Notes: generated by a model not told the origin, from the sequence alone. Positions 1 to 39,728 are shown, counted from the first letter of the stretch. The stretch is 39,728 nucleotides of DNA from Chiloscyllium plagiosum (GCF_004010195.1 NC_057718.1:95581929-95621656), one strand, 5' to 3'. Program-made: numbers and translations.

Positions 1-130
1 AATAGGAAGGGTTTGGAGGGATATGGGCCGGGTGCTGGCAGGTGGGACTAGATTGGGTTGGGATATCTGGTTGGCATGGACGGGTTGGACCGAAGGGTCT
101 ATTTCCATGCTGTACATCTCTATGACTCTT
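1..130 (+). mobile_element. CR1/HER1-like LINE 3' tail
   Basis: GGATATGGGCC...GGACCGAAGGGTCT.TTTCCATGCTGTACATCTCTATGACTCT, nearly identical to the tail at about 17748-17880. Confidence 0.85.
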
Positions 131-985
131 TCTCCCTTAAACTTTTCCCCTCTCATCTTGAACTCATGATCCCTAGTAATTGAATCCCCCACTCTGGGGG
201 AAAAAAGCTTCTTGCTATCCACCCTGTCTAGACATCTCATGATTTTTTCGACTTCAATCAGGGTGCCCCTCAACCTCCATCTTTCTCATGAAAATAATCC
301 TAATCTACTCAAGCTCTCTTCATAGCTAGCGCCCTCCATACCAGACAACATCCTGGTGAACCTCCAAAGCATTCACATCCTTTTGGTAATGTGGCAACCA
401 GAACTGTACGCAGTATTCCAAACGTGGCTGAACCAAAGTTCCATACAACTGTAACATGACCTGCTGTCTAATGAAGGAAAGTATGCTGTATGCCTTCTTG
501 ACCTGCATTGCCCTCCTCAGGGAACAATGGACCTGAACACTCAGATCTCTCTGTACATCAATTTTCCCCAAGGCTTTTCTGTTTACTGTATAGTTGGCTC
601 TCGAAGTGGATCTTCCAAAATGCAACACCTCACATTTGCTTGGATTGAACTCCATCTGCCATTTCTCTGCCCAATTCTCCAATCTGTCTATATTCTGCTG
701 CATTCCCCTTGACAGTCCCCTTCCCTATCTGCTACTCCACCAATCTTAGTGTCATCCGCAAACTTGCTAATCAGACCACCTAAACTTCCTTCAGATAATT
801 TATGTACCTGTATATCACAAATAACAGTGGTCCCAACACAGATCCCTGTAGAACATCACTGGTCACAGTTCTCCATTTTGAGAAGCTCCCTTCCACTACT
901 ACACTCTTGTCTCCTTCTGCCCAGCTAGTTCTCTATCCATCTAGCTAGTACATCCTGGACCCCACGCGACTTCACTTTCTCCAGG
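130..985 (-). mobile_element. CR1-clade LINE ORF2 (RT C-terminal region) fragment, decayed
   Basis: ORF 326..703 contains WAEKWQMEFNPSKCEVLHFG and LYGTLVQPRLEYCVQFWLPHYQKD, typical of CR1 ORF2; FADDTKIGG is readable on the minus strand near 735-763. Confidence 0.9.
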
Positions 986-1170
986 GTCTAGGTTACATCC
1001 TTGATATGTTTTGAAGGAACTGGTCCATAACTCATTCAGTGTCTTGAGTCTGTGGGAATACTTCAGTGCAATCAGCTGCTGATCATGCTTGTTGCCATCA
1101 TAATTTCCAGGCTTCCAGCACCAACCTTGCCTTGATTCTAGATTAAACTGCCAGCACCATTGCTCAGTGT

Positions 1171-1466
1171 GGGCTGCCAGTGGCTCAGTGGTTAGCACTG
1201 TTGTCTCAGTGTCAGGGACACAGGTTCGATTCCAGCCTTGGGCAAACGTCTGTCTAGAGTTTCCACATTCTCGTGCCTGCATGAGTTTTCTCCAGGTGCT
1301 TCGGTTTCTTCACACAGTCCAAAGATGTGCAGGTTAGGTGGATTGGTCTTGGGAAATTACCCATAGTGTGCAGGCTAGGGGAGGTAGTGATGGGGGAAAT
1401 GCAGGGTTACAGGAGTAGGGTGGGTCTGGGTGGGATGCTCTTCCACACTGTAGAGATTCTGTTCTA
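1171..1466 (+). mobile_element. tRNA-derived V-SINE (HE1-like)
   Basis: A box TGGCTCAGTGG, B box GGTTCGATTCC, degenerate V-domain and CR1-like tail TTCCACACTGTAG. Confidence 0.85.
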
Positions 1467-2184
1467 AATAGATCCTATTCAGGAGAGGGGAAAATCCACC
1501 TCATAGTGATTGCCAAATTTCTGCAGGCTGCTTTTTTCAGGTTACATTATCACTGGCTGTATATCTATCCATTATGCATGTATGGGCTGGGCATAAACAC
1601 ATGACCTACCACATTACCAAGTTTCTAAACTGACAGATAGCCACTGCTATTAAATGTGACAGTCCCCATGCTACTCTCTGTAGCACTAGTGTTCCAGGTC
1701 CCACCAAAGAGAGAAAAAAAGAGAAACCATTATGTCATGTTCTGCTCTCAAAATTGCCTTCTCATTTGCGAGTCTCCAAATAGACTCAGATAAGGTGTAA
1801 CCATGGAGGTGAGGAGGGAAGGGTCCATGACCTGTCCTCCTGTGTTTCCTTCCTCTTCAGATCAGGAGCAAGTGCCCAGCCATCGGCCATCTGAGAAAGT
1901 TAGTATTACACCTTGGCTGAATCTCTCAGTCTGAGGAGATCAAACAGTGAAGAGGGGATGTAATAGGTGTTCCCCACTTTCTCCTTCATGAGATTCAGGC
2001 CTCCCTTCCCCTCCATTCAACCTTGACAGTCCCAAAGTAGCCCACCCTCATTCCCTCTTTCCCTCGTACAAACTACCACTCCATCTTTAACTTCCCAAAA
2101 TTCCTTCTCTAAAGTTCATGAGACAAATTTCTTGCTTCCCATATCTCTGCCTATCAATCCATAACTCCCTGCCTGCATATGATA

Positions 2185-2242
2185 AGACTGAAGAGGCGTC
2201 ATATCAGATTCAAACGTTAACTCTTATTTCTATCTCCACATT
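2185..2242 (+). mobile_element. Degenerate Penelope-like element 3' tail with broken hammerhead motif
   Basis: CTGAAGA...CAAACGTTAACTCT.ATTTCT.TCTCCACA resembles the reverse complement of 9630-9683; the G of GAAA is missing. Confidence 0.5.
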
Positions 2243-2949
2243 CTTACACCACAGTTAAAATACAAAAAAAAAGAGTTGGCATAAATTTGACTCTATCAAA
2301 ACTCCAGCTTTTGCAGCAGCAGAGAGTGTGCTGCATCTAGCAGCTTCAACTTCAAAACTCCCAACTTCAACAATTGAAAACAAAATTAAAACCCTCGGTC
2401 TATTTGAGCTTGACTCTACCCACTCATGCTTCTTTTATCTAATTTTAAAAAAAACTATTTACTCTGCTTTCCATGGAGCAGCCACCTCTGCATTACAACG
2501 CCACTCTTAAAGGCTCATCTTGTCACAAAATGCACTTAACACATTCAGAGAGCAAAATAAATGATGATTCAGCTAAGACAGAAGCTAAACTATCAAAAAA
2601 AAACACTTAAATGAAAATATGTGGAATATCTTTTATCATATAAGAGAAATAGGAAAGGACTCTAATATAAAATTAGGTTTCGGGGCTAGTGGAAGTGTGC
2701 AACAGTAATTAGAACGCGAAAACTTTGTACATTCATCATTATAAATTCAATCAGCTGGAACTTCTTGAAGTTTTTTTTAACAGCAAGATTAATAGCATTT
2801 AAGTGGAACTTTTGTTGGCTCACACTCTGTGCAGATTTCAACAGCATATTCTCTGGTAAAGTGCAGAATCATGCTCAGCAATGTTCTGGTTTCTGTATTA
2901 TTCTGGATACACAGGCTCCATAAGTTGCAATCGGTTTTAATGGATTAAT

Positions 2950-3127
2950 GGCAGCAGGTCAGAAAGGGCGGCATCTGAGAAGCAGGAGAATTGACATTTC
3001 GGGTGTGAGCCGTTATGCTCAAAATGTCAACTCTCCAGTGCCTCGGATGCTGCTTGACTTGCTGTGCTTTTCCAGCTCCACACATTTTGACTCTGATTCT
3101 CCATCTTCTGCAGTCCTCACTTTCTCC
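2950..3127. mobile_element. Inverted (tail-outward) pair of Penelope-like element 3' tails, decayed
   Basis: 2950-3010 is the reverse complement of the tail starting at about 3010 (TCGGATGCTGCTTGACTTGCTGTGCTTTTCCAGC...CAGTCCTCACTTTCTCC). Flanks TAATGGCAG (2946-2954) and TAATGACAG (3128-3136) may be a TSD. Confidence 0.7.
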
Positions 3128-4225
3128 TAATGACAGAGGTGCTGACAATTCTCATCATCAAACCACCACAAAATCTGAAAGACATCTTACAGAGCCATAT
3201 ATTCATCTCCTGGAAACAGAATACTGGACACCGAGTAATGTAACCCTGTCTCTTGATCTCTTTCTATCATGGCATGGTCAGGAATAGATTTAATTGAAGT
3301 GGGAATGTCTACAGCGCACAGAGGTTTCAAAACAGTGAAAGGAGAAAAAAAGAAAACTGCAGAAGTATCTTTGCAAAAACAATATTAATCTTGAGCAAAA
3401 AAAGAGAAATAATCAAACTTCTCACTCACAATCCAAACTGTTTGATCCCAATTCTCCTAATATTCCTTTATGGAGAGGCAAAATGAAATGGTGTACATCT
3501 TTATATCATTGGTCACTAAGAGATGGCTTCAGTTTACAGATGCATGAAGTTCTGTGATAATAGTATACACTGACTATCAAATTTTAATGTCCAGCATCTC
3601 ATAGTTATACCCAAGGTCTTTCATGGTTTTTAAAGAGGAGGAAATACAGACCTGACCACTGATCAAGGCAAACTCCAGCACAGCCCTGTGGAACAAACGG
3701 CCTGTGCTGAAATTATCATTTTATCTAATTACAATCAAACCAAGGAATTTAAATCTTGATTCACATGTATATAATTAGGAGGTGGAATGCTCACCCACCA
3801 GTTTGCCAACTCGAATGGACCATTGAGCTACATACCAACTGATGGTTTTGAGCAGAAGAGAGAGAATAAAGTTTAATTTGTGACAACAAGAGCTGGAATC
3901 CTCTCTCTCCCTGCTTCTTCCTCTCATCATCTTGGAGTACAGCACACGGTGAAAAAGCACATTGGAAAAACAACCATTCACCCAAGGATTTAACGATATG
4001 TTTCAGAACTGCTGAGTCAACTATTAAACTACTGTGGTCACAGGGTTGACAAACTGACACCTCAAGGACTCTAAGACCTCTTAACTGTGCACCATTTATT
4101 CCCCTTGTCTGTATCAGGCACACACACACTTTTAAAATTATTGCCAGTGTTTGTGTGGTGTTGCAGTTTTATTATTTTTCCCTTTGTGTTAGAGGTGATA
4201 AAGTTCCTCTTTCTTTCATCCAAAA

Positions 4226-4547
4226 TTAGATCAGATTCCCTAGTGTGGAACAGGCCCTTTAGCCCAACAAGTCCACACCGACCCTCCAAAGAGCCACCCA
4301 CCCAGACTCATTCCCCTACATTCACCCCTGACTAATGCACCTAATACTACGGGCAATTTAGCATGGCCTATTCACCTAACCGCACATGTTTGTGCCTGTG
4401 GGAGGAAACGGGAGCACCCAGAGGAACCCACACAGACGCGGGGAGAATGTGCAAACTCCACACAGACAGTTGCCCGAGGCGGGAATTGAACCCGGGTCCC
4501 TGGCGCTGTGAGGCAGCAGTGCTAACCACTGAGCCACCGTGCCGCCC
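4226..4547 (-). mobile_element. tRNA-derived V-SINE (HE1-like), near full length
   Basis: Minus strand reads GGGCGGCACGGTGGCTCAGTGGTTAGCACTGCTGCCTCACAGCGCCAGGGACCCGGGTTCAATTCCCG, then V-domain GTGTGGAGTTTGCACATTCTCCC and CR1-like tail. Confidence 0.92.
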
Positions 4548-5115
4548 ACTGATGACCCTGCCAATTGACTCCTTCATCTCCGTTTAATTAAAATTACATT
4601 TTAATGAAGTATAACAGCTCCATGCTGCAATGAAATAAAAATATATTTGTGACTGACCAAGGTGAGTTGGGGGTAAAAAAAAGAGATGATTTTCTTAGTT
4701 GTAAAACATGTTATATATACACTGGTCAAGCAGAAGTGCTATTTTAGTTTAAAATTGATTTGAGATCCATGTCTTTTATTTATTTGGCAAGTTAGAAATG
4801 CTCTTTGCAGATATCATTTGCAAACATGGCAACTGCATAAATAAAGAAATAAATATTATTCCTGACAATATTTACAGTGTATGTCTCTAATTCTAGTTCT
4901 GCAGTACTTTTAAAATCAGAAAGAGGTTGCACAAAGGGAAACTTAAAAAGTTCAGTGCATGTTTTGAGAGGTGTATTGTGAAAAGAAGACGCACAAACAT
5001 TGAGAGTACAATTTCAATATAAAAGAAGGCACTCCAGCGCATACACATCTTTGGAAAATAAACCAAATTGTTTACAACATTTTAGACGGTTTAGCTTCGC
5101 TTACAAAAGTATTAC

Positions 5116-5256
5116 CTACTGATCCTGGAGAAACTGGCCCCTGGTCCAAGTCTAAAATGTCTTCATCAACAGCATGCTTACTGTTCTTCTCTTTCCTCTT
5201 TTTTGAAACGTTCCCTCGTGGTTTCAACAGGGAAAGTTCCTCCGGCCTACGAATAT
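5116..5256 (-). CDS. FERMT1: Kindlin-1, third coding exon, 141 nt, F1 domain with lysine-rich loop
   Basis: Translates (N)IRRPEELSLLKPRGNVSKKRKEKNSKHAVDEDILDLDQGPVSPGSV, matching kindlin IRRxEELSLLKP and the poly-Lys F1 loop. Acceptor TTTTTAG at 5257-5258; donor G|GTAATA at 5115 keeps phase 1. Confidence 0.93.
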
Positions 5257-5585
5257 CTAAAAACATTTGGAAGTACAATTAACCTTAGTGTAGACAGTTA
5301 AAGCTAGCTCCTATAAAATATCAACACAACGCATTTTCTAAAACTTGAACACGAAGCATCGTCTCCAGACGTATTTCATAGAAACAGGAGGTCTACCAAC
5401 TGTTTGAGGTTTCCCTCTGCAAAATCTTGTCAAGTTTGCTCAGTACTCTCAGGGATTTGGAAGGCTACTCCCCCAGCCCCGCTCAAAATTCACAGGCAAC
5501 TGCCAGAACCCCTCTCAGTAATGTCTCCCCTTCCTTCCTGCACTCTGCTCACCTCAGCTGACACCTTGGCTAATATCTGTGTCAG

Positions 5586-5843
5586 GAGACAGTGAAGCCT
5601 GCAGATGCTGGAGATCAGAGTTGAGAGTGTGTTGCTGGAAAAGCACAGCAGGTCAGGCAGCATCCGAGGAGCAGGAAAATCGATGTTTCGGGCCAGAGCC
5701 CCTCATTCGGTAGGGCTATATTTTAGAAGGACATCTATATTTTAGACTTCCTGATGAAGGGCTCCGCCCCAAAACATCGATTTTCCTGCTCTTCGAATGC
5801 TGCCTGACCTGCTATGCTTTTCCAGCAACACACTCTCAACCTC
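5586..5843. mobile_element. Inverted (tail-outward) pair of Penelope-like element 3' tails with 14-bp TSD
   Basis: 5586-5703 (minus) and 5748-5843 (plus) are reverse complements; flanked by exact direct repeat AATATCTGTGTCAG at 5572-5585 and 5844-5857. Confidence 0.85.
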
Positions 5844-6274
5844 AATATCTGTGTCAGCCTACCTCTGATATTCTAGGGTGGCAAGTTGAACTCTGGGGAC
5901 AGGTATGGTTCTCATACTTCTTCAGTAGTAAATTTCCAAAGTCAATGAGTAAAAGTAAATTTGAACACAACTTTGATAACTTATGTCAAAACAAGATGTT
6001 TGTTTTCAATGATCAAGTACAGTCAGTTCTTCCAGAAGGTGACAGTTGCATTCCTGTGCGATTCCACGCTATACAAAAATTGTGCAATACAAATAACACT
6101 TAAAAGGGTTGGCGATCTAATCACGTTATAGCCAACACACACTTTAAAAGTTCACACTTTAGAAACAGTGTTCCCTATTCACTCAGTCGCGTTACAGCTA
6201 ATTCAGGCTAATGAAAGTAGAACTGACTGTACGTAAATCCTCTCCTGGGGGCCAGCGTTTTGAAAATATACAAT

Positions 6275-6772
6275 TGAGTGGAGTACTGTGTTCAGTTCTG
6301 ATTGCCTTGTTATAGGAAGGATATTATTAGGCTGGAGAGGGTTCAAAAGAGAGTTTCTAGGATGTTGCCAGGAATGCAGTGTTTGAGTTATAAGGAGAGG
6401 CTGGATCTTTTTTCATTGGAGCACAGGAGGTTGAGGGATGAACTTATCGAGGTTTACAAAATCATCAGAAGTATACATAAGGTGAATGGCAGGTGTCTTC
6501 TTCCCTAGGGTGGGGATTTCAAGATTGTTGGGGGACATATTTTTCAGGTAAGAAGAGAAAAATTTTAAATGGAGTCTAAGCGTAACTTTTTTCACAGAGT
6601 GGTTCGTGTGTGGAATGAACTTCCAGAGGAAATGCTGGACATTTGGATAAGTACATGAATAAGAAATGTTCGGAGGAATATGGGCTGAGCTGAGGCAGGT
6701 GGGACTAGTTTAGTTTGGGAACATGGTCAGCATGGACTGGTTGGACAAAAGGGTCTATTTCCATGCTATCAC
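6275..6772 (+). mobile_element. CR1-clade LINE 3' fragment
   Basis: ORF 6302..6508 YRKDIIRLERVQKRVSRMLPG...LFSLEHRRLRDELIEVYKII followed by the CR1 tail. Confidence 0.9.
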
Positions 6773-7679
6773 TCGACAAAAAAGTAGATAAGCACACGAG
6801 GGAGAAAGAAATAGATATATGAATCAATAGGTTAGATGTAAAAGTGTGAAGGAGGTTTGTGTGATGCATTAACACCAGTATGGATCTATTTTCATATTAT
6901 AAACCCTATGTATTCCGCATGTAGTTATGCAGCACCGATAATACCTGCTTAAACAAAAACAGAATATTAAACCATCGCAAATTGTGCTGTGCAATAACAT
7001 GAAACAACCACATAGTTGCACACTACGAATGTTATTCAAATTTCTGCAGAGAGGGACAATTTTCTTCTCGCAATTCATAGCAAAGGACAAATAATCAAGC
7101 CGGTGAAACACATTTAGTTGGTAAAAATGCAAAGCTCAAGTTTCTTTGTGCACCTGCCAACGTTTTAGTAAAGTTCTCCACAGAAGGAATGCCATTGCCC
7201 ATGTTTTCAGGCCAGGCTGCTGGCTTTGTACCTCTGGCTAGTATCTGATGAACACGTCTGTTTGGAGTTTCCATCAATCATCTTCTGAAGGTATGGGATC
7301 AACTTGGAGAACCCTCACGGAAACTCCCCATCTACATATTCATCGATGTGGTCTAGTTACCCAAAGACTTCATTATCCAGCTGAGGTTAATAGCTGAGCA
7401 GTGTCTGTTGGCACATTTACCAAGAATGTGCAGTTGATATCCAACATGCAACAGATTTATTGAAGCTGTGCTAGTTCTCAATTGGAATTTTTGACAGTGG
7501 GAGAGAAAGTAGGCATGTAAGAGAGTTTATCTGAATTTGATGTTGCATTTTGGAGGTGAATGTGAACAGCATGCAAGATAAAAATCGAACACGAAACAAA
7601 TAAATCACCATGAGAATGTCACTGTTAAGTGTACTCAAAACTCATTACAGGAACATTAAGGAGATGAAATACTTAACCC

Positions 7680-7925
7680 CACAGGATTTTCTCTCTCTCA
7701 GGAGGCTCCATGTCTTGGAAATTCTCTACCACAGAAGGGTGGTAGCAGATGGGTCAGTGAGTATTTGTTAGTCAGAGGTGGATAGAATCCTGTTGATCAG
7801 GGAATCAAGGGTTAACAGGGAATATGGAATTTGAAACTCAAACAGATCAGCCATGATCTTGATGAATGGTGGAGCGGGTTGGAGTGGCTAAATGGTCAAG
7901 TTCTTCTCCTATTTCACATGTTTGT
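7680..7925 (+). mobile_element. Old CR1-clade LINE 3' fragment
   Basis: TTGGAAATTCTCTACCACAGAAGG (WNSLP-like) and tail AGATCAGCCATGATCTT.ATGAATGGTGGAGCGGG. Confidence 0.65.
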
Positions 7926-8199
7926 GTGTTCAATTTGCTTCACAAGAAATGGTTGCATAGTCATGTCAACACATTTACAATGTTTTGGGTCACAGAATGC
8001 TCATTTTACAGTTATTAATCTGCCTCCTAAAGGTCCAAAATGACGAGCAGCAGTTGGTGACTCGTAGCACTCGGCTGCACGGAACCCACTGCTGATCACC
8101 CTTCAGGTTTAATAAAGCTTGAGACGCATATCCACAGCTCCTCAAACCTCAACTATTTATGCACTGGGTAATCATCCCATTTGGGGCAGGATGTTCATA

Positions 8200-9870
8200 G
8201 AACAGATATTCCCAGATTTCTCCCCTTCAATCTTTACTGCAAGCAAATTATGATTATATTTCCTAATTGCGTTCTCTTTTACTCTAATTTCCCCTTCTTT
8301 ATTCATCTCAGTCATTCTTTGCTGTTCATTATATTCTATTCAATCTGGCGTGCCACTCAATTTTGTGAAATTTTGTACTTTTTCATTAAGTCTTATACTA
8401 TCTTTAACTTCCTTAGTCAGTCATGCATGGTGCATTCTTCCTTCAGAGTATTTCTTGCATACTGGAATGCATCTTTTCTGAGATATTCTGAAATATCACC
8501 TGTTAGTATACCTCTGCTGACTTATCACTTAGCTATGTTTTGCAGTTCACTTTAGTCTACTCTATCTTCATGATTGCTCATATTTAAGTTTAAAATCCAC
8601 TCTTTTCTCCCTCAAACTGAAAGCAAAATTCAATCATTATATGATCACTGTTACCTAAGCACACCTTTATTATGAAGTCAGTAACTAATCCTGACTCACT
8701 GCACAACACTAAACCGAGTCTCGTCTGCTCTCTGACTGGCTTTAAAACTTGCAGCTTAAGAAACTGTCCTGAAGACACTACGAATTCATCATTTGGCAAA
8801 CCTGGGCAGTCTGATTCATACGGATTAAAATCACTTGCAATGATAACTACACTTATCTCGGAGACTCCCACTATTTCTTCTTGTATCTCTCACAGCTGCT
8901 TTTAGGAGGCCTATAAACCATTGTACAAGTGACTTAGAGTCATAGAGTTGCACAAAACAGAAGCGGACCCTTCAGTCCAACTCATCCACGGCAACCAGAT
9001 ATCCTAAGTTAAATTTAGTTCAACTTACCTTTACTATTTCTCATCTCTACCTAAACTAATTCTATTTCCCAATCACCAGAATTAAAGTAATCTTCCTCCA
9101 TTGTACTGACATTGTCCGTAATTGAATGAGCTACCCTTTCACCATTTATTAACTTCCAACCCTTTCTAAATATAATGGACCCTTGAATATTCAGGTCCCA
9201 GGCATTGTCATCTCCTGGCTGTCCTTTTAATCACCATCAGATCAAATGTATTTCTCTCTATTTCTCTTTTCAACTCATGTTATTTTATGAATGCTACATG
9301 TATTCAAGTATAGAGTCTTTAGTACAGTATTTTTGTAATCTATAACCTAACTATTACTGCCCAATTAGGTGTGCACACTGTGACCACCATTTCCCTATCG
9401 CACCCTTGTTCTCTTGGCCTTTTAGTTCATCAAATCATCCCAACTCAATTCCTCACCTCTACTCTTTAGTTTAAAGCACTCCCTACCACCATAGTTATAT
9501 CTCTCACCGGAACATGTTCTTAGCATAATTCAGGTGGAGGTTGATCCCAACAGCAGAACACCCACTTTCCCAGTCCCTTAAAAATCAAACACAAAAGCAG
9601 AAATCACTGGGAAAACTCAGCAGGTCTGACAGCATCTGTGGAGAGAAATCAGAGTTAACGTTTCAGGTTTGACCCTTCCTCAGCCCCAAAAATGAAAACC
9701 CATTTCTCCCATTACATCCTTTGTGCAACACATTCATCCCTCTAATCTTATCTACCCATGCTAATTTGATGACGGCTCAACTAATAATCCATAGATTATA
9801 AACTTTGAAGATCTGTTTTCTAATTTACCTCCTTGTTGCTCATATTCCTTTATCCGCTTATGAAACTTTG
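8200..9870 (-). mobile_element. Old CR1-clade LINE, APE endonuclease region and upstream sequence, with small younger inserts
   Basis: ORF 8590..8871 has VIIASDFN...RLGLVLCSE...LGNSDHIMIEF (APE GDFN, LDLVL and SDH motifs). A CR1 tail is inserted at about 8935-9020 and a PLE tail at about 9585-9683. Outer boundaries uncertain. Confidence 0.7.
9585..9683 (-). mobile_element. Penelope-like element 3' tail with hammerhead-like motif (core 9657-9683)
   Basis: Minus strand CTGAGGA-AGGGTCAAACCT-GAAACGTT-AACTCTGATTTCTCTCCACAGATGCTGTCAGACCTGCTGAGTTTTCCCAG; tail homologous to the other PLE tails (GATGCTG...GACCTGCTG...TTTTCCAG). Confidence 0.7.
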
Positions 9871-10991
9871 TGGTGTCAAAAACCCAGTTGTCTGATTTTT
9901 GGATGTCTATGCTGTATCTCCTCTTTGATGGTTGCCTTCAGAGAAAAGGTAGCTGCCGACATATGGGAATATGGATAGTCTTCCCATTAACTCTGCTCAA
10001 AGACCTGTAGCTCCAGGACTGGCCTGCTAAGTTACCAGAGGACAAGAAATGTCCCTAAGTTTGGCAGACAACACTCATGCTTGTTTCAGAGAGATCGGTG
10101 AAGATTTTGTTGGTGATAATGAGACAATATGTAGCCAACATCATTAATTCAATGTGACACATCTTGGATTTGTGCACAATTTTACTACCATCTTGCATTC
10201 TCCATTTCTTCATAACCTTCAGGATCTTTCTGTTATGAAAATCTGGATCTAGAAGGATTGGGGAAACAGACTGCAACCGTACTACAATTAGGACCACGTA
10301 ATAAGAATCTTAAAGCAACATTTCCATCGTCTCGATCGTTTTGGAGTACTTTGCTCTACTCTCCAGCCAAGGTTTCCTGTATTGTCGTTGTCTGTGACAT
10401 TGTTGCCAGCATTTGGTTGTTGCAAAGACATCTAACTACAGGGACAGCCAGTGAAAGAGCTGAAACAGGAGAGAATAATATCAATGCCAGAAAACTCACA
10501 AAGAATCTTGCAGGCATCTGTATGAATATCTATCCATGTCTGATTCAAACCACCTTCCGAGAGAGAGACAGGCAGCATTAACCATTCAATAGAAGCCCGT
10601 TTCCCCACCCACTCATTAATTTGTAGAATAAAAATAATTCTTTCAAACTCTGCCATCAATAAAAAAAGGGTCATATAAACGAAAGTGCTTTCTACAGCAG
10701 TAACATCACTTTTCAGTATTTCAAGTTCTATGCAGATTACACCATCACAAGGCCGTGAAAACACACAGTAAGGATCAAAATAAATGATTAATAGGAATTA
10801 GTGTACACATACATGAACAAATAGTATAGGAGCAGCAAAGACTTAAGCAAGTCGCCAATAGAAGTGAATTTGAAATAACACCCAGCAGAGTTTTTGGATC
10901 CTTTTGACATAAGCTCTTAAGACTATAATGTATGAACTTTCAGCTTTATTTCTTTATTGTGGTTCTGTTCGCTGAGCTGGAAGTTTTTGTT

Positions 10992-11031
10992 GCAAACATT
11001 TCGTCCCCTGTCTAGATGACATCCTCAGTGC
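10992..11031 (-). ncRNA. Minimal hammerhead motif, mirror copy with point changes
   Basis: Minus strand GCA-CTGAGGA-TGTCATCTAGACAGGGGAC-GAAA-TGTT-TGC; a C>T change disrupts the stem III palindrome. Confidence 0.6.
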
Positions 11032-11398
11032 TTGGGAGCCTCCTGTGAAGCGCTTCTGTGGTGTTTCCTCCGGCATTTATAGTGGCCTGTCCCTGCCGCT
11101 TCCGGTTGTCAGTTTCAGCTGTCCGCTGTAGTGGCCGGTATATTGGGTCCAGGGGTCGATGTGTTTGTTGATGGAGTGTGTGGATGAGTGCCATGCTTCT
11201 AGGAATTCCCGGGCTGTTCCCAGGGAATTCCTAGAAGCATGGCACTCATCACAAACTCCATCAACAAACACATCAACCTGGACCCAACATACCGGCCACT
11301 ACAACGGACAGCTGAAACTGACAACCGGAAGCGGCAGGGACAGGCCACTATAAATGCCGGAGGAAACACCACAGAAGCGCTACACAGGAGGCTCCCAA

Positions 11399-11439
11399 GC
11401 ACTGAGGATGTCACCTAAGACAGGGGACGAAACGTTTGC
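11399..11439 (+). ncRNA. Minimal type I hammerhead ribozyme motif, intact core
   Basis: GCA-CTGAGGA-T-GTCACCTAAGACAGGGGAC-GAAA-CGTT-TGC: stem I GCA/TGC, core CUGANGA and GAAA, stem II GTC/GAC plus CCT/AGG, palindromic AACGTT in place of stem III. Predicted cut after GUU at 11436. Confidence 0.75.
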
Positions 11440-11489
11440 AACAAAAACTTACAGCTCGGCGAACAGAACCACAACAACAGAAAAGAGTG

Positions 11490-13432
11490 GATTTTGAAAC
11501 ACTGGAAAATGGTGCTCGAGTAGTGGTGATGGGGAATAAATAAATAGCGCAGGAACTGAATATGCACTTTGCATAGTTTTCACAGTGGAAGACACCAGCA
11601 ACATACCAGTACAGAGGGCAGAGGTGAGTGTAGTGACCATCAGTAAGGAGAAGGTGCTGGGAGGCTTCAAGGTCTGAAGTTGGATAAATCACCCAGACCA
11701 GATGGTCTGCACCCCAGAGTTTCAAATCATAGAATCCTTACTGTGTGGAAGCAGCACATTTGGCCCATGCAGTCCACTCTGAACTTCTGAAGAGAATCCC
11801 ACCCAGACCACTCCCTAACCCTATTCCCCCATAACTCAACATTTCGCAAAGTCAATCCACCTAGCTTGCATATCCCTGAACACTATGGGTAATTTCCCAT
11901 GACAATCCACCTAACCTGCACATCTGTGGATAGTGGGAGGAAACCGGAGCACCCGGAGGAAACCCACACAGACACTGGGAGAATGTGCAAACTCCACACA
12001 GACAGTCGCCTGAGGGTAGAATTTAACCCAGGTTCCTGGTGCTGTGAGGCAGCAGTGCTAACCACTGAGCCGCCATGCCACCCCAAGGTGATAGTTCGAA
12101 AGGAGATAGCAGAGGAAAATACAGAAGTATTGGTGGTGATCTTTCAGGAATCACTAGAGTTAGGAAGAGTCCTAGAGGACTCAGGTTGGCCTGACCCTCA
12201 TCATTGGTAAGATTTGGAATCTGTTATTAAGGATGAGATTGTGGAGTACTTGTGAGCACATGGTAAAATAGGGCTGTGTTAGCATGACTTCATCAAGGGG
12301 AGGGCTGACAAATCTGTTAGAATTCGTTGAGGTCGTAATGAGAAAGTTAGACAAAGAGTCAGTGGACAAGTTATGTTTGGATCTCCAGAAAACCTTTGAC
12401 AAGGCACTGCACAGAAGACTGCTAAGTAAGATAAAAGCCTGTGGTATTAAGGGTCAAGATACTGTCATGGATAGAGGATTTGCTGACCTGGAGAAGGCAG
12501 AGTGTGGCGTTAAAGGGGCATGGCAGCCAACAGCTAGTGGATTTCTACAGAGATCACTGTTGAGACTGCAAGTATTCAGGTCATACATTAGCAATCTGGA
12601 AGAAGGAACTGAAGTTTGCAGATGACACAAAGACAGGTGGAGGCCCAGGTAATGTTGAGGAGGTGAGGCTGCAGAAGGACTTGGACAGGGAGGAGAGTGG
12701 GCAAAGGAGTGGCAGATGGAATACAATGTGAGGTTATGCACTTTGGCAGGAATCATAGAGGTGTAGATTATTTTATAATCGGGAAAGACTTTGGACATCT
12801 GAAGCATAAAGGGACTTGGGAGTCCTTAAGGATTCTCTTAAGGTTAACATGCAGGTTCAGTTGGCAGTTAGGAAGGCAAATGTAATTTTAGCATTCGTCT
12901 CAACACTAAGAAGGTACTGCTAAAGCTATAGAAGGCTCTGTTAGACTGTATTTGGAATATTATGACCAATTTTGGACCCGCATCGAAGGAAGCAAATGCT
13001 GGTGGTTTTTCTTATAAGGAGTGGTTGAGGACTCTGGGTCTGTACTTGGAGTTTTGAAGAATAATGGAGGATCTGATTGAAACTTAACAGAATACTGAGA
13101 GGTCTGGATAGAGTGGATGTGGAGAAGCTGTTTCCAATAGTAGCAGAGACTAGAACCTGAGGGTTCAGCCTCAAGGGTGAAGGGACAACCCTTTTGAACT
13201 GAGATGGGGAGGAATGTCTTCAGCCAGAGGGTGGTGAATCTGTGGAACTCATTGCCACAGAAGGTTGTGGAGGCCAAGTCATTGAGTGTATTTAAGACAG
13301 AGCTTCTTGATTAGTAAGGGATCAAAGATTATGGGGTGAAAGCAGGAGAATGGAGATGAGAAATATGTCAGCCATGGGTGAATGGTAGAGCAGACTCGAT
13401 GGGTTAAATGACCAAATTCTGCTTCGATGTCT
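11490..13432 (+). mobile_element. CR1-clade LINE ORF2 fragment (RT to 3' tail), decayed, interrupted by a SINE
   Basis: Remnants LTNLLEFVE...LDLQKTFDK..HRRLLSKIKACGIKG (ORF 12284..12625), FADDTK at about 12615, and CR1 3' region to about 13432. Confidence 0.88.
11726..12084 (-). mobile_element. tRNA-derived V-SINE (HE1-like) nested in a CR1
   Basis: Same A/B boxes and V-domain as 4226-4547; CR1 sequence resumes on both sides. Confidence 0.9.
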
Positions 13433-13519
13433 CTCCTCAGGTGCTGAATCTACCTTGGGTATTTGTCTCCTACGCTCAATTCTGTTATTATCGAACATAC
13501 CTCCCATTTTCCCAAAGTA

Positions 13520-13700
13520 CGGCAGGGACAGGCCACTATAAATGCCGGAGGAAACACTACAGAAGCGCTTCACAGGAGGCTCCCAAGCACTGAGGATGTC
13601 ACCTAGACAGGGGACGAAACGTTTGCAACAAAAACTTCCAGCTCGGCGAACAGAACCACAGCAACGAGCACCCGAGCTACAAATCTTCTCACAAACTTTA
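13520..13700 (+). mobile_element. Solo 3' end of the same Penelope-like family as 10957-11474
   Basis: Nearly identical to 11332-11474 and extends about 40 nt further (GCAACGAGCACCCGAGCTACAAATCTTCTCACAAACTT). Confidence 0.88.
13587..13626 (+). ncRNA. Minimal type I hammerhead ribozyme motif, intact core
   Basis: GCA-CTGAGGA-T-GTCACCTAGACAGGGGAC-GAAA-CGTT-TGC, same fold as 11399-11439. Confidence 0.75.
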
Positions 13701-13928
13701 TTTCTTTATGTCCTACTTAAATCCAAGGTCTGCAAATGTGTAACTTTTACACTCTACCATGATTACTGCAATGTTTAACTTTTAACCATTCTTTCTTTCT
13801 ACCTTGTTAAGATTCTGTACCTAGGTACTTGTATCTAAGATGGCACCTTGTGTGGTGACATAATGCACTTTTCACTGCACTCCTATACTTGAGTACAAGT
13901 GACAATAAAATCAAAATCAAATCAAATA
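13700..13928 (+). mobile_element. Unclassified retroposon 3' end
   Basis: Ends in GTACAAGTGACAATAAA followed by ATCAAA repeats; related to the minus-strand sequence at about 20010-20100. Confidence 0.5.
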
Positions 13929-14774
13929 ATTTGGGAGAAATTGGCATGGGGGAAGTGTCACTTTGCTTTAAAACAGTCAAACATATTAATTTCAGACTTA
14001 TCAACAAAATTAGCCGCCAAGCTAGGATAATTTACAACAGCTCATAATTTCTTTTTAAATACTATTAACAATTCTGTAAATATCATATGAAATATTGAAA
14101 GAGTCACTGAATATGCATTAAATCATATTTGACTGCACAATTTAATGATGGAATACCAAACTGTTCATTTTATCCAACAAAGCTGCCTGATTCTAGCTAC
14201 AGGACAGGTCATTACATGTCTTTGTGCTGATGAGCATTATCAACAGGAATGTGACTGCAATTTTAAGTAAATTCATAACTGGTAAAAGCGAATGTATGAA
14301 ACTGCAAGATACTCTACAGGAAAAATGTGATCACGTAATAACATTGCGACTGAACAGCAGTGTGCAATAAAAGATACCAGCTTACATGCTAGAATCAGTT
14401 CTGAGATTACAACTCACAAACCAAAACAGTTGAACAAGAATTCATGCTTGCAAGCTCCTCACATGTAGAGTTGCCTATCTCATCATTTGATCAGGGAATA
14501 TGTCAGATGAAAGCTAGGTGCCTCCTGATATGAGTGAAGGGATGCTCAACTAAAGAACTGACCCAGGTTAGTACACTTCTCAGAATTTAGCTAAGCAACA
14601 ACAAAACAGTTGGGTTTCAGTAGCAGATAATTTGCTCCACCCCTTTAGATATTGCACAAAGCAGAGGGAGAAAAAGATTCGAAAACCAAAATATGTTTAA
14701 CAGGATAACAATTAAAATTAATTCAGTATGAAATAGAGTGCTTCATTTTTCATTTTGTTGACTTTAATCCTCCC

Positions 14775-15230
14775 TAACATACATGGAGGAACAGGCCATT
14801 TAGCCCCATTTGCCTGTTCCACCATCCTGCAAGATCATGGTTGATCTCATTGTAACTCCAAATCCTACAATCCCGCCTACCCTGATAACATTTCACCTCT
14901 ATCATAACCTGTCACCTCTTTAATACTAACTACCGCCCTCTGAATGAACAATATTCAAGAACTCTGCTTCTATCACATTTTGAGGAAGAGTTCCAAAGAC
15001 TCTCAGGCTCTGAGAAAAACAGATGCCTCATCTTGGATTTAAAAAAAACATGACTTATGATCTTTAAAACAGAGACTTCCTGATTCTAGATTCTCCCATA
15101 AGAAGAAATATCAACTCATCCACCTTGTCAAGATGCCTCAGGATTTTATCTGCTTCACTCAAGTCCCGTCTTACTCTAAATTCCAATGGACCTAGCTTAG
15201 CCTGTCCAGCATTTCCTCATAAGACATCCA
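14775..15230 (-). mobile_element. Old CR1-clade LINE 3' fragment
   Basis: Reverse complement of a CR1 tail (GGAACAGGCCATTTAGCCC...AAGATCATGGTTGATCT) and C-terminal coding remnants. Confidence 0.7.
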
Positions 15231-15777
15231 CAGATGGCAATTACTAAGTGATACAATCAATTCCATTTTACATTCTTTAGTTGATAAATAAGGATATTTT
15301 AGATGTCACCAAGCAATGATGATAGAGGTGGCTGCAAATTATCTGAACCATAATTGGAAGGCTAGCCAAAGGACACAAGGCAAATTGCCATACTGTTACT
15401 TTTTTTCTAAGCTAATTCTGATTTTAGGTTCAGATTATTACTTGTTACTTGCTATTTCAGCTCTGTAACTATAATTATTTTTATCAGTCAATAATGGTCT
15501 GTGCTACATGACTTTATCTAGAAAAATGTCCTGTTGCCTGGAGTTTGCAGACTGCAGCATATTTAAGTAGCTATCTTTCATTTCTTCTCTCAGTTAATGG
15601 TTTCAGAATTGACATTTAGGAAGGCTCGCTGACTATGTGGTGACCTAGTGCTGGGAAAAGCCTGTGTTTTCTTCTGTACAATGTACCTTTAAGGATCAAG
15701 TGAACCAGGGAGCATTTTGAAATTGGCTTTCAGATTATGACATTATTAGGATTCCAAAATCCAAGATGAATGTGAAA

Positions 15778-15865
15778 GCTTCACACAGAAAGTCACCCAA
15801 GGGCTGGAATTGAACCCAGGTCCCTAGCACCGGGAGGCAGCAGTGCTAACCACTATGCTGCCAGA
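15778..15865 (-). mobile_element. V-SINE tRNA head only (truncated)
   Basis: Reverse complement of TAGTGGTTAGCACTGCTGCCTCC...GGGACCTGGGTTCAATTCCAG. Confidence 0.75.
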
Positions 15866-15914
15866 CCCCTAAAGTTAAATCATATATCTTTTTCCAAAGA
15901 AAATAAATCTCAAA

Positions 15915-16280
15915 CAGATATAAGAACATAAGAAATAGGAGCAGGAGTAGGCCATTTGGCCCCTCGAGCCTGCTCCGCCATTTATTAAGGTTACGACTGA
16001 TCTTTTCATGGACTCAGCTCCACTTACCCACCCTCTCACCATCACCCTTAGTTCCTTCATTATTGAAATATCTAGCTTTAACTTAAAAACTTTCAACAAG
16101 GTAATCTCAACTGCTTCACTGGGCAGGGGTCCTCCTCAACTCAGTCCTAAGTCTGCACCCCTTTAGTTTGAAGCTATGCCCCCCAGTTCTAGTTTCACCC
16201 CTCCCCCCAGGTGAAAACAACCTCCCTGCTTCTATCGTATTTATTCCTTTCATAATTTTATATGCTTCTATAAGATAGTC
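15915..16280 (-). mobile_element. CR1-clade LINE 3' fragment
   Basis: ATAAGAAC repeat tail and GGAGCAGGAGTAGGCCATTTGGCCCCTCGAGCCTGCTCCGCCAT, the reverse complement of a CR1 3' end. Confidence 0.85.
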
Positions 16281-16506
16281 CCACAGTACATAGGTACATT
16301 ATCAATTCAATAGTTGTACAGACATGAAAATACAGAGTTAACAAGATGAATGATTCAAATGTTGATTTAATATTTTGGTTGTTTGACAACGTGTGGCAGG
16401 TGGTGGTTTAGTGGCAATGTCAGCAGGCTAACAATCCAGAACTCCCCACATTCACAGGTTCAAAGCCCATCCTAGGAGAAATAAGAATTCAATAAAATCT
16501 AGAATG

Positions 16507-17880
16507 GGGAAATAGATGGTGACACCTTGAAAAATGTCCATATTACAGAGGAGGAAGTGCTGGATGTCTTGAAATGCATAACGGTGGATAAATCTCCAGG
16601 ACCTCTGTGGGAAGCTACAGAAGTGATTGCTGGGCCTCTTGCTGAGATATTTGTATCATCGATAGTCTCAGGTNNNNNNNNNNNNNNNNNNNNNNNNNNN
16701 NNNNNNGACTCTTCCTCATTATGGGCATTTAAGCGGGCTTTGGATAGGCATATGGAGGATAGTGGGCTAGTGTAGGTTAGGTGGGCTTGGATCGGCGCAA
16801 CATCGAGGGCCGAAGGGCCTGTACTGCGCTGTATTCTTCTATGTCTATGTCTATGTCTATGACCAGTGGAGTGCCACAAAGATAGGTGCTGGGTCCTCTA
16901 CTTTTGTCATAATTAGAGGTAATGATTTGGATGCGAGCATAAGAGGTACAGTTAGTAAGTTTGCAGATGACACCAAAATTAGAGATGGGGTGGACAGTGA
17001 AGAAGGTTACCTCAGAATCCAACAGGATCTTGATCAGATGGGCCAATGGGCTGAGAAGTGGAAAATGGAGTTTAATTCAGATAAATGCAAGGTGTTGCAT
17101 TTTCGGAAAGCAAATCTTAGCAGGACTTATACACTTAATGGTAAAGTCCTAGGGAGTGTTGCTGAACAAAGAAACCTTAGAGCTCAGGTTCATTACTCCT
17201 TGAAAGTGGAGTCACAGGTAGATAGGATAGTGAAGACAGCATTTGGTATGCTTTCCTTTATTGGTCAGAGTATTGAGTACAGGAGTTGGGAGGTCATGTT
17301 GCGGATGTACAGGACATTGGTTAGGCCACTGTTGGAACATTGTGTGCAATTCTGGTCTCCTTCGTATCGGAAAGATGTTATGAAACCTGAAAGCGTTCAG
17401 AAAAGATTTACAAGGATGTTTCTAGGGTTGGAAGATTTGAGCTATAAGGAGTGGCGGAACAGGCTGGAGCTGTTTTCCCTGGAGCGTCAGAGGCTGAGGG
17501 TGACCTTATAGAAGTTTACAAAATTATGAGGCGCATGGATAGGATAAATAGACAAAGTCTTTTCCCTGGGGTCGGGGAGTCCAGAACTAGAGGGCATAGG
17601 TTTAGGGTGAGAGGGGACAGATATGAAAGAGACCCAAGGGGCACAGTTTTCACACAGAGGGTGGTACATGTATGGAATGAGTTGCCAGAGGATGTGGTGG
17701 AGGCTGATACAATTGCAACATTTGAAAGGCATTTGGATGGGTGTATGAATAGGAAGGGTTTGGAGGGATATGGGCCGGGTGCTGGCAGGTGGGACTAGAT
17801 TGGGTTGGGATATCCGGTTGGCATGGAGAAATTGGACCGAAGGGTCTGTTTCCATGCTGTACATCTCTGTGACTCTATGA
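16507..17880 (+). mobile_element. Relatively young CR1/HER1-like LINE, 5'-truncated, spanning an assembly gap
   Basis: ORF 16927..17511 SKFADDTKI...WAEKWKMEFNSDKCKVLHF...LVRPLLEHCVQFWSPSYRKD, frameshifted into ORF 17451..17798; full tail. A different CR1 tail ending in (CTATGT)n sits at 16707-16862. Confidence 0.93.
16674..16706. other. Assembly gap (33 N)
   Basis: Run of N inside a CR1 copy. Confidence 1.
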
Positions 17881-18344
17881 ATGAAAAGCTGGTTTAATGG
17901 CAATTGTGTAACCCTTGTTGATTGTTATAAAAATGCATCTGGTTTACTAATATCCTCAAATGTATCTGTCTCCAGACCCACTGATAAAGTGGTTAACTCT
18001 TCACTGCCTTCTGAAAAAGAGACAGTATTCAGATGGGCAATAAAATTGTTTGGCCTGTCAGAGTTATCCACATGAATGAATTCTTCAAAAAAAAAGATAA
18101 CGTTCTCATCGTGCAATTGTTTACACCTTTTATTGAAGTAAGTCTTCAACTCATTGGCTCTAAGCTGAAAACTGCTGGCTGCTGTCACTCAGCATAATTT
18201 CCCAATCATCAGAATCTTTTCTGTCACTCTCTGTACATGATTGACATGTCATACATTGGGGCTGGTCTGAGTTAGTTTCTGTTCCTTCACAACGTAGCTC
18301 CATAAATGGTAGTAGGTTCAAATGACCTAGGCTGAATTTTTAAA

Positions 18345-18520
18345 AATTAATTTGCAGCACGTGAGTGTCCCTGGCTAACCCAGCATTTACTGCCCATCCC
18401 TAGTTGCCCCTGGAGAAGGTGGGGGTGAGCTGCTTTCTCGGACCGCTGCAGTCCATGTGCTGTAGGTTTACCCACAATGCCCTTAGGGAAGGAATTCCAG
18501 GATTTCAACCCAATGACACT
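18345..18520 (-). mobile_element. LINE (CR1/L2 group, second family) 3' end
   Basis: Reverse complement of the tail at 19590-19745. Confidence 0.75.
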
Positions 18521-18764
18521 GATTTTAATGTTGATATCTACCCAGAGTCATAGGTTTCTGCCATGGGTCTTTGCAGGATGATTAGGCCAATTCTCAAACC
18601 TCAATTCTTTGGGTGCATGGCCAAGATATCCCAAGAGGCCGTGGAATCTTGACTGTAGCATTTTCTTCCTTTTCCTTTCTTTTATGCCTTTGGATTCAAT
18701 GCATTTTAAATGATTGACAACAAACCTCTTCCAGTCATTAATGCCAGTGCTTCAAGAGCTTCCG

Positions 18765-18870
18765 AATGCAGGTGCTGACAGGTGGGACTAGATTGGGTTG
18801 GGATACCTTGTTGGCATGGACGGGTTGGGCCGAAGAGTCTGTTTCCATGCTGTACATCTCTATGACTCTA
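18765..18870 (+). mobile_element. CR1/HER1-like 3' tail
   Basis: Same tail as 1-130. Confidence 0.85.
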
Positions 18871-19339
18871 AGAATTGAGCAAATAGGACTTAACGAGTGG
18901 ATGCTTTTCAGCCATTGGTCGCAATGTCATGTTTTTCACAGACAGTTTTGCAAGAGGTTTTCTTGAATGGTTGTGCAGCTAGCTTCAAGAAAGGGATTAC
19001 CATTTGTTCAACAGTCCTCCCATTGAAATGAAGGCGCTGCTAGTGAAATTTCTCCAGTGTTCCTGTGTATCGCTAGTATACAGTCCAGGTATCACAGCAG
19101 TACAAGGGTGTAATCACCATGTACTTGGACTTTTGTTGACTTAAGGATTTCTTTGTTGTCAAACGATTGCCGCTGTAGCTTGTACAAGGTCTGGTATTGG
19201 ATCCTTTTATAGCAAAGGTATACGAAATGCTGAATAGGTTTTAGGGTCTCTTTAACATACATGGAAGGTGGAATATTTTAGAGTGGATCTGGGTGAAACC
19301 CCAATGATATTTGTCTGAAGCCTGGGATAAGTTTCCAAA

Positions 19340-19750
19340 ATGAATTCTCTAAACTGGCATCACATCCACAAGCACCCACACCCTGCACCACTGATGCTCA
19401 GTAGCAGTGTGTGCTATCTACAAGGTGCACTGCAGAAATCCAAAGATCCTAAGACAGCATCTTACAAACCCATGACCACTTCAATCCAGAAGGACAAGGG
19501 CAGCAGACATATGGGAATACCAACAGCTTCAACTTCCCCTCCAAGCCACTCACTTGGAAATATATTGCCATTCCTTCACTGTCGCTGGGTCAAAATCCTG
19601 AAAATCTCTCCCTAAGAGCATTGTGGGCCAACCTGCAGCACATGGACTGCAGCTGTTCAAGAAGGCAGCTCACCACCATCTTCTCAAGGGCAAGTCGGGA
19701 TGGGGAATAAATACTGGCCCAGCCAGTGACACCCACATCTCACAAAATTA
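19340..19750 (+). mobile_element. LINE (CR1/L2 group, second family) 3' fragment
   Basis: Homologous to 28320-28686 (GACAAGGGCAGCAGA...TGGAAATATAT...CAAAATCCTG...AAGGCAGCTCACC...TTCTCAAGGG). Confidence 0.75.
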
Positions 19751-20004
19751 ATAACATTTTAAAAAACGCACACAGCAGTTTCCCTTGCTCACTTTCAAAC
19801 TACAGCGGGAACAGGCTGAGAAATTGTATCACAGCTCAAGCAACTCTACATTTCTTCCCTCATGAAAATAATGGGGCATTCAGAGAGAGTACACACCATT
19901 ATGGTGTATATTCTCTCAGAATGTCCCATTATCTTCATGAGAGGAAAAAACATATATCCTGTCACAGCTTTAGACATCCCTCAGTGACATTTCTCAACCA
20001 CTCC

Positions 20005-20775
20005 TACAGAATTAGATTTATTAATTTATTTAATATCGTCACTTGTACCTAGGTACAGTGAAAATTGGATAATGTCACCACGTTCCGGCGCCAGCTTGGA
20101 TGACAGAATACATTGTATAAATGGTAAAATACTGAATAAACTATATTAAATTGATGATGCTAAAACAAAAACAGCTTCAAATGTTCATCTTTCTCTCTCT
20201 GTAGACTTAACCCTCTCTGTTCCTCCAGCCACCATCATCGGGCATCCCCACCCCGGGGTCCTGGTGATTTGCCCCTTTCCTTTCTGCCACCGGTGCTGTC
20301 ACTTCCACGTCTGCCACCCCTGAACTGGAGACAGTCAATGCTGCGGCGGGACCCACAGCCTCCTCCAACACTGGACACTGACCAATGGATCCTGGCTCCA
20401 AGTTGACCGATGGAGTCCTGGCTCGTTTTCAGATGTCGTGACCCGAGATGGAGTGGGGTTGGAGATACAAGGAGTCCCGGCCTCCAACAGGAGGAGGCTC
20501 CCAGGACCCGCAAAACCATTAAAAAACATTAACGGAGCTGCGGAGCTGGAAAGACAACGATGAAGCCGTGTGGACACCGCAGGGCCTGCTACATGGGCCC
20601 TCGAGTGGCCAAGCCCCACAATCGGGAGTCAAGCATTGCCGACCACTCTGCCATTTTGAATTGACAGACTCGCAGTATGTGTGCAGCATCAAGCAGAGAG
20701 CTAGATAACAGAAGACCAGCACTCCACTTTTCAAACTGGAAGCGGCATGGACAGGCACTGACCGTGACATGTATC
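20005..20775 (-). repeat. Unclassified GC-rich probable retroposon
   Basis: 3' end (20010-20100, minus) resembles 13830-13925; the adjacent 20210-20770 is GC/CpG-rich against an AT-rich background, with no recognisable protein. Confidence 0.4.
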
Positions 20776-21791
20776 TAACAAGAATGGGAGGAATAAATTT
20801 AATTTATTTCCCCTGAAACAGAGGAAGTTCCCTGAGAAAATGTAATGGAGGGTCGTGAACACATCTTAGATGGGAAAAAGCTTTGTTTTTGTTTGGGAAG
20901 TGAGTTAAGTTTGTGCAAACTCAACTGCAGTGGCCAGTGAGAAACATTGGGAGAGAATGCAACAAGGAGAGTGCAGTCAAAACCAAAGGGACATTGGATG
21001 GAAATAATGGTGGCGACAATACAATACATGCACGCTGCAAAACAGCACAAAAGTATGAACCCTGACAGCTTGCACATTCAAATGCAATATGCATCCTAAA
21101 TGGTTCCTGAATTACTTCACTGCATTCCCTGGAATTGAACTTGGGAAATGGACCACCAGATATTTGTCAGACATTCTGAAGTACTAATCAGGTTATTTCA
21201 AGAAAGGTCCAATTGCATTTTTCTGCTGAAAATATGATCTGCCCACAGAAGACAATCCTTGAGAGGACAGGAAGTACAAATCATTAGGAACGATGGTCAC
21301 GCTGTGCTCAATAAGGTTTTGCTAAGCCATTTTTCTATGAACTTTGAACAGATTTTCTGTAGAAGAAATCACTTGTGCAGCAGATTACTCATAAATGTAT
21401 TTCCTTTTGGTGCTGATATTCTGTAATCTATGAAGAGTAAAGCATTTATTGAACTGGAGGGCATTGAAAATTAGCAGAACTGAAGATTGATTTATTGAAT
21501 AATCCATGCAAAGCACAGATTTTTGGAAGAGCATCAATCTTCTATTTGTATGTAAATTAATCACAGCGTAGATGCAATCAGCCAATGATTCATCTAAAGA
21601 ACAACAATTTCCTATATACAAAATAAAGATTATTGCTGCCAATACAATTACAGAACAAAGGAGTTCAAATGTATGTCATTTCCAGTGTAACAGATCACAA
21701 ACTTGAGTATATTCGCTAAATACATTCATGAAAACAGCTTGTTGAAAATAACAGTCAGCACATCTACAGCAGTTGACAAAAGGTCTGTGAA

Positions 21792-22602
21792 GAGAAAGTG
21801 AGGACGACAGATTCTCGAGATCAGAGTCGAGAATGTGGTGCTGGAAAAGCACAGCACGTCAGGCAGCATCCGAGGAGCAGGAGAGTCGTCATTTCGGTTA
21901 TAAGCCTTCATCAGAAATGTGTGTGGGGTGGGGGACAAGGATGGGAAGGGGCTGAGAGATAATTGGGGGAGTGGGGCTGGGGGGAAGGTAGCTAGGAAGG
22001 CGATAAGCAGATGCAGGGGTGCGGTGATGGTGATAGGTCAGAGTGGAGGGTGGAGCGGATAGGTGGAAAGGAAGATAGACAGGGAGGATAGTTCAAGAGG
22101 GTGGTGCCAACTTGGAGGGGAGATAAGGAAACTGGTGAAATTGACATTGATGCTGTGTGGTTGGAAGGTCCCAATATTCCTGCTGTAAGTATGATGCTAT
22201 TTTAGAAGATACTAATAAATCTATTTATGTCGGTAAAAAACGACACGGTGGCACAGTGGTTAGCACTGCTGTCTCACAGCGCCACAGAGCCGGGTTCAAT
22301 TCCCGCCTCAGGCAACTGTCTGTGTGGAGTTTGCACATTCTCCCAGTATCTGTGTGGGTTTCCTCCGGGTGCTCCGGTTTCCTCCCACAGTCCAAAAATG
22401 TGCAGGTTAATTGGTGAATTGGCCATGCTAAATTGCCCGTAGTGTTAGGTGAAGGGGTAAATGTAGGGGAACGGGTCTGGGTGGGTTGCTCTTCAGAGGG
22501 CCGGTGTGGACTTGTTGGGCTGAAGTGCCTGTTCCCACACTAAGTATTCTAATCAAGATGGAAGATGAGGTGTTCTTCCTCCTTGCATCAGGTGGCTAGG
22601 TC
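21792..22602 (-). mobile_element. Penelope-like element (Neptune-type) 3' fragment, interrupted at about 22175-22553
   Basis: Minus strand encodes KEEEHLIFHL | GTFQPHSINVNFTSF (GIY-YIG C-terminal region) across the insertion, then a pyrimidine-rich 3'UTR, a decayed hammerhead (21888-21914) and the tail. Confidence 0.8.
22241..22553 (+). mobile_element. tRNA-derived V-SINE (HE1-like) nested in a PLE
   Basis: A box TGGCACAGTGG, B box GGTTCAATTCC, V-domain and tail. Confidence 0.92.
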
Positions 22603-22708
22603 TGGTAAGACTTTTCTTTAAACTTGGTGAAAAGCTATAAGTTCCAGAAATAGCTAAACAAAAGACTGCAAGTTCAGAGCACCTTGCAGAATAACCCAAC
22701 ATCCTTCC

Positions 22709-22846
22709 ACCACACCAATTCTGATGAAGGACTTATGCCCGAAATGATGATTCTCCTGCTCCTCGGATGCTACCTGACCGACTGTGCTTTTCCAGCACTA
22801 CACGTTTCGACTCAGACTCTCCAGAATCTGTTGTCCTCACTTTCTC
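22709..22846 (+). mobile_element. Penelope-like element tail, inverted duplicate of 21792-21925, decayed hammerhead at 22721-22748
   Basis: CTGATGAAGGACTTATGCCCGAAATGAT...TTTTCCAGCAC...CCTCACTTTCTC. Confidence 0.85.
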
Positions 22847-24409
22847 TTCGCAGACCTTTTGTCAACTGTTGCAGATGTGCTGACTGTCATTTTCAACAAA
22901 CTGTTTTCATGAATGTATTTAGCGAATATATTCAAGTTTGTGATCTGTTACACTGGAAATGACATACGTTTCAACTCCTTGGTTCTGAAACTGAATTGAC
23001 AGCAATAATCTTTATTTTGTATATAGGAAATTGTTGTTCTTTAGACGAATCATTGGCTGATTGCATCTACGCTGTGATTAATTTACATACCAATAGAAGA
23101 TTGATGCTCTTCCAAAAATCTGTGCTTTGCATGGATTATTCAATAAATCAGTCTTCAGTTCTGCAAATTTTCAATGCCCTTCCATCCAGTAAATGCTTTA
23201 CTCTTCATAGATTACAGAATATCAGCATCAAAAGGAAATGCATTTACGAGCAACCTGCTGCACAAGTGATTTCTTCTACAGAAAACCTGTTCAAAGTTCA
23301 TAGAAAAATGACTTAGGAAAACCTTATTGAGCACAATGTGTTTGTTGTTCTCAATGACTCATACTTCCCGTCCTCTGCGGGGCTGTCTTCTGTGGGCAGA
23401 TCATATTTTCAGCAGAAAAATGCAAGTGGACCTTTCTTGCAATAGCCTGACTCATACTTCGGAAGTTTTGATAATTATCTGGTGGTCCATTTCCCAAGTT
23501 CAATTCCAGGGAATGTGGTGAAGTAATTCCGGAACCATTTAGGATGGATATTGCATTTGAATGTGTTAGCTGTTAGGGTTTGGACTTTGTGCTGTTTTGC
23601 AGCGTGCATGTATTGTATTGTCGTCACCATTATTTCCATCCAATGTCCCTTTGGTTTTGACTGCATTCTCCTTGTTGCATTCCCTCCCAATGTTTCTCAC
23701 TGGCCACTGCAGTTGAGTTTGCACAAACGTAACTCACTCCCCAACCCTTCCAGAGAATCACGACCCAAAGATGTGGCCCCGATCCTCTGGATGTTTTACA
23801 TCACTCCACCCTCAGCTTCGCAAAAACATGAGCTTGTGTCAAACTGTCCATGGACATCACCAAAATATAGGACTTACGCTGTAAATATGAGCAAATCCCT
23901 CCACAGATATTTAGGGCCACTGGTGACCATTTTGTTGATATGATATGTGGCTGCAGCAACTCTTGAAGTAACTTGAAGATACGGAGAAAGGAAACAACTG
24001 GAGGTATAGAGATCATCCCACAGAATAAATGGGTGAACAATTTTTTGTTACTTTTCATTTCTTTCATTCTGAACACAATCACTCTTTTCACAATTTCACA
24101 TTTGTTATTGAACGCAACTGTAATTAAACTATTTCCTTCTCAGTCACCCCATCTATGTCTTCATCCATCTTTAAGTCTCATTGTTTAAGGAGACATCGGA
24201 CCTAAACTTCACATACTCTCAGACTATCCACAGCCCTCTCTGCGTGAGCTGTAACTTGAAGTGAAAAAAAACCTAAAATGGCCCGAAGGGGGAGGCAAAA
24301 GAAAAATGCAATTCATGGTGCTCGACGCAAGATACCACACTTCAATAGTTCCTACACCATTAAACTTTAGTTATGGGATTTACAGTAGTAGGTAAAATTA
24401 TCGACTTAC

Positions 24410-24643
24410 TCAGAGTTTTGCAGATATCAATAACTGCCCTGAAGACCACAGATGAGAAACTAACTTTTAACCTCACTGTCTTCATATTGGGTAGCTGCAA
24501 TTTTAATGATTTATGTTGTGGAGTGTACAACAATTTAGCGTCAGCCTGGATTCCATATTTGTCCAGAGTCCAATGTGTCTTCAGAAGCCAGCATTTTTTC
24601 TTCGCCCACCAAAGAGCATGGTCTGACCAGTCCTGAGGTACTG
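24410..24643 (-). CDS. FERMT1: Kindlin-1, second coding exon, 234 nt, end of F0 and start of F1
   Basis: Translates (P)[77 protein letters not shown], a hallmark kindlin segment. Acceptor TTTTATTTCTGTTACAG, donor A|GTAAGT at 24409; phase 1 on both sides, in frame with neighbouring exons. Confidence 0.97.
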
Positions 24644-25125
24644 CTGTAACAGAAATAAAATATCCTGTCAACATACGAAGTGACGTCAAACTCCAGCCTT
24701 CTCAAAAATATGAACAGACAGTTGAGTATTTCACACGTCAAGATCTCTATAATCAGGCATAACTGCCATCCTAGATTGTAACGCAGAAGGGGGCAGATCT
24801 GGATTTCGTGAGACTGTTAAATAGATGATAGCAAATGAATACAAGATGGCCATGCACACTGATTTCCTCCATGCAGAAATTGAGAGCAGACCCATAGAAA
24901 CCCAGAGCCATTGTTTAGCTGTACTTCAGAATGGCACAGAATTAGGAGTTGCATAGCAACCACTGAGGAGATATAATGTTGAATAATTCTATTTCTATTT
25001 TGGCCACAATCTTTAACTTGAAAGACTCATTATCTGCTAAAACTCTATGGCTAGCAACCTTCCCTTTCAACATTCCAAAATGACTACATTCACAACTACA
25101 CCAAGTCACCTTTAGCAATGGCACC

Positions 25126-25260
25126 CATTCCTGATGAAGGGCTTTTGCCCGAAACCTCGATTTTCCTGCTCCTCGGATGCTGCCTGACCTGCTGTGCTTT
25201 TCCAGCACCACTCTAATCTGGACTCTAATCTCCAGCATCTGCAGTACCCACTTCTGCCTA
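25126..25260 (+). mobile_element. Penelope-like element tail with hammerhead motif (core 25131-25158)
   Basis: CTGATGA-A-GGGC-TTTT-GCCC-GAAA-CCTC; perfect stem II, stem III palindrome altered (ACCT instead of ACGT). Confidence 0.8.
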
Positions 25261-26914
25261 CATTAATGCATTAAGTTTAGTTTCGACCAGAAGAGAAGCG
25301 TCAAACTTTTACTTCAGAAGAATCAGAAGCCCAATTCAGAAGGTAGCATGGAAACTAAGTTCAAATCATGGGAGCCAGTCATCTTAGCAAAATGTGTTCT
25401 ACTGTGCAGAGCTCCTGAACAGAGAATGTTTGGATATAAATCAAGTTGTTAGACCGCAAATGTTCAGGCCATCAGAACCATGAGAGGTTCACACCAGCTG
25501 AGTCTGAAAGGAATAGTAAAGTTACCTACATTCCAAGGGCGATAAAAGAACTGGAAAGCATCAGTTAATTAAAGATTTAAAAAGCTAAAATTGGAGTATT
25601 TTTCTGGCACTAAGTCTCTGTAAATTGTGAAATAAGCTGATACTTTGTTTTAATGACCTTTATAACTACAAGCGTGTGTTTGTTTTATATGATGAATTAA
25701 TGATCTGTTTTTGAAGAACACCTGCAGCCTTGTCTGAACATGTTTGTGATAAACCACCACATTAAACAACTGCAGAAGTTAAATATATGAGCTATCAAGC
25801 CAGTTTCATTCTGGGATCTGACTTGCCCAGTACTGCTGTCAGGCAGAATCCTAACACAGGCAATACATTGAATATAAAAGTTAACCTTTGCAAGTGGACC
25901 TTCATTGATAGTCATCACATTAAGTTGGATGATGCGTTGCTTATAAAAGACACAAATGATATAACTACGCTACAAACAGCACATTTATCTGTTACAAGGG
26001 CAGAGCAATACCGTTCAGTATTAGCAGTCTATGGGTTGAAAATGGGTTCCTTTCTTCAGTCCAATTGCAAATCGATATATATGCAAGCTGGAACACAATT
26101 CTGGACAATGTAAAATTGTAGTTCATAAGTAGAAGAAAATGTTCGGATCTTTAAAATTGTTATTAGTACACTTCTGCGTGGGATTGCATTAGTAAGTATG
26201 AGAATCAGGGACCCCCCTTGTATTGCAATTCATCCGTAAAGCAAAAGCCACTGTTGATCTGTAAGACTCACATAGCCTGTTTAAATTGGGGCTCCAAGAA
26301 ATATTTCAACTACCTTTCAATATTTGGTATCATTGAAAATACCTGCTTTAAGATACTAATGTCAAAGGTTCAGACACCAGGTTCAGACACCACTAAATGT
26401 CACCTGTAAAGCTCCCTCATCTGATGCTATTTTCTAGAATTGTATTGCCTGCACACTCATGTCCAGATATGCATAACATTATGGTAATGCTGTAGAGCTG
26501 GAAAGAGAAATCATTGCAGGAGGTTCCATGTTGCATGATGCTAATAGCAGCTGATGGCTAAATCCTAAGTTACAAACACACAAATTAATGCTGAACATAA
26601 TATATTATCGAGAGGGAATGCATGTTGTGTGCGATAATCAGGCCAGAAATTGTTCTGCTTTTAAACTGTCAAATCCAAGAGTTATCTGAATCAGGAAAAG
26701 AATTAAGCATTTTTCACATTATTTTGATGCCTATAAACAAGCAGTTGCTGCAACTATTTATGCATTGACACATGCCACCTCCTACCTTGTAAACTTCCGT
26801 GTCGACAAATTATGTGGAGTCTCATCCTTTTGGGTTGTGAGTTATTTTCAGAGATATTAAAAATGCTAGACTTTTTTTCTTTTTCAATTCTTATTTTTTC
26901 TGGATTTTCTGCAA

Positions 26915-27420
26915 TAAGATGTTGTGAAACTTGAAAGGGTGCAGAAAGGATTTACAAGGTTGTTGCCAGGGTTGGAGCGTTTGAGGTATAGAGAGAGGCT
27001 GAATAGGCTGTGGCTGTTTTCCCTGGAGCGTTGGTTGCTGAGGGGTGACCTTACAGAGGTTCATAGAATCATGAGGGGCATGGATAGGGTGATTTGCCAA
27101 AGTCTTTTACCTCGGACAGGGAAGTCCAAAACTAGATGGCATAGGTTTAAGGTGAGAGGGGCAAGATTTAAAAGGGACCTAAGGGGCAACTTTTTCACAC
27201 AGAGGGTGGTGTATGTACGGAACAAACTGCCAGAGGATGTGGTGGAGGCTGGTACAATTATAACATTTAAAACACATTTGGATAGGTATATGAATAAGAA
27301 GGGATTAGAGGGATATGGCCAAATACTGGAATATGGGATTAGATTAATTTAGGATATCTGGTCGGCATGGACGAGTTGGAACGGAAAGGTCTGTTCCCAT
27401 GCTGTCTGGCTACATGGGTC
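26915..27420 (+). mobile_element. CR1/HER1-like LINE 3' fragment
   Basis: ORF 26924..27352 KLERVQKGFTRLLPGL...FSLERWLLRGDLTEV...FFTQRVV..RNKLPEDVVEA plus tail. Confidence 0.92.
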
Positions 27421-28319
27421 TCAGAATTTAAATTGCAACACCCTCCTACCTTGGAGCCATAAAGAGCTTCCCAGGTTTCACCAGGGATATATGCATCTTC
27501 ATGACAAATTCCTGAGTATCAAACTACAACTAGACTTCAGAATACTGTTTTGAAAGTTTGCTACCTACAAAATAGCAATAATAAATGGGGTTCAGTGACT
27601 TATATTGGCAGTATAGAATCTTAGAAGTAGCAGAAGAGGAAAAGCCCATTCAGCTCATCACACGAGTGCTAATGTTAACTTCTCAAATCAAGTCTATTTT
27701 AATTACACACTGCATGAGTTTGCTCGAAGCTATACTAACCTAAATATAATTTTTCAACAAACAATGAGGTTTGTCCTTTAACAATTATTTTCATTAAAGG
27801 TTTTGCTGAACTGTAAGTATTCTGGTGAGGATGAAAAGTGCCACTCATTCAATATGATCATGGCTGATTGAACACTTAATACCTACATCCACCTCAATTT
27901 ATAATCCTGGATATCATTAAGAAGAACCTATCAGTATGAATATCTTATCCATTAGCACTACAGGCTCTTGCCAAGAACTAGAATGTGTATCACACCACTC
28001 TTTACAATCAACATAGGCTACTGGATTTGTATGTTTTGCAAAATGCAATACAAATTCTACAAGAACTAGCTAAAAGAATCCCTGGATCTGCTTGGATTTC
28101 AAATTGTAAAAAGGGATGTCCATAGGAATTTAATATTTCTATTCCTCCTTTAATGTGGAATGACCTGCAAATTTAAGAGTCATTAACTTAAATAGCTTCA
28201 TATGATTTCCAGAGGATGGTTAAAAAAACAAATCTGCTAGATTTTCAAAGTGCATTGCATCTGTGGAACACAGATGAAAAAGCAGTGGTTATTTACTTTG
28301 TCAGATCTTTGACACACTG

Positions 28320-28686
28320 AGCTGGCCCAATATATCTACAAGATGCAATGCAGAAATTCACCAAAGATCCTCATACTCCAGCTTCCAAAACCACAACCAC
28401 TTCCATCTAGACAGACAAGGGCAGCAGATGTATGGGAACATCACCACCTTCAAGTTCCCCTCTGAGTCACTCACCATCCTGGTTTGGAAATATATCACTG
28501 TAACTTCACTGTTGCTGGATCAAAATCCTGGAATTCCCTCTCTAATAGTATTGTGGGTCAACCCACAGCAGGTGGGGTGCAACGGTTCAACAAGGCAGCT
28601 CACCCCCACCTTCTCAAGGGGCAACGAGGGACGGGCAACAAATGCAGAGCCCAGCCAGTGATGCCCACATCCCACAATAAAAAAAA
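28320..28686 (+). mobile_element. LINE (CR1/L2 group, second family) 3' fragment
   Basis: FTVAGSKSWNSLSNSIVG...RFNKAAHPHLLKG C-terminal remnant, A-rich end; homologous to 19340-19750. Confidence 0.75.
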
Positions 28687-29450
28687 GCATATGGATCCAA
28701 GGTGGGTGAATGGAGTTAAGATACAAGTTTAGCTTTGAACCCTTAGATTGGTGGAAAAGGCTGAAAAACCTACTCTTGCTTTCTATGTTCAATGTTTTGA
28801 TATTCGCTTGTCCAAATATTTCTGTACACATGAGCTCAGAAAATTCACTTTAGCAGCTGCATCTACCAAACATTTAAGGCTAAAGGGATATATGAACTAT
28901 TTATACAACCTCATTGAACATTACCATATTTCATTTAAACAGAGCTTGAGGATACTAGAATGTTTCAAAATGTTTCAAAATGTTTCATACAGCAAATTAA
29001 TTTTGGAAATTCAGTGGCCGTTGTTCCATTGACAAACAAGACAAACATTTCTCACATATGATCATAAAATGAATAACCGCTCTGCATTTTCATTTCACTT
29101 GAGTGGTACTGGTAGAAACAGAAATGTTAACCAGGATATCAGAATAACTTTGCTTAATTTAAAAGCCCCAGTGTTTCTTTAATATCCATCTGAAACAGTG
29201 AAAGATTCAGTTTAGCATCTCAGTCAATAGATAATACTTTAGACAAAGCAGCAATATGTTGGTATTGCATCAGAGTAGATGTTCTAAGATTGTCAGGCAG
29301 TTTCTGTTGGATGCAAAAATGCTACCAAGTTGACATGGCCATAGAAAGTTGCTCATTCTTTGATTAAATTTCTAAAAAAAAAGTAATGGGTGGCCTTTGC
29401 ATTTTTTTTTCCTGCATCTGGATCAAAGTACAATCGGTCCAACCTGACCA

Positions 29451-29712
29451 GATATTTTTTTCTAATCAACAGGTTCGGAGATGTTATAACACACCTCTGG
29501 AGAAGGTGAGACTTGAACCCAGGTCAAGTACATGCTCACATGCATGGACACTACCACTGTTCCATGAGAGGTCTGCCAGCCTGTCCATATATTTTTTTTT
29601 TTCGAATCAACCTGTTCAGAGATGCTACTGCACACCTCAGAGGGAGGTGGAACTTGAACCCAGGCCTCCTGGTCCAGAAGCAGAAACACTACCAATTTGG
29701 CACAAGTCCCCC
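29451..29712 (-). repeat. Tandem pair of short tRNA-derived units (about 135 bp period)
   Basis: Both units read on minus TGGTAGTGT...CCTGGGTTCAAGT(T/C)(C/T)CACCT...GAGGTGTG...CATCTC(T/C)GAAC...GTTGATT.GAAAAAAA-TAT: B box plus A tail. Confidence 0.7.
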
Positions 29713-30397
29713 TCCGATCTGCTCAAATGTTCTGCATTCATTGCCTCTAGGTGAACAAACAAACTTGGGAACACACCCAGTCAGGCTAAAGTAATCTGAT
29801 AATTAACCAGGAATCATAATAAGGACTCTTCCAGTTCAAACTGTTGACGATTACTTATCCAAATAAAAGGGTCTCTCATTTTTAGACTAGCGTTGTGATT
29901 GTTTAAGGAAACCTTATTCAGTCTCTAACATTCTCTGAACACGATGATTACAACGGCCATTGAAATTGTTATTTTATTGCTGCTTTTCAAAGAACATTGC
30001 TGTACATTTTGCTTATTTCACTGAAAAACCAGCAATCATGTCGACATAAACAGAACCACGACAAAGATGATGTTGTGTCAGAAAATAGCTTTTCATCAAT
30101 GCTACATTAAGCAGCAGCACCCTTTAGTTTCAAGGAACAAATCAAATTTTCAAAACAAGCTTTATAAAAGAAGTTCAATAATCATTCTGTGTAATGCCTG
30201 ACTCTTTCAGATCAAAAGGTTTCCTTAGGATTCTGTAGTGGTGGCTCCACCATTGGTTTGACAGCACTGGCCATGAATCTTATGTGCATTTTATACTTTC
30301 TGTTGATCTATTGTACCAATCAACATAATTGATAAGATCTTGTGCAAGAGCTGTTTGAACAGATTTATAATCAATATGCAATTGAAAATTCCAACAG

Positions 30398-31037
30398 CAT
30401 TGAGCTGCCAGAGGAGCTCGGTGGTGGAGCTGGTACAATGACGACTTTTAAAAAGCATCTGGATGGGTACATGAACAGAAAAGGTTAAGATGGATATGGG
30501 CCAAATGCTGGCAAATAGGACTAGATTCATTTAGGATGTCAATGAGGGGGCATGGATTAGATGAACAGGCAAGGTCTTTTCCCTGGGGTGAGGGAGTCCA
30601 AAACTAGAGGGCATAGGTTTAAAGGTGAGAGGGGCGAGATTTAAAAGGAACATAAGGGGCAACTTTTTCCACACAGAGGGTAGTGTGTGTATGGAATGAG
30701 CTGCCAGAGGAAGTAGTAGAGACTGGTACGATGACAACATTTAAAAGGCATCTGGATGGGTACATGAATAGGAAGGGTTTAAAGGGATATGGGCCAGGTG
30801 CTGGCAACTGGGACTAGGTTAATTTAGGATAGGTACATGAAGAGGAAAGGTTTGGAGGGATATGGGCCAGGAGCAAGCAAGTAGGACTAGTTCAGTTTAG
30901 GATTATGTTCAGCGTGGACTGGTTGGACCGAAGGGTCTGTTTCTGTGCTGTATGACTCTATGATTATGACTCGATGGTCAGTATGAACGAGTTGGACCAA
31001 AGTGTCTATTTCCATGCTGTACAGCTCTATGACTCTA
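30398..31037 (+). mobile_element. Cluster of three nested or tandem CR1 3' ends
   Basis: The segment GGTACATGAA...GGATATGGGCCA...GGACTAG occurs three times (about 30466, 30759, 30832); two CTATGACTCT tails. Confidence 0.85.
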
Positions 31038-32098
31038 ATTTAGTAGTATTGAAATTTACAAGTTCAACCTGACCATTATCCGTCACCTTGATTTTAGATA
31101 GTTGAAATTGTTCCTTCCAATGATAGTAGCCTCTACAATGCAAAGTGAGTTGCGGTCTGAATTCCATGCTGTCAAGCGCTTTTGCATTTCATGGTTGCAC
31201 TCAACTAAGAATTCAAAAGCAGCCCTCTACTCTTCCTGATCTAAATATTTCCCCTTAGAGACATCATGTGTAGACATTGTTTCAAAAATACATGCTGACA
31301 GCACTCAGCTCTATTTTCCCTTTATAACATAACCCTGTGTTGTTAAATTGCTTGCCTGGTTTTTAGTCGTGAATAAGCCACCAACTGTTCGATTTAAATG
31401 TTGGAATGGCCAAAACTATCTTCTTTGGTCTCTGCTACTTAGACTTGCATCCTCACCACTAATTTCATTCCCTCCCAGCCATTACTGCAAATTGATTCAC
31501 AGACTCAATGTCACATTGTCATGGACCAGATCATACATCCTCAAAATATTTTAGTAGCCTAGATCCTAATTTTTTTCTTATTTCAAAGTGTCTGTTCCAG
31601 ATGCAATGTGACTAGTCAAATTACTCAGTGTTAAGCAAAACACAATTTATTTAAGTATAGTAGTTAAAATAAAATCAAAGCAAGAGGAATTTAGGATAAT
31701 TTTACTCTACAGCTTCACCCTAAGCTATGCATCTGACTCCACACATTTGGTTGCCAACACTCCTATTTTGAGTTTCATGGTGGCTCATTAGCACTGCTGC
31801 CTCACAGCGCCAGGGACCCAGATTCGATTCCAGCCTCAGGCGACTATCTGCATGGAATTTGCACATTCTCCCCTTGTCTGCGTGGATTTCCTCCGATTTC
31901 CTCCCACAATCCAAAGATATACATGTCAGGTGAATTTGGCCATGCTCAGGGTTCAGGGGTGTATAGATTAGGTGCATTAGTCAGTAGAGTAGTAGGGGAA
32001 TGGGGAGAAAGTGAGGACTGCAGATGGTGGAGATCAGAGCTGAAAATGTGTTGCTGGAAAAGCGCAGCAGGTCAGGCAGCATCCAGGGAACAGGAGAA

Positions 32099-32130
32099 TC
32101 GACGTTTCGGGCATAAGCCCTTCTTCAGGA
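32099..32130 (-). ncRNA. Minimal hammerhead ribozyme motif, intact core, sense to FERMT1 pre-mRNA
   Basis: Minus strand TC-CTGAAGA-A-GGGC-TTAT-GCCC-GAAA-CGTC-GA: core, 4-bp stem II, ACGT palindrome, GUC cleavage triplet; stem I only about 2 bp. Confidence 0.65.
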
Positions 32131-32173
32131 ATGAGGAAAGTTTGTCCAGCAGGCTAAGATAAAAGGTAGGGAG

Positions 32174-32378
32174 NNNNNNNNNNNNNNNNNNNNNNNNNNN
32201 NNNNNNNNNNNNNNNNNNNNNNNNNNNNNNNNNNNNNNNNNNNNNNNNNNNNNNNNNNNNNNNNNNNNNNNNNNNNNNNNNNNNNNNNNNNNNNNNNNNN
32301 NNNNNNNNNNNNNNNNNNNNNNNNNNNNNNNNNNNNNNNNNNNNNNNNNNNNNNNNNNNNNNNNNNNNNNNNNNNNNN
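32174..32378. other. Assembly gap (205 N)
   Basis: Run of N inside a PLE copy. Confidence 1.
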
Positions 32379-33214
32379 CAGGTGAATCTGTGGCGGATAT
32401 GGAAGTTTCCTTTTGGGCCTTGGAGGGAGGTGAGGGGGGAGGTGTGGGCGCAAGTCTTGCACCTCCTGCGGTTGCAGGGGAAGGTGCCGGGAGTGGAGGT
32501 TGGGTTGGTGGGGGGGGGTGTGGATCTGACGAGGGAGTCACGGAGGGATTAGTCTTTACGGAATGCTGATTGGGGAGGGGAGGGAAATATATCCTTGGTG
32601 GTGGGGTCCGTTTGGAGGTGGAATGGGTCTGTGTGGGTTACTCTTCGGAGGGTTAGTGTGGACTTGTTGGGCCGAAAGGCCTGTTTCCACACTGTAGGAA
32701 TTCTAACATCAGCTAGCCTTGTCCTTGCAATGGCCTGTTTGCTTTCGTCAACTCCAGACTCGACTATTCTTAAATGCTCTCGGTCAGCCTCTCATCCTTC
32801 ATCCTCTTTAAGTTTAGCTCTATTGCCTGCATACTATCTTGCAACAAACCCCAATCAACCCATCATCCCTGTACATTGAACATCTTGCATTTAACCCATC
32901 CATGGTTTTGCTGTTTCCTATTTCTTCCCAGCCCTCCATTACCAATAGAACAGTTTCCCTTACTCTTTTTTTCTCCATGACTTCAGCCCTCCCCATCACA
33001 GCCTTCAGAGAGGTAAAGTGAAAACTGATCAGGTAACAATGTTCTGCAGATACATATTTAACCTGATAATGTAGGTTTGTGACATTAAAGGGGAGGGAAA
33101 AGGTGCAGTTCTTTGCATTTACTTGACATTTTCAAAATTTAACTGTTGTATTCACTAAGATAAATGCTAATGGTGGAATTGAATTCTTAAATATTTCTCT
33201 TTTAAATTTGGAGA

Positions 33215-33350
33215 AATGTAGGAAATAGGAGCAGGAATATACTTTTCCGCGCCTCATGCTTGCTCTGCCATTCAACTAGACCATGGCTGATTTTCAATCC
33301 CAACACGACTTTCCTGTATTATCCCCACATCCGCACCTTTAATATCTAGA
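33215..33350 (-). mobile_element. Old CR1 3' tail
   Basis: AAATAGGAGCAGGA...TGCTCTGCCATTCAACTAGACCATGGCTGAT, like 15930-16000. Confidence 0.6.
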
Positions 33351-33532
33351 TAGCTACAACATTTTTAACAACTGTTATTGCTATGTCGGTGATGTAGGAA
33401 AAATCTAATTTATTGTTTATCCCTGGTCTTCTGGCAAAGTTGCTGAATGTCATCTCCTGGAGCTGTTGCAGCCTTTACAACCTAAAACGGGACATTTCAC
33501 GCTACTGACTCCTTAATAAATAATAATATGCA

Positions 33533-33847
33533 GGGAGCAGCACGGTGGTTCAGTGGTTAGCACTGCTGCCTCACAGTACCAGGGTCCCAGGATCGATTCC
33601 AGCCTCGGGCGACTGACTGTTTGGAGTTTGCACATTCTCCCCATGTCTGCATGGGTTTCTTCCGGGTGCTCCGGTTTCCTCCCACAATCCAAAGATGTGC
33701 AGTTCAGGTGAATTGTCCATGCTAAATTGCTCACAGTGTTAGGTGCATTAGTCAGAGAGAAATGAGTCTGGGTGGGTTATTCTTCAAAGGGTCGGTGTGG
33801 ACTTGTTGGGCCAAAGGGCCTGTTTCTGCACTGTGGGGAATCTAATC
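33533..33847 (+). mobile_element. tRNA-derived V-SINE (HE1-like), near full length
   Basis: A box TGGTTCAGTGG, B box GATCGATTCC, V-domain and tail. Confidence 0.92.
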
Positions 33848-34607
33848 CCTACTGTAGAACCTCGTCCATTTCCAAGCCTCACACCGTCTACAATTTTGGA
33901 CCAAAATGAACACAATATCGTTGTTTTGCATTGTTGAATTCCATACATTCTCTGCAGCTGGTGAAATACTTCATATGTTATTCTGCTTGAGGATAGCTGT
34001 ACATTTTACGTCTATAAACAAGATTCCCATTGAACCTAGGTCAGAGCTACAGCAGCAGAATGGGAGATATCCTGGAGACATTTCAATTCTCGTATTTTAA
34101 GAGAAGAATAGAACTGACCGCACTGCTATGATCTTTCCATTTTTCACACTATCCTCAAAACCTCTGGAAGTAACATTGTTAGCATGGAGCCAAAACGCTT
34201 CAAATTCTTAAGGGCTCTCTGCCTAGAGGTTGTATCTCAACAGGAGCTGGGTTGAGACTTCCCAAACATGTGAGAGTTAAGACAAGTGTAGAGAATGGAG
34301 CTCAGGGTGATTACTGCATTAAATCAGGGATCAGCTGTTGTTCACCTGGTAGTCATTTTCATACATCATATAAGTTTGGTAAAACAAATCTCATTGAGCG
34401 GAGTTGATCTCAACAGGTTCCAAAAATGTCTGATCCATTGCTCTAACCCCTTCACATCCTGTCTTTCAAACATCATGCTAAAATAACATCACAAGTGAAA
34501 AAAAACATTTCAAATAAAGTCCCACGGACAATTAAGAATTTTCTGAAAGTTGATTTGTTAAGCATAATATCACTCACATTTGGAGACAAATAAAAATTTC
34601 CACTTAC

Positions 34608-34758
34608 GAATTTGTTCCACTAATTTTAGCATGACTCCTCCAACATGAAAGTCCCCTGTTACTCTCAAATTAAACTCCAATGGCAAATCTTCATTTGGCT
34701 GATCCACTTGAACATTCAGTTCCCATGAAGAGGCTCCACAATCATTAGAGGATGACAT
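34608..34758 (-). CDS. FERMT1: Kindlin-1 (fermitin family homolog 1), first coding exon, 151 nt, F0 domain start
   Basis: Translates [50 protein letters not shown], matching the kindlin-1 N-terminus as I recall it (human [24 protein letters not shown]...[20 protein letters not shown]). ATG at 34758-34756; donor C|GTAAGT at 34607 (phase 1); probable acceptor TTTTTCATTGATAG ending at 34782, leaving about 23 nt of 5'UTR in the exon. Confidence 0.95.
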
Positions 34759-36329
34759 CTTATTAGGATCTAATTCCAGCTCTATCAATGAAAAACGTAC
34801 AAAATTTACAAAAATTAACATTTCAATTCTTCGTGATCATTTGCACAGCAACAGATTTTGTGTAGCCTGTTAGGGCGGCCCTTGATTGAGCAGCACAAAA
34901 TGGCCGACGGCTGCCCACGACTAATGCAGCAGAACATGGTTGACAGTAGTTAGAGACCTACGGAAAATATTTTCTTCATGTAGTCTTCACAAGTAGAACA
35001 ATAGTAGCTCTGTAGACTCAAGGTTACTGGACTGAGATAGAATGTGCAGCTGCAGTTGCTCAGACACAAGAGATAGATAAGAACACTTCACACTAATTAA
35101 CTGTTTCTTTTGAAGTATTTAATCAACCTGTTACAATATTAAGAGTAAGTTTTAGATATGATTCTTCACCGAATGATAGATATAGATTCTGAAGTAGTTA
35201 TAGGTCCACCTATGCACACAAGAATCACTAAAAGCATTAGAGGAAAAGATTCAAACCAGTTTCAGACAGTAAAAGCAGACCCATATCATTACAGGGAGAA
35301 ATGAGCAGGTACAGAAATGAACAAATATTGGAATGTGGACTGAAAGAACACATTAAGAGAAACCTTTTAGCTAAAGAATTCTAACATTAGGTGTAACCAT
35401 ATAACTTTGTTGGAACTGATCAAAAAAAATATTCTTTTGTATTTCCTGTTATGAGGAATGTTTAAAGTCCTGAAGTGATAGGCAAGTATCCAATTAATTT
35501 GCAGTTAACACTGTGTAGCTGGCAACTGTTACTTGAGTACAATATCCATTGTGAAAAACCTCAAGAACGGAGATAAGAGAGTATGCAGGAAACATCATGA
35601 AGGACTGCTAATGGACCGCAAGCCTGGCCATCTCCTTGTTGTTCAGTGATATGATTAGCTTAGTTGGAAATCATTGCTGAGGCAAGCTTGAACTGTATAA
35701 GATACTGTACCAGACAGCCAATTACAAAGGGATAACCACCACTGCTGACCAATCATAGACAAAGCAGGGGTGAGGAGGCACCGTGCGCACTCTATTCTTG
35801 AACTGTATAAGTTAAGACATTCTGAAATTTGTATGCGCCTTCTTGTGTGCCTTCTGGAGAAATGAAGCTGTACTGAACATAAAGCTGCAATAAAGAAAGG
35901 TTACCTGAAACCATCCCGCGACTCAGATCCACATCGGAAAATATCAGAGCTAACATAGCCTGACACCGGATAAAGGGTGCACTGTCTTTCATGTAATTCA
36001 AATTTTAACCAATGTTATTTTCCAGGAGACAGAGTCAGGAAATTTGAAATAGCAGCTGATTAAATTCATAGTGTACCGTGGAAATATAGATCCATCAAAT
36101 TCATAGTGTAATGCAATTGTAGCTCAAGATTGCAGATTAAGAAGGCAAATTATCACGAGGCAAATGCAGGGTACAATGTAGTGCTGGATCATCCAAAGCC
36201 AGGTTAGCTTCCCACCTGTATCAAATCAGTTAACAACAACTAGTCAGCAACTGGAGGAACGCAATGAGGCTGGACAGCAAAGGAATAATGATCTTCCAAA
36301 AGTTTCAAGCATCAGCAAAATCCATTAAA

Positions 36330-38015
36330 TTCTTGTGAACTATTGGGCATTAAATTAACAGAGGACATGATTGGAATGAACTTTTCTCCACAAGCATGCA
36401 CACACACAAACAAAAGAAGAATAGAGGAGCTAAATATTATTTAAAAATAGAGGAAGACTGAAGAAAACTACAAAACAGAGTGGTTTTGGAACCCTCATCC
36501 ATGAATCACCTAAGCCAGCATCCCAGTCCAATGCATAATCGGGAAGGCAAATGAAACGTTGGCCTTTATTTGAAAACAAATGGAAGATAAAAGTAGAGAG
36601 GTTTTGCTAAAACTATATACGGCACTGGTCAAGCCATTGTAGGAATACCGTGAACAGTTTCAGTTTCTTGTCTAATGAAAGATATCCTGGTAGTAGAGCA
36701 AGTCCAGCCAAGGTCCACCAGGCTGACAACAGGAATGGAGTTATTATCTTATGAGAAGAGGTTGAGTAGATTGGGCTTGTACTCATTGGAATTTAGAAGA
36801 ATGAGAGGCGACATGTAGAATCATAGAACCCCTATAGTGTGGAAGCAGGCCATTCGGCCCACTGAGTCCATGCTGCCCCCCCCCCCCCCTCTGAGGAGCA
36901 TCCTACCCAAACCCACCTCTCTACCCTGTCCCTGTAACCCTTCATTTTCCATGGCCAGCCTGCACATTCCTCGACACTATGGGCAATTTAGCATCGCCAA
37001 TCTACTTAAACTGCACATCTTTGGACTCCATTCCAACTCCAAATCCTCAACTCTTCTGCCTTTTCCCCCCCATAACCTTGATTCCCTTCTTGATTAAAAA
37101 TCCATCTCAAGTCGTGAATCTGCTCAATAGCCCTTTGCGGTAAAGAATTTCACAAATTCACTCCGTTCTGTGCGAAGAAATTCCACCTCATGTCTGGATT
37201 AAATGTGCGACCCATTATTCGGAAATTACGCCATAGGTCCAAGACGGTCCCTCAAGAGGAAACCATTTCTTTGCATCTACCCTCTCAAATCCCCCAGGGA
37301 CCGTGTTATGGTTCAAAGACTTATTGAAACACACAGGATTCTTCAGGGAGTTGACAGGGTAGATGCTGAAAGGTTGTTTCCCCTTGTGAGAACATCGAGG
37401 ACCAGAGGACAGAATCTCAGAGTAAGGGGTCACCTTCATGAGATAGAGATAAGAAGGAATTTATGATGAATCTGTGGAATTCTTTACTGCAGAGGGCTTT
37501 TGACATGCTCAAGGCTGAGACAGAGATTTTTTGGATTAGATTCGATTCTCTACAGTATGGAAACAGGCTCTTCGGCCCAACAAGTTCACACCGACCCTCC
37601 AAAGAATAACCCACCCAGACCCATTCCCCTACCCTAGATTTTACCCCTGACTGATGTACTCAACACTATGGGCAATTTAGCATGGCCAATTCACCTAACT
37701 GCACATCTTTGGATTGTGGGAGGAAACCGGAGCACCCGGAGGAAACCCACACAGACACGGGGAGAATGTGCAAACTCCACATAGACAGTCGCCTGAGGCG
37801 GGAATCAAACCCGGGTCCCTGGTGCTGTGAGGTAGCAGCGCTTACCACTGAGCCACAGTGCCACCCCGGCACTTTAATAGGTAAGGGAAACAAGGGTCAT
37901 GATGGAAAAGGCATGGAAATGAGGTTGAGGATGATCCAATCAATCACGGGCTCAGTGAATAATGGAGCAGACTTGATGGGCTGAATGGCCTACTTCTGCT
38001 CCCATGGTTTATGGT
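36330..38015 (+). mobile_element. Decayed CR1 LINE 3' region with nested inserts: partial V-SINE 36816-37028 (-), inverted CR1 piece about 37030-37300 (-), V-SINE 37535-37867 (-)
   Basis: CR1 remnants such as LIETHRILQGVDRVDAERLFPLVRTSRTRGQNLRVRG (ORF 37203..37466) and tail AATGGAGCAGACTTGATGGGCTGAATGGCCTACTTCTGCTCC. Confidence 0.8.
37535..37867 (-). mobile_element. tRNA-derived V-SINE (HE1-like), near full length
   Basis: Reverse complement of A/B boxes, V-domain and (AATCT)n-type tail. Confidence 0.92.
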
Positions 38016-38074
38016 TTTTAACAGCAGAAGTAAGGGAAATTCTGTAATCTGACAGGTTTTGATAAAATATTACA

Positions 38075-39728
38075 ATAATATTTTGTGGAATGTTCCTCCT
38101 GCAGGATGTTCGAGGTAGGGGTGACCACCGATGCTCCTGCCGACTTCATCTGCAGGAAATGCAGTCAGATTCTGCTCCTCACAGAACGAGTTAGGGAACT
38201 GGAACTGGAGTTGGATGAACTGAGGATTATTCGAGAGGCTGTGATAGATAAGAGTTACAGGGAAGCAGTTACTCCTACTCACGAAGAAAGCTGGGTAACT
38301 GTTCAAAGGGGGAAAAACAGTCAGTGCAGGGATCCCTTATGGTCATTCACCTGAAAACAAGAATACCATTTTGGATGCTGTTGGGGGGGGATGACTGACC
38401 AGGGGTATGTAGTGAGGTGCAGGTCTCTGGCACAGAGCCTGTCCCTGTTGCACAGAAGGGAAGGAGGGAAAGGAGGATAGTGTTAATCATTGGGGACTCA
38501 ATAGTTAGAGTCTCAGATAGAAGATTTGTTGTGAACGAAAGAGACTCATAGTTGGTGTGTTGCCTCCCAGGTGCCAGGGTCTGTGATGTCTCGGATCATG
38601 TCTTTAGGGTCCTGAAGGGAGAGATTGACCAGCCTCAAGTCGTTGTCCATGTCGGTACCAATGACATAGGTAGAAAGAGGGATAGGGATGTAAGGCAGGA
38701 TTTCAGGGAGCTAGGGTGGAAGCTGAGAACTAAAACAAACAGAGTTGTTATCTCTGGTTTGTTATTCGTGTCATGTGATAACGAGGCAAGGAATAGGGAG
38801 AGATATCAGCTGAACACATGGGCTGCAGGGATGGTGCAGGAGGGAGAGTTTCAGGTACATGGATAATTTGGGGAAGACGGGACCCCTAGAAAAAGGGCAG
38901 TCTTCACTTGAACCAGAGGGGCACTAATATCCTGGGTGGGAAATTTGCTGGTGCTATTCTGGTTGGTTTAAACTAGCTGAGCAGGAGGGTAGGAACCTAA
39001 GGTGTAGTTCCAGTGCACAGGAGAATGAAAGTAGGGAGGGCATGGACAGAATTTCAGGGTCACAGGGATGTGCTGGCAGACAGCAAACTGGTTTGAAGTG
39101 TGTCTACTTCAACATCAGAAGTATCTGAAATAAGGTAGGTGAGCTTACAGCATGGGACTTTGTACCTGGGACTTTGATGTTGTGGCCATTTCGGAGACAT
39201 GGATAGAGCAGGGTGAGGAATGGATGTTGCGGGTTCCAAGGTTTAGATCTTTCATTAAAAACAGGGAAGGTGGTAAAAGAGGGGGAGGCGTGGCCTTGTT
39301 AGTCAAAGATAGTATAACGGTGGCTGAGAGAACTTTTGACGAGGACTCGTCTACTGAGGTAGTATGGGCTGAGGTTAGAAACAGGAGAGGAGAGGTCACA
39401 CTGCTGGGAGTTTTCCATAGGCCTCCGCAAAGTTCCAGGGATATGGAGGAGAAGATCGGCAAAACTATTCTAGGTAGGAGTGAAAGGAGCAGGGTTGGCA
39501 TTATGGGGAACTTTAACTTCCCCAACATTGACTGGAAATGCCATAACTCTAGTACATCAGGTGGATCAGCTTTTATCCATTGTGTACAGGAGGCTTTTCT
39601 GACACAGTATGTCGAAGGGCTGCCAAGAAGGGAGGCAACACTGGATCTGATGCTTGGTAATGAACCAGGCCAGGTGTTTGATTTAGTTGTAGGTGAGCAA
39701 TTTGGAGAGAGTGACCATAATTCAGTTA
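38075..39728 (+). mobile_element. 5' part of a CR1 LINE: ORF1 (zinc finger, leucine zipper, SGNH esterase-like) and start of ORF2 APE endonuclease; disrupted; continues past the window
   Basis: CSSC...CRKC followed by LLLTERVRELELELDEL (38085..38354); IGDSIVR, CCLPGARV, VVVHVGTNDIG and LHLN motifs; from about 39090 LKCVYFNIRSI, DVVAISETW, RGGGVALLV, IMGNFNFP, LDLML, GESDH. Stops and frameshifts present. Confidence 0.92.

Follow-up and report, generated by a model that had tools for sequence, protein, structure and literature searches.

An inverted repeat in a FERMT1 intron

How did an intron of FERMT1 come to hold the same kilobase of DNA twice, in mirror image and beside the remains of a Penelope-like element (PLE), and does the hairpin that the two copies can form serve the gene? 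Self-comparison of the window (the whole stretch of 39,728 nt analyzed here) returned only one long inverted match of this kind, 20893-21926 with 23744-22710. The arms, 20893-21926 and 22710-23744, are reverse complements with 90.8% identity over 1,037 columns and five gap openings, and are separated by a spacer of 783 nt (21927-22709). The initial annotation, which described arms of about 1.03 kb around a spacer of about 780 bp, had these coordinates right, and its distance of about 670 bp to the exon at 24410-24643 agrees with the 665 nt that we measured from the exon's donor to the outer end of the right arm. Its assignment of the gene to FERMT1 likewise holds: Pfam (PF18124) identifies a kindlin on the minus strand, and the best match of the first coding exon is FERMT1 (E = 1.5e-12, against 1.6e-7 for FERMT2). 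Splice sites were identified at exon 24410-24643, and the intron holding the repeat is bounded by this coding exon and another at about 5112-5257, both on the minus strand.

In both arms, an element end module meets the host part at the identical nucleotide, as had been noticed from the sequence by eye. Between the arms, the host part is mismatched at 75 of 896 columns (8.4%), with transitions predominating, and within the window it has two matches in total and no third. The inverted repeat is real, a long-ago local mirror-image copy of an intron stretch of about 1 kb that includes the end of a dead PLE. Its features, in window coordinates, are as follows.

20850-20867, unstranded: left-flank words that reappear reverse-complemented and in swapped order past the right arm (exact matches)
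20893-21793, unstranded: left arm, host part of about 900 nt, probably the original copy (self-alignment; low copy in three organisms)
21781-21793, plus: direct repeat 1, left copy, candidate target-site duplication adjoining the 3' end of the left element (11/13 identical to 22598-22610)
21794-21926, minus: PLE end module of the left arm, a pseudo-LTR with a degenerate minimal hammerhead core (alignment and core-box inspection)
21927-22175, minus: element body, last GIY-YIG codons and 3' region (protein match)
22176-22243, unstranded: 68 unassigned nt interrupting the element alongside the SINE (no window match at E < 0.07)
22244-22554, plus: multi-copy SINE inside the element body (72-87% identical to at least seven other window copies)
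22555-22597, minus: element body resumes, with 5' truncation near 22597 (translation and high-copy depth in its bin)
22598-22610, plus: direct repeat 1, right copy (11/13 identical to 21781-21793)
22611-22694, unstranded: spacer of 84 nt, probably original host DNA (from direct repeat 1; no other window match)
22695-22709, plus: direct repeat 2, left copy, adjoining the start of the right arm (13 matches, 2-nt gap)
22710-22844, plus: copied end module of the right arm, starting 11 nt upstream of the hammerhead core at 22721 (core-box and window comparison)
22845-23744, unstranded: right arm, inverted copy of the host part, probably derived (self-alignment; sequencing contigs)
23740-23752, plus: direct repeat 2, right copy, whose first 5 nt are the last 5 nt of the arm (microhomology)
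23758-23775, unstranded: two short words past the right arm, templated or chance (match DNA just beyond the left arm)
24410-24643, minus: FERMT1 coding exon upstream of the repeat-bearing intron (Pfam and splice sites)

The element and the host sequence beside it

The initial annotation had read each arm as a PLE tail joined to flanking DNA, which describes the arms, but the left element extends past its arm (21794-22597) and is broken by the SINE and the 68 unassigned nt. Positions 22113-22175 match residues 435-455 of P0005, a shark protein with RVT_1 and GIY-YIG matches, at 71% (E = 6e-5). The translation of 22555-22587, EEEHLIFHL, lies directly upstream of that piece in P0005, a match that is weak alone (E = 0.48). 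The PLE arrangement, reverse transcriptase followed by a C-terminal GIY-YIG domain in one frame, is thus present via P0005, with only the C-terminal end at this locus. We take the intervening SINE to belong to the HE1/V-SINE family. Sister copies still show the hammerhead core boxes and stem II, which are damaged alike in both arms, the second core box of the left arm reading GAAAT then GA where the family has GAAAC-(G/A/C)TC. A search of Rfam gave no hammerhead match and only generic hairpins below gathering scores; minimal hammerheads have been described in fish elements (PMC4209133).

The left and right end modules are the closest of 21 window pairs (16/127 mismatches, 12.6%), but not in every segment. 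At 9 of 126 columns, both arms differ from the majority of five other window copies; five of these shared letters also occur in another copy and four are exclusive, one of the four inside the target repeat, while the private non-majority letters of the two arms number six and eight. Both motifs that had been quoted as arm-specific changes do hold exclusive letters, although the claim extends to only four of the nine shared letters. By comparison of the copies, the shared letters suggest some decay before copying, and a subfamily origin could also account for them. Short copies of the family at 5748 and about 25126 start near the same boundary as the right-arm copy.

A coding origin of the host part was rejected, as differences between the arms fall 19/27/29 by codon position, with no third-position excess. 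One frame of the right arm contains four stops in 299 codons (P about 0.001), and other regions of the window are equally low. Searches for homologues of the host part gave no match above the cut-off in any of six frames in Pfam, a best PDB match at E = 0.63 (SPOP BTB), no match among 1.84 billion proteins, and a best Atlas score of 0.76, under its noise level. The literature searched on hammerheads, Penelope annotation, and intronic editing in sharks, and on how inverted repeats lose their centers, PMC6155905 included, held nothing specific.

Copy number, age, and decay in independent sequencing data

Four public runs, with contigs from three organisms (A, B, and C), were aligned at 85% likeness to 22556-25100, a stretch that includes the right arm and not the left. 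In organism A, the host part had a summed contig depth of 19-41 (flank, 17-22), in B of 10-22 (flank, 8-15), and in C of 44-99 (flank, 12-37), about 1-3 times the flank. Over the element end, depth ran into the millions; summed contig depth does not equal copy number, but the contrast spans five orders of magnitude. Among the 40 variants listed (176 more exist), 39 lie in the arm, and 37 of these 39 carry the letter of the window's left arm. Organism C yielded two contigs of equal depth and 453 nt, both covering 23210-23662, that differ from the right arm of the window at 26 and 47 positions; over that interval, the window's own arms differ at 49. From organism B, one contig of left type fits to 23744 and then continues for 293 nt that do not resemble the right flank, and another, of right type, connects to that flank. 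The independent runs hold both types of arm and the two outer junctions, with no single contig covering the whole unit. Organism A (four differences in 1,402 nt) lends no independent support, as it may be the window's own species.

Because both arm types occur in organisms A, B, and C and the host part is of low copy there, the repeat is neither a mis-join nor a dispersed transposon, which were the two outcomes that the initial annotation had proposed to check by long reads and genome-wide searches. It had also argued that divergence between the arms spoke against an assembly artefact; the repeat is indeed no artefact, but divergence alone is insufficient for that conclusion, and it is the independent contigs that exclude it. 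Orthologous divergence is 2.7% to organism B and 4.5-5.7% to organism C, and arm-to-arm divergence, at 8.4-10.8%, exceeds the latter, which makes the duplication about double the age of the split from C. Absolute dating with a pedigree mutation rate of 7e-10 per generation (PMC10587355) gave about 6e7 generations, which we judged implausibly old, and ages are given in relative terms only.

The arms have diverged independently and have been eroded by deletions in organism B, where each deletion rests on one contig. In one contig of depth 10, 22881-23211 is preceded by 49 nt of the opposite strand, with a joint at 22881/23163 and 3 nt of microhomology; it reads as a central deletion of about 1.4 kb, from 21475 in the left arm to 22881 in the right, that removed both end modules and the spacer. 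A second contig is without 23485-23701 (a 217-nt arm deletion), and if both deletions lie on one chromosome, 365 nt of paired arm are left. A further contig from B links the end module to 22898 through a short side of only 22 nt, which makes it unreliable, and heterozygosity is possible. Gene conversion between the arms was not detected, the longest identical run being of the length expected by chance (P = 0.32). Mismatches between the arms are clustered (P < 0.0002).

Junctions and direct repeats

Two direct repeats lie inside the structure. Direct repeat 1 brackets the left element (P = 0.010-0.029), and direct repeat 2 brackets the right arm (P = 0.008 against random window pairs and 0.079 against shuffles); these P values are generous because both repeats were first seen by eye. 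Read together, they suggest that the right arm is a derived insert and the left arm its source, and that 22611-22694 is host DNA. No relative without one arm was found among organisms A, B, and C, and so we infer this polarity rather than observe it. In the same test, three of five other insertions (32004, 25126, and 10949) and the SINE had no detectable repeat; the head-to-head pair at 5586-5843 has a perfect 14-nt repeat (5572/5844), and the pair near 2950-3127 a partial one.

At the outer ends of the whole unit, we detected no target duplication (score 3, P > 0.96; the positive control, 5572/5844, scores 14). Just outside both arms, at equal distance, 16 of 20 nt are identical (P = 0.006-0.013), a similarity that was not significant in a wider 390-nt test, where 48 of 200 shuffles reach the same level. 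It could mean that the copy once reached 50 nt further, in which case direct repeat 2 would be due to chance. In addition to the 5-nt microhomology at the outer end of the right arm, a second of 7 nt lies near the inner junction (22700-22706 with 21937-21943). The flank words comprise exact matches of 9 nt (20850-20858) and 8 nt (20860-20867), with P = 0.003-0.006 for a pattern noticed post hoc.

Origin of the inverted copy

Our best reading, held with moderate confidence, is an old, fixed, small inverted duplication produced by a template switch during replication or repair. Direct repeat 1 suggests that the first step was the entry of a 5'-truncated PLE, in minus-strand orientation, at the border of the host part and the 84-nt spacer. 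After some decay, a strand being replicated or repaired would have left its template at 22709 and continued on the opposite-sense one from about 21926, reading 1,035 nt back across the element end and then the host part. The 5-nt microhomology would have brought it back 15 nt short of its point of departure, so that those 15 nt were duplicated (a "4 before 1" switch); in a variant of this course, a short inverted element copy already at 22710 may have seeded the switch. Independent divergence of the arms and the deletions in one relative followed. Copying of a single tail-plus-flank unit at the locus, as first proposed, is supported by the low-copy host part in both arm types, and the two origins proposed for it, duplication at the DNA level and 3' transduction by a PLE, are still the two best, with the former now ranked first.

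Copying at the DNA level is favored because the unit has no outer direct repeat and two inner ones in nested register, and because its size of 1,035 nt and its local distance match the commonest class of human inversion site. Inverted duplications accounted for 54% of 229 sequenced human inversion sites; nearly all were below 1 kb and lay no more than 5 kb from the other copy, retrotransposition was not typical of them, and replication error was suspected (PMC4617611). Switches of the "4 before 1" kind place a direct repeat next to the inverted copy (PMC7954356), and microhomology with short templated inserts marks replication-based junctions (PMC5120786, PMC11293582); the 5-nt and 7-nt microhomologies and the two templated words match those marks and thereby favor a replication-based event. 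The 3' end of the copy has no poly(A), the nearest AATAAA lying 85 nt beyond the source breakpoint, and landing 112 nt from the parent would be expected of a fork and not of a diffusing RNA-protein complex. Against a template switch are the position of the inner breakpoint, 11 nt upstream of the hammerhead core and near the starts of short family copies, the length of direct repeat 2, which is that of the family's target duplications (14 nt at 5572/5844), and the modest P values of the direct repeats (0.008-0.08). The longest short-range switch reported in hominids is 128 nt (PMC7954356).

The main competing account, local 3' transduction by PLE enzymes acting in trans, strikes us as unlikely, although several features suit it. 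RNA from the left end module, or nascent FERMT1 pre-mRNA of the same sense, would read 900 nt into the flank, the endonuclease would make a staggered cut of 13-15 nt at 112 nt from the parent, and reverse transcription would start internally at an A/C-rich site and end at the natural 5' boundary of the module. The 5' end of the copy does fall at the boundary usual for short copies of the family, direct repeat 2 flanks the copied unit precisely and is of family-like length, and the source element lies directly upstream of the flank, the left element (21794-22597) running into the host part. At the outer breakpoint, the source 30-mer is 80% A+C, a level reached by 0.6% of downstream 30-mers, in a 30-mer window that was picked post hoc and for which the corresponding stretch of the copy scores 67%. 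Purified PLE protein can start reverse transcription internally, at an AC-rich site and without homology to the template (PMC11167929), and Penelope has an internal promoter (PMC2377424) and mobilizes host DNA in trans (PMC3846280). However, for the copy to reinsert as close as 112 nt to its source, a cis-acting step would be required, which we did not find described in the literature; the two hammerhead cores already carried the same damage, the templated words fall outside direct repeat 2, and genomes that lack such elements commonly contain small local inverted duplications (PMC4617611). Of the usual signs of 3' transduction, direct repeat 2 is a candidate target duplication of modest significance (P = 0.008-0.079), and poly(A) after a polyadenylation signal is absent, a sign that may not apply to PLEs that start internally. 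A version in which PLE reverse transcriptase acts in cis on nascent RNA with a dead end module, copying the module and its host flank beside the source, seems slightly more doubtful still; such local copying was not described in the literature searched, where most subscription journals were outside scope and paper supplements may hold flank captures.

The duplication may instead have had the other polarity, with the right arm as the original, or a unit about 50 nt longer whose ends were later overwritten, which we consider improbable. The 16 of 20 identities equidistant outside the arms and the few-stop frame, which extends beyond the right arm into the flank on that side, would fit; against these, it is on the left that the element body and direct repeat 1 are found, the outer similarity was lost in the 390-nt test, and the frame is without a homologue. 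A non-autonomous DNA transposon with 1-kb terminal inverted repeats (TIRs), or an assembly mis-join, is scarcely credible: long inverted arms and two assembly gaps elsewhere in the window are in its favor, but the host part is only about 1-3 times as deep as the flank where the element end is about a hundred-thousand-fold deeper, no outer target duplication was detected, and both arm types and the outer junctions recur in independent runs. With no dispersed copies and no target duplication at the outer ends, a TIR or Foldback DNA transposon is largely refuted. A canonical single-event head-to-head PLE insertion was rejected as well, given the missing outer target duplication and the 900 of 1,035 nt of arm that are low-copy host DNA.

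Potential for a role in FERMT1 pre-mRNA

Long duplexes are plausible targets of incidental ADAR editing on general grounds, and the initial annotation had suggested that the repeat forms a double-stranded stem serving as an ADAR substrate or a source of small interfering RNA. Folding is possible, as the predicted minus-strand structure contains 968 inter-arm pairs and 14 uninterrupted helices of at least 19 bp, the longest of 96, but nothing positive emerged for the rest of the proposal, the wobble analysis being negative and the arms decaying in organism B. That the stem has been kept for a role in FERMT1 pre-mRNA, as an editing substrate, small-RNA source, or splicing modulator, is very improbable. 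In its favor are the long duplex predicted on the transcribed strand, the persistence of both arms in organisms A and C, and the clustering of mismatches (P < 0.0002). Against it, transition mismatches on the transcribed strand divide into 27 G-U and 35 A-C (P = 0.37), with no G-U bias, and the longest identical run is at chance level (P = 0.32). Nor does the right arm diverge more slowly from its organism C orthologue (5.7%) than the flank does (4.5%), organism B has lost 1.4 kb of the center and 217 nt of an arm, and the same intron has nine other inverted matches of at least 80 nt. Wobble, divergence, and the deletions in B thus give no sign of selection to keep pairing. A single-cell RNA run, of which 2 in 100 reads were read, gave no reads on the host part and none on the exon and is uninformative either way. 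The repeat is predicted to be able to fold in FERMT1 pre-mRNA, yet it most likely has no selected function.

Comparison with known systems

In LINE-1-type 3' transduction, the end of an element and the host DNA downstream of it are copied together. The FERMT1 repeat is similar in that element end and host flank were copied together and a candidate target duplication is present, and differs in that it has no poly(A) and the copy lies beside its source. Three other head-to-head element pairs occur in the window (about 2950-3127, 5586-5843, and 10949-11483), and none duplicates host flank. The initial annotation had counted them as three more cases of the same inverted geometry; the pairs exist, but their geometry differs, the clearest having one target duplication round the whole pair where the focal unit has none outside and two direct repeats inside. 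Published head-to-head, endonuclease-bearing PLEs resemble the locus in having outward-facing ends and an inverted 5'-truncated copy near the 5' end, and they also can capture host DNA (PMC3846280, PMC8557442). Unlike in those, the arms here contain 900 nt of 3' host flank, the heads stand 84 nt of host DNA apart, and the unit as a whole lacks a surrounding target duplication.

The locus is a well-preserved fossil, in which insertion, inverted copying, and collapse of the hairpin center in one relative can be read from the junctions. Should the transduction account be true, it would have wider importance, and the locus defines a signature that can be counted genome-wide. If PLEs do copy in cis, retroelements would have a way of building kilobase inverted repeats from unique host DNA within genes and, in a module-dense genome, would steadily supply long intronic duplexes and deletion-prone sites. 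How PLEs build inverted structures has been stated to be unresolved (PMC8557442).

The structure matches a known kind of small local inverted duplication. As in the "Inverted Dup" variants of 1000 Genomes phase 3 (Sudmant et al. 2015, PMC4617611), which are about 1 kb, inverted, and within 5 kb, it consists of two inverted copies of otherwise unique DNA, here 783 nt apart and, at 1,035 nt, borderline for a class of about 1 kb or less. Its junctions have microhomology and no poly(A), yet also a 13-15-nt direct repeat and a start at an element boundary. It differs from those variants (PMC4617611) in being fixed and old where they are polymorphic, in lying at the upper edge of their size, and in having one breakpoint at a retroelement boundary. 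With fold-back inverted duplications (Hermetz et al. 2014, PMC3907307), it shares inverted copies round a single-copy spacer, although it lacks the terminal loss of those with terminal deletion, FERMT1 exons being intact on both sides. The inverted nearby copy with a direct repeat at the return is like the four-point "4 before 1" switches of Walker et al. 2021 (PMC7954356), and the microhomology and short templated words are like FoSTeS/MMBIR junctions (PMC5120786, PMC11293582). The seeded variant would parallel template-switch and FoSTeS/MMBIR systems in which the first switch occurs at an inverted repeat and the second at microhomology. In size, the copy is eight times the longest short-range switch in PMC7954356 and far smaller than clinical DUP-TRP/INV-DUP rearrangements.

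Other elements and inverted structures in the window

The strongest of the spacer-free hairpins in the FERMT1 intron was found at 10949-11483, a near-perfect palindrome (540 nt, 93%) derived from a second family of Penelope-like elements, which has its own hammerhead-like core. A third piece of this family, 95-97% identical, is located at 13520-13700. End modules, the terminal parts of Penelope-like elements, also occur as head-to-head pairs. The pair at 5572-5857 is bracketed by a perfect 14-nt target duplication and comprises two such modules, one arm being without its final ~40 nt, around an unassigned 38-nt centre. In an older pair, at 2946-3140, the direct repeat found at the two ends is partial. 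Two further inverted structures were observed, namely an isolated, near-perfect 82-nt palindrome without repeat assignment at 19861-19942 and an old inverted match of LINE-like sequence at 37124-37503, with 66% identity across some 400 nt.

Between the arms of the intronic inverted repeat (20893-21926 and 22710-23744), an unassigned 68-nt segment (22176-22243) was inserted together with the SINE. An 11-nt word of this segment recurs in the central part of the pair at 5586-5843, with an E of 0.92, and is probably a chance match. From the right arm on into the flank, a + strand frame (22840-23898) contains only 4 stops in 353 codons; no homologue of it was found in Pfam, PDB, 1.84 billion proteins or Atlas. 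At 24830, a 22-nt stretch absent from the window is present in both organism B and organism C, which suggests that the window's lineage has lost it by deletion.

Another element copy (32004-32620) has a SINE as its insertion site and an assembly gap within its span. Its 32381-32620 portion encodes a cysteine-rich linker upstream of GIY-YIG, with 65-71% identity to shark proteins.
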